Shown: in pieces, positions 1-36,585 of the stretch
How the letters are laid out: each line of letters opens with the position of its first letter
Numbering within the stretch: the stretch's first letter is position 1
Source: Candidatus Peribacterales bacterium
Lineage (GTDB): Bacteria; Patescibacteriota; Gracilibacteria; Peribacterales; Peribacteraceae
DNA length: 36,585 nucleotides
Direction: 5' to 3'
Assembly (NCBI GenBank): GCA_035289805.1
Contig: DATDWC010000016.1
Location: 1-36,585 of the forward strand
Position numbers and translations under genes: made by a program
Notes under the pieces: generated by a model
The model's input: only the letters and a program-made list of their open reading frames with translations
What the model was told of the DNA's origin: nothing
The model's database searches: none

Positions 1-885
1 GATGCAATTGGCGGCATTGATCTCGATGTACCAGAGACCATTCACGATACGGAGTATCCGGGACCAAACTACTCGTACGAAACATTCCACATCGATGCGG
101 GGCGGCAGCATCTGGATGGAAAAACAGCACTCAAATACGCCCGCACGCGCTCCACGACGAGCGATTTTGATCGCTCCGCTCGCCAGCAGAGAATTATTGA
201 AGCAGTGCTTGAGACCATGAAGGAGAGCGGCCTCGTAAAGCAGCCACGCAAGATCATGGAGCTCTACTCGATTCTTTCCGAGCACCTCCACACCGATCTC
301 AAAACGCGGCAGCTTGTGACACTCACAAACCTCGGACGCGACATCGAGAAGGATCATATCCTCACACTGCAGCTCAATAATGTGAACGGCCTCTACGGCG
401 ATCAGTTGTGGAAGGGGGGCATTCTCTACTCTCCTCCACGAGAGCTCTTCGAAGGCGAATTTGTGATGCTGCCCGTTTCGATCCCGGAGTTCCCGGTCAC
501 CTGGAAGCAGATTAAGCTCCTCATGCACCTCTCCTTCGATAACCGAGAGCTCTACCTCGTGATGCCCCAGATCTCCATCCTCAATGCGGGAGCAGTTGAG
601 GGATCTGCGCGGAAGCTCTCGCGGGAATTTACGAAGTTCGGATTCGAGGTTGTCGAAGTTGCAAATGTTCCTGATCAAAAGGAATTCGCGGAATCCCATG
701 TACTCTATGGCGACAAAAAATACGAAGAGGGAGCAGCGTTCTTTGGGAAGGGGCTCAAGATTCCACCAGAAGAACTCACGGAAATCTGGCGAGGCGTCCT
801 GCAGGATCGTGCCGGCGATATCACCGTGGTCCTCGGTGAAGATTTCTCCTTCCAGTACTTCCAGGATATATTTGGTGTAGAATAG
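1..885 (+). CDS. LytR-CpsA-Psr (LCP) family protein, 5'-truncated by the window edge
   Basis: Frame 1 is open from base 1 and is the same frame as ORF 205..885. It translates to DAIGGIDLDVPETIHDTEYPGPNYSYETFHIDAGRQHLDGKTALKYARTRSTTSDFDRSARQQRIIEAV, which is the conserved LCP core (G.D...P..., L.G..AL.Y.R.R...DF.R..RQQ). Confidence 0.75.
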   Translation, partial: DAIGGIDLDVPETIHDTEYPGPNYSYETFHIDAGRQHLDGKTALKYARTRSTTSDFDRSARQQRIIEAVLETMKESGLVKQPRKIMELYSILSEHLHTDLKTRQLVTLTNLGRDIEKDHILTLQLNNVNGLYGDQLWKGGILYSPPRELFEGEFVMLPVSIPEFPVTWKQIKLLMHLSFDNRELYLVMPQISILNAGAVEGSARKLSREFTKFGFEVVEVANVPDQKEFAESHVLYGDKKYEEGAAFFGKGLKIPPEELTEIWRGVLQDRAGDITVVLGEDFSFQYFQDIFGVE

Positions 886-894
886 CAAAGATAC

Positions 895-1896
895 ATGACC
901 CCACGCGAAATCATCGCCGAAGCCTGGAGTATGACCCAGCGTGAACGGAAGATCCGTGCGTGGGGTTTTGTTTCCGAACTCCTGGAAACACTCCTCGATA
1001 CCAAGCTCCTCGTCTACCAGACGTATTTTGCCTACACCTTCATGCAGGGGGATCCCGTCGGGTTCTTTATCGTGGAGGAGACCCTCATGCAGATTCTGCC
1101 GACCTGGGGATTCATCACATTCATTACCCTTCTCATCATCCTCATCATCCTCGAAATCTTCATTCCTAAGATGTGCCTTGGGGCGATCATCGGACTCGCC
1201 GCCAAAGCTCATAAGAAAGAAGAGGTAAGGGGCGGCCTGGTACTTGCGCTCTACAACTTTCTACCGCTCTTTGCGGTGCGGGAATTCTTTGTGCTTGGAC
1301 ACATTACGATTGTCATCACCATCGGCTCACTCGTCCTCCGGTACATGCCCACAGGGCTCCATATTCCGATCATCTTCCTCGTCCTCGTCTTCTGGTTCCT
1401 CTCCAATATCTTCCGTCTCTTTGCGATCTTCGCAGAGGAGGACATCGTGATCAGGAAGAGCGGCATCTTTGGAGCACTCGGCCGGAGCTTTAAGCTCATC
1501 ATCAGTCACCTGAGTCACGTCTTCTTCCTGTTTCTGCTCCTCCTTGTGATTTCGCTTAGAATTCTCCTCAATGCCATTGTCCTCTTTGTGCTCCCGGCAA
1601 TCATCATCGGCCTGAGCGTGCTCCTCGCTTTCTTCCTCTCCACGGCACTCACAGCGATCTTCACTACCATTGCTGCAATCATCCTCATCCTCTTCACAAG
1701 CTACTTCTTTGCCTACGTCCACGTCTTCACGCAGTCCGTATGGACTATCACCTACATGGAGCTCCAGAAAATGAAGGATCTCGATATCATCGAGGTGGGG
1801 GAAGAAACGCTCTCCACTCTCCCCATAGAGAGCACCTCAGCAGAGGAGGAAGCCGGAGAAATTCCGCAGAGTGAAGCGGTAGGGCAAAATCCTTGA
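895..1896 (+). CDS. Hypothetical polytopic integral membrane protein with an acidic C-terminal tail
   Basis: 333-aa ORF starting 10 nt after the LCP gene. It has several long hydrophobic stretches (e.g. GFITFITLLIILIILEIFIP, IPIIFLVLVFWFLSNIFRLFAIF, FLFLLLLVISLRILLNAIVLFVLPAIIIGLSVLLAFF). I recognised no family motif. Confidence 0.6.
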   Translation: MTPREIIAEAWSMTQRERKIRAWGFVSELLETLLDTKLLVYQTYFAYTFMQGDPVGFFIVEETLMQILPTWGFITFITLLIILIILEIFIPKMCLGAIIGLAAKAHKKEEVRGGLVLALYNFLPLFAVREFFVLGHITIVITIGSLVLRYMPTGLHIPIIFLVLVFWFLSNIFRLFAIFAEEDIVIRKSGIFGALGRSFKLIISHLSHVFFLFLLLLVISLRILLNAIVLFVLPAIIIGLSVLLAFFLSTALTAIFTTIAAIILILFTSYFFAYVHVFTQSVWTITYMELQKMKDLDIIEVGEETLSTLPIESTSAEEEAGEIPQSEAVGQNP

Positions 1897-1921
1897 CGGT
1901 GGACTTTTGTTCACCTATACT
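1893..1921 (+). promoter_or_regulatory. Candidate lexA promoter (TTGACG-N17-TATACT) with an SOS-box-like inverted repeat in the spacer
   Basis: TTGACG lies at 1893-1898 and TATACT at 1916-1921, separated by 17 nt. The spacer holds GGTGGAC-TTTT-GTTCACC (1899-1916). Its core GGAC-N4-GTTC is one mismatch from the Gram-positive Cheo box core GAAC-N4-GTTC. Confidence 0.4.
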
Positions 1922-1980
1922 TGCCCCGTACCCGAGCCCCGCAGGGCGAGTGGTACGGAGCTCCTTCCTTTTTTCTTCTC

Positions 1981-2601
1981 ATGCCCTCCACTCTCTCACT
2001 CACAGAACACCAGAAAACGGTTCTCACCTTCATCAAGGATTTTCAGCGAAAGCGGGGATACTCCCCTTCCCTTGCGGATCTTGCGATTGCGTTCGGGGTA
2101 CGGAGCAAGAATGCCATTGCAAAGGTCGTGAATGTACTCGTGCGGCAGGGATGCATCGAAAAGGACCCCAAAGGTCGAATCAAAATTGTCGATCCCAAGG
2201 CCTCACGTGGAGAAAGTTCCGAACCACTCATGCTCCCTCTCTTCGGTCCGATTGCCGCAGGGTTCGCTGCGCCCGTGGAGGAGCAGGCGGAGGAGCAAGT
2301 GGCACTGATGGATATGCTCGTGCGTGATCCCTCACGTACATTCCTCCTCAGAGTGAAAGGCGATAGCATGATCGATGCCGGCATCTTCCAGGGTGATCTC
2401 GTGATTGTAGAACGTGGTCGCGAGCCGAAGGTGGGCGAGATCGTCGTTGGGATTCTGGATGGCGAATTCACCTTGAAGCGCCTCGCAAAGGAGAAGGGGA
2501 AGTATTACCTCCACGCAGAGAACAAGGAGTACCCGGATTTGCATGCTCTGGAAGAATTGCAGGTGGCGGGGGTGGTGAAGGGCGTAGTGCGAACGATGTA
2601 G
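1981..2601 (+). CDS. lexA: LexA repressor (S24 autopeptidase)
   Basis: N-terminal winged HTH (LTEHQKTVLTFIKDFQRKRGYSPSLADLA). Ala-Gly cleavage region (GPIAAGFAAP). Catalytic Ser in KGDSMIDAGI and catalytic Lys in FTLKRL. I placed the start at the ATG at 1981; the ORF opens at 1921, but that extension has no LexA counterpart. Confidence 0.88.
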   Translation: MPSTLSLTEHQKTVLTFIKDFQRKRGYSPSLADLAIAFGVRSKNAIAKVVNVLVRQGCIEKDPKGRIKIVDPKASRGESSEPLMLPLFGPIAAGFAAPVEEQAEEQVALMDMLVRDPSRTFLLRVKGDSMIDAGIFQGDLVIVERGREPKVGEIVVGILDGEFTLKRLAKEKGKYYLHAENKEYPDLHALEELQVAGVVKGVVRTM

Positions 2602-2634
2602 ACAAAGATTGCTGACTTCATTTTCTCTCCTCTC

Positions 2635-3894
2635 ATGTTTGCTCATATTGATGCTGACGCCTTTTTCGCTTCGGTCCTGCAGCGAAAATATCCAAGACTA
2701 AAGGGGAAAGCCCTCCTTGCTCTCGGTATGGGTGGAGGATGTGTGATTGCAGCAAGTTACGAAGCAAAAGCAAAAGGAGTGAGGACGGGCATGCGGCTCG
2801 TGGATGCAAAGAAGATTGTTCCAGAAGCCATTTTTCTCCCCGCAGACTTCCATGCGACATATGACGCTACACGCCAGCTCTTTGCTCTCTTCGAAAAGTT
2901 CTGTCCAGGAGGTGTGGAACATGCCTCTCCAGATGAAGGATATCTAGATCTAACACACACACGGAGAAGCGTAGCATTCCACACCTCTACAAACGGATGG
3001 GAATCCTTTGCTAGAGAGATCCAATCCGAATCTGACCGCTTCCTCGATCTGCCGATCTCCATCGGCATTGCTCCAACAAAAACTCTCGCCAAAATGGGGA
3101 GCAAACATCGGAAACCCAAAGGGATTTGTATTATTGAGGAAAAGGACAGAGAAGCATTCCTCGGAGAAAAAGATATCAGCTCGATTCCTGGTATCGGGTG
3201 GAAATCGACACCCAAGATGAAGAAACTCGGATTTCTCACTGCGTTCGATTTCGCACATGCCGATCCATTGATCATCGAGAAGGTTCTTGGAAAAACTGGC
3301 TTGGAGCTCCAGAGAGAAATCCGAGGCGAAGCAATCTACAAAGTCATCACGAATCCCCCACCCCCCAAATCCATCTCGCGCTGCCGGAGCTTCCGCGGGA
3401 CAAATGATAGGAATTTCCTCTATTCCCAGGTGATGACCCACCTCCAGCGCTGCTCAAGTAAACTTCGACGCCACGAACTCGAATGTGCGCGGATAGGAAT
3501 ATGGTTCCGAGGGGCGGATTACAAGAGCGGAGCATCAGCAGAGCGATCTATCGGGCGCTATGTGGCAGAAGAATCATTGCTGATGCCCTCTGTGAGGGAA
3601 ATGTTCGAGGAAGTGATTCAAACCCAAGCCCGCTTGCCCCTCGTAGCTCTGCGAAGCAGAGCGAAGTGGGGAGCCCCAACCCGCTTCACCCAAGCCGGCC
3701 TCGTGCTCTCCGATTTTCGCCCCAAAGGCTCCCGGCAGATTTCGCTTTTCGAAGAACCGGAATCCCATGAAGAAATCGCAGCACTTCAAATATCAGTTGA
3801 TTTACTGAGGAAAAAATACGGGACCGAAAGCGTAAGATTCGGTGGAAGCATTTTATTTCATGGAACGCACCCCTCCTGGGGTGCGCTTGAATAA
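2635..3894 (+). CDS. Y-family DNA polymerase (UmuC/DinB-like)
   Basis: MFAHIDADAFFASV...GGCVIAASYEAKAKGVRTGM resembles the UmuC N-terminus. The catalytic D-E pair is present in SPDEGYLDLT. It starts 34 nt downstream of lexA. Confidence 0.85.
   Translation: MFAHIDADAFFASVLQRKYPRLKGKALLALGMGGGCVIAASYEAKAKGVRTGMRLVDAKKIVPEAIFLPADFHATYDATRQLFALFEKFCPGGVEHASPDEGYLDLTHTRRSVAFHTSTNGWESFAREIQSESDRFLDLPISIGIAPTKTLAKMGSKHRKPKGICIIEEKDREAFLGEKDISSIPGIGWKSTPKMKKLGFLTAFDFAHADPLIIEKVLGKTGLELQREIRGEAIYKVITNPPPPKSISRCRSFRGTNDRNFLYSQVMTHLQRCSSKLRRHELECARIGIWFRGADYKSGASAERSIGRYVAEESLLMPSVREMFEEVIQTQARLPLVALRSRAKWGAPTRFTQAGLVLSDFRPKGSRQISLFEEPESHEEIAALQISVDLLRKKYGTESVRFGGSILFHGTHPSWGALE
3637..3671. repeat. In-frame GC-rich palindrome inside the Y-family polymerase gene
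   Basis: CCCC-TCGTA-GCTCTGC-GAA-GCAGAGC-GAAGT-GGGG. It has a 7-bp perfect core stem and 4-bp outer stem. Confidence 0.45.
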
Positions 3895-3925
3895 TTTTCC
3901 AGAGGTACGCTGTTATAATTCCCCC

Positions 3926-6175
3926 GTGTCCAAAAAACCCCACACCGAAGACCACCTCCAGGAACTCCGTACCCGCATTACGAAGGCTCCCCAGGAACCC
4001 GGTATCTACCGCTGGATCAATGCGGAGGGCGACGTTCTATATGTCGGAAAGGCAAAAAATCTGAAGAACAGGTTAAAGAGCTATGTCCAAAAAAAGCCAG
4101 ATCTTGCAATTGGTCCATGGAAGCTGGCACTGCGAGAGGCCCTAGCAGATATCGATTGGACAGTGACAGAAACAGAGCTCGAAGCACTCATTCTCGAGAC
4201 AAACCTGATCAAGGAACTAAAGCCAAAGTACAACGTCCTCATGAAGGATGATAAGAACTACGTGTATGTTCGAATTTCGATAAAGGACCCTTACCCAACA
4301 GTTTCGATCATTCGTCGCATCGAAGATGATAAAGCCAAATACTTTGGCCCCTTCCTTTCCGCTCACCACATCCATCGCACGCTCGATATGCTCCATGATG
4401 TGTATGGGTGGAGAGCATGTGATCGATCAACGGATTTATTGAATAAAGCGGAACATGCTTCGAGACGCCCCGCCGTGTCATCCCGAGTAGCTCAAGGCCA
4501 AGAGGCCGAGAGCGTATCGAGGGACGGCGGGGCTCCTCAGCATGACACTTTAAAACCTTGCCTTGATTTCCAAATCGGCAAGTGTAACGGCCTCTGTGCG
4601 GGCAAAATCACGCAAGAGGAGTATCGGCAGCGCATCGAGGCAATGATGCGATTCTTTAAAGGGGATCGAGGTGACGTGCTCCACAGGCTGAGAGAGAAAA
4701 TGCAGAAAACGGCCGAGAGGAAGCTCTTTGAGGAAGCAGCGAAACTCCGGGATACGCTGAGTTACATAGAATCATTGGAGGAGCAGCAGGTGGTTGCCGA
4801 TACCTCCGGAGCAAATACAGATTACTTTGGAGTTGCACTGCTTGCCGGTCGATCACACGTCGTGATTCTCCGTGAACGCGAAGGTAAACTCATGGGGGAA
4901 CGGAGTTACGCACTCGCAGGACATGCGGATACAGAGGGGGAAGTCCTTGGGCAGTTCATCCCCCAGTACTACATTGCAACAGAGGAAATTCCAGACACCA
5001 TCATCTGTGCCGAAGCTCCAGAAGAGCAGGAAACACTCGAACAATGGCTCAATCAAACGAGACAAACGAAGAAACGCACAACGATTCACGTGCCCGAACG
5101 CGGAAAAAAATCAAAACTCCTCACGATGGCGGAGAGGAATGCAGAGGAGAAAATCAAACAGCAACTTGCCCGGTGGGAAGCCGCAACGGAAAAAGTGGAA
5201 ACAGCCCTGGAAGAGTTACGGGATACTCTCGATCTCCCGGAGAAACCACACCGCATCGAGTGCTACGACATTTCGCACCTCGGTGGAACGGAGACTGTGG
5301 GAAGCATGGTTGTTTTTGTTGATGGCAAAGCCAAAAACAGTGACTATCGTTCATTTACTCTCCGAACGATCCATAAGGGGGAGATTGATGATTATAAGGC
5401 ACTGAAGGAAGTTCTCCGTAGACGCTTAAAATACCTCGTCGAAGATCTCCGCAAGGAAGAATCTGAGTGGAAAGAGCATGGGGTTTCGATCGGGAAGCCG
5501 TGGAAGAAAGACACGGATACTCTCAGTGCGATTATCGAGAGGCATCCCGAAAAATTCTCTACTTTAGAAAAAGAAAAGGAATATGGAGTCTTACGGAAAG
5601 AAGAAAATATTATTGGCATTCTTGAGCTCATTCACCATGGAAAAGATACTGTGGAAATGCACTCACCATGGATCGAAGAGAGTGCAGAGAGTGAGAAACT
5701 CAGTGATTTCTTCGTGCGAAAAACTCTCTCCGGCCAAAAGAAGGGGAAAATCTACATCGTGATCCCCGTAGAACACGAGGAGTATTACGCGCGCATCGGA
5801 TTCCGCTACGTGATCGATCCACCGGAACTATTGCAGAACTCACTCACGGAAGGAAAAATTCTCATGGTCTATATCGCAAAGGATCACAAAGCGGATCCCT
5901 CACTCAACGCAAAACCGGATCTCCTGGTGCTGGATGGCGGCAAAGGGCAACTCGCAGTCGGCATTGAGCTCCTCAAAAACATGAAGCTCAGGATTCCGAT
6001 CGTGAGCCTCGCAAAGCGCGAGGAGGAGGTATTTGTGCCAGGAAATCAGAATTCCATGCCATTTCCTGAGGATTCCGAAGGTCGATTTCTCCTTATGCGC
6101 CTGCGGGATGAAGCCCATCGCTTTGCAAATAGACACCGGGAAAAACGTTTGAAACATTCCCTCTACATGGAATAA
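3926..6175 (+). CDS. uvrC: Excinuclease ABC subunit C with atypical architecture
   Basis: GIY-YIG motif (GIYRWINAEGDVLYVGKAKNLKNRLKSY...ELEALILETNLIKELKPKYN). Cys-rich segment (KPCLDFQIGKCNGLCAG). UVR-like helix (LFEEAAKLRDTLSYIE). Endonuclease domain (IECYDISHLGGTETVGSMVVF...DDYKALKEV...PDLLVLDGGKGQL...LRDEAHRFAN). The ORF opens at 3842 and overlaps the polymerase gene. I prefer the in-frame GTG at 3926, which lies 6 nt after TGTTATAAT (3911-3919). The start is uncertain. Confidence 0.85.
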   Translation: MSKKPHTEDHLQELRTRITKAPQEPGIYRWINAEGDVLYVGKAKNLKNRLKSYVQKKPDLAIGPWKLALREALADIDWTVTETELEALILETNLIKELKPKYNVLMKDDKNYVYVRISIKDPYPTVSIIRRIEDDKAKYFGPFLSAHHIHRTLDMLHDVYGWRACDRSTDLLNKAEHASRRPAVSSRVAQGQEAESVSRDGGAPQHDTLKPCLDFQIGKCNGLCAGKITQEEYRQRIEAMMRFFKGDRGDVLHRLREKMQKTAERKLFEEAAKLRDTLSYIESLEEQQVVADTSGANTDYFGVALLAGRSHVVILREREGKLMGERSYALAGHADTEGEVLGQFIPQYYIATEEIPDTIICAEAPEEQETLEQWLNQTRQTKKRTTIHVPERGKKSKLLTMAERNAEEKIKQQLARWEAATEKVETALEELRDTLDLPEKPHRIECYDISHLGGTETVGSMVVFVDGKAKNSDYRSFTLRTIHKGEIDDYKALKEVLRRRLKYLVEDLRKEESEWKEHGVSIGKPWKKDTDTLSAIIERHPEKFSTLEKEKEYGVLRKEENIIGILELIHHGKDTVEMHSPWIEESAESEKLSDFFVRKTLSGQKKGKIYIVIPVEHEEYYARIGFRYVIDPPELLQNSLTEGKILMVYIAKDHKADPSLNAKPDLLVLDGGKGQLAVGIELLKNMKLRIPIVSLAKREEEVFVPGNQNSMPFPEDSEGRFLLMRLRDEAHRFANRHREKRLKHSLYME
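4467..4533. repeat. In-frame 67-nt GC-rich palindrome inside uvrC
   Basis: Perfect 10-bp termini GCCCCGCCGT/ACGGCGGGGC. Further imperfect pairing surrounds a central GGCC-AAGA-GGCC. Confidence 0.6.
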
Positions 6176-6320
6176 TCATATCCTATAGACCTTCACAAAT
6201 ACAAGAAGAGAGGAATTCCAGGGAGTTTGCAAAACATATTTGAAATATTTAGCAAATACGATCGTCTTCACAAGTAGAAGATGAAAGAGTATCTTTTAAA
6301 GCCCTTCCCTTATTCTTACT

Positions 6321-6698
6321 ATGCGCAGCCTCAAATTCGTTCTCGGTGCTCTCGGCGGTCTCTTTGGAGGCATGCTCCTCACAAATAAAAACCTCCGGAA
6401 AAAAATCCGGGATGCGAAAGATCCAAAGCAAGCAGCACAGATTTTAGGACAGGAAGTACATCGGGGCAGTAAAGAGCTCGCGAAAGAAGCAAAGGAGTGG
6501 GCTCAGAGTGAGGAAGCCCAAAAACAGTGGAAGAATCTGAAGAAGAACGTCAAGAAGGGCTACAACACCATCCAGGATGAAGCGGGAAATATTGCGGGTA
6601 TCGCAGTAGAGAAAACGAAGGAGCACCTCCCCGATGCAACGCACAAGGTAGAGGAGGTCTACAAGAAGGCGAAGAAGCAGGTGGAGAAATGGAGTTGA
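6321..6698 (+). CDS. YtxH-like small membrane-anchored, Lys/Glu-rich protein
   Basis: N-terminal Gly-rich hydrophobic segment (MRSLKFVLGALGGLFGGMLLT) followed by a charged helical region, as in YtxH-family proteins. Confidence 0.5.
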   Translation: MRSLKFVLGALGGLFGGMLLTNKNLRKKIRDAKDPKQAAQILGQEVHRGSKELAKEAKEWAQSEEAQKQWKNLKKNVKKGYNTIQDEAGNIAGIAVEKTKEHLPDATHKVEEVYKKAKKQVEKWS

Positions 6699-8984
6699 TT
6701 ATCTCCTTGGTCCACGATTGAATCCGCCGCTGCGGGGAGACCCACCGCTGCGTCCGCCTCCGCGCGGACCGCTACCGAAGGAAGATGGGGGTGGCATTCC
6801 CTCAGGCCGCGGAGTCATCTGCTTTAACGACATGCGCGTCTTCCCTTCGATTGCATCGTACTCCACGCAGAGTGCATCTACTTCGTCGCCGACATTCAGC
6901 ACATCTTCCACGTTTTCCGACCGCTGCCACTGGAGCTCCGAAATGTGGATCATGGCATCTTTGCCACGGAGGAATTCGACGATCGCGCCAACTCCTGCAA
7001 TCACGCGGACGACTTTGCACTTGTAGACTTTCCCCACTTCGGGCTTTGCCACAATGCCCTCGATCCATTCCTTCGCTTTCTGCATTGCCTCACCATTCAG
7101 CGCAGTGACAAAGATGAGACCGCTGTCTTCGATATCGATTTCGACCCCAAGCTCTCCTGTGATCTTTTGGATTGTTTCGCCACCCTTGCCGATCACCAGA
7201 CGAATATCTTCCGGATCAATCACGATAGTTTCGATGCGCGGTGCCCTGGGACTCAATTCTTTGCGAGGCTCAGGAATCGCGGCAAGCATGAATTTGAGAA
7301 TAGAGAGGCGGCCCGTGCGTGCGCGTTCTAACGCTTCCGCAAATACATGATCGGGGAGACCCTTGATCTTGATATCCATTTGGATTGCGGTCACTCCCTT
7401 CTCCGTCCCTGTCGCTTTAAAATCCATATCCCCCCCGAAATCTTCCTCATCCTGAAGATCGGAGAGAATGACGTACTTGCTCTGTGGTGAGCCTGTCGAA
7501 CCATCCTTTGCCTCATCAGAGATAAGACCAAGTGCAATGCCGGAAACGGGAGCCGAAATCGGCACACCTGCGGCCATCAAAGCGAGAGTAGAGCCGCACG
7601 TTGCCGCCATCGAGGAGCTCCCGTTACTTTCCAGAATTTCGGTAACTGTCCTGATCGTATAAGGAAAATCCTCTTCTTTTGGCAACACCGGTTCAATCCC
7701 TCGCTGCGCCAAATTGCCATGACCTACTTCGCGATTGCCGACGAAGAGCCGATTGCTGGTCTCCCCGACCGAAAACGGCGGGAAGTTGTAGTGGTGCATG
7801 TAGCGCTGCTTCACCTCCCCTTCCATTCCCTCCACAAGCTGCTTGTCGCCAGGTGAGCCGAGAGTACACGTGGTGAGCCCCTGTGTTTCTCCGCGCTGGA
7901 AGAGTGCAGAGCCGTGCACAAAGTTTGGCAGCGGATCCACCATCACGCCAATCGGACGGATCTCGTCCACTTTTCTGCTGCTCATACGGATCCCCTCCTC
8001 AAGAATCAAACGGCGCACTTCGCCTTTGATGACCTTATCCATGATTTCCGAAGCATGAGCAAAGAGAAGAGCAAGCTCCTCCTTGCCCTCTGGTTTTCCA
8101 TATTTCTCTTCGAGTTTAGCCGCAGCGCCATCAAGGAATTTGTTAAAAAGCGCACGTCGTTCGAGTTTCGGGAGCGGATCTTTAATGGCTTTCGTAACGA
8201 CAGGGAGTGCCCATGCCTTCAGATATGCATACGCCTCATCGTGAACGAATGGAGCTTCGACCTCAAACTTCGGTTTTCCAATTTCCTTTTGAATATCTGC
8301 AAAAAACTTCGCAATCTTCTGCGCCCACTTCTTCCCAAATTCAATTGCACGGAGGATATCAGCCTCTGGCACCTGATTTGCTCCAGCTTCAATCATCACG
8401 ATACGTTCGAGCGAAGCAGTGAGGAAGAGATCAAGATCGGATTTTGCCCGAGCCTCTCGCGTGGGATTCAATACGAGTTCACCGCCAATGAGCCCTACTC
8501 GAACGGAGCCAAGCGGCCCATCGCATGGGCAATCACTAATCGCAACAGCAAGATTTGCGGCATTCGCAGAGGCAACATCATGTTCGTTTTCAAAATCGTA
8601 CGAGAGCACAGTGCAGAAAACCTGAATATCGCGTCGGAAGTGCTTTGGAAACATCGGCCGTAAACCGCGATCAATAACCCGTCCAAGGAGCACATACTGA
8701 TCTCCGGGGCGTCCTTCGCGCTTCCTAAACCTCGATCCCGCGATCTTTCCTCCCGCGTAGTACTTCTCCTGATACACGAGCTGGAGTGGTAGAAAATCAA
8801 CACCATCGCGTGCTTTGGCAGAGATGGTGCAGTTACTCATACAGACGGTCTCGCCCATTTGGCAGAGCACCGTGGCATTGGCCTGGTTTCCGAGCATTCC
8901 GGAACGGATGATGAGCTTCTTATCGCCTAACTCAAGCGTATAGGTAGAATCCGCAGCAATTGCTGCAGCCTGCGATGGGGACAT
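6699..8984 (-). CDS. pnp: Polyribonucleotide nucleotidyltransferase (PNPase) with an Arg/Gly-rich C-terminal tail
   Basis: 761 aa with two RNase PH domains, a KH domain (IGKGGETIQKITGELGVEIDIED) and an S1 domain (VGKVYKCKVVRVIAGVGAIVEF). The tail is FGSGPRGGGRSGGSPRSGGFNRGPRR. Confidence 0.95.
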   Translation of the reverse strand: MSPSQAAAIAADSTYTLELGDKKLIIRSGMLGNQANATVLCQMGETVCMSNCTISAKARDGVDFLPLQLVYQEKYYAGGKIAGSRFRKREGRPGDQYVLLGRVIDRGLRPMFPKHFRRDIQVFCTVLSYDFENEHDVASANAANLAVAISDCPCDGPLGSVRVGLIGGELVLNPTREARAKSDLDLFLTASLERIVMIEAGANQVPEADILRAIEFGKKWAQKIAKFFADIQKEIGKPKFEVEAPFVHDEAYAYLKAWALPVVTKAIKDPLPKLERRALFNKFLDGAAAKLEEKYGKPEGKEELALLFAHASEIMDKVIKGEVRRLILEEGIRMSSRKVDEIRPIGVMVDPLPNFVHGSALFQRGETQGLTTCTLGSPGDKQLVEGMEGEVKQRYMHHYNFPPFSVGETSNRLFVGNREVGHGNLAQRGIEPVLPKEEDFPYTIRTVTEILESNGSSSMAATCGSTLALMAAGVPISAPVSGIALGLISDEAKDGSTGSPQSKYVILSDLQDEEDFGGDMDFKATGTEKGVTAIQMDIKIKGLPDHVFAEALERARTGRLSILKFMLAAIPEPRKELSPRAPRIETIVIDPEDIRLVIGKGGETIQKITGELGVEIDIEDSGLIFVTALNGEAMQKAKEWIEGIVAKPEVGKVYKCKVVRVIAGVGAIVEFLRGKDAMIHISELQWQRSENVEDVLNVGDEVDALCVEYDAIEGKTRMSLKQMTPRPEGMPPPSSFGSGPRGGGRSGGSPRSGGFNRGPRR

Positions 8985-9199
8985 AAAAGGAATGGGGAAG
9001 GATACGAATATCCCTCCTTCGCTCCTATGGGAGCTACGGAGGGCAGACCCTTCCTCTCACACATCTTTTCCTTACTGGAGTGGATTCACACTCGAACCAC
9101 GTTTTCTTCGAGCGAGCCCTGAAGGGGCGAGTCGAGAAGCGAGACTCAAACGTAAACCCAGGAGTAAGAAGAGAGGCGGTGGAGGGAAGGAGCCATGCG

Positions 9200-9207
9200 A
9201 TTGTACA
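9200..9207 (-). promoter_or_regulatory. Candidate extended -10 (TGTACAAT) for pnp, implying a 5' UTR of about 200 nt
   Basis: The minus strand reads CTTTCCTGTACAATCGC. The downstream leader holds several hairpins, including CCCTCC-GTA-GCTCC/GGAGC-GAA-GGAGGG at 9012-9043. Confidence 0.3.
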
Positions 9208-9252
9208 GGAAAGTTGGCGGAAGGGAAGCAAAAACAACATACAACATACATT

Positions 9253-9289
9253 CCCTTCTCCCTGTGGGAGAAGGGTTAGGGATGAGGGG
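9253..9289 (-). repeat. REP-like palindromic element, copy B
   Basis: The minus strand reads CCCCTCATCCC-TAA-CCCTTCTCCC-ACA-GGGAGAAGGG. This is a perfect 10-bp stem and shares two blocks with the element downstream of rpsO. Confidence 0.55.
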
Positions 9290-9334
9290 TAACACATACA
9301 ATACACAAACATAAATTTTTTGATGTTTCTGTTT

Positions 9335-9372
9335 CCCCTCACCCCTGTCCCCTCTCCCCCGGGGAGAGGGGG
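9335..9372 (+). repeat. REP-like palindromic element, copy D, in inverted orientation relative to copy B
   Basis: The plus strand reads CCCCTCACCCC-TGT-CCCCTCTCCCC-C-GGGGAGAGGGG. The block order is the same as in copies A and B. Confidence 0.55.
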
Positions 9373-9395
9373 AGTGTTTTGTTTTGTTTGTTTTT

Positions 9396-9430
9396 AAAAA
9401 CCCCTCCAACACCGTTCGGCGCTGGAGGGG
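9396..9430 (-). terminator. Rho-independent terminator of the orphan three-gene cassette
   Basis: The minus strand reads CCCCTCCA-(14 nt)-TGGAGGGG followed directly by TTTTT. It lies 26 nt after the stop of the 186-aa ORF. Confidence 0.6.
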
Positions 9431-9456
9431 TAGAGAGCTACGGTCGAAATTCAAAA

Positions 9457-10017
9457 TCACACATCCGATAGAGCATGCAGACAACGATGCTTGAACTTCA
9501 TCAATTGTTGAGGCTCTGCAGGAAAACGAATGGAGGTGATGCTATCACGAACTCCATCAAACAAACGTATGGTTCCGGTATCTCCGTCGAAATACCATTT
9601 GTCAGATTTGGTGATGGAAGGTTCTACAAAAGGATTAAATAACCAGTGCGAAGGTATTCTTTCTCCAATTTTGTAGGCCCTCTCACCAATCAACGGTAAG
9701 GCAAATCGATCCCTACGCCATCCCCATCCTGGAGCAGCACGATAGAGGTAGCTTCCGGTTTTCACATCAAAAACCAATTCTGCTACATCTCCAGCACCAT
9801 TCGTGCGAAGCGCTTCACTAAACGAAACACCTGCAACAGGATGCATGAACATGCCATCGCCCCTTTGCAGTTCCTCAAGAGTGTAATCGCGAGGAAACGA
9901 CACGTGGGAGCTGAAATCACTTGGTATTTCAGAAAGTATCAGTCTGAGTTCCTCTAATTGAGTCTCATTCAGCATACATCGCCGTTGAGCCTCATTAAGA
10001 ATCCTTTCGGTGTTCAT
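9457..10017 (-). CDS. Hypothetical protein (186 aa), distant paralog of the 195-aa upstream protein
   Basis: Long ORF with no recognisable family. It shares MxxHPV(A/T)G ... LPLIG landmarks at similar spacing with ORF 10118..10705. Confidence 0.6.
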   Translation of the reverse strand: MNTERILNEAQRRCMLNETQLEELRLILSEIPSDFSSHVSFPRDYTLEELQRGDGMFMHPVAGVSFSEALRTNGAGDVAELVFDVKTGSYLYRAAPGWGWRRDRFALPLIGERAYKIGERIPSHWLFNPFVEPSITKSDKWYFDGDTGTIRLFDGVRDSITSIRFPAEPQQLMKFKHRCLHALSDV

Positions 10018-10029
10018 ATGCGCTGCCTT

Positions 10030-10137
10030 TCATTTAGTAAATAAGTTACATACCAACACAATCTGCAAAGCGCTAAACGCTGCGCCGAGCAGAACGAACA
10101 GAATCACGAGCCAGTCATCACTGAACTGGGTTTTCAT
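10030..10137 (-). CDS. Small single-pass membrane peptide (35 aa), absent from the ORF track
   Basis: ATG at 10137. Translation is MKTQFSDDWLVILFVLLGAAFSALQIVLVCNLFTK, with stop TGA at 10030-10032. It overlaps the last 20 nt of the upstream gene and ends 12 nt before the ATG of the downstream gene. Confidence 0.4.
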   Translation of the reverse strand: MKTQFSDDWLVILFVLLGAAFSALQIVLVCNLFTK

Positions 10138-10705
10138 TTACCTCATCCCCCTTCTTCAATTCCTCACCAGTCCACGGGCAATACTTCCAGTGAGGCAAAT
10201 AGGGACTTCCTGCGTAATAGGGACATCCGCAAAGATAGGGGAAATTGAGCTCATAAGGCGTTGATGGACGAGTTCCTATGAGCGGCAAACGTACTTCTCC
10301 TCGCAAGAAAATTTCCCCAGATACATTTTCCATTGCGGAATAGGCCTTCCTCCCGCTGCCCCATTCGCCGCCCGTGGTATCCGCAGCATAATGAACAAGT
10401 TTTCTCTCAGTCATCAATTTGAGAGTGATTATTGAATCACCCGTCACAGGATGAAAAGTCATCTCCTTGCCCTGATTCATTCTTAGAACACCAAAACTCC
10501 AGGGGAGTTTCCGATCAAGAATCCATAGCAATGACTGCAAATTCCTGAAGAAGTTCTCTCTTTCGCTCTGCTTCTGGGAAACAAGAATTTCCAGCAACTG
10601 GACATAGGAGTGCGATGCCGAAGAACGCATCCTTTTCGCCTCCGCTATCCGCGCAGTCCATGCCTCGCAAAGAACGCCATCGACAAATCTTTTTGAATTG
10701 AACAT
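10118..10705 (-). CDS. Hypothetical protein (195 aa) with a Cys/Pro/Tyr-rich C-terminus
   Basis: I chose the start at ATG 10705 (MFNSKRF), which is preceded by GGAGAATAGTT. The ORF opens at 10759. The C-terminus is FPYLCGCPYYAGSPYLPHWKYCPWTGEEL. HPVTG and LPLIG motifs are shared with ORF 9457..10017. Confidence 0.6.
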   Translation of the reverse strand: MFNSKRFVDGVLCEAWTARIAEAKRMRSSASHSYVQLLEILVSQKQSERENFFRNLQSLLWILDRKLPWSFGVLRMNQGKEMTFHPVTGDSIITLKLMTERKLVHYAADTTGGEWGSGRKAYSAMENVSGEIFLRGEVRLPLIGTRPSTPYELNFPYLCGCPYYAGSPYLPHWKYCPWTGEELKKGDEVNENPVQ

Positions 10706-10910
10706 AACTATTCTCCAATCGATGATGTGAAAGACCGTAGCTCTTGAAGAATGAATCACAAGGACTCATCCACTCCGCTACAAGCGGAGCGCGCTACGGA
10801 TTGAGAAAGATACGGCTAATCCACAGATCGCTCCGCTCGTGTATGCGCGGAGCTCCACCATCTTCTTTGAGAATTGAATGGATTCGACAAGAGAGGAAAA
10901 TTAGAAATGT

Positions 10911-13073
10911 TCATTTTGCTGTTTGTAAAAATGGCGCGGTAACTTCGGATGCAACACGCATCTTCTTCACAGTTTCCAGATATTCCTCCGTGGGATTCGA
11001 GTCGAGCACAATGCCAGCTCCCGCCTGAATGAAACCCTGTTTACCCTGCCTCTGAATGGCGCGAAGTCCAACGACTGCGCCCAAGTTCCCCCGTATATCC
11101 ACAAATCCGATGGATCCCGCATAGAGGCCACGCGCCTGCTTCTCCAATGCATACGCAATTTCCACCGAACGCACTTTTGGCGCGCCGGAAACAGTTCCCA
11201 TGGGAGCCACGCACTCCAGAGCCCGGAGCGGAGAAAGCCCGTTCGTTTTACTTTGAACCTCCGATGCAAGATGCATCACGCGTCCCGCATCCAATCGGTG
11301 CATGATTCTGTCTTTCGGCAAAACAACCGATCCCGGAACCGAACTCCTTGCAAGATCGTTCCTTTCAAGATCGATGAGCATGCTGTGTTCCGCGCGCTCC
11401 TTTGGATCTTCAATCAGCCCCTGGAATGTTGCCGCGTCGGTCGTTTCATCTCCCGTGCGACTCCGTGTGCCAGCTACCGGATAAGTGGTGGCTTCGCCTT
11501 CTACGATCCTCAAAATCAATTCGGGGAAAGAACCTATGCTTTCCGCATCCCCCATTTTGATTGCATGCATATTGCCGGAGGGGCATATCCGACGGAGATT
11601 TTCGTAGAGAGGCATCATGGAGCCATTGATGTCGAATATTTTTCTTCGGGAGATCACCGTCTGGAACGTCTCGCCTGTCCGAATTTTCTCTTCACGGAGA
11701 AAACTGACTCTCCGCTCGAATTCTTCTTGCGATACTTCATCCACTTCGTTCGAAATCATTGGAGGAGTTTTATCGATCGACCGGCTCATGATCTCCTGAA
11801 ACATGTCGCTTCGATTCTGTCCGCGCGTGTAGTAGTAATATTTGTGTGTTTCATTGTCGTAGACCAGTCCGTCCTCGAAATATCCGTATGCAAAGGTCTT
11901 CTGTCCTTTTGGCGTTCGCCCCTCAGGTGGTAATGCCTTTGGCTCCTGGTACTGAATTGCTTCATATGCCATGTAGCCGACGAATCCTCCACTCAGGTGC
12001 TGTCCTTTCGGGAGGAGGCTGCTTCCCTTTTCTCCTTTTCTCATACGTTCCACCATGACGTTCAATACATCGAATGCATTGCCGCACGTTTCCAAAATAT
12101 CGATCTCCTGATCATCCAGGTAGAATGTATCGTTACAGGAGCTCAGGACAAATTTTGGATTCAAACCCATGTAGGAAAAATGATGCGATCCTTCTCCTCC
12201 GCCCGTATCAAGCGACTCAAATAAATAACAATGATCCGAGGAGGCATGGAGCCGCGCATATGCCTGTTCCGGTGACAACTCGCAGTGAAATTCTGTGAAT
12301 TCACACGCATGTTGATCAGTATCATCGATACGGTTGCGGAGAATATCAGGAAGAAGGAATTCATCGGCACGTTCTTCGTGCTTCGCAATCCCCTTTGTGA
12401 TGAGAGACTCAAAAGCTGCAGGATCCACGCGCAGGAAGTTTTCGAGAATGCGTCTTCCTTCCGGCGTTCCAAAGGATTCTGGATGGAATTGAACTCCATA
12501 GATCAATTTTTCCTTATGCTGAAGCGCCATAATCACCCCTGCGCGCGTCTGTGCGGTAATGGAGAGAGCTTCGGGAAATGACTCTGTTTCTGCTATCAGA
12601 GAGTGATATCGCATTGCTTCGAATTCTTCAGGAACGCCATCGAGAATATCGGCATGAGGTAATTTTCCTGAATGAAGGCGTGAAAGCGTGCTTGTCTTCC
12701 CATGCATGATTTCTTCCGCCTGAACGACGTTACCACCAAAGTATTTGGCAAGAGCCTGATGTCCAAGACACACGCCAAGGAGCGCTCTCCCGTTTTCAAT
12801 CGCATACTTGATCGCTGCATTCGTCACGCCGATATCTTCCGGATTATTCGGCGTTCCGGGACCAGGACTAATGATGATATGACTTGGATTCAATGCAATG
12901 ATTTCCTCCTCTGTCATTTCATCATTCCGGACAACGACAGAATCAACGCCTATTTCTGCAAGTACTTCGCGGATATTGAACGTGAACGAATCGTAATTAT
13001 CGATAATGAGTACCCGCCCGGCAGAAACGTCGGAGAGGAGAGAGGGCACCGTGGAGGAAGGTGTAGAAATCAC
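10911..13073 (-). CDS. Fused glutamine amidotransferase and chorismate-binding enzyme (PabA-PabB aminodeoxychorismate synthase or TrpG-TrpE type)
   Basis: The N-terminus is a class-I GATase (VLIIDNYDSFTFNI...LGVCLGHQAL...VQFHPES). The C-terminus is a chorismate-binding domain (YPVAGTRSRTGD...LIDLERNDLAR...GTVSGAPKVRS...RGLYAGSIGF). The start codon is GTG. Confidence 0.85.
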   Translation of the reverse strand: MISTPSSTVPSLLSDVSAGRVLIIDNYDSFTFNIREVLAEIGVDSVVVRNDEMTEEEIIALNPSHIIISPGPGTPNNPEDIGVTNAAIKYAIENGRALLGVCLGHQALAKYFGGNVVQAEEIMHGKTSTLSRLHSGKLPHADILDGVPEEFEAMRYHSLIAETESFPEALSITAQTRAGVIMALQHKEKLIYGVQFHPESFGTPEGRRILENFLRVDPAAFESLITKGIAKHEERADEFLLPDILRNRIDDTDQHACEFTEFHCELSPEQAYARLHASSDHCYLFESLDTGGGEGSHHFSYMGLNPKFVLSSCNDTFYLDDQEIDILETCGNAFDVLNVMVERMRKGEKGSSLLPKGQHLSGGFVGYMAYEAIQYQEPKALPPEGRTPKGQKTFAYGYFEDGLVYDNETHKYYYYTRGQNRSDMFQEIMSRSIDKTPPMISNEVDEVSQEEFERRVSFLREEKIRTGETFQTVISRRKIFDINGSMMPLYENLRRICPSGNMHAIKMGDAESIGSFPELILRIVEGEATTYPVAGTRSRTGDETTDAATFQGLIEDPKERAEHSMLIDLERNDLARSSVPGSVVLPKDRIMHRLDAGRVMHLASEVQSKTNGLSPLRALECVAPMGTVSGAPKVRSVEIAYALEKQARGLYAGSIGFVDIRGNLGAVVGLRAIQRQGKQGFIQAGAGIVLDSNPTEEYLETVKKMRVASEVTAPFLQTAK

Positions 13074-13118
13074 GGGATGAAGGGAGAAGGGCTAGAATAA
13101 CATATCAAAGAAAGAGGA

Positions 13119-13153
13119 GACGGATTCGCCGCAAGGATATGCGGATATCCGTC
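13119..13153 (-). promoter_or_regulatory. Compound hairpin plus pyrimidine tract between the TrpR-like gene and the chorismate aminase gene (terminator or attenuator candidate)
   Basis: The minus strand reads GACGGAT-AT-CCGCA-TATCCT-TGCGG-CGA-ATCCGTC followed by TCCTCTTTCTTTG. Confidence 0.35.
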
Positions 13154-13268
13154 GTCTTTACCTTAGGACAACCATGCATGTCGCCGACTCTGAGAGATGT
13201 ACATCTGCACCGCTACAACAGTACATCTCCCTCAGGAGGAAATCAATCCCATTTCTCCGGAAAATTTC

Positions 13269-13556
13269 CTATTCAATCGTCTTTCCCATCTTTTCGAGGA
13301 AATACTCAAACCCCCCACTCCCGTACTGGAGCATCCTGGATCCACGGGTAATTTTACTGATCGAAATACCGAGCCCCTCCGCTACTTCTCTCTGCGGCCT
13401 CCCTTTTGCAAGTTCCTGAATCAGCTGCCAGCGCTCGGCGATGGAATCGAGTTCCTGGGGCGTCAGAATGTCCTTGAGAAGCATCTCTGCTTCCTTCGGG
13501 CTCCTCACTGATGCGAAGAGCTCGTACAGCTCCTGGAAACGGTACTGAGGACTCAT
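13269..13556 (-). CDS. TrpR-like protein, YerC/YecD family
   Basis: FQELYELFASVRSPKEAEMLLKDILTPQELDSIAERWQLIQEL...GISISKITRGSRMLQYGSGGFEYFL matches the YerC/YecD pattern. I placed the start at ATG 13556 (MSPQY). The ORF opens at 13628. Confidence 0.75.
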   Translation of the reverse strand: MSPQYRFQELYELFASVRSPKEAEMLLKDILTPQELDSIAERWQLIQELAKGRPQREVAEGLGISISKITRGSRMLQYGSGGFEYFLEKMGKTIE

Positions 13557-13565
13557 AGAACATAT

Positions 13566-13595
13566 ATTGTACCGGTACAGGTGGGCACCGTTCAA
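13566..13595 (-). promoter_or_regulatory. Candidate promoter TTGAAC-N18-TACAAT for the TrpR-like gene
   Basis: The -10 ends 9 nt before the ATG at 13556, which implies a near-leaderless transcript. Confidence 0.35.
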
Positions 13596-13613
13596 GATCA
13601 TTATTGCTGTGAT

Positions 13614-13710
13614 TCCCCCTTCTCCCAATCTATAAAAAAGAAGAAAGATTTTCCCACACTCAACCGTATCTTCGGATAGCGTGGGAGAAGGGGGCCAGGG
13701 GGATGAGGGA
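13614..13710 (-). repeat. REP-like element, copy A (13-nt perfect inverted repeat with a 53-nt spacer), overlapping the rpsO terminator
   Basis: The minus strand reads TCCCTCATCCCC-CTGG-CCCCCTTCTCCCAC ... TGGGAGAAGGGGGA. The CCCTCATCCC and CCCTTCTCCCAC blocks are shared with copy B. Confidence 0.5.
13635..13689 (-). terminator. Candidate rpsO terminator
   Basis: On the minus strand, TTCTCCCAC pairs with GTGGGAAAA (6 bp, one mismatch, then 2 bp) around a 23-nt loop that contains a UUCG-type mini-hairpin. TCTTTCTTCTTTTTT follows. Confidence 0.45.
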
Positions 13711-13711
13711 T

Positions 13712-14014
13712 TTATTTTTTTAACTTATTTGCCTCCACAATTTTCTGGTATCCCGCTGCATCATTCATGCGGAGGTAGTTTAAAATTTTGCGGCGCTGTG
13801 CCACTTTGCCAAGGAGACCCCGGCGAGCGGACTCATCTTTTGGGTGCTCTTGGAGATGTTTCACCAGGAGATTGATCTCTTCTGTTAAAAGAGCCACCTG
13901 AACGGAAGGAGATCCTGTATCCTTCTTATGAGTCTGATGCCTGCCTATGAGTTTCTTCTTAATGGTGCGTGTGAGCACGATTCGAAAGGGAACAAAAATG
14001 TACCGGCACGTCAT
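13712..14014 (-). CDS. rpsO: 30S ribosomal protein S15
   Basis: DTGSPSVQVALLTEEINLLVKHLQEHPKDESARRGLLGKVAQRRKILNYL is the S15 signature. The N-terminus is about 11 aa longer than in E. coli S15, so an internal GTG start is possible. Confidence 0.85.
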   Translation of the reverse strand: MTCRYIFVPFRIVLTRTIKKKLIGRHQTHKKDTGSPSVQVALLTEEINLLVKHLQEHPKDESARRGLLGKVAQRRKILNYLRMNDAAGYQKIVEANKLKK

Positions 14015-14065
14015 CCTAGCAGGAACTATTTTTCAGGGCAAGAAAAACCAGAAGAAAGCGCTTTC

Positions 14066-14881
14066 TTAGCCTATTTCCACCTTCTCGACTCTCCCCATAG
14101 GGGATCTATAGAAGAGCGAGGAAACGCGCAAAAACTGATCCGGATCGCCGGTTGTGCAGAAGCGCACTCCTGATCCCCTTGTCATCACATACTCTGGATG
14201 ACGTTCCAGATACCTCTTCAGCTTCTCTGCGATGATCGAAGGAGTATGGAGCACCGTGCAGCGTCTCCCCATTTTCTTCTGGAAGAGATCATGGAGCGAT
14301 TCGTAGTGTGTGCATCCAAGGATGAGGACATCCGGGTTCTTGGATTTAATGGGGGCAAGGTATGTGCGGAGAATTTTTCGGGTCTCCGGCTTCTTGATCC
14401 ACCCCTCCTCAACGAGTGGCACAAGGAGCGGGCATGCCTCACTCACTACTCGTACATCCTTCCGGAGTGCCGTAAGCTCTTCGATGTATGTTCCAGAAGC
14501 AATGGTGCTGCGCGTTCCCACCACTCCAATACATCCACTCCTCGTTCGCTCCACAGCTTCCTCTGCAAGAGGTCGAATGACGCCGAGAATATTGAGCGTG
14601 CGACCAGTCTCCGCCCGAAGCTTGGGGAGCCATTCCTGTTGGAGAATGCGGAGGGTTCCCGCGGAGGCCGTGTTACAGGCAAGGACAATCAGCGTGCAAC
14701 CCTGATCAAAGAGGTACGAGCAGCATTCTTTCGTTGCCTCGGTAATCACTGCGCGGGAACGATTCCCATAGGGGGCCTTTGCGTTATCCCCAAGGTACGT
14801 CATGGAGAGATCGGGGAGGCGTTCGCGCACCGCTGCAAGAACATTCAGTCCGCCAACACCCGAATCGAAGATGCCGAGCAT
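14066..14881 (-). CDS. murI: Glutamate racemase
   Basis: GIFDSGVGGLNVL, LACNTASA and LGCTHYE motifs. I placed the start at ATG 14881 (MLGIFDSGVGG). The ORF opens at 15085, and that extension would overlap the divergent RSH gene. Confidence 0.85.
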   Translation of the reverse strand: MLGIFDSGVGGLNVLAAVRERLPDLSMTYLGDNAKAPYGNRSRAVITEATKECCSYLFDQGCTLIVLACNTASAGTLRILQQEWLPKLRAETGRTLNILGVIRPLAEEAVERTRSGCIGVVGTRSTIASGTYIEELTALRKDVRVVSEACPLLVPLVEEGWIKKPETRKILRTYLAPIKSKNPDVLILGCTHYESLHDLFQKKMGRRCTVLHTPSIIAEKLKRYLERHPEYVMTRGSGVRFCTTGDPDQFLRVSSLFYRSPMGRVEKVEIG

Positions 14882-14968
14882 GCCGATAAAGTCTAGCGCA
14901 CCACTCGAAAGTATGCGTCTCAATTCTTTTAAAAAGCAGCATCTCGTGTGGTACGATACGAGGTCCAT

Positions 14969-16738
14969 ATGGGGAAATTGCCTTCGCTCTTCAGTCGCAT
15001 CCAGTATCTCAGTCCGGAGGAGAGCCGGAATGTGAAGGATGCCTACATTCTCGCGCAGGAGCTCTGCGAGACTTCCCATTGTCACGCTAGGGGAGTGAAC
15101 TGCGTTGCCTATGCGGAAGAAGTAGGAGAATTACTCCTCGCTCAAAAACCAGATGCACACACTCTGATTGCTTGCTTCCTCCAATGTGCACGCGAGCCGG
15201 AGATGCTGCGGAGAGTGGAGGAGCGATTCGGACATGATATCGCAGCAACCATTGCAACACACACGATGCTCGATATTGGCCACAGTGGTTATGGTGGTCA
15301 TCCTACAGGAATGCTCCGGAGAATTGTTCTCGCACTTTCTGCAGGCAATATTCGCGTGCTCTTCATCGCCCTCCATACCCGCTTAAATACTCTGCGGCAC
15401 GCAGAACGACTTCTGCCCAAGGATCAAATAGCAACTGCACGCGAGACACTCGATATCTTCGCACCGCTCTGTGCAAGACTCGGTATCTACGCACTCAAGT
15501 ACGAGCTCGAAACACTCGCATTCCGTATCCTCTATCCCGAGGAAGCCCGCACCATGGAAGAAATGATGAAAGCAATCCGCAAGCAGTACGGACCGTTCCT
15601 TACCGAGAGTAAACGGACACTCGGGGCGCTTCTCTCGGCAGAGGGAAAACAGACCATGATCCTCACGCGCGAGAAACACTCCTATAGTATCTTCCGAAAG
15701 CTCCAGAAAAAGAGCCTCACGAGTGCTCACGATCTCCACGATCTCTTCGGCATGAGGCTCTTGGTCGAAACGGAGGAGGAGTGCTACCAGGTCCTCGGCA
15801 TCATTCATCGGATGTATCGCCCTATTTCCCACCGCCTCAAAGATTACATCGCTATGCCAAAGCCAAATGGCTACCGCTCGATTCATACGACTGTCCTTGG
15901 CTTAAGCAAAGAGAATGCTGCACTTCCCGTAGAAATCCAAATTCGAACCCACGCCATGGATGAGGAAGCGGAATTCGGTATCGCCGCGCACTGGAACTAC
16001 AAAGAGAGTGGAGGGAGGCAGCCACTCATCGGTTCTACCTGGCAAGCGCAGCTTGCCACCATGCTCCATAGCGCAGAGGGCGACGAGCAGATCGATGAAG
16101 ATATTTCCGAAGTTCTCACTGATCGCATCTTTGCGATGACCCCCAAGGGAGATGTCATCGAGCTTCCGAAAGGATCGGGTCCGCTCGATTTTGCATTCCG
16201 GGTACATACGGATGTGGGCTTACGGTACCGCTATGCCAAAGTGAATGGCACCATTGCAGCCATTGATCATCCACTGGAGAACGGAGATATGGTCCAGATC
16301 ACCATGTGGAGCGAGCCCAAACCATCACCGCAGTGGATTCAGATTGTACAGACGACGGAAGCACGTCAGAAGCTCCGAGGATTCTTGCGTCGGGATGGAG
16401 AAATACTGCAGAAAGAAGTTCTCCCACTCGTACGCGCTTCGGTCTCCAAACCGCAACGGAAAGAAAAAGTGACACCGATCGCCTCCCTTCGGCCCAAGGT
16501 TCACTTGGAATCTCAGGTACCACTCCCCTATTGCTTTGCACGTTGCTGCGAACCAGATGAGCATAGTCTCCAGCGCCCACCAATTGTGGGATACATCACG
16601 CGTAATGGTGCCGTGCGCATCCACTGGAGCGGGTGTCGCATGATCATGCATGCAAATCAGGATCGCCTGATTCGCGCTTCGTGGATCATCCCTGACGAAG
16701 TTCCTCTAAGAGCTTCTCCACTTTTTTCTGGAACTTAA
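14969..16738 (+). CDS. Long RelA/SpoT homolog (RelA-like) with a degenerate HD hydrolase domain
   Basis: Synthetase core (REKHSYSIFRKL...FGMRLLV...KDYIAMPKPNGYRSIHTTV...VEIQIRTHAMDEEAEFGIAAHWNYK). TGS domain (IFAMTPKGDVIELPKGSGPLDFAFRVHTDVG). Cys-rich domain. The HD motif position reads FLQCAREP. I placed the start at ATG 14969; the ORF opens at GTG 14948. Confidence 0.85.
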   Translation: MGKLPSLFSRIQYLSPEESRNVKDAYILAQELCETSHCHARGVNCVAYAEEVGELLLAQKPDAHTLIACFLQCAREPEMLRRVEERFGHDIAATIATHTMLDIGHSGYGGHPTGMLRRIVLALSAGNIRVLFIALHTRLNTLRHAERLLPKDQIATARETLDIFAPLCARLGIYALKYELETLAFRILYPEEARTMEEMMKAIRKQYGPFLTESKRTLGALLSAEGKQTMILTREKHSYSIFRKLQKKSLTSAHDLHDLFGMRLLVETEEECYQVLGIIHRMYRPISHRLKDYIAMPKPNGYRSIHTTVLGLSKENAALPVEIQIRTHAMDEEAEFGIAAHWNYKESGGRQPLIGSTWQAQLATMLHSAEGDEQIDEDISEVLTDRIFAMTPKGDVIELPKGSGPLDFAFRVHTDVGLRYRYAKVNGTIAAIDHPLENGDMVQITMWSEPKPSPQWIQIVQTTEARQKLRGFLRRDGEILQKEVLPLVRASVSKPQRKEKVTPIASLRPKVHLESQVPLPYCFARCCEPDEHSLQRPPIVGYITRNGAVRIHWSGCRMIMHANQDRLIRASWIIPDEVPLRASPLFSGT

Positions 16739-17576
16739 ACTGCTCGTAGGCTCTATTGCCGGGTTTGTAGAGATCACGGAGTTCTCCGTGTTCTGTTCCT
16801 TGAAGCGGTGTAAGGAGCATCTCAATCGCCTGCTGCATCTCGGCATCATTCACTTCGATCTTGTACTCCACGACGAGTGCGGCAACGCCAAAGCGAATCT
16901 TGAGCCGCTTCTCGGCACTGGGACGGAGATCCTGCATCAGTTCTGGAATCGTCTTCTTCTCCCGTACGATCCAATCTTCGAATTTCAGTCCAAATTCAGC
17001 GAGGCGCCGTGCGTGTTCCTCCAAAAGTGATTCTGCCTCATCATCAATGAGTTCTTGTGGGAGCTCCACCGTCGTATTCTCCGCAATGAGTGCAAGGAGC
17101 TTTGCATCTTCCTCCTGTTTTACTTCCTCAGGAGTTTTTTCCTTCACTTCCCTTGTTTCTTTTGCTTCTTTTTCTTCCTTTGATTCCTTCTTCTCTTCTT
17201 TCACTTTTGATAACTTTATCTTCCGACTTGCCACCTTCACCCCTGGCTTCTCGACGAGTGTAAGAATGAGCGTCATCGGTTCCAGTGTATTCAGCTCGAC
17301 TCTTGGGCGGATAATTGGCTTCACACCATGTTTGCTCATAATTTCCGACATGATTGCAGGCATTTCTGCCTGAATCACACGCTCATGAATACGCTGTGGA
17401 TCGATCTGTTCCCGAAGAACCTCCATTGGCACTTTTCCTGGGCGGAATCCTTTCATGGTTACTTCCTTCCCAAGATCCATCACCGCTTGATCGGAACGTT
17501 CGCGTACTTTGGCGTCATCCAAGATAACAGTCGCCTGCACGCGGGAGGAGCCGAGTTTTTTAATAGTGATGGTCAT
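16686..17576 (-). CDS. tig: Trigger factor lacking the PPIase domain
   Basis: The N-terminal ribosome-binding signature GFRPGKVP is present. A Lys/Glu-rich linker (KEEKKESKEEKEAKETREVKEK) occupies the place of the FKBP domain. A C-terminal helical arm domain is present. ATG at 17576. Confidence 0.72.
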   Translation of the reverse strand: MTITIKKLGSSRVQATVILDDAKVRERSDQAVMDLGKEVTMKGFRPGKVPMEVLREQIDPQRIHERVIQAEMPAIMSEIMSKHGVKPIIRPRVELNTLEPMTLILTLVEKPGVKVASRKIKLSKVKEEKKESKEEKEAKETREVKEKTPEEVKQEEDAKLLALIAENTTVELPQELIDDEAESLLEEHARRLAEFGLKFEDWIVREKKTIPELMQDLRPSAEKRLKIRFGVAALVVEYKIEVNDAEMQQAIEMLLTPLQGTEHGELRDLYKPGNRAYEQFKFQKKVEKLLEELRQG

Positions 17577-17638
17577 ACACAAAAAAGAGGAGAACGAAGC
17601 TCACGCATAGAATACCTTAACTTCGATTCTTTCCCTCT

Positions 17639-18916
17639 TCAATTAAACGTCAGTGCCTCCGGGAAGAAGATGAGGAGTATGCCGAGCACCGCCATGAGCA
17701 CACCACCAAAAATGAGTGTGAATCTCCTGTATTTGGTCGTGAATCCTGTGGCATGGAGCGTACCGATCGCGATCGTGTAGATAATGAGATCATCGAACAT
17801 GTACGCAAGGATGTAGAGCAAAAGGTACCAGTAGTGCTCAGCCGAAGTGAGAGCACTCTGTGCCAGAATCGCCGAGAAGATTGCTGGGAGTCCAGCCGTG
17901 CAGACGAGCTCCACGAGGTTCACTGATGCAGCAAGAATCGCTACTCCCCCGATCATGAGCGGCCAGGAACTTGCAGAAATCGCCTTTTTCATTTTTTCGA
18001 TCGTCTTCTGGCGCTGACCCAAATTCGTCACCTTGCATTGATTGGGGTCCTTGCCGAATGCCTCATAGAGATAAAAAGACCCGCCGCCGATCGCAACGAG
18101 GCCGATGATCTTCTGAATAATCTGATTGAATCCAAGGAGGAGGAAAACGTTGAGCCATGCCGCAATAAAGAGGTAGTACATGGCTCCCGAAACAAGGAGA
18201 AATGTTCCACCAATGACAATGATCTTGGTCCAGGATCGCGTATTGATGAGGAGTGTGAGGAGACTGATTAAAACCCACATCGCACACGGATTAAACCCAT
18301 CCAGTCCGCCGAGGATGATACTGAGCGCGGGGAGCGACAAATCGCGAAGATCCGTCTTTCCGACGAACCAGAAATCGAAGATGAAACGCTTATCATCATA
18401 GTTCGCTTCGCATGGCTGTGTAGGATCGCCGCTGCAGGTGCTGGAGCTCTCTGCAATGCTCTTTGCACCCGCTCCTGCCATGAAGGCATCAAAGGTAATG
18501 CATCCGTCTTCCTTTGCAGAACAGAATTCGTAGAGCTCTCTAATACGTTCCCCCGTTGTCTCATCAGTTTCGTACCCCTGAAGGATATGCCCATCCAAAA
18601 TAATGGTTGGCACTCCCTGAGTGAGCCCCGGCATCCGAGTCTGCACCTTTGCGAAGAGCTCCTGTGTTTCCGTATTCATGACCTCGTAATAGGTGACATC
18701 CGGAGCATTCCCCTCTGCAAACCATTCATCCATAAATTTTTCGAGTGCCGCGCAGTGCGGGCATCCATCCCGCACAAAGACGTGCATCACCGTATCGTGA
18801 TCCGCAGGTCCGGAGGTATGCCCATGTGCCGCATTTTCGTGCGCGAGCGCCGTGGGGACGGCACTCAGAAAGAGCACCGCGAGTGAAGAGAGGAGCAAAA
18901 GAGTGTTTCTTTTCAT
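17639..18916 (-). CDS. Secreted thioredoxin/glutaredoxin-fold domain (CPHC) fused to a CcdA/DsbD-like membrane domain
   Basis: Signal peptide (MKRNTLLLLSSLAVLFLSAVPTALA). Redox motif (VFVRDGCPHCAALEKF). About 6 TM helices with Cys in GFNPCAMWVL and LVCTAGLP, resembling the two membrane Cys of CcdA. Confidence 0.55.
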   Translation of the reverse strand: MKRNTLLLLSSLAVLFLSAVPTALAHENAAHGHTSGPADHDTVMHVFVRDGCPHCAALEKFMDEWFAEGNAPDVTYYEVMNTETQELFAKVQTRMPGLTQGVPTIILDGHILQGYETDETTGERIRELYEFCSAKEDGCITFDAFMAGAGAKSIAESSSTCSGDPTQPCEANYDDKRFIFDFWFVGKTDLRDLSLPALSIILGGLDGFNPCAMWVLISLLTLLINTRSWTKIIVIGGTFLLVSGAMYYLFIAAWLNVFLLLGFNQIIQKIIGLVAIGGGSFYLYEAFGKDPNQCKVTNLGQRQKTIEKMKKAISASSWPLMIGGVAILAASVNLVELVCTAGLPAIFSAILAQSALTSAEHYWYLLLYILAYMFDDLIIYTIAIGTLHATGFTTKYRRFTLIFGGVLMAVLGILLIFFPEALTFN

Positions 18917-18970
18917 TTACCCCATTATAGCATTTTTTCCCATCGAATGAAAGACTCCCTGGCTTTCCTC

Positions 18971-18976
18971 TATAAT
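18971..18976 (+). promoter_or_regulatory. Candidate -10 (TATAAT) for tRNA-Leu
   Basis: A perfect TATAAT lies 19 nt upstream of the mature tRNA 5' end. The -35 is weak. Confidence 0.35.
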
Positions 18977-18995
18977 GGATTTACTGTCGATCTTT

Positions 18996-19083
18996 GCCGC
19001 CATGGTGAAATGGTAGACACGAGGGACTTAAAATCCCTTGGCCATACAAGGCCGTGTTGGTTCGAATCCAACTGGCGGCACCA
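18996..19083 (+). tRNA. tRNA-Leu(UAA), type II with a long variable arm and encoded CCA
   Basis: Acceptor GCCGCCA/TGGCGGC. Anticodon stem AGGGA/TCCCT with loop CTTAAAA. Variable arm TGGCCATACAAGGCCGT. T arm GTTGG-TTCGAAT-CCAAC. Discriminator A followed by CCA. Confidence 0.9.
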
Positions 19084-19197
19084 TCCAGCTTCGTTCCTCG
19101 CCGCTCTGCGACGCCGAGACTACGCCGAGATGAACGTTGGGTTCGGATGCCTCGGCGAAGTCTCGATATTGCTCCGCAAAATCGGACGGAGCCGGGC
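19084..19197 (+). repeat. Conserved tRNA trailer element, copy T1
   Basis: Starts TCCAGCTTCG, contains a duplicated ACGCCGAGA, and ends with CGGAGCCGGGC, an imperfect inverted copy of the start. Confidence 0.5.
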
Positions 19198-19265
19198 TAT
19201 AACATAAGTAAAAACCCCAGAAAAGAGGGTTGGCTCTTTCACTTTACTCCTTTAAAATACGCAGG

Positions 19266-19826
19266 ATGCATAAAGTTCTCCTGCCGATTATTGTTTCTGT
19301 TTCGCTCCTCGCACTCACAAGTTGCGGAAAGCCACCGGATGATGCCATTGCGCGGAACTGCGATGTGGAACGAACGACTGTCGAAGACCTCTCCTTCTGT
19401 CTTCCCGATGGATGGTCCGCGATATCGCAGGCTATGGGTGAGCAGAGCAGTTTTGTTGTAGCAGTGAACGATAACAACGTTCACGGCCTCGTCATGCAGC
19501 TCCATGTGAAGAAGGATCTATTGCAAGAGCCAGTCACAGACGAAGTGACATTCGCAGAACGCGCTGTCGAAATCTCGCGCGAAACTGCTCCTCACTACAA
19601 ACCGATCTCCACGAATCCAGTCACTGTGGACGGAAAGGAAACAATCCTCCATATCTTCGATGCCTCCCCCGATGAGAAAGATCCTGAGACCGTTGTTCGC
19701 TACTACCAATTCGTCACGACGCACGAAGGTTATGCCTACGGGTTAACAGCGGTGTTCATGCCCGAAGCCGATAAAGACCTCGAAGAGAGTCTGATAGAGG
19801 TTCTCACGAGCATGCGGTTTGTGTAA
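19266..19826 (+). CDS. Putative lipoprotein of unknown function
   Basis: MHKVLLPIIVSVSLLALTSCGKP is a signal peptide with a lipobox-like LTSC. I placed the start at ATG 19266; the ORF opens at 19230. Confidence 0.6.
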   Translation: MHKVLLPIIVSVSLLALTSCGKPPDDAIARNCDVERTTVEDLSFCLPDGWSAISQAMGEQSSFVVAVNDNNVHGLVMQLHVKKDLLQEPVTDEVTFAERAVEISRETAPHYKPISTNPVTVDGKETILHIFDASPDEKDPETVVRYYQFVTTHEGYAYGLTAVFMPEADKDLEESLIEVLTSMRFV

Positions 19827-19888
19827 TGAGTTTCATTGCCTCGTGTGTGCTGAGTGACTAGAATGAAGCACACGATCTTTTGATGAAC

Positions 19889-19963
19889 GCGGGTATCGTA
19901 TAATGGCTATTACATTGCCTTGCCAAGGCAGAGATACGGGTTCGATTCCCGTTACCCGCTCCA
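19889..19963 (+). tRNA. tRNA-Gly(GCC) with encoded CCA
   Basis: Acceptor GCGGGTA/TACCCGC. Anticodon loop TTGCCAA. T arm ACGGG-TTCGATT-CCCGT. Confidence 0.9.
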
Positions 19964-20002
19964 TCCGGCTTCGCCCCTTCGGGGCTACGCCGAGATTTCG
20001 CT
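19964..20002 (+). repeat. Conserved tRNA trailer element, copy T2
   Basis: TCCGGCTTCG-CCCCTTCGGGGC-TACGCCGAGATTTCGCT immediately follows the CCA. Confidence 0.5.
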
Positions 20003-20172
20003 TACCTCGAGAACGTTTCACAAGAAAATGTGCCTGCGGTCGGCGCCGAGGCGGACGCGGGAATGCCGGTCCAAATCTCGACGTCGTCCACCCATTGGTA
20101 CAGAGACGCATACCCGGGAGCATTGGGCATGGTTTTGATCTGGTCTCCGATCCATGATCTGGCGAAAATGCG

Positions 20173-21624
20173 TCAGAACCCCCCCAAATCCAGTTCCTCG
20201 CTCATCTCGACCTGCGACACGAATTCCTGGTCGTGGCTGACGAGGATGATTCCCCCTTCGTACTCATTCAAAGCCTGTGCAATCACGGGAATATGGCGAA
20301 AATTGATGTGATTCGTCGGCTCATCGAGAATGAGGAGCGTCGGCTTCTGGAGAACGAACCGCGCGAAACAGAGAAGCCCTTTTTGGCCCTCGGAGAGCGC
20401 CGCTACCTTCGTATGCACTTTTTCTCCCGGCAGTAAAAATCGCGCCGCGGTGGAGAAGATCTGTTGGTTGCTTGGCTTTTCCATCACTTCCGCGAGCGTT
20501 TCGTACACGGTTTTCTCCATCGGGAGTCCCGAGAAATCCTGGCGGTAGTATCCCACGACGACCTCCGGGTCGATGACCGCGCCCTTCTCCTTTCCCGAGG
20601 CCATGGATTCCAAAAGTGAACTCTTCCCAATGCCGTTCGGACCGCTGATGAGGACGCGATAGCGTTTGCGCACGGCGACTTCGACCTTCTTTTTGGTCGG
20701 CTTGTGGTTCTTCATGACGGTCACGGAGGTGATTTTCACAAGCGGCCTGCTGCATTCCGTAATATCGATCGTAAAGGGAGGAATCGTTTTGTCTTCCTGT
20801 CGAACCTCCACCTTGTTTTCTTCGGCCTCCTCCACGGCATCACGCATTTTGCTCGCAAGTTTGCGCATCTTGCCCCCTTTGTGCGCGAAGAAGTTGATCT
20901 TCTCCTTCTGATCGAGAATGTCTTTTTGCATGCGCGCGTTCTGACGCTGTTCGCGTTCGATCTGCGCCTGAATCTGTTCGACCACATCGAAGTAATCGCC
21001 CACGTACTGCTGTACTTTATGGGTAAAGTTATCGAGATGGAGCACTCCATGCGTAAAGCTGTTGAGGAACGCTGCATCGTGAGAAATGACGATGCAGGTC
21101 TTTTCGTACTGGATCAAAAACTGGGTGAGGTGTCCTATCCCATCCGCGTCCAAATTATTCGTCGGTTCATCGAGGAGGAGAATATCGGGCTCCTGAATGA
21201 GGGCGAACGCCAAGAGTAATCGTGCCTTCTGTCCACCGGAGAAGGCGGAGATTTTCTTCTCATGCGGGGCATGGAGCTGTACCGCATCGAGAACGCGCGC
21301 GATATGACGCTCGATATCGTACTTTTTCTCGCTGAATGCGCCTCCGAAGAATTCGAGAACGGTTTTTTCCAAGTCCTTATGGGGAATCACTTGCTTTGCG
21401 ATGCCGATCGTCGCCCCCCTCTGCATATGAATTTCGCCATCCGTGGGTTTGAACTCCCGCATCATCAATTTGAAAATCGTGCTCTTTCCGGCGCCGTTCT
21501 GCCCCACGATCGTCAGCTTACTGTTCTCGCGGACGGAAAAACTTGCCTCTTCGAGAATAGGCTTGGTGGGATCGTAGTGAAACGATGCGTCCTGAAACCG
21601 CACGATAACTTCCCCGTGATCCAT
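20173..21624 (-). CDS. ABC-F family ATPase (two ABC cassettes, no TM domain)
   Basis: Two Walker A motifs (GQNGAGKST, GPNGIGKSS). Two signature motifs (FSGGQKARLLLA, LSEGQKGLLCFA). Walker B motifs LLLDEPTN and LILDEPTN. Confidence 0.85.
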   Translation of the reverse strand: MDHGEVIVRFQDASFHYDPTKPILEEASFSVRENSKLTIVGQNGAGKSTIFKLMMREFKPTDGEIHMQRGATIGIAKQVIPHKDLEKTVLEFFGGAFSEKKYDIERHIARVLDAVQLHAPHEKKISAFSGGQKARLLLAFALIQEPDILLLDEPTNNLDADGIGHLTQFLIQYEKTCIVISHDAAFLNSFTHGVLHLDNFTHKVQQYVGDYFDVVEQIQAQIEREQRQNARMQKDILDQKEKINFFAHKGGKMRKLASKMRDAVEEAEENKVEVRQEDKTIPPFTIDITECSRPLVKITSVTVMKNHKPTKKKVEVAVRKRYRVLISGPNGIGKSSLLESMASGKEKGAVIDPEVVVGYYRQDFSGLPMEKTVYETLAEVMEKPSNQQIFSTAARFLLPGEKVHTKVAALSEGQKGLLCFARFVLQKPTLLILDEPTNHINFRHIPVIAQALNEYEGGIILVSHDQEFVSQVEMSEELDLGGF

Positions 21625-21697
21625 AAAACAGAAGGAAGGAATGAGACGCGCTAGTGTAGGTCATTTCCTTCTCTACTTCCACAATGCCCGCATTCAT

Positions 21698-21705
21698 TGT
21701 ATAAT
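21698..21705 (+). promoter_or_regulatory. Candidate extended -10 (TGTATAAT) upstream of the sensor gene
   Basis: TGnTATAAT match, 51 nt upstream of ATG 21757. Confidence 0.35.
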
Positions 21706-21756
21706 TATTAGATTAAAGCAAGATACATTCCAGAATCGGGGGTACTGCGATACGCG

Positions 21757-23283
21757 ATGACCATTCTCGCGATCACGATCATCTACACGATCGCAGGCAA
21801 ACTGGGACTACAACTCGCCCTTGTACATGCAAGTGCTACCGCCGTATGGCCCCCTGCTGGCATTGCACTCGCAACGTTTCTGATTTTTGGATACCGGATG
21901 TGGCCGGCAATTTTGCTCGGTGCGTTCCTCGTGAACATCACCACCGAAGGAACTGTTATCACTACCCTGGGGATCGCCATTGGAAATACGCTGGAGGGGC
22001 TGGTTGGTGCATACCTCGTCCAAAAATTTGCCAATGGCGCGTGCGCATTCGATCGCGTACAGGATATTTTAAAGTTTACGCTCTATGCCGCACTCTTCAG
22101 CACCATGATCAGTGCCACGATCGGAGTGCTCAGCCTTTCGCTCACAGGATTTGCCGCATGGGAAAATTTTGCGGACATTTGGATAACGTGGTGGCTGGGG
22201 GATGCAGTCGGTGACATCATCATCACTCCACTCCTCATCATCTGGTACCGCCATCCACATGTAAAATGGACTCTGCGACAGGTCGTCGAGGCTTTCTGCC
22301 TCATTGTTTCCATCCTCTCGATCGGCGGCATTATCTTCGGAGGGCTCTTCCATGGGAGCACCGTGACGTATCCGATTGAGTTCCTCTGTATCCCTCTCCT
22401 CATTTGGGCAGCATTCCGCTTTGGACAGCCAGAAGCCTCCGCAAGCATTATTCTGCTCTCGGCTGTTGCAATATGGGGAACATGGAACGGGTATGGTCCA
22501 TTCGCACATCCCTCGGAGAATATCGCTCTCCTCCTGTTACAGGTATTCATGGGGGTAACCGCCATCACCACGATGACTCTGGCAGCAGCCATCTCCACGC
22601 AGAAGGAAACAGAGGAGCAACTGAAAGCAGCACATTCGTTATTGTCGCAGAATTTCTACAAATGCGACATATCGTTCCAGAAACTGATCGATGGCGTGCA
22701 GGAGTACGCCATTTTCCTCCTGGATCCAAGTGGTAAAGTAATGAGCTGGAACAGGGGTGCAGAGAACATTAAGGGATACAAGGCATTCGAAATTGTGGGG
22801 AAAGATTTTTCTCTCTTCTATACGGAAGATGATCGCAGGCAGGGAACTCCCGCAAAATTACTCGGTCTTGCAGCACTCCAGGGACATGTGGAGCATGAGG
22901 GTTGGAGTGTCCGCAAGGATGGCTCGCGTTTCTGGGCAGATAGCATCATCTCGGCACTGCGAAGTGCCTCGGGAGAGTTAACAGGATTTTCCAATGTCAC
23001 CCGCGATATGACCGATCGGCATCAGGCAGAACTCGCCCGATTTGCATTCGTGGGGGCAGCCTCGCATGAGTTACGGACGCCACTCTCTGCCATTCGGTGG
23101 AACCTGGAGATTTTGAATGAGGACAAGAATCTCTCACTAGAGCAGAAGGCAAAGCTCACAAGCGATACCCTCAGTGAGAGCCAAAAAATGTCCGAGATAA
23201 TAGAAAGCCTCCTGACCTTGATCTCCCGAAGGGAGCCCAGCATTTCTCCTGGCTTAAGTTCCGATGCTCCTCTCACTGTCTAA
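21757..23283 (+). CDS. MASE1-PAS-HisKA sensor protein lacking a HATPase_c domain
   Basis: About 8 TM helices in the N-terminal 290 aa. PAS domain (YAIFLLDPSGKVMSWNRGAENIKGYKAFEIVGKDFS...FSNVTRDMTDR). H-box (FVGAASHELRTPLSAI). The ORF stops about 70 aa after the phospho-His. Confidence 0.75.
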   Translation: MTILAITIIYTIAGKLGLQLALVHASATAVWPPAGIALATFLIFGYRMWPAILLGAFLVNITTEGTVITTLGIAIGNTLEGLVGAYLVQKFANGACAFDRVQDILKFTLYAALFSTMISATIGVLSLSLTGFAAWENFADIWITWWLGDAVGDIIITPLLIIWYRHPHVKWTLRQVVEAFCLIVSILSIGGIIFGGLFHGSTVTYPIEFLCIPLLIWAAFRFGQPEASASIILLSAVAIWGTWNGYGPFAHPSENIALLLLQVFMGVTAITTMTLAAAISTQKETEEQLKAAHSLLSQNFYKCDISFQKLIDGVQEYAIFLLDPSGKVMSWNRGAENIKGYKAFEIVGKDFSLFYTEDDRRQGTPAKLLGLAALQGHVEHEGWSVRKDGSRFWADSIISALRSASGELTGFSNVTRDMTDRHQAELARFAFVGAASHELRTPLSAIRWNLEILNEDKNLSLEQKAKLTSDTLSESQKMSEIIESLLTLISRREPSISPGLSSDAPLTV

Positions 23284-23293
23284 GTGAGGGTGA

Positions 23294-24703
23294 TCATGAG
23301 TGTAGGTTCGCTGTGAGAAATGATCGCAGTAACTTTTTGGTGGAGGAGTGGCGACAGAGCATGAGCCATTCTTTCTTTGCCAGAGGCTTCCTCCCGAACA
23401 CCGGCTCAATGATATCACCATCACGAAGCGATGTATCGAGCCCTACTTTTCTGCCATTCACTTTTACGTTCTGGAGTAATTGGAATCGCCGAGGGAATGC
23501 ATGGCAGATAAAATCGAGCACTTCGGCAGGTTTACGGAGATGGTGCAGATTATTCTCATGATCGAAGATCGCAAGGTGATCCTCGGAGAAGTACTTTCGA
23601 AGTGCTGCGGAAAATTGCTTGGGGGATCGCACCTCCGCACGCAGACTCTGCAGATTACGGAAGAGGTTCACACGGGAGTTCCCATGCCGTAGCGCATACT
23701 TAGCCGCCTTGTAATCGCCGTGCGCAGAAGCCCCGTATTCGCAGATTTTGTGCATCTCCTCTGTGCGAATCTGAATTTCGATCGGTTGCTCGGTGACTCC
23801 CGGTAGTGGAAAAACCACCGTGTGAATGGATCGGTAGCCATTTTCCTTGGGTGCACCAATGTAATCCTTCAGCTTCCCCGGCATTGGGTGCATGGCACCG
23901 TGCACTACACCGAGTGCCTGGTAACACGCGGTGACATCAGGAACCACAATGCGGATCGCAAGTCGATCTGTGAGATCTTCGAACTTTCGACGTTTGAGCG
24001 CCATCTTGCGAAAGGTTGAGTAGATTCCCTTCACGCGCTGATTGAGCGAGCAGGAGACCCCCTCTTTATGGAAGGCTTTCTGCAGGAAGGCAATCGTCTG
24101 CGTCAGGCATGCGTTATCGAGTACCTTGGCTTCCTCAAACCGGCGACGCAGTTCCCGTGTCAACTTGGGCTGCAACACAGCAAAGCATGCATCCTCCATA
24201 TCGTATCGCCATGCATGCATCCCGAGCCTCCCCGCGATTGCGGTGTACATGTGGAGTGTTTCGTGCGCGATGCGCTGCTGTAACTCTTTGGGGAAGCGCG
24301 CGAGATTACGAACATCATTCACACGGTGGGCCATGCGGAGTGGGAGTAGGCGCTCATCCTCTACGAATGCCTCGAGTGCGGTATCCAGATCCTGTGTTTT
24401 TGCATCAATATTGAGGCGTCGCAGTGCGTGCATGCGCTCCACAAGTTCACGCTCCTCCGTGGTGAGCGGTGATTGCTCTAAGAGCTCCCACCCATCGGGA
24501 TGTACCGGGAGATCGTGGAGATGTGCAACAGCCAAAAGCGATGCATCGTTGAGACATTCACGGAGTACCTCTGCAACTTCGCGTCCATGGGACGCATAAT
24601 TTTCTCCTGTCCGGCGGCGGAGGAGAGAGAGGTGCGTGCGTGCATAGGTTGCTGCTTTCTGCGGCAGGGTTTGATCGTTGCGAGCTGCTCTCTTTGCGAT
24701 CAT
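23294..24703 (-). CDS. Second RelA/SpoT homolog (HD, synthetase and TGS domains; 469 aa)
   Basis: HD region (SHGREVAEVL...LLAVAHLHDLP). Synthetase core (RVKGIYSTFRKM...LAIRIVV...KDYIGAPKENGYRSIHTVV...IEIQIRTEEMH). TGS-like C-terminus (VKVNGRKVGLDTSLRDGDIIE). Confidence 0.85.
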   Translation of the reverse strand: MIAKRAARNDQTLPQKAATYARTHLSLLRRRTGENYASHGREVAEVLRECLNDASLLAVAHLHDLPVHPDGWELLEQSPLTTEERELVERMHALRRLNIDAKTQDLDTALEAFVEDERLLPLRMAHRVNDVRNLARFPKELQQRIAHETLHMYTAIAGRLGMHAWRYDMEDACFAVLQPKLTRELRRRFEEAKVLDNACLTQTIAFLQKAFHKEGVSCSLNQRVKGIYSTFRKMALKRRKFEDLTDRLAIRIVVPDVTACYQALGVVHGAMHPMPGKLKDYIGAPKENGYRSIHTVVFPLPGVTEQPIEIQIRTEEMHKICEYGASAHGDYKAAKYALRHGNSRVNLFRNLQSLRAEVRSPKQFSAALRKYFSEDHLAIFDHENNLHHLRKPAEVLDFICHAFPRRFQLLQNVKVNGRKVGLDTSLRDGDIIEPVFGRKPLAKKEWLMLCRHSSTKKLLRSFLTANLHS

Positions 24704-24797
24704 GGGGAATCTCAGTGTATCGCAGTGGGAGCCTAGAAAAAAATACTTGCGTCACGTTGATATTTCACTATGATCCGCCACGTCCTTTCTATGTGCA

Positions 24798-25259
24798 TTG
24801 CTACAAATTGCAACGTACATCGGCCCTAGCGTCATCCACGGAATCGGTCTCTTCGCTCAGAAACCAATATCCAAAGGGACCGTGGTATGGGAATTCGTGG
24901 AGGGAATAGACCACTACCTCTCAGATGAGACAATGGCAACGCTCCCGCAAACAGCTGTGGATTTTATTCACTTCTACTTCTACCGGAGCAAACTGACGGG
25001 ACAGTATGTACTCCTGGGGGACAATGACCGATTTACAAATCACTCCTACCATCCGAATGTGGGTGGCCCAACATCACTCTTCCCTCATCGAGAGGGGGGA
25101 ATAGCGCTCAGAGATATCTCCCCCGGAGAGGAACTCACAAGCGATTACTCCTCATTTGACGCAGATTTCTATCACTATGCCGATTTGTATCCGAGGGAAC
25201 GGGCGAAGATCCCCGTTCGCGTTCTCCGTCACAAACAAACGAGGCATATTCATTCCTGA
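24798..25259 (+). CDS. SET-domain protein (putative lysine methyltransferase)
   Basis: S.IHGIGLFA at the N-terminus, RFTNHSYHPN (the NHSCxPN-type motif), and GEELTSDY. TTG start, position uncertain. A candidate promoter TTGCGT-N16-TATGAT lies at 24747-24774. Confidence 0.7.
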   Translation: MLQIATYIGPSVIHGIGLFAQKPISKGTVVWEFVEGIDHYLSDETMATLPQTAVDFIHFYFYRSKLTGQYVLLGDNDRFTNHSYHPNVGGPTSLFPHREGGIALRDISPGEELTSDYSSFDADFYHYADLYPRERAKIPVRVLRHKQTRHIHS

Positions 25260-25272
25260 AAACGATAATCAT

Positions 25273-25323
25273 AGCGAAATCTCGGCGGAGCCCGAAGGGC
25301 GGAGCCGGAAGGGCGGAGCCGGA
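25273..25323 (-). repeat. Conserved tRNA trailer element, copy T3, with an internal 14-nt tandem duplication
   Basis: The minus strand after the CCA reads TCCGGCTCCGCCCT-TCCGGCTCCGCCCT-TCGGGCTCCGCCGAGATTTCGCT. Confidence 0.5.
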
Positions 25324-25398
25324 TGGAGCGGGCGAGGGGAGTCGAACCCCCTTCTGAAGCTTGGGAAGCTTCCATAATAGCCGTTATACGACGCCCGC
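25324..25398 (-). tRNA. tRNA-Gly(CCC) with encoded CCA
   Basis: The reverse complement reads GCGGGCG TC GTAT AACGGCTA TTAT G GAAGC TTCCCAA GCTTC AGAA GGGGG TTCGACT CCCCT CGCCCGC T CCA. Confidence 0.9.
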
Positions 25399-25442
25399 AC
25401 TGCCTCCCCTATTATCCATGACTCCCCTCCCCGATCAATGTC

Positions 25443-26546
25443 TTAATCATTGCAGCGCGTTGGGTCCACCGTGCAATCCCCGGGGACAACCACGGGAGAT
25501 TGGAAGTTCTCCTGCGCCTCTTGAATCGTGCGTGGGGTTGGCCGGAATCCTCCCAGGAGTCGCCGCGTCTGAATCGTCGATTGTACAGAAGCTGTTTCGT
25601 CATTGTAATTCGCCTGTCCTACTCCTCGACGAATGAGTCCCCCTTCGAAAACCCCAAGAGCACGTAGACGACTCTCCGTTCGTCCTAAGAGTCCCGCCTG
25701 AGTCCGGTACGACTTTTGTACCAACCATTCGCAGCGTATGCGCGCCTCTACAGGAACAACGCGACTGCAGTCGTGCCGGCCCACCCCTACACGAATCTTA
25801 TTCTCGAGCGCCTCGTCTAAAGGAATAGAACCGATACTCAGTGGATCGAATTGATGTGTCGCTGCTGCAGATTGAATAACCTCTGCAGTGCGCAGCACGC
25901 TCCGCCTTGTGTAATCTCCTGTCCGCTGCACGAGTGGTTCCCGTGTCTCTCGATTTGGTTTTGGAACCCGTAACCCCAAACGTGAAAGCCGACGTTCCTC
26001 TTTGGTCTTATCTGTAATACTAAACACTTTGACCAGCTCTTTAAGGCAAATCGCATACTCTTCCAGTTCTTCACTAGAGTTACCACTCATTTCACAGTTA
26101 CGATTTTTAAGACGTGCTCGAACTCTCGCCTGACGGTGTGGGACAAGATCTGTGAGCTCTTTATCGGTGGTGGGGAATGAGCCAGCGGCAGGAGTTCTGG
26201 ACCCGATACCAATGTTATCGAATCGCTCTTGGAGCGAACGACTGCGGAAATCCGTGCGTTCTCGACGGTTCACTTCGTTCTGAGCTTGTTCCTTTTCCCA
26301 AAGGTAACACCAGCGCGCGGCATAGGTTTCGTTCTCGAATGTCATAGGGAACGAACCCTCTTGCAGGTACCGTGCAAAGCGCACTTCCGTGTGGGAATCG
26401 AGCGGCTCCTCCAATCTTTCGCTAAATCCCTCGCAGTCCCGCATATCCAAAATGGCCGCGGTATTTGCTGTTCCTTTTAGGCTGACGACCGCAAGTATCC
26501 CGATGAGAAGAAAAAATGCCTTCCTCACGGTAAGCAAGTATACCAC
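25443..26546 (-). CDS. Hypothetical secreted or membrane-anchored Arg/Glu-rich protein (367 aa)
   Basis: N-terminal hydrophobic segment (AFFLLIGILAVVSL) and 8 Cys residues. I recognised no family. Confidence 0.5.
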   Translation of the reverse strand: MVYLLTVRKAFFLLIGILAVVSLKGTANTAAILDMRDCEGFSERLEEPLDSHTEVRFARYLQEGSFPMTFENETYAARWCYLWEKEQAQNEVNRRERTDFRSRSLQERFDNIGIGSRTPAAGSFPTTDKELTDLVPHRQARVRARLKNRNCEMSGNSSEELEEYAICLKELVKVFSITDKTKEERRLSRLGLRVPKPNRETREPLVQRTGDYTRRSVLRTAEVIQSAAATHQFDPLSIGSIPLDEALENKIRVGVGRHDCSRVVPVEARIRCEWLVQKSYRTQAGLLGRTESRLRALGVFEGGLIRRGVGQANYNDETASVQSTIQTRRLLGGFRPTPRTIQEAQENFQSPVVVPGDCTVDPTRCND

Positions 26547-26574
26547 GAAAAACGTCGTTCAAGAGAAACATTGC

Positions 26575-27531
26575 TCACCTCAAGCCGACGGCCTTACGCA
26601 CGCGCTCCATTGTGCGTGAGGCGATGGACCGTGCTCTCTTTGAGCCCTCGATGATCACGGCCTCCACTTCGCTATCCTTGAGCTTTACCCTGCGCTCGCG
26701 CATAGGCCCAAAATAATCCATGAATGCCTCAAAGAGCATCTTCTTCGCATCGCCGTACCCTAAACCTCCTTCCTGATATTTTTTTGCGAGTTCTTTTTTT
26801 TCTCGATCATCGAGGAGGAGCGAATGAATCTGATAGATAATGGATTCTTTTGGATCCTTTGATTCCTCTACTCCCTTGGAATCCGTGACGATTCCCATGA
26901 TGGCCTTCTTCACTACCTTTTCGTCTGCGAAGAGCGGAATGGCATTCCCATAACTCTTACTCATCTTCTTGCCATCGATCCCAGGAACAATTGCAGCTTC
27001 GGCGAGTTTCGCTTCGGGAGCAACAAGCAGATCCTTCCCGTAACGATTGTTGAATTTTATTGCGATGTCTCGGGCAATTTCGACGTGCTGTTTTTGATCT
27101 TTCCCCACAGGAACAGTATCCGCATCGTAGAGAAGAATATCTGCGGCCTGAAGCACTGGATACGTGAAGAGCCCCACATTCGCTTCGAGTCCCTGCGCTA
27201 CCTTATCTTTGTAGCTCACTGCCCGTTCAATCAGACCCATGGGAGTCACACACCCAAGAATCCATGAGAGTTCGGTATGTTCGGGAACGTAGGATTGAAA
27301 AAATAACGTTCCCCTCTGTGGATCAAATCCACAGGCAAGGAAATCTTTGGAGAGCTCCTGACGGTACGTCAGTAGTTCCACAGGATCATGAACAGTCGTG
27401 AGCGCATGGAGATCAACAATCATGAGGAGATTCTCCTCAGCACCGAGGAGTTCCATATTCTGCTTAAAGTACCCAAAGTAGTTTCCAAGATGCGGAGCGC
27501 CAGAAGGCTGAATACCGGTGAGGATGCGCAT
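26575..27531 (-). CDS. trpS: Tryptophan--tRNA ligase
   Basis: The class-I HIGH-type motif in GIQPSGAPHLGNYFG, the KMSKS motif, and a 318-aa length are typical of TrpRS. Confidence 0.93.
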   Translation of the reverse strand: MRILTGIQPSGAPHLGNYFGYFKQNMELLGAEENLLMIVDLHALTTVHDPVELLTYRQELSKDFLACGFDPQRGTLFFQSYVPEHTELSWILGCVTPMGLIERAVSYKDKVAQGLEANVGLFTYPVLQAADILLYDADTVPVGKDQKQHVEIARDIAIKFNNRYGKDLLVAPEAKLAEAAIVPGIDGKKMSKSYGNAIPLFADEKVVKKAIMGIVTDSKGVEESKDPKESIIYQIHSLLLDDREKKELAKKYQEGGLGYGDAKKMLFEAFMDYFGPMRERRVKLKDSEVEAVIIEGSKRARSIASRTMERVRKAVGLR

Positions 27532-27586
27532 AACAAAGGAGATGGTAGCACACTGCCAAATATGAAAGATTCCAAGATTCCAAAAC

Positions 27587-27620
27587 CCAAGACTCCAAGA
27601 GCGACAACTTGGAGTCTTGG
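27587..27620 (-). terminator. Candidate terminator of rplJ-rplL
   Basis: A perfect 13-bp stem CCAAGACTCCAAG/CTTGGAGTCTTGG with an 8-nt loop, followed on the minus strand by GTTTTGG. Further copies of the arm lie just upstream. Confidence 0.5.
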
Positions 27621-27640
27621 TACCTTGGAGTCTTGGAGTC

Positions 27641-28042
27641 TTATTTCAGGTTTACTTTCGCCCCCACCGCCTCCAGCTTCTTCTTTGCATCTTCCGCTTC
27701 TGCTTTCGGCATTCCTTCTTTTAATACACCACCGGCATCCACCTTGGCCTTCGCTTCGCCAAGACCAAGACCCGTGATCTCGCGGACAACCTTAATGACC
27801 TGGATCTTCTGTGCGCCTGCATCGGCAAGCTCCAAATCATAGGAAGTCTTCTCCTCTGCAGGAGCGGCGGCCGCACCTCCACCTCCTCCGGCAACAGCAA
27901 TTGCTGCGGGAGCAGCGGAGATACCGTAGACCTCCTCCATGTATTTAACGACGTTATTGAGGGAGACGACGTTCAGTTTTTCGAGTGCGTCGATCACCTT
28001 CTTCTCATCAGCGGAGAGTGAAATGGTTGCAGAATCTGCCAT
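27641..28042 (-). CDS. rplL: 50S ribosomal protein L7/L12
   Basis: Ala/Gly hinge followed by KIQVIKVVREITGLGLGEAKAKVD...KEGMPKAEAEDAKKKLEAVGAKV. Confidence 0.92.
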   Translation of the reverse strand: MADSATISLSADEKKVIDALEKLNVVSLNNVVKYMEEVYGISAAPAAIAVAGGGGGAAAAPAEEKTSYDLELADAGAQKIQVIKVVREITGLGLGEAKAKVDAGGVLKEGMPKAEAEDAKKKLEAVGAKVNLK

Positions 28043-28075
28043 GGGAAATATGGGAAAAAAGGAAGTAAGAAAAAA

Positions 28076-28621
28076 TTAAGAAGCGGATGGAGTGACCCCG
28101 CCTTTCTCTGCAATCTGCTTGAGACCAATTGCAAAAGAGCGGAGAGGTGTAGAGCATATCGAAGCAAAGCTCTGGAGTGGGGAGCGGATCATAATGGCAA
28201 ACTTTGTCAGGAGCTCTTCCTTGCTCAACATCTTCGCAAGTTCCAGAGCAGCATTCTCCGAGAGAATTTTGCCATCGAGCATGCCACCAAGAATCTTTAC
28301 CTTGTCATTCCCCTTACTGAACTCAAATGCCGCCTTGGCACCCGAGACTTCGTCCTCGAAGCTGAACACAAATGCGAGTGGCTCTATACCCAACACGTCA
28401 TCGCTGATCTCTGGAATTCCATGCTCTTTTGCAGCAATGCGAAAGAGTGTCTTCTTCGCCACTTTCATCTTGGCATTCTGACCACGGATCTTCCGACGGA
28501 GATTGGAAACATCCGAAACCGTGAGCCCACGGTACTTAAGCCACACGAGGGATTTCGCTTTCTTCAGATCTTCGCGAAGCTCTGTGAGCTGGGCCTGTTT
28601 TTCGGCTTTTGTGAGTGCCAT
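28076..28621 (-). CDS. rplJ: 50S ribosomal protein L10
   Basis: MALTKAEKQAQLTELREDLKKAKSLVWLKYRGLTVSDVSNLRRKIR. It lies directly upstream of rplL. I placed the start at ATG 28621; the ORF opens at 28696. Confidence 0.9.
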   Translation of the reverse strand: MALTKAEKQAQLTELREDLKKAKSLVWLKYRGLTVSDVSNLRRKIRGQNAKMKVAKKTLFRIAAKEHGIPEISDDVLGIEPLAFVFSFEDEVSGAKAAFEFSKGNDKVKILGGMLDGKILSENAALELAKMLSKEELLTKFAIMIRSPLQSFASICSTPLRSFAIGLKQIAEKGGVTPSAS

Positions 28622-28823
28622 GGTACAAAAATCGCTGGTTCTCGGCGGAATGAAATGAAGAGGATCCGTCCGGGAGACCAGCGAGGCACACGGCACGAAC
28701 AGGTAAGCCGGGGCCGACTAGTCGATGCTGTATGCCTCGGGAGGACTTACTTTCAGCCCTGCGGACCTATCGCCTCCGGTCTTCGGACATGGCTCAGTAT
28801 AAGACCTCCCGAACGGAAGTCAA
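28622..28823 (-). promoter_or_regulatory. Promoter TTGACT-N16-TATACT plus a structured leader of about 170 nt for rplJ (possible L10-leader-type autoregulatory RNA)
   Basis: -35 at 28818-28823 and -10 at 28796-28801 on the minus strand. The leader is GC-rich with several palindromes (e.g. CGACTAGTCG). I could not verify assignment to a known leader family by eye. Confidence 0.4.
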
Positions 28824-28854
28824 GAACCTCTGACTCTTCATAATCAGGGATTAT

Positions 28855-29595
28855 TCATCCCGGAACGACCCCCTTCAAAACCACCCCGACGAAATACGCA
28901 ACTGTTGCCGTGATGGCTCCAAGGCCGACAATTTCGATCGGCCCCCAGAAGAGACGCTCACGGGTCACCCAGGATCGCAGGAACCCAAGGAGCGCGAGCG
29001 CAACGCCAGTGGAAGCAATGGCAATGGAAAATCGGAGTGGAAGAGGCACATCCACAACGTAGGGGAAAATCGGAATGGAACCGAAAATAATAAATGAAAT
29101 GAACGTCACGACGCCATGGAGCCATGGATACTTCGCTTCTTCAGGGCTCATGCCATGCTCTTCACGCATCATGGTCTCGGCCCATATGCGTTCATCCGCG
29201 GTAATCCGGGAGACGACCATATCAAGCTCTGCGCCAGTGAACCCTTTTCTCGTATAGATCTCCCGAACTTCTTCGCGCTCGATCGAAGGATCCTCACGGA
29301 TTTCCTTCAACTCTTCCTTATGAAGCCGTTCGTAGTTATCCCGTTCCGAGCGAATGGAGAGAAAGTTCCCGACTCCCATACTGAGCCCATCGGCAAAGAG
29401 GTTCGCATACCCCAAAATAATAACGATGTAATTCGGGAGCGCCGCGCCTTCGGAACCCGAGACCACCGCAAACGTCGTGACGATTCCATCGATCCCCCCA
29501 TAGACGATGTCCTGAATGAACGGCGCAAGAGGTGAGCCGTGGATATCCTCCTCACGATGGGCTTTGAGCGCGGCACTTGGGATGTGATCGGCCAT
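28855..29595 (-). CDS. VIT1/CCC1-family Fe/Mn transporter
   Basis: The [17 protein letters not shown] motif, a central acidic cytoplasmic helical insert, and C-terminal TM helices. Confidence 0.85.
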
Positions 29596-29618
29596 GCGGG
29601 GAGCATCATATCCTTTTG

Positions 29619-31061
29619 TTAGGAGGAGAGCGAAGAGATTGCCGTGATGATGCAGAAAAATGCGAGGAAGAGAATCACCACACCCATCACCACATTCCTG
29701 AAGAAATGAGGCCGCAGCTCGCGTGCGAGTGCGCTGTTATTGAGCCAGAGAATGATCACAGAATACACGAGCATGCTGAACGCGTTGATAATCGCTCCAA
29801 GGACAATGAGTGTGAGCGGCTGATCAAAGCCAATGGAAAATACCGTGATCCCAAAGAGAATCTGCAGCCACAGAATGATGTAGTACACGCGCGAAATGTT
29901 TCCCGTGGAATTTTTTCTCAGGAGGAAAACGTTCTCGGTCATGATCCTGCTCGTGGAATCAAGCACGGTGAGCTGCGTGGCACAGAGCATGATGCCGGTG
30001 ATGAGGAGAAAAATCGTCCCGACAATCGGTGCAGTCATGCGGCCGATGGCGGCGGCTTCCTCCATGACGAAGAGGAGTCCCTGAGCGGTACCGGCTTCGC
30101 CGAAGGTGGTGCCATACGAGAGGAGCGAGAGCATGAGCATGGTGAAGAGGCCAAGACCCCAGAAGATGAGGAGATGCTCGCGATTGATGGCTTTCCACCA
30201 CAAACGAAAATGCTCCATATTCTCCGGCGTGCAGGGGAAGGTATTCCCTGTCAGGGTAAATTTCTTCGCCCCTCCACCCCTCATGAGGCCTGTGATCTTC
30301 TCCGCGTAAATTCCCATGCCATAGCCCTTATCGCGTACATAGCAGGATTGCGCAAGGTTGAGATTCCCGCCAGCTCCCGCATAGGCCAGCGCCCCGAGGA
30401 ATGTTCCCATCGCAATGCCGTTAGGGAGGAAGAAGTATGAATCGCCCTCCACAGAAACGCCAATGCCCACAATCCCTTTCGTTAGTGCCGCAAGATCGGA
30501 CCACTCCACAAGGTACAGTGTGAGGAGGAGAACAAGGGGAACACCCACACCGATCAGGTACTTCTGAAGCGTCTCTACTGTTCTGTAGAGCACCTTCCCA
30601 ACACTGAGGATGCATCCGATAATGAGGAACAGAATGATGGCGATCGTATTGGGGGATTCTAATTGGAAAGCATGCGAGAGGAGAGATGCACCATAGAGCC
30701 CTATCCCCGGCCAACCGAATCCAAGAAATGTAGTGAGAATGAACCAAATGGGGAGGAACTTGAGGAGCCGCGCAAAACCCACGAATACGCTTTCCCCATT
30801 CACCAACGCGTAGCGCTCCACTTCCATATTAATGAAGAACTGCATAGTGACTCCAAGTACAATGCCCCATACAACACCAAGGCCATAGTGACCGACCATA
30901 TGCGGCCACAGCACCACCTCGCCACTCCCAAGGCCAAGGCCAAGGATGATAAAGCTCGGTCCGATGAGCTTCCTGAAAGAAGGTGCTTCGGGAAGATCCT
31001 TTATCCCAAGAGGTGGGATGGTGCGCTTGAGTGGTACCGGGCCTGGAATGGAGTCGATCAT
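29619..31061 (-). CDS. Divergent NRAMP-like (COG1914-type) membrane transporter
   Basis: 480 aa with about 11 TM helices. The N-terminal pattern [58 protein letters not shown] parallels the NRAMP TM1-TM2 region, but GSGE replaces DPGN. Confidence 0.5.
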
Positions 31062-31147
31062 AAAGAAAAGTATAACAAAAATATCACCTTTTTCCTCTCA
31101 ACATCCTTCGACCCGACTCAGGATGACACGGTACAATCACATAACTT

Positions 31148-33421
31148 ATGAGTGATCTCATTTTCGATGGCCTGAATGCGGAGCAGAAGAGAGCTGTCGA
31201 AACAGTGGATGGTCCTGTGTTGATTCTCGCCGGAGCAGGATCGGGGAAAACTCGTGCGCTCACTCACCGCATTGCGTACTTGATCGAACGGGGTGTGGAG
31301 CCTTGGCAGATTCTCGCAGTCACATTTACGAACAAAGCAGCAAACGAAATGAAGAATCGCATTACGAACCTGCTCAAACTTTCGGATCCAAACCAAAAGC
31401 AGCTACCGGTGATGGGTACGTTCCACTCTGTCTGCGTCCGCATTCTTAGACGCGATATCGAACACATCGGGAGGAACAGGGACTTCGTAATCTACGATAA
31501 GGATGATCAGGAGAGGTTGATGAAGGAAGTTCTCCGGGAGATGAATATTGATGTAAAGGAACTCAAACCCCGTACTGCACTCGCACACATCGGACGCTTT
31601 AAAAATGAGGCTTTGAGTGCTGAGGAAGTATCAGCACAAGCAACCACAGATTGGATGGGGCGTGTGGTGAAGATCTATAACCGCTACCAGGCACTCCTCA
31701 GGCAGCATAATGCGCTCGATTTTGATGATCTGATTCTGGAATCTGTTCGCCTCTTCCGCGAAGTACCTGCTGTTTTGGAGCGTTACCAGAACACCTGGCG
31801 CTATTTGAATGTGGATGAATACCAGGATACAAATCACGCGCAGTACCTTTTGATCTCGCTCCTTGCAGAGAAGCATCGCAACCTCTGTGTGATTGGCGAT
31901 CCGGATCAATCGATCTACGCATTTCGCGGTGCGGATATCCGGAATATCCTGGAGTTCCAGCGCGAATACAAACAGGCAGCATCCATCAAGCTGGAGCGGA
32001 ACTACAGGAGCACGCAGCAGATCCTGGATGCGGCAGATTGCATCATCGCAAAGAACCCCGGTCGCCCGCAGAAGAAAATGTGGACCGAACGAGTCGATGG
32101 CGAAAAGATCATCGTGCAGGAAACAGGGGACGAAAAAGCGGAAGCACGCGAGGCTGTGCAGAGCGTAATGGATAGGATGGCGCACGGCATTCGTCTGAAT
32201 GAGCAGGTGGTGCTATACCGCACGAATGCGCAATCGCGTCTGTTTGAAGAAGCTTGCATGAAAGCGAGTGTCCCCTACCGGATTCTCGGCGGTGTGAAGT
32301 TCTACGCCCGCGCCGAAGTGAAGGATATCGTGGCCTACCTCCATGCGATCCATAACCCTCAAGATGCCTTGGCACTCCTCAGGATTATCAATGTGCCAAG
32401 TCGCAAGATTGGAGAGACAACGATCGCGAAGATTCAAGCATGGTGTTCTGCAGAGCAGATCGATCTCTGGACCGCACTCACACAGATCGATGGTATGCAG
32501 GAAATTCCCGAGCCAACCCGTAACCGCATAGCAGAGTTCGTGGCACTCATTCGAAAATTCCGTGATAAGCGTTCACACATGCATGTCGGCGAGCTTACGA
32601 AGGAGCTCCTCGAAGAAATCAAAATGGAAGCATGGGTGAAGGATGATACAACCGAGGGCGAAAGCCGCTGGCAAAATATCGGTGAGCTCCTCACGGTGAT
32701 GCAGAAGTACCAGGGGCTTACGCCCGAGGAATCGTTCGTGAGTTTCCTGGAGGAAGTTGCCTTGGTTTCGGAAGTGGATAAGTTGGATACCATGCAGAGC
32801 GAGGCTCTGACCCTCATGACTCTCCACCTCTGTAAAGGACTCGAGTTTAAACACGTCATCATCGCAGGGTGCGAGGAAGGAATCTTCCCCCACTCGAATG
32901 CCCTCTTCGATACAGAACAACTCGAGGAGGAGCGCCGCCTCATGTACGTCGGGATGACCCGTGCGAAAGATATCCTCTGCTTACTCTTCGCTCGCAGCCG
33001 CAGCTTGTGGGGTTCGGTGCAGGCAAACGATATGAGCCGGTTCCTGGATGATCTACCGCCGGAGCTCGTGGAGCGGAAGAGTGATGATGTGATGAGTGGA
33101 GTTCTTTGGAAGTTCTCTTCAAGCGAGCCCCGCATCGGAGCGCGGAGCGCGACTGGTGCGGGGCGAGTCGAGAAGCGTTCAAAACTTCAACCGTATCGCC
33201 AGCACGCCGATCTCTCGATCGAGTTCAACCAGGATGCACTCTCGCGGGATGATATGAACCAGGATATCGGCAATGATCTTGCCGAGGGCTCCCGCATCCG
33301 CCATCCCGTCTTTGGTGAGGGTACCGTAACCTCTAAGCGGGGAGATATCGTGGATGTACAGTTTGATTCGGGAGAGAAGAAGAGATTTGCCTTAAGCATT
33401 GCGCCGCTGGAAGTGATGTGA
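31148..33421 (+). CDS. pcrA: ATP-dependent DNA helicase PcrA/UvrD
   Basis: SF1 motifs: GAGSGKTR, TFTNKAANEM, VDEYQDTN, YRST, VLYRTNAQSR, LMTLHLCKGLEF, YVGMTRAK. C-terminal Tudor-like HPVFGEGTV. Confidence 0.9.
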   Translation: MSDLIFDGLNAEQKRAVETVDGPVLILAGAGSGKTRALTHRIAYLIERGVEPWQILAVTFTNKAANEMKNRITNLLKLSDPNQKQLPVMGTFHSVCVRILRRDIEHIGRNRDFVIYDKDDQERLMKEVLREMNIDVKELKPRTALAHIGRFKNEALSAEEVSAQATTDWMGRVVKIYNRYQALLRQHNALDFDDLILESVRLFREVPAVLERYQNTWRYLNVDEYQDTNHAQYLLISLLAEKHRNLCVIGDPDQSIYAFRGADIRNILEFQREYKQAASIKLERNYRSTQQILDAADCIIAKNPGRPQKKMWTERVDGEKIIVQETGDEKAEAREAVQSVMDRMAHGIRLNEQVVLYRTNAQSRLFEEACMKASVPYRILGGVKFYARAEVKDIVAYLHAIHNPQDALALLRIINVPSRKIGETTIAKIQAWCSAEQIDLWTALTQIDGMQEIPEPTRNRIAEFVALIRKFRDKRSHMHVGELTKELLEEIKMEAWVKDDTTEGESRWQNIGELLTVMQKYQGLTPEESFVSFLEEVALVSEVDKLDTMQSEALTLMTLHLCKGLEFKHVIIAGCEEGIFPHSNALFDTEQLEEERRLMYVGMTRAKDILCLLFARSRSLWGSVQANDMSRFLDDLPPELVERKSDDVMSGVLWKFSSSEPRIGARSATGAGRVEKRSKLQPYRQHADLSIEFNQDALSRDDMNQDIGNDLAEGSRIRHPVFGEGTVTSKRGDIVDVQFDSGEKKRFALSIAPLEVM
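33127..33164. repeat. In-frame 38-nt GC-rich palindrome inside pcrA/uvrD
   Basis: Termini GCCCCGCA/TGCGGGGC (8 bp) with an inner GCGC-GGA-GCGC. Confidence 0.5.
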
Positions 33422-33468
33422 TAGAGGAAAAAACAATTGAATAGTAAACTAAGATATTTGCATATTAA

Positions 33469-34566
33469 TCAGAAATGCCTTTTCGAGAGTATCTGATCAT
33501 ATTTATCCGCCATTTCTTGAATAATGGTTTCCATATCTTCAAAGGGGGAACAAGGATCAGTAATAGATTTGCCGAGTTCATAATCCATGCCCGTTTCTAT
33601 TTTTCGCGATCCACCAACAATAAACATTTCTCCCATAAATCCTTTCACAAGATCATGGCCTTCGCGCTGCTCAAGCATATTTTGAAGCACGTGACGAATG
33701 ACGAGTAATTGTCGAGATGGATCCTTCTTCTTCCCATTATCAAAATCTCTACAGTTATCATGACTTGCATCAACCATAATGCTTGGATTTTCAATGACAT
33801 AATCATAGTTATCTTGACCAGTCATCATCCTCGCAGCAGTTTTGATCGATTCTGCATCATAGTTTGGCTTGTCGGGGCTTCCCCGTAGGATGAGGTGCCC
33901 ATGTGAGTTGCCATGGGTCTCCGCCCACTGCCCATCAAGAAAAATATCTTGTGGAGTTTGTACGGCTTCTACTCCATTCACTCCAACTTCGATAGATCCA
34001 TAGGTATCATGTTTTACACCAAAAGGTATTCCACGGGTTCTTGAAGCCATACCTCTGTGCTCCGAGTCTGTCGTACTACGGGCACCCATCCAGAGGTAAC
34101 TAATGTATGGATCGAAAGTTCTTCCATTATGTGTAAAGAGCATTTCATCACCACTTGCAATTCTATCGGAAAGATTTTTCATCATTGCTGCACAGAGTTC
34201 CGTCCCCAAGATGAGATCGGGTGGCTTGAGTGGATCTGGTTGTTTCATCGGTCCTTCCCAATCTTTTTTTCGCAAGCGGGTGCGTGGCTTTTGAATAACC
34301 GTCCGAATAATAATTTTTACTCTCTCATTTACACGCTCTTGTAACCTTGCTGCCTTATCCGCAAAATGCGGCATTGCAGCAAACGGCCAAGCTGAACAAG
34401 GACCAAACAAAGCAAGAAGGCGATGATCTATTCCTTCGATAATTGCCCTCGTCTCCTTCCTATCCTGCGCAATCTTGGAAATATTCGCAGGATACTTTGC
34501 TGCAATTTCCTCGGCAGTGGGGAGTACGCCTTTTATATCTTCGCCGGGACTGTGAATGGTAGTCAT
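33469..34566 (-). CDS. aroG: 3-deoxy-7-phosphoheptulonate (DAHP) synthase, class I (AroF/G/H type)
   Basis: GPCS (metal Cys), KPRT, GARSTTDSEHRGMAS, GVKHDTYG, HLILRGS..PNY, VDASHDN, GEMFIVGG and SITDPC follow the order of the class I-alpha DAHP synthase motifs. Confidence 0.82.
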   Translation of the reverse strand: MTTIHSPGEDIKGVLPTAEEIAAKYPANISKIAQDRKETRAIIEGIDHRLLALFGPCSAWPFAAMPHFADKAARLQERVNERVKIIIRTVIQKPRTRLRKKDWEGPMKQPDPLKPPDLILGTELCAAMMKNLSDRIASGDEMLFTHNGRTFDPYISYLWMGARSTTDSEHRGMASRTRGIPFGVKHDTYGSIEVGVNGVEAVQTPQDIFLDGQWAETHGNSHGHLILRGSPDKPNYDAESIKTAARMMTGQDNYDYVIENPSIMVDASHDNCRDFDNGKKKDPSRQLLVIRHVLQNMLEQREGHDLVKGFMGEMFIVGGSRKIETGMDYELGKSITDPCSPFEDMETIIQEMADKYDQILSKRHF

Positions 34567-34583
34567 GGAGTATTGAAGGAAAT

Positions 34584-34617
34584 TAAAAAATAAACCCTTG
34601 TCCGCTTGGGGAAGGGT
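34584..34617 (-). terminator. Attenuator terminator in the DAHP synthase leader
   Basis: The minus strand reads ACCCTT-CCCCAAGCGGAC-AAGGGT followed by TTATTTTTT, ending 17 nt before the aroG-like ATG. Its 5' arm overlaps the 3' arm of the 56-nt hairpin at 34608-34663. Confidence 0.5.
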
Positions 34618-34638
34618 GCTTGTGGTGTGCGAGATGTC

Positions 34639-34713
34639 TTACAGACGCACGGCACCGTTCCCCGCGCTAAAGGCGAAGAACCAGTAACCGTAACTAAAAG
34701 TCTGCGTGGACAT
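34639..34713 (-). CDS. Aromatic-rich leader peptide (24 aa): MSTQTFSYGYWFFAFSAGNGAVRL
   Basis: ATG at 34713 and TAA at 34639-34641, minus strand. It has 4 Phe, 2 Tyr and 1 Trp within residues 6-15. It sits between a near-consensus promoter and the terminator hairpin. Confidence 0.55.
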   Translation of the reverse strand: MSTQTFSYGYWFFAFSAGNGAVRL

Positions 34714-34721
34714 GCGCGCGT

Positions 34722-34749
34722 ATTGTACTCATCAAGCGGTACATGTCAA
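34722..34749 (-). promoter_or_regulatory. Promoter TTGACA-N16-TACAAT for the leader peptide and DAHP synthase transcript
   Basis: -35 at 34744-34749 and -10 at 34722-34727 on the minus strand. The -10 ends 8 nt before the leader ATG. Confidence 0.5.
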
Positions 34750-34758
34750 ATAGGTCTC

Positions 34759-35289
34759 ATGGGAAATATCGTTTCTATCAGGCAAGCTATGACTATAGAT
34801 ATGGAACCCAAAATCAGACTATCGGCAGATTCATTTGAAGCATTGAAACAGGACGGCAGTCTGCGATGGGAGGTTCAGAGTGCGAATTGGCAGTACATGC
34901 GGTCAGTGCTAGACACTGAGGATACACTGCAGAAAACAGACCAGAATTTACACGATTTGCTTTTGGATATTGGACAGACGGTTGTCGATGACGATTCACC
35001 AGACCCAATGGATGTGACGAAAGCACAAGAATTGCAAAATAAATTTCAAAGATTGGAACTACAGTGTAATCAGATCACAGACCAGATGCGTGCTGCCATG
35101 CGGGAAAAGCTAACCAGTATGTTACCACTGGGATGTGTGGAAAGAATTTCAGAAGATCAACTTGAAACGTTCTTTGATGAGCTTGAAAATGCAACACACG
35201 TACAAATGAGAATCGGTCGAATGTTGGACAGTGGCCTAAAGCAGATAAAAGCAAGATCGGAAGATAGCGATGATTCAGCAAGACAGTAA
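34759..35289 (+). CDS. Hypothetical acidic helical protein (176 aa)
   Basis: I chose ATG 34759 (MGNIVSIRQ). The TTG-initiated extension from 34606 would run antisense through the aro leader. I recognised no family. The local sequence is AT-richer. Confidence 0.45.
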   Translation: MGNIVSIRQAMTIDMEPKIRLSADSFEALKQDGSLRWEVQSANWQYMRSVLDTEDTLQKTDQNLHDLLLDIGQTVVDDDSPDPMDVTKAQELQNKFQRLELQCNQITDQMRAAMREKLTSMLPLGCVERISEDQLETFFDELENATHVQMRIGRMLDSGLKQIKARSEDSDDSARQ

Positions 35290-35349
35290 AAGGAAGATTC
35301 GTTCTTTATCATGTCAACTTTTTGACCGATGTTGTTATGATCCAACCAA

Positions 35350-36171
35350 ATGAGCGATATTGCAGCGTTTCTCCGGAAGAAAGGCCTCCGCCTCAATACC
35401 GATCTCGGCCAGCACTTTCTGCAGGACGAAGGCGTGCTGCGCGCGATTGTTGAAGCAGCGAAGATTGATCCCAGTGATCACATCGTGGAAATCGGCGCAG
35501 GAGTCGGCGTGCTCACCAAGGAACTCACAGGAAGAGCAAAACAGGTGACTGCCGTCGAACTCGACCGGCGGCTGATCGATCTCTTAAAGGAGTACACGGG
35601 AAATCCGCCGAATCTTACGATCGTGGAAGGAAATGCTCTGCAAGTTTCGTTTCCCGAATCTCCCTACAAGATCGTCGCGAATATTCCCTACCACATCACC
35701 TCACCGCTCCTGCGCCATGCATTTCTCCCCGCCCGATCCGAACGATCGGATCGTTCGGGCGGGGAATCTCAGATGCAGCCGAAATCGATGACATTACTCA
35801 TTCAGAGAGAAGTTGCAGAAAAGATCTGTGATCAAAAAGATCATGGCCTCCTCACCATTCTCGTCTCCCTCTTCGGCACTCCAAGAGTAGTCCGCATCGT
35901 TCATCCGGGCGCTTTCATCCCCCCGCCCAAAGTGGATTCCGCCGTGCTCCACATTGATTGCTTCCCCAAACCCAAGGCGGATCCAAAGACGATTGATGAG
36001 CTTTTCGTACTCACGAAGGCGGCATTCAGCCAAAAGCGCAAAATGCTCAGGAATACGATCGGGGAGATGGAGAATGGCATGGATCGTCTGAAGAAAGCAG
36101 ACATTGATGCCATGCGGCGGCCGCAGACCTTGAGTATTGAGGAGTGGATCAAATTGGCACAAATCGCCTAA
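35350..36171 (+). CDS. rsmA: 16S rRNA (adenine1518/1519-N6)-dimethyltransferase
   Basis: LGQHFL, the SAM motif VEIGAGVGVLT, and NIPYHITSPL. It carries an extra segment of about 13 aa after the NIPY helix. Confidence 0.9.
   Translation: MSDIAAFLRKKGLRLNTDLGQHFLQDEGVLRAIVEAAKIDPSDHIVEIGAGVGVLTKELTGRAKQVTAVELDRRLIDLLKEYTGNPPNLTIVEGNALQVSFPESPYKIVANIPYHITSPLLRHAFLPARSERSDRSGGESQMQPKSMTLLIQREVAEKICDQKDHGLLTILVSLFGTPRVVRIVHPGAFIPPPKVDSAVLHIDCFPKPKADPKTIDELFVLTKAAFSQKRKMLRNTIGEMENGMDRLKKADIDAMRRPQTLSIEEWIKLAQIA
35727..35764. repeat. In-frame 38-nt GC-rich palindrome inside rsmA
   Basis: CCCCGCCC-GATCC-GAACGAT-CGG-ATCGTTC-GGGCGGGG. It has an 8-bp and a 7-bp stem. Confidence 0.6.
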
Positions 36172-36228
36172 TCTGACCCCTGTTTTTCTTGACCATACCC
36201 CTCCCCTCCCTTACCCTTCCTTCGCCCT

Positions 36229-36585
36229 ATGGCACACATCACGCTCAAAGCATCACCACGCGATATCGCGAAGAAAGCAAAAGTCACCCGCAGGGAGGGC
36301 TTGATCACGGGGACGGTGTATGGACCCAAAATGAAGAATGAGGATCTCACATTTATCTATCAGGAATTCCACAAGGTATACGTGGCCGCAGGAGAGAGCA
36401 CGATTGTAGAGCTCGAGACTAACGGGAAGAAAGTGCCAGTGCTGATCCACGAATTGCAGTTTGATCCAATGACAGGGAACTACACACATATCGATCTCTT
36501 CGCTCTCGATATGACAAAAGAGGTCACAACCAACGTGCCGCTCCGATTTGTAGGAGAGGCACCCGGTGTGAAAGAGGGCGGAGTG
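36229..36585 (+). CDS. rplY: 50S ribosomal protein L25/Ctc, 3'-truncated by the window edge
   Basis: From ATG 36229: MAHITLKASPRDIAKKAKVTRREGLITGTVYGP...IHELQFDPMTGNYTHIDLFALDM...PLRFVGEAPGVKEGGV. The frame is open to the end of the window. It is not in the ORF track. Confidence 0.85.
   Translation, partial: MAHITLKASPRDIAKKAKVTRREGLITGTVYGPKMKNEDLTFIYQEFHKVYVAAGESTIVELETNGKKVPVLIHELQFDPMTGNYTHIDLFALDMTKEVTTNVPLRFVGEAPGVKEGGV

Follow-up and report, generated by a model that had tools for sequence, protein, structure and literature searches.

The window analysed here (the whole stretch of DNA, 36,585 nt) comes from a Peribacteria-like bacterium of the Candidate Phyla Radiation (CPR), a small-genome organism from groundwater. 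It contains a uvrC gene whose product, besides its usual domains (Table 1), carries the GNAT-like insertion typical of Peregrinibacteria UvrC. A preliminary description of the sequence had placed a 67-nt palindrome at 4467-4533, in frame within this gene. The perfect 10-bp inverted repeats at its ends, GCCCCGCCGT (4467-4476) and ACGGCGGGGC (4524-4533), as well as the imperfect pairing of its interior around GGCC-AAGA-GGCC, were confirmed, and the hairpin indeed lies in frame in the 777-aa ORF, between Cys193 and the KPCLDFQIGKC motif. However, its extent had to be revised. Two conserved, mutually pairing boxes, ATGCTTCGAG (from 4455) and CTCAGCATGAC (4536-4546), lie on either side of it; they widen the element to 95 nt (4454-4548) and turn the reported stem into the middle one.

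Table 1. Coordinates of the uvrC element, its parts, its host gene and the similar hairpins in the window.
Feature	Position	Strand	Sequence, pairing or basis
Related mini-hairpin in dinB, in frame	3637..3671	+	CCCCTCGTAGCTCTGC-GAA-GCAGAGCGAAGTGGGG; window-specific insertion
Host gene uvrC	3842..6175	+	777 aa; GIY-YIG, UVR and UvrC RNase H domains
Complete palindromic element	4454..4548	+	Nested dimer of two REP-like units; fold, box architecture common to 30+ copies elsewhere, divergence of metagenome contigs
Outer unit, 5' arm (A box)	4454..4466	+	C-ATGCT-TC-GAG-AC; fold, covariation
Stem S, 5' arm	4467..4476	+	GCCCCGCCGT; copy-specific; left terminus in the preliminary description
Head of inner inverted unit (B box)	4476..4487	+	TGTC tag, ATCCC and GAG
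Variable inner hairpin	4488..4516	+	TAGCTCAAGGCC-AAGA-GGCCGAGAGCGTA; most divergent part between copies
Tail of inner unit (A' box)	4517..4525	+	TCGAGGGAC; pairs with B box
Stem S', 3' arm	4524..4533	+	ACGGCGGGGC; right terminus in the preliminary description
Outer unit, 3' arm (B' box)	4534..4548	+	TC-CTC-AGCAT-GAC-AC
Degenerate relic of similar style, intergenic	9105..9145	+	TCTTCGAGCGAGCC-CTGAA-GGGGCGAGTCGAGAAGCGAGAC
Related hairpin in uvrD, in frame	33114..33177	+	TCTCTTCAAGCGAG-CCCCGCA...TGCGGGG-CGAGTCGAGAAGCG

Perfect 10-bp inverted repeats gave 29 matches at about 12 loci of this window, compared with 4.1 ± 2.3 in dinucleotide shuffles, and any one of them taken alone is not significant. 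The complete uvrC hairpin, in contrast, is significant. The RNA minimum free energy of 4455-4555 is -53.4 kcal/mol, against -31.6 ± 3.3 kcal/mol for shuffled sequences (z = -6.6; 0/200), while the DNA fold of the same interval reaches -28.3 kcal/mol (z = -5.5). Among the 90-nt folds of the window, this hairpin ranks second overall and first among the intragenic ones.

The basic unit of the element is a bulged hairpin with a (C/T)GTC tag, a 5-bp stem starting with AT (ATSCY/RGSAT), a GAG...(TC)GA segment and an upper hairpin that varies from copy to copy. In uvrC, two such units form a nested dimer: an outer sense unit, ATGCTTCGAG...CTCAGCATGAC, encloses the copy-specific GC stem S/S', whose loop holds the inverted unit TGTC-ATCCCGAG...TCGAGGGAC with its own small hairpin. 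In the A box, ATGCT pairs with AGCAT at 4539-4543 and GAG with CTC at 4536-4538. In addition, the B' box is complementary to the B box at 4475-4491, which provides an alternative, interleaved pairing.

The element encodes UvrC residues 205-236 (EHASRRPAVSSRVAQGQEAESVSRDGGAPQHDT), that is 32 codons. Only two of the six reading frames of the hairpin are open, and the gene uses the sole open sense frame. The spacer from LN[KRH] to [LI]KPC comprises 35 residues in the window UvrC, compared with 6 in the closest empty-site orthologs (L055, L056 and others; 65-73% identical to the window UvrC). Alignment with UvrC orthologs thus upholds the insertion: the segment is absent from close orthologs, while other lineages hold different palindromic inserts there. 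These inserts are patchy, with different subtypes at the identical codon position, and linker length is hypervariable among the relatives. In the AlphaFold2 model, residues 210-235 form a coil with pLDDT below 50 between confident flanks, so the extra segment is predicted to be disordered; UvrC structures in the PDB cover the GIY-YIG and C-terminal domains only, and the linker is absent from them. From its open frame, the hairpin is predicted to be translated, as an unstructured surface loop.

A multicopy family with covarying stems

The preliminary description counted three further in-frame palindromes of similar style in the window. Two related hairpins were found, one in dinB and one in uvrD, together with a 40-nt palindrome of uncertain kinship at 35726-35765 in the rRNA dimethylase gene. 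The dinB mini-hairpin occupies the site where dinB of L003 holds a full element, and the uvrD hairpin the site where uvrD of L070 holds a canonical unit. BLAST and motif searches of the window yielded no second full copy with canonical boxes, only chance matches of 8-16 nt.

Beyond the window, a family of related palindromes does exist; its absence would have told against the reading in the preliminary description. The box architecture recurs at 45 loci in GTDB genomes, spanning Peribacteria, Ignavibacteriales, Bacteroidota, Alphaproteobacteria, Verrucomicrobiota, Acidobacteria and Chloroflexi, and at 28 metagenome loci that carry the subfamily of the window; many of these copies lie in frame in other genes. 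The units, in relatives of up to about 170 nt, occur as singletons, tail-to-tail dimers, nested dimers (the window and at least 20 other copies) and three-level nests, and adjacent inverted dimers are present in Methyloligella, L005 and L053.

Between copies, compensatory changes were observed at all three stem levels when the stems of 32 copies were anchored on their boxes. The outer stem appears as ATGCT/AGCAT, ATGCC/GGCAT, ACCCT/AGGGT or ATCCC/GGGAT, and the inner stem varies among CG, GC and AT at position 3 and between TA and CG (16:16) at position 5. Complementarity of the arms is copy-specific, since the S/S' duplexes of 21 copies have a mean energy of -18.3 kcal/mol with their own partner and -10.6 kcal/mol in cross pairings. 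In a MAFFT alignment of the copies the variable stems did not line up, so that RNAalifold recovered the B/B' pairing alone, and the box-anchored counts were used in its place. The element belongs to a family that crosses phyla, in which the boxes are conserved and the stems covary freely.

The uvrC repeat is multicopy in its source metagenomes. Depth over 4451-4558 exceeds that of the flanks by as much as about 6-fold. Other metagenome contigs carry matches to 4457-4491 and 4505-4548, with divergence setting in at about 4457 and about 4548. The nested dimers L009 and L041, at two loci of one genome, are near-identical and have the same S but differ in their flanks, which indicates that the nested dimer moves as a unit.

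Within CPR genomes, copies lie in frame in Pfam-verified genes for dinB, an HhH-GPD glycosylase, uvrD, a PD-(D/E)XK nuclease, the carA linker, a Cu P-type ATPase and 5-FTHF cyclo-ligase. They sit at loops or linkers, often at the same loop in different lineages. All verified genic copies are in frame and free of stops in the host frame, though most frames of the element contain stops, as expected if the element is translated. Copies outside the CPR are mostly intergenic. At gathering threshold, Rfam 15 matched neither the window nor any of 18 loci, and even at E <= 10 nothing was found for 4380-4620. A literature search with the box sequences returned primers only. Only two matches were obtained among viral contigs, and thus there is no sign of phage carriage. 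A hammerhead-like reading of CUGANGA, which occurs in some copies, was rejected, as the window copy lacks this motif and no Rfam model matched.

Relation to known repeat systems

We class the uvrC element with the palindromic repeats of RPE or REP type and presume it to be selfish DNA. Of the known systems, the CGTC/TGTC-tagged REP superfamily (Di Nocera, De Gregorio & Rocco 2013, BMC Genomics 14:522), to which Rickettsia RPE-4 and RPE-6 and Neisseria dRS3 belong (PMC3733652), comes closest to it. Those REPs are found inside genes, notably uvrA/B/C, uvrD, polA and dnaE2, with intragenic copies in uvrC of R. conorii and X. autotrophicus, and they have no dedicated transposase (PMC3733652). A short GC-rich stem-loop, one end of which bears an unpaired (C/T)GTC tag, is common to both groups; in the superfamily the tag is CGTC, with the variants TGTC and CCTC. 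Here, the inner unit begins TGTC-ATCCCGAG (4476-4487), the outer unit ends AGCAT-GACA, which reads TGTC on the other strand, and a CGTC or TGTC tag is present in other copies. The start of the stem with A-T and T-A pairs is also seen: in the outer stem, position 2 is TA in 27/32 copies and position 1 AT in 20/32, and in the inner stem position 2 is TA in 30/32, with position 1 (A) paired in only 12/32. Moreover, units in inverted orientation pair into larger hairpins, the repeats occur in many phyla with no associated transposase gene, and in-frame intragenic copies are concentrated in replication and repair genes.

The two differ in several respects. Families CGTC-1 to -4 are about 30 nt in total and consist of a simple stem of 8-9 bp, closed by a loop of 4-5 nt, with a CCA tail, and CPR bacteria and the present insertion sites are missing from that survey (PMC3733652). 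The units described here measure about 47-70 nt. Their conserved 5-bp stem, with a bulge of 2 nt and GAG/CTC, leads into a long upper hairpin that is specific to each copy; a CCA tail is lacking, and their dimers are nested in the loop of the partner and not only adjacent. Because of its non-simple stem (5 bp, a bulge and a further 3-4 bp below the long variable hairpin) and the missing CCA tail, the uvrC element falls outside the four described CGTC families and would at most stand for an additional family within the superfamily.

Rickettsia offers the best-known case of palindromic repeats that colonise conserved genes in frame, and the present copies indicate that the same happens in CPR bacteria, whose genomes are likewise small and gene-dense. 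The analogy with Rickettsia palindromic elements (RPEs) drawn in the preliminary description holds for the way of working, but neither the much shorter length assumed there (the element is 95 nt, its relatives up to about 170 nt) nor the simple palindrome survives, as the element is a nested REP-like pair. RPE-1, reportedly described by Ogata et al. in 2000, is 100-150 bp long and AT-rich with a conserved peptide. The uvrC element is GC-rich with other boxes and is probably not similar in sequence to RPE-1. With RPEs in general it shares an in-frame palindromic repeat in conserved genes of a small-genome bacterium, an extra surface segment, here predicted to be translated, that is compatible with the fold, and the existence of coding and non-coding copies (PMC10969869, PMC3733652); the empty-site orthologs, the disordered loop in the model and the other host genes agree with this pattern. 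In contrast to RPEs, the pairing of the DNA is conserved here rather than the peptide, and copies are found in several frames, both orientations and many phyla. The link to RPE-4 and RPE-6 is through the CGTC tag only, as reported in PMC3733652.

Like REPINs and the GTAG-tagged REP-RAYT system, the family consists of hairpin units in inverted doublets without target-site duplication, with structure conserved over sequence in parts, and one related genome (L054) has a RAYT-like gene. However, the tag is (C/T)GTC instead of GTAG, and REPs are by definition mostly extragenic. The RAYT-like gene was seen only in L054, with 62 bits to NF047646, below the cutoff of 80, and has GTAG-type repeats (CGTAGAGACGCCC) on its flanks instead of the family of the uvrC element; no such gene is present in the window. 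RAYT was therefore rejected as the mobilising enzyme, and the pair of features that defines a REPtron, a GTAG tag and a RAYT gene with those REPs on its flanks, is not found. MITEs such as Correia, Nezha and ERIC are similarly small, non-coding and multicopy, with occasional in-frame fusion to ORFs, and the B/B' boxes resemble their terminal inverted repeats (GTCATSCYGAG / CTCRGSATGAC). No target-site duplication is seen in 32 copies, no related autonomous IS was found among the sequences examined, and the copies look more like modular hairpins with covarying stems than like a decayed transposon.

Origin of the uvrC hairpin

We consider the uvrC palindrome a copy of a multicopy, REP/RPE-like, non-coding palindromic family which, newly landed or long resident, occupies a permissive UvrC linker and is read through by the ribosome (probability roughly 0.78). 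Contig-level mapping of metagenome reads revealed no empty-site allele, nor did the strain-level protein cluster show any presence/absence polymorphism, so an insertion at the uvrC locus need not be recent. No mobilising enzyme was found here, and the route that we infer is as follows. The element would spread as selfish DNA, and the moving form would probably be a single-stranded hairpin on which a structure-specific enzyme acts in trans; a Y1/HUH-type enzyme such as RAYT may serve as the model. New units would preferentially enter existing hairpin loops, which would yield the nesting. Only insertions that keep the frame, carry no stops and lie in tolerant loops would survive, which would explain both the same-site recurrence and the translated, unstructured peptide. 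For UvrC itself, the insertion would probably be neutral or at most slightly modulatory.

Alternatively, the hairpin may be a host-selected cis-regulatory structure in mRNA or DNA that tunes SOS and repair genes (lexA-dinB-uvrC, uvrD), with the family kept for this function. It might pause or block translation, be the target of an RNase or form a cruciform. We regard such regulation as unlikely, although it draws on the high stability of the intra-ORF hairpin (-53 kcal/mol) and on the over-representation of repair and nuclease genes among hosts (4/8 verified, a small sample), which echoes PMC3733652. It also draws on the conservation of boxes and pairing in resident copies: the outer boxes of the window and L002 are 100% identical, though the two UvrC proteins share only 55-56% identity. 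Such identity also weighs against our main account: it calls for resident copies under constraint, for gene conversion or for homing to one codon on independent occasions, and purely neutral selfish DNA does not explain it. Against regulation, many close orthologs carry no insert at all, copies lie in both orientations relative to the host gene, unrelated hosts (carA, ATPase, MTHFS) are used, the copies outside the CPR are mostly intergenic and no Rfam family matched.

Fold-back synthesis can enlarge palindromes, and since linker length varies so widely among UvrC relatives, the segment could be an old lineage-specific linker that became locally palindromic through template switching or quasi-palindrome correction in replication, with no mobile or repeated element involved. 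This is very improbable, being already contradicted by the conserved boxes and nesting at dozens of unrelated loci in unrelated phyla, by the near-identical copies at different loci of one genome and by the arms common to other contigs of the same metagenomes. Slightly less probable still is the removal of the segment after transcription or translation, in the manner of an intron or intein, such that it would be absent from mature UvrC. A strongly structured insert inside a conserved gene might suggest this, but genic copies keep the frame without stops, no group I/II intron or ribozyme model matched, and the 32-codon segment is small and free of intein motifs. Finally, an assembly artefact such as a fold-back chimera has a negligible chance: palindromes can confuse assemblers, and one contig of run X4 has a 4477->4524 joint, yet the sequence is identical in contigs of at least four runs and across independent NCBI, ENA, JGI and Logan assemblies, with the reading frame intact.

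Returning to the multicopy, read-through element, we tentatively raise a broader and rather doubtful possibility, namely that of self-nesting 'Russian-doll' hairpins. Here, a bulged-stem module present in at least seven phyla, with no known transposase, would home into hairpin loops, including its own, and in the CPR would preferentially persist in frame in SOS and repair genes (uvrC, dinB, uvrD, glycosylase, nuclease) at recurrent 'landing-pad' loops. If true, this would point to structure-specific single-strand insertion coupled to damage-induced transcription or repair, and the elements could be co-opted to modulate repair proteins. The repair-gene bias, earlier reported for unrelated REP families in other phyla, recurs here and thereby becomes more credible and testable. 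Both the nesting and the return to identical sites are relevant to the way in which transposase-less, tag-bearing REPs spread.

The copies also matter for annotation. They lengthen protein linkers and make them more diverse, give rise to spurious ORFs whose peptides include ...LSMT, ...AQHD and VIPS..., and can split gene calls, for example dinB in L003. If the uvrC element is read through, peptides such as VAQGQEAESVSR or DGGAPQHDTLKPCLDFQIGK are predicted.

Extent and folding of the uvrC element

The palindrome at 4467–4533 contains the inverted repeats GCCCCGCCGT and ACGGCGGGGC, which are perfect over 10 bp and separated by 47 nt, and its interior indeed pairs around GGCC-AAGA-GGCC, as proposed in the preliminary description. 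Perfect 10-bp inverted-repeat pairs give 29 hits at about 12 loci of the window, compared with about 4 in its dinucleotide shuffles; a lone repeat of this kind is unremarkable, while the entire structure is remarkable. The RNA fold of 4455–4555 reaches −53.4 kcal/mol versus −31.6 ± 3.3 kcal/mol for shuffles (z = −6.6), and the DNA fold −28.3 kcal/mol (z = −5.5). Among the within-gene folds of the window, the uvrC palindrome is the strongest, with a local GC content of 0.64 compared with 0.51 for the window.

At the same codon position, the UvrC ortholog of the related contig L002 (protein 55–56% identical) carries a hairpin whose outer sequences (AACATGCTTCGAGAC ... TCCTCAGCATGACA) match exactly and whose GC stem and interior differ; uvrC of a further related contig, L003, contains the outer sequences alone (MHASSAAQHD). 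The palindrome described earlier is real; these orthologs show that its boundaries were drawn too narrowly, and the element extends over 95 nt. In the sequencing runs containing the window, depth over 4451–4558 rises up to about 6-fold above that of the flanks, and other contigs match 4457–4491 and 4505–4548 and diverge beyond, which independently marks the element ends and a variable core. Through the pairings A–B', S–S' and B–A', the variable stem of an outer unit (a bulged hairpin with a (C/T)GTC tag) has in its loop a second, inverted unit. B is also complementary to B' (17 nt, 82%), giving an alternative interleaved pairing.

Anatomy of the uvrC element and other palindromic features of the window
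Feature	Position	Sequence or context
A box (outer unit, 5' arm)	4454–4466	C-ATGCT-TC-GAG-AC
Stem S	4467–4476	GCCCCGCCGT
B box (inner unit, head)	4476–4487	TGTC-ATCCC-GAG
Variable hairpin	4488–4516	TAGCTCAAGGCC-AAGA-GGCCGAGAGCGTA
A' box (inner unit, tail)	4517–4525	TCGAGGGAC
Stem S'	4524–4533	ACGGCGGGGC
B' box (outer unit, 3' arm)	4534–4548	TC-CTC-AGCAT-GAC-AC
dinB insertion	3637–3671	palindromic DNA; site of the full element in L003 dinB
Related hairpin in uvrD	33114–33177	uvrD, 31148–33421; site of a canonical unit in L070 uvrD
Degenerate relic of the same style	9105–9145	
dinB inverted repeats	2909–2987, 3226–3325	conserved parts of dinB; long-range, arms of 11 nt and 16 nt
Second-style palindromes	9253–9275, 9349–9371, 9400–9431, 13615–13694	CCCTTCTCCC/GGGAGAAGGG and CCCCTCTCCCC/GGGGAGAGGGG; intergenic
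murI-like inverted repeat pair	14646–14769	21 nt; racemase ORF, 14066–15085
Intergenic hairpin	27561–27650	CCAAGACTCCAAG plus its complement CTTGGAGTCTTGG in two copies
rRNA adenine dimethylase (RsmA/KsgA) palindrome	35726–35765	TCCCCGCCCGATCCGAACGATCGGATCGTTCGGGCGGGGA; 40 nt, near-perfect, in frame

Host gene and insertion site

The ORF at 3842–6175 encodes UvrC (domains: GIY-YIG, UVR and two of RNase H-like type). Its neighbourhood, lexA-dinB-uvrC-...-pnp, shows synteny with other contigs of Peribacteria. The genome occurs in groundwater and soil metagenomes. The closest relatives of this protein are the UvrC proteins of Candidatus Peribacteria/Peregrinibacteria, within the Candidate Phyla Radiation (CPR), which have a GNAT-like insertion in common with it. 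This acetyltransferase-like domain is located within the RNase H endonuclease domain (window 5400–5900, residues ~535–685) and is common to most Peregrinibacteria homologs (Pfam PF00583, PF13508 and PF13673 in relatives).

When 25 UvrC relatives are aligned, the spacer from LN[KRH] to [LI]KPCLD is 6–8 residues long in many, some of them 65–73% identical to the window UvrC, and in others it comprises 20–90 unrelated residues. In the coding DNA of L055 and L056, two orthologs with an empty site, LN(R/H) is followed by six codons and KPC, compared with 35 codons in the window. These alignments indicate that the uvrC segment is an insertion and its site a hot spot. In the AlphaFold2 model (mean pLDDT 79), residues 210–235 are predicted as coil with pLDDT below 50, and the helix 194–208 and the Cys motif on either side are confidently modelled; experimentally solved UvrC structures do not cover the linker carrying the insert.

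Repeat family and copies inside genes

A pattern built from three conserved boxes matched 45 loci in GTDB species genomes. These comprise several Peribacteria/Peregrinibacteria MAGs (at most 4 hits per genome), Ignavibacteriales, Bacteroidota (Dyadobacter, Hymenobacter), Alphaproteobacteria (Methyloligella, multicopy), Verrucomicrobiota, Acidobacteria and Chloroflexi. A second pattern, tailored to the subfamily of the window, matched 28 metagenome loci. Units occur as singletons (B-hairpin-A'), adjacent inverted dimers (B-hairpin-A'...A-hairpin-B', 85–170 nt), nested dimers of the window type and three-level nests.

The sequence of S differs in nearly all copies and yet is complementary to its own S', with a mean duplex energy of −18.3 kcal/mol for own pairs versus −10.6 kcal/mol for cross pairs and the own partner ranked first in most copies. 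Across 32 copies, the box-anchored 5-bp stems show many compensatory changes and few mismatches: the outer stem appears as ATGCT/AGCAT, ATGCC/GGCAT, ACCCT/AGGGT or ATCCC/GGGAT, and the inner stem has TA versus CG at position 5 (16:16) and CG, GC or AT at position 3. The conserved feature of the family is thus its structure. One Peribacteria genome has, at two different loci (L009 and L041), nested dimers that share S and are about 95% identical, which shows that composite elements move or duplicate as units.

Copies in frame and without stop codons were found in Pfam-verified genes of CPR contigs: uvrC (seven loci, where one and the same position holds at least 4 subtypes), dinB (L003, L005), uvrD (L070) and genes for an HhH-GPD glycosylase (L038), a PD-(D/E)XK nuclease (L062/L063), CarA (interdomain linker, L074), a Cu P-type ATPase (L079), 5-FTHF cyclo-ligase (L073) and a LamG-domain protein (L071). 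Several reading frames and both orientations are used; in the window copy, the sole open sense frame is that read by uvrC. Repair or nuclease genes make up 4 of the 8 verified hosts in two unbiased scans, a bias that is suggestive at this small sample size. In non-CPR genomes, the majority of copies are intergenic. Gene callers break dinB of L003 (1067–2215) into fragments around the element at 1347–1440; it appears that gene calling in CPR MAGs suffers from palindromic inserts. On contigs L028 (2745–2848) and L016 (5801–5900), the ATG of a terminal box (AGCATGAC or GGGATGAC) is the likely start codon of a downstream membrane-protein ORF.

The further in-frame palindromes claimed for the window were recovered in dinB and uvrD; the former is the one further window-specific insertion with palindromic DNA revealed by comparison with syntenic orthologs.

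Proposed nature and relation to known repeats

The features established here (a repeat family, covarying structure, orthologs with empty sites, in-frame copies within genes and a predicted disordered loop) fit the REP/RPE kind (RPE, Rickettsia palindromic elements) of selfish, non-coding repeat that folds into a hairpin. Genic insertions would persist only where frame, freedom from stops and structural tolerance coincide, which would leave copies in loops and linkers. By analogy with REP and its associated Y1-type transposase (RAYT), a structure-specific, trans-acting enzyme may move the element in the form of a single-stranded hairpin; no target-site duplication was visible at the element copies, consistent with such a route. 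Preferential insertion into hairpin loops would generate nests and copy-specific S stems, and recurrence at the same site could reflect a scarcity of permissive sites, replacement of the copies already in place, or both. The outer boxes of the window and L002 are identical despite the diverged coding DNA around them, which requires that resident copies are constrained or that gene conversion or homing has acted; pure neutrality leaves this identity unexplained.

GTAG- and CGTC-tagged REP superfamilies were described by Di Nocera et al. 2013 (PMC3733652). The CGTC superfamily, which includes RPE-4 and RPE-6, has the tag CGTC (variants TGTC, CCTC), stems starting with AT, common inverted dimers and no associated transposase; its intragenic copies are concentrated in replication/repair genes, including uvrD, polA and dnaE2, and also in uvrC of R. 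conorii and X. autotrophicus (PMC3733652). The present units share the tag, AT start, dimer habit and host-gene bias. They fall outside the four families described there (simple 8–9-bp stem, 4–5-nt loop, CCA tail), and nesting is absent from that description. The initial view of an RPE-like in-frame element is supported, although its limits are broader and it can be classified more precisely. The in-frame phenomenon itself is already known; within this known kind, the element is a new member and arguably a family of its own. For CPR or Peribacteria, our literature search returned no earlier account of such elements. The aspects that merit follow-up are the CPR setting, nested architecture, cross-phylum box conservation and renewed repair-gene bias.

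The only RAYT-like gene seen, a Y1 transposase gene at 15338–16155 of L054 (NF047646, 62 bits, below cutoff), is flanked by 32–43-nt inverted repeats of the GTAG type containing CGTAGAGACGCCC, with no uvrC-family repeats beside it. This locus represents a GTAG-type REPtron in a Peribacteria genome, and the motif also occurs in L052 and L053.

As to the remaining palindromes of the window, neither long-range inverted repeat of dinB is an insertion relative to orthologs, and RsmA/KsgA is unchanged in net length (258 residues versus 257 Pfam profile positions). The second-style palindromes cluster both in the spacer downstream of pnp and in the region upstream of murI, and may form another repeat family. 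The murI-like ORF encodes 339 aa versus 272–279 aa in orthologs (~60 residues longer), which may be mere start-codon choice. The overall strongest hairpin of the window (27561–27650; −50 kcal/mol, GC 43%), downstream of a Trp/Tyr-tRNA synthetase-family gene (minus strand), has no relation to the uvrC family; it resembles a bidirectional terminator or a repeat in its own right.

Follow-up and report, generated by a model that had tools for sequence, protein, structure and literature searches.

How is the entry enzyme of aromatic biosynthesis controlled in a bacterium of the Candidate Phyla Radiation (CPR)? These bacteria are uncultured, their small genomes are generally held to lack most pathways of amino-acid biosynthesis, and to our knowledge almost nothing is known about their gene regulation. 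The question is raised by a 36,585-nt stretch of DNA (the window) from an uncultured, Peribacteria/Peregrinibacteria-like groundwater bacterium known from aquifer metagenomes, in which a minus-strand gene at 33469–34566 encodes a type I-alpha 3-deoxy-7-phosphoheptulonate (DAHP) synthase of 365 aa that matches PF00793 and, at 176.3 bits against a cutoff of 173.2, TIGR00034 aroFGH. The gene is monocistronic and convergent with pcrA, and the gene order (rsmA <-> DAHPS <- pcrA) is retained in the syntenic ortholog L011. The window also codes for a fused GATase/chorismate-binding enzyme (10911–13073), which indicates that the organism uses chorismate. The original prediction placed a ribosome-mediated attenuator directly in front of the DAHP synthase gene. 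In our analysis this model was supported in silico by conservation, frame specificity, exclusivity of the hairpins and a ribosome-masking simulation, and it is very probable that such an attenuator sets DAHP synthase expression according to charged aromatic tRNA, mainly that of Phe and Tyr, with Trp acting through one codon.

Scanning of 2 kb found, as predicted, a promoter with the pattern TTGACA-N16-TACAAT, which lies on the minus strand, is the sole such site and agrees with the consensus at 11 of 12 positions. Its −35 hexamer TTGACA occupies 34749–34744 and its −10 hexamer TACAAT 34727–34722, and 8 nt (ACGCGCGC) separate the latter from the ATG (34713) of a leader ORF of 24 codons plus TAA (MSTQTFSYGYWFFAFSAGNGAVRL, 34713–34639, minus strand). 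Among the related leaders, the −35 box was kept as TTGAC[ATGC] in 22 of 26, with a spacer of 16–18 nt, and it was also kept in L010/L162 although the spacer there has about five substitutions; in this family the promoter hexamers are conserved and the spacers variable. The distance from the −10 box to the start codon was 7–12 nt in 26 leaders, and no purine-rich motif was found between the two in these 26. Such a gap leaves no space for a Shine-Dalgarno sequence, which, judged from the promoter position, suggests a leaderless or near-leaderless transcript.

Direct reading of the leader ORF bore out that seven of ten consecutive codons, those for residues 6–15 (F S Y G Y W F F A F, 34698–34669), specify aromatic amino acids, namely F6, Y8, Y10, W11, F12, F13 and F15. 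Peptides homologous to MSTQTFSYGYWFFAFSAGNGAVRL were found in 26 other leaders, with the family motif xxQTFxYGxWxFxFSxG. All 27 distinct leaders contain both Phe and Tyr, 16 of them contain one Trp, and the number of aromatic codons ranges from 5 to 9. Over residues 4–17 of the 27 leaders, 45% of the residues are aromatic in the leader frame, and the two remaining frames reach 6% and 14%; further, the leader frame is open in all 27, compared with 24 and 22 stops in the other frames. Of 78 sense-strand regions upstream of related DAHP synthase genes, 8 hold a small ORF in which six or more of ten residues are aromatic, compared with 1 of 390 shuffles.

The leader region could in principle be the N-terminal coding part of a 227-aa ORF on the opposite strand (34606–35289, TTG start), with the small ORF and the hairpins arising by chance. 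A 227-aa product was called on L001–L005, and four of 12 related loci have no stop across the leader on the opposite strand. In the other eight relatives, however, that strand is closed; contigs with the same sequence also yielded calls of 162 aa that begin at the ATG at 34801, and the N-terminal extension has no Pfam match. Moreover, the leaders of L146 and L162 are ~90% identical to that of this locus and stand below sequence that is unrelated upstream of the −35 box. On the 162-aa calls, the closed frames and the recurrence in L146 and L162, we reject the opposite-strand ORF as the real feature, and the probability left to this explanation is close to nil.

The last part of the leader ORF takes part in alternative RNA folds. 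The predicted 56-nt hairpin at 34608–34663 was recovered with −25.8 kcal/mol and represents an antiterminator, in which region 2 (GGGGAAcGGUGC, 34663–34652) pairs with region 3 (GCACCcUUCCCC, 34619–34608). Region 3 overlaps the 5′ arm of the second predicted hairpin, a terminator (34617–34594) of 6 bp formed by ACCCUU (34617–34612) and AAGGGU (34599–34594) around a 12-nt loop with two inner pairs, and since GCACCcUUCCCC is common to both, the two hairpins are mutually exclusive. The U tract (UUAUUUUUU, 34593–34585) follows and ends 18 nt upstream of the DAHP synthase ATG (34566), one more than the 17 nt first counted. With −9.3 kcal/mol the terminator is weak, atypical and far less stable than the antiterminator, and a simple terminator scan did not call it at 34594–34617 because its loop exceeds 8 nt. 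Minimum-free-energy folding also yielded a third hairpin, which was absent from the original prediction and corresponds to a classical 1:2 (anti-antiterminator) element: the aromatic codons of region 1 (34705–34673), through the core UUCUUCGC at 34680–34673, pair with GCGGGGAA (34665–34658) at −27.3 kcal/mol. Region 2, which holds the conserved nucleotide motif TTTAnnnnGGGGAAGG, is at the same time coding, from the last base of the Ala17 codon through Gly18–Ala21 (G-N-G-A), and the UAA stop codon lies downstream of it inside the antiterminator loop.

From this arrangement we infer the following course of events. Transcription would start at the leader AUG or no more than about 2 nt from it, and the peptide would be translated from a leaderless mRNA. 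Under a shortage of Phe-, Tyr- or Trp-tRNA, the ribosome would stall in codons 6–13 and occupy region 1, which would leave region 2 free to pair with region 3, so that the 5′ arm of the terminator would be sequestered and transcription would read through into the DAHP synthase gene. When the tRNAs are charged, the ribosome would pass region 2 and reach the UAA, region 2 would be covered or be recaptured by region 1 behind the ribosome, and region 3 would then pair with region 4, stopping transcription at the U tract ahead of the gene. If the leader is not translated, the 1:2 and 3:4 hairpins would form and termination would result as well.

The ribosome-masking simulation reproduced such a switch. 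With the A site at codons 6–12 the best fold contained the full antiterminator, at codon 13 the antiterminator minus its outermost pair, and from codon 14 on the terminator; the simulated switch thus falls exactly where the aromatic run ends, between codons 13 and 14, and the same switch was obtained in 24 of 24 relatives tested. The most stable fold of a leader transcript that begins precisely at the AUG already includes the antiterminator (−41.4 kcal/mol), and the switch must therefore be kinetic. The original prediction had a ribosome at the stop codon cover the antiterminator 5′ arm, which holds for the 3′ part of this arm: positioned at nt 73–75, the ribosome would cover only that part of region 2 (nt 51–62). 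Blocking of the antiterminator thus depends on timing or on re-forming of the 1:2 hairpin, and it is probably this hairpin, re-formed behind the ribosome, that completes it.

The folds were also compared with chance. Relative to dinucleotide shuffles the whole leader fold had z = −2.6, and the antiterminator at this locus z = −4.3, with none of 200 shuffles as good; the antiterminators of all 24 leaders analyzed had z between −2.6 and −6.3, and only 6 of 4800 dinucleotide shuffles were as good. A MAFFT alignment of 20 leaders misaligned region 3, and RNAalifold, applied to terminator segments from 22 leaders, found no consensus pairs because of the differing registers of the stems, so per-sequence folding with shuffles and a covariance-model-fitted alignment were used instead. 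In the latter, which was fitted to the tested structure and is thus biased towards it, and in which the inner helix (columns 19–23 with 77–81) is poorly aligned, 8 of 11 antiterminator pairs change on both sides, and the covariation score was 0.174 compared with a shuffled mean of 0.106 (none of 500 shuffles reached 0.174) and with at most 0.116 in slid controls.

Homologous loci carry both the aromatic ORF and the covarying stems that the original prediction had suggested looking for. The complete architecture of promoter, Phe/Tyr(/Trp)-rich ORF and overlapping antiterminator and terminator was found in the 27 distinct leaders, whose contigs are mostly labelled Peribacteria, Peregrinibacteria or Gracilibacteria, several being metagenome contigs without a taxon label, and the element is kept with compensatory changes in L011 and about 25 further loci. 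The nearest DAHP synthase (P0002; 51% identity, syntenic) is preceded by a leader with the promoter TTGACA-N16-TAAAGT, a 7-nt gap, a GTG start, the peptide MSQHTFFFGAYYFSFTGGRRCV, the antiterminator GGGGAAGGCG/CGCCUUCCCC and the terminator CCUUCC/GGAAGG followed by U7. In every member the two hairpins, terminator and antiterminator, exclude each other. A hairpin adjoins the T run in 24 of 24 relatives examined, with differing stem sequences, and the T run after it is found in 23 of the 24, L058 having only a weak one. In 22 of the 24, region 2 pairs, when no ribosome is present, with upstream sequence that usually consists of the aromatic codons. The conserved core of the family is GGGGAAGG/CCUUCCCC; distant members have unrelated stems, such as GCCGAGG/CCUCGGC in L139 and UCGGUUUAUUC/GAAUAAGCCGG in L078, and share aromatic content and RNA logic, not peptide sequence.

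Alternative hairpins are by themselves silent on what selects between them, and a protein (TRAP-like or PyrR-like), an uncharged tRNA (T-box-like) or a metabolite might choose the hairpin, the small ORF being incidental. A Trp_repressor-family protein encoded elsewhere in the window indicates that the genome has protein regulators of aromatic metabolism, and the sequence conservation of region 2 (GGGGAAGG) is what a binding site for a ligand or protein might show. This conservation is, however, accounted for by the triple duty of region 2, which codes for peptide and pairs in both the 1:2 and the 2:3 hairpin. A switch without a ribosome is also at odds with the single frame that stays open in every leader, with aromatic codons that are frame-specific and stay as dense even in leaders of unrelated RNA sequence (L078, L093, L139 and L168), and with the fixed distance between start codon and −10 box. 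Nor did Rfam offer a match to a T-box or other family: a search of the window region at E up to 10, covering Phe_leader, Trp_leader, His_leader, Leu_leader, Thr_leader and T-box, returned nothing relevant, and 16 related loci had no matches at the gathering threshold. We therefore regard selection by something other than a ribosome as most unlikely.

The genes below the leaders bear on a different possibility, in which the ORF encodes a functional hydrophobic micro-protein, or control acts on translation or mRNA stability, and the hairpin, as an ordinary leaky terminator or a stabiliser, takes no part in sensing amino acids. The recognisable peptide motif, the weakness of the terminator and the existence of leader peptides with trans functions, such as peTrpL, would suit it. 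The element is nevertheless tied to aromatic biosynthesis genes, standing before DAHP synthases of two paralogue clades (the second in L146 and L162), a prephenate dehydratase (L025), and a chorismate mutase together with a DAHP synthase (L078). The C-terminal residues that seem conserved coincide with an RNA arm (GGGGAAGG encodes G-K or G-N), distant members resemble each other only in aromatic content and RNA logic, and the overlap of antiterminator and terminator is far above chance. Masking of the ribosome-binding site is further disfavored by the DAHP synthase start, which lies outside the hairpin, 18 nt from the U tract. Taken together, a micro-protein or a purely post-transcriptional role is very unlikely, and attenuation by the translating ribosome is the reading we adopt.

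The element is not universal. No aromatic leader followed by a terminator was found at 29 further CPR DAHP synthase loci, from Kaiserbacteria, Uhrbacteria, Magasanikbacteria, Saccharibacteria and other Peribacteria, and these 29 include about half of the DAHP synthase loci of Peribacteria, Peregrinibacteria and Gracilibacteria. Within the window, a search with model R1 found a single copy on the minus strand (88.7 bits), the plus-strand match being its mirror image, and no aromatic leader was seen before the fused GATase/chorismate-binding gene or before a Trp/Tyr-type tRNA synthetase gene (26575–27531). A Trp_repressor-family gene and rplL were noted at the places checked for further leaders.

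The original prediction named no precedent for a leader that combines all three aromatic residues in front of the first common enzyme of the shikimate pathway, and this novelty was overstated, since leader peptides with aromatic codons before DAHP synthase are described in two systems. In C. glutamicum, the aroR leader ORF with Phe-Tyr-Phe lies before the DAHP synthase gene aroF (Mentz et al., 2013, PMC4046766), and an attenuation that responds to limiting Phe has been reported experimentally (Neshat et al., 2014, as related in PMC11802643). Both there and here a short ORF with aromatic codons is directly upstream of DAHP synthase, and ribosome stalling in it controls the read-through in C. 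glutamicum and, as we propose, would do so in the present leader. By published description, with which alone we compared it, aroR has a single Phe-Tyr-Phe triplet, no Trp and an actinomycetotal host, whereas the present family, in CPR/Patescibacteria, has 5–9 aromatic codons and often one Trp. The uORFC-13-1 motif of Acholeplasma and unassigned environmental sequences is a Phe-codon upstream ORF with a promoter and an adjacent intrinsic terminator, found exclusively upstream of aroF (DAHP synthase), for which attenuation was proposed (Brewer et al., 2021, PMC8632094). It is likewise defined computationally; compared by description, it differs in its ribosome-binding site and in a U run that encodes one Phe or more, whereas the present family leaves no space for such a site and has mixed Phe/Tyr/Trp codons and the GGGGAAGG/CCUUCCCC core. 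Against Rfam 15 the present leaders had no hit, to a model of uORFC-13-1 or to any other.

With the enterobacterial pheA (pheL) and trp (trpL) leaders, the locus shares the four-region logic of 1:2, 2:3 and 3:4 pairing, in which region 1 holds the regulatory codons and the 3:4 hairpin is followed by a U tract. It has, in contrast, no sequence or structure match to Rfam Phe_leader or Trp_leader, its stop codon falls within the antiterminator loop downstream of region 2, its translation is probably leaderless, and the proposed sensing extends to several amino acids and acts on a common-pathway rather than a branch enzyme. Leaderless short-ORF attenuators are known from Actinobacteria in the mycobacterial polycysteine ORFs (bioRxiv 10.1101/834739), in which, similarly, an ORF at the transcript 5′ end without Shine-Dalgarno carries a codon run that matches the pathway product and controls downstream genes; amino acid, phylum and sequence family differ, and the leaderless status here is suggested by promoter geometry. 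Naville & Gautheret (2010) do not mention aro genes, and our literature search found neither an earlier description of leader peptides or attenuators in CPR/Patescibacteria nor one of the present sequence family. Since aroR-aroF and uORFC-13-1 are described, the kind of leader is known, and the leader itself is, as far as we found, undescribed in CPR bacteria. For the attenuation field, what is gained is a multi-aromatic leader before a common-pathway enzyme; the principle is not new.

A conserved aromatic attenuator would imply that these lineages make chorismate-derived compounds and adjust the first enzyme of the pathway to how far the Phe, Tyr and Trp tRNAs are charged, that ribosome and RNA polymerase are likely coupled in them, and that starts on leaderless mRNAs probably occur. 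The leader family provides a testable cis-regulatory part and an annotation marker, the latter because gene callers run the 227-aa ORF across the leader. More tentatively, and with somewhat more doubt than confidence, promoter, leader and terminator may be read as a modular cassette with a leaderless peptide sensor, which would define an aromatic regulon in Peribacteria, Peregrinibacteria and Gracilibacteria; if true, this would point to transcription-translation coupling with 70S-type initiation in CPR bacteria. Such a regulon may cover the two DAHP synthase paralogues, prephenate dehydratase, chorismate mutase and small ORFs of unknown function. Within a lineage the cassette seems to evolve in concert, as copies ~90% identical precede DAHP synthase paralogues of only 41–44% identity. 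It may also have been re-programmed to other amino acids, as suggested by L028, where a Leu-rich variant of the same scaffold was found.

The minus-strand leader upstream of the gene for DAHP synthase (3-deoxy-7-phosphoheptulonate synthase; 33469..34566, 365 aa) very probably attenuates transcription through a leader peptide, according to the supply of aromatic aminoacyl-tRNAs. By reading the sequence and scanning for promoters, a −35 box (TTGACA, 34749-34744) and, after a 16-nt spacer, a −10 box (TACAAT, 34727-34722) were located, followed 8 nt later by the ATG (34713) of a 24-codon ORF, MSTQTFSYGYWFFAFSAGNGAVRL, which ends with TAA at 34641-34639. All elements of the near-consensus promoter and short ORF proposed in the original prediction were found in place on the minus strand, and the proposed concentration of Phe/Tyr/Trp codons in residues 6-15 was borne out, with F, Y, Y, W, F, F and F being read there.

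Folding recovered both overlapping minus-strand hairpins that had been proposed, a 56-nt antiterminator (34663-34608; GGGGAAcGGUGC ... GCACCcUUCCCC; −25.8 kcal/mol) and a terminator (ACCCUU-N12-AAGGGU; −9.3 kcal/mol) directly followed by the U tract UUAUUUUUU. A third hairpin (−27.3 kcal/mol), overlooked earlier, is part of the minimum-free-energy fold of the leader; in it GCGGGGAA, with which the antiterminator 5′ arm begins, is paired to the run of aromatic codons (core UUCUUCGC). As this anti-antiterminator (1:2) adds to the antiterminator (2:3) and the terminator (3:4), the full layout of classical attenuators is present in the leader, whose whole fold has a z of −2.6. The U tract ends 18 nt before the DAHP synthase ATG (34566), not 17 nt as first counted, and this start codon lies outside all leader hairpins, which speaks for termination of transcription rather than for a masked ribosome-binding site.

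In a ribosome-masking simulation of the window leader, the switch falls between codons 13 and 14. As long as the A site is at codons 6-12, GGGGAAcGGUGC stays free and the optimal structure is the complete 2:3 hairpin; at codon 13 this hairpin loses only its outermost pair, and with the A site at codon 14 or later the terminator takes over as the optimum. The leader stop codon sits within the antiterminator loop, 11 nt 3′ of region 2 (the antiterminator 5′ arm), so a ribosome at the stop would cover only the 3′ part of this arm, and the earlier proposal that it covers the arm holds for that part alone. The terminator could instead win if the ribosome occupies region 2 as region 3 (the antiterminator 3′ arm) emerges, or if region 1 (the aromatic codons) recaptures region 2 behind the ribosome. 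Because the antiterminator is far stabler than the terminator, and the global optimum of an RNA starting exactly at the AUG (−41.4 kcal/mol) already includes it, the modelled energies imply that the decision must be kinetic and co-transcriptional, like that of classical systems.

To look for relatives, a scan for small aromatic-rich ORFs and a covariance model were applied to another 160 DAHP synthase loci, both genomic and metagenomic, and 27 distinct leaders were found, such as MVSRSYAFGFWFFAFMAGKGRA, MSLQTFFYGFYFYPYIAGKRSYSLR, MKSFSFDFFYFWFRASEQV and MKQFFFYFFGFYFAPQRVRVRVKK. Among them is the syntenic ortholog, the nearest DAHP synthase homologue (51% identity; gene order rsmA <-> DAHP synthase <- pcrA), in which TTGACA-N16-TAAAGT is followed after 7 nt by a GTG and the leader MSQHTFFFGAYYFSFTGGRRCV, an antiterminator GGGGAAGGCG/CGCCUUCCCC, and a terminator CCUUCC-N9-GGAAGG then UUCUUUUUUU; compared with the window, the stem sequences have changed while the peptide, the promoter and both helices are retained. 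Phe and Tyr occur in 27/27 leaders and one Trp in 16. Aromatic residues make up 45% of residues 4-17 in the leader frame; for the remaining two frames, broken by 24 and 22 stops, the figures are 6% and 14%. ORFs with at least six aromatic residues in ten were found in 8/78 sense-strand upstream regions versus 1/390 shuffles. The element is not universal among CPR DAHP synthase loci, being absent from 29 others, about half of the Peribacteria/Peregrinibacteria/Gracilibacteria loci among them.

The alternative structures recur throughout this family. In all 24 leaders analysed a hairpin adjoins the T run, and once a simulated ribosome occupies the aromatic codons, the terminator 5′ arm is paired, in the best fold, with bases that follow closely on the aromatic run (24/24); without the ribosome, region 2 pairs upstream, mostly with the aromatic codons, in 22. 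Compared with dinucleotide shuffles of the intervening sequence, the antiterminators have z values of −2.6 to −6.3 (median −3.9), and only 6 of 4800 shuffles matched the real one. In a model-fitted alignment of 20 leaders, that is, one fitted to the tested structure, 74% of the cells form pairs, and both partners vary in 8 of the 11 pairs; covariation in this structure-fitted alignment scores 0.174 versus a shuffled mean of 0.106 (0/500 shuffles reach it; slid controls ≤0.116). More telling than the score are the unrelated terminator stems of distant members (CUCUCC/GGAGAG, CGCCCUC/GAGGGCG, GCCGGC/GCCGGU, GAACCUCG/CGAGGUUC and CUCUCAC/GUGAGAG), each of which comes with a matching antiterminator. 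Family conservation, alternative structures beyond shuffles and the masking simulation together support the ribosome-mediated attenuation model.

How the leader peptide is started was approached through promoter comparison of 26 leaders. In 22 of them the start codon follows a −35/−10 pair that agrees with the consensus at 10 or more of 12 positions. The −10 box and the start codon are 7-12 nt apart, and no Shine-Dalgarno motif was seen, nor is there room for one. Both hexamers are intact in two related loci (L162 and L010), with a spacer about 5 positions different from that of the window. A −10 box likewise stands 7-10 nt ahead of the ATG in at least two long window genes (PcrA at 31148, and 17639-18916), and leaderless initiation of the leader peptide is therefore plausible. 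Among 26 long ORFs of the window, Shine-Dalgarno motifs are rare (3/26) and pyrimidine-rich tracts, for example TCCTTC or CTCCTCTC, precede many starts, as at DAHP synthase itself (TTTCCTTCAATACTCC-ATG); such contexts suggest that translation in this lineage starts in an unusual or a leaderless manner. Gene callers place a plus-strand ORF of 227 aa with a TTG start (34606-35289) antisense across the whole leader. The same sequence is called as 162 aa on other contigs, and the extension was rejected as an annotation artefact hiding the attenuator, the true start likely being the ATG at 34801 or 34789.

The same leader type also precedes a prephenate dehydratase (PF00800 + ACT; L025, 411-538 and 558-1442) and a type II chorismate mutase (PF01817)-DAHP synthase operon (L078:944-1331), and tandem leaders occur in L025, L133 (216-341), L074 (1012-1098) and L155. 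At several loci, leader and DAHP synthase gene are separated by an ORF of about 100-118 aa for which Pfam has no match. The window promoter-leader-terminator module is about 90% nucleotide-identical to the modules of L146:980-1185 and L162:986-1190, behind which lie DAHP synthases of the main Peribacteria clade only 41-44% identical to that of the window, and the leader of L011 resembles that of L103 in the same pattern. Since near-identical modules front divergent enzymes, each lineage seems to have two DAHP synthase paralogues behind one lineage-specific leader. In L010:500-715 an L162-type promoter is joined to a window-type leader and gene; this contig either arose by recombination or was misassembled as a chimera, in both cases across the shared leader. 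Taken together, these modules suggest one attenuator common to two paralogues, along with gene conversion or a chimeric assembly. The same RNA scaffold was also matched, weakly, downstream of DAHP synthase (L028:2966-3110, 18.7 bits; L026:3030-3154, 15.2 bits). Their small ORFs differ, one being Leu-rich (MYRMDVLLGQLLSLLLTAEGELRV) and the other MFLQATLPVPFTPPRAGRCLAA, each before an ORF without known function; the scaffold may be re-used for other amino acids, or the matches may be due to chance.

Rfam 15 gave no family match in the window or 16 related loci, yet precedents exist. According to PMC4046766 and PMC11802643 (citing Neshat et al., 2014), the C. glutamicum aroR leader (Phe-Tyr-Phe) lies upstream of the DAHP synthase gene aroF and is reported to raise transcription under Phe limitation. 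The uORFC-13-1 motif, an upstream ORF with Phe codons beside a terminator, is known only upstream of aroF in Acholeplasma (Brewer et al., 2021, PMC8632094), and attenuation of E. coli aroF is cited as a hypothesis from 1980. The window leader is therefore placed in a new sequence family within a known attenuator type, and its proposed mechanism is a textbook one. It shares with aroR and uORFC-13-1 the aromatic-codon leader before DAHP synthase, and is set apart by a codon run that mixes Phe, Tyr and Trp, by its probably leaderless start (leaderless regulatory ORFs being documented in mycobacteria; bioRxiv 10.1101/834739), by its CPR host and by its occurrence before several genes. Of the originally suggested novelty, the mixed run stands as distinctive, while aromatic leaders at this gene were already known. 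Literature searches on leader peptides and attenuators in CPR/Patescibacteria returned no earlier description of ribosome-mediated attenuation. The family is defined well enough for testing and for correcting annotation. In Legionella tucsonensis and Legionella sp. (L057:1692-1860, L079:1684-1860), a 35-37-codon ORF (...ACFFYFSFFSP...) is followed by a CCCCCAG/CUGGGGG hairpin and T run some 200 nt ahead of a DAHP synthase gene; Rfam has no match for it, and it looks like an unrelated aromatic leader.

The regulated gene, monocistronic and convergent with pcrA, encodes a DAHP synthase of type I-alpha that is somewhat divergent, matching PF00793 and scoring 176 bits with TIGR00034 (cutoff 173). 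Its closest homologues are annotated Candidatus Peribacteria or Peregrinibacteria, an identical protein occurs on 15 aquifer-metagenome contigs (ANAN16 Rifle assemblies among them), and the best identity among species-representative genomes is 45%. The window also encodes a Trp/Tyr-type tRNA synthetase and a 720-aa fused glutamine amidotransferase/anthranilate-synthase-like chorismate-binding enzyme (10911-13073, minus strand), and from these window genes the organism does use chorismate. Just upstream of the fused-enzyme gene, a Trp_repressor-family gene (PF01371; 13269-13628, minus strand) may add a second layer to aromatic regulation in this genome, one based on a protein. Two RelA/SpoT-family proteins within 10 kb (HD + RelA_SpoT domains, one with TGS; 14948-16738, plus strand, and 23294-24703, minus strand) and a MASE1-PAS histidine kinase (21757-23283) make this CPR genome notably well equipped for stringent-response signalling.
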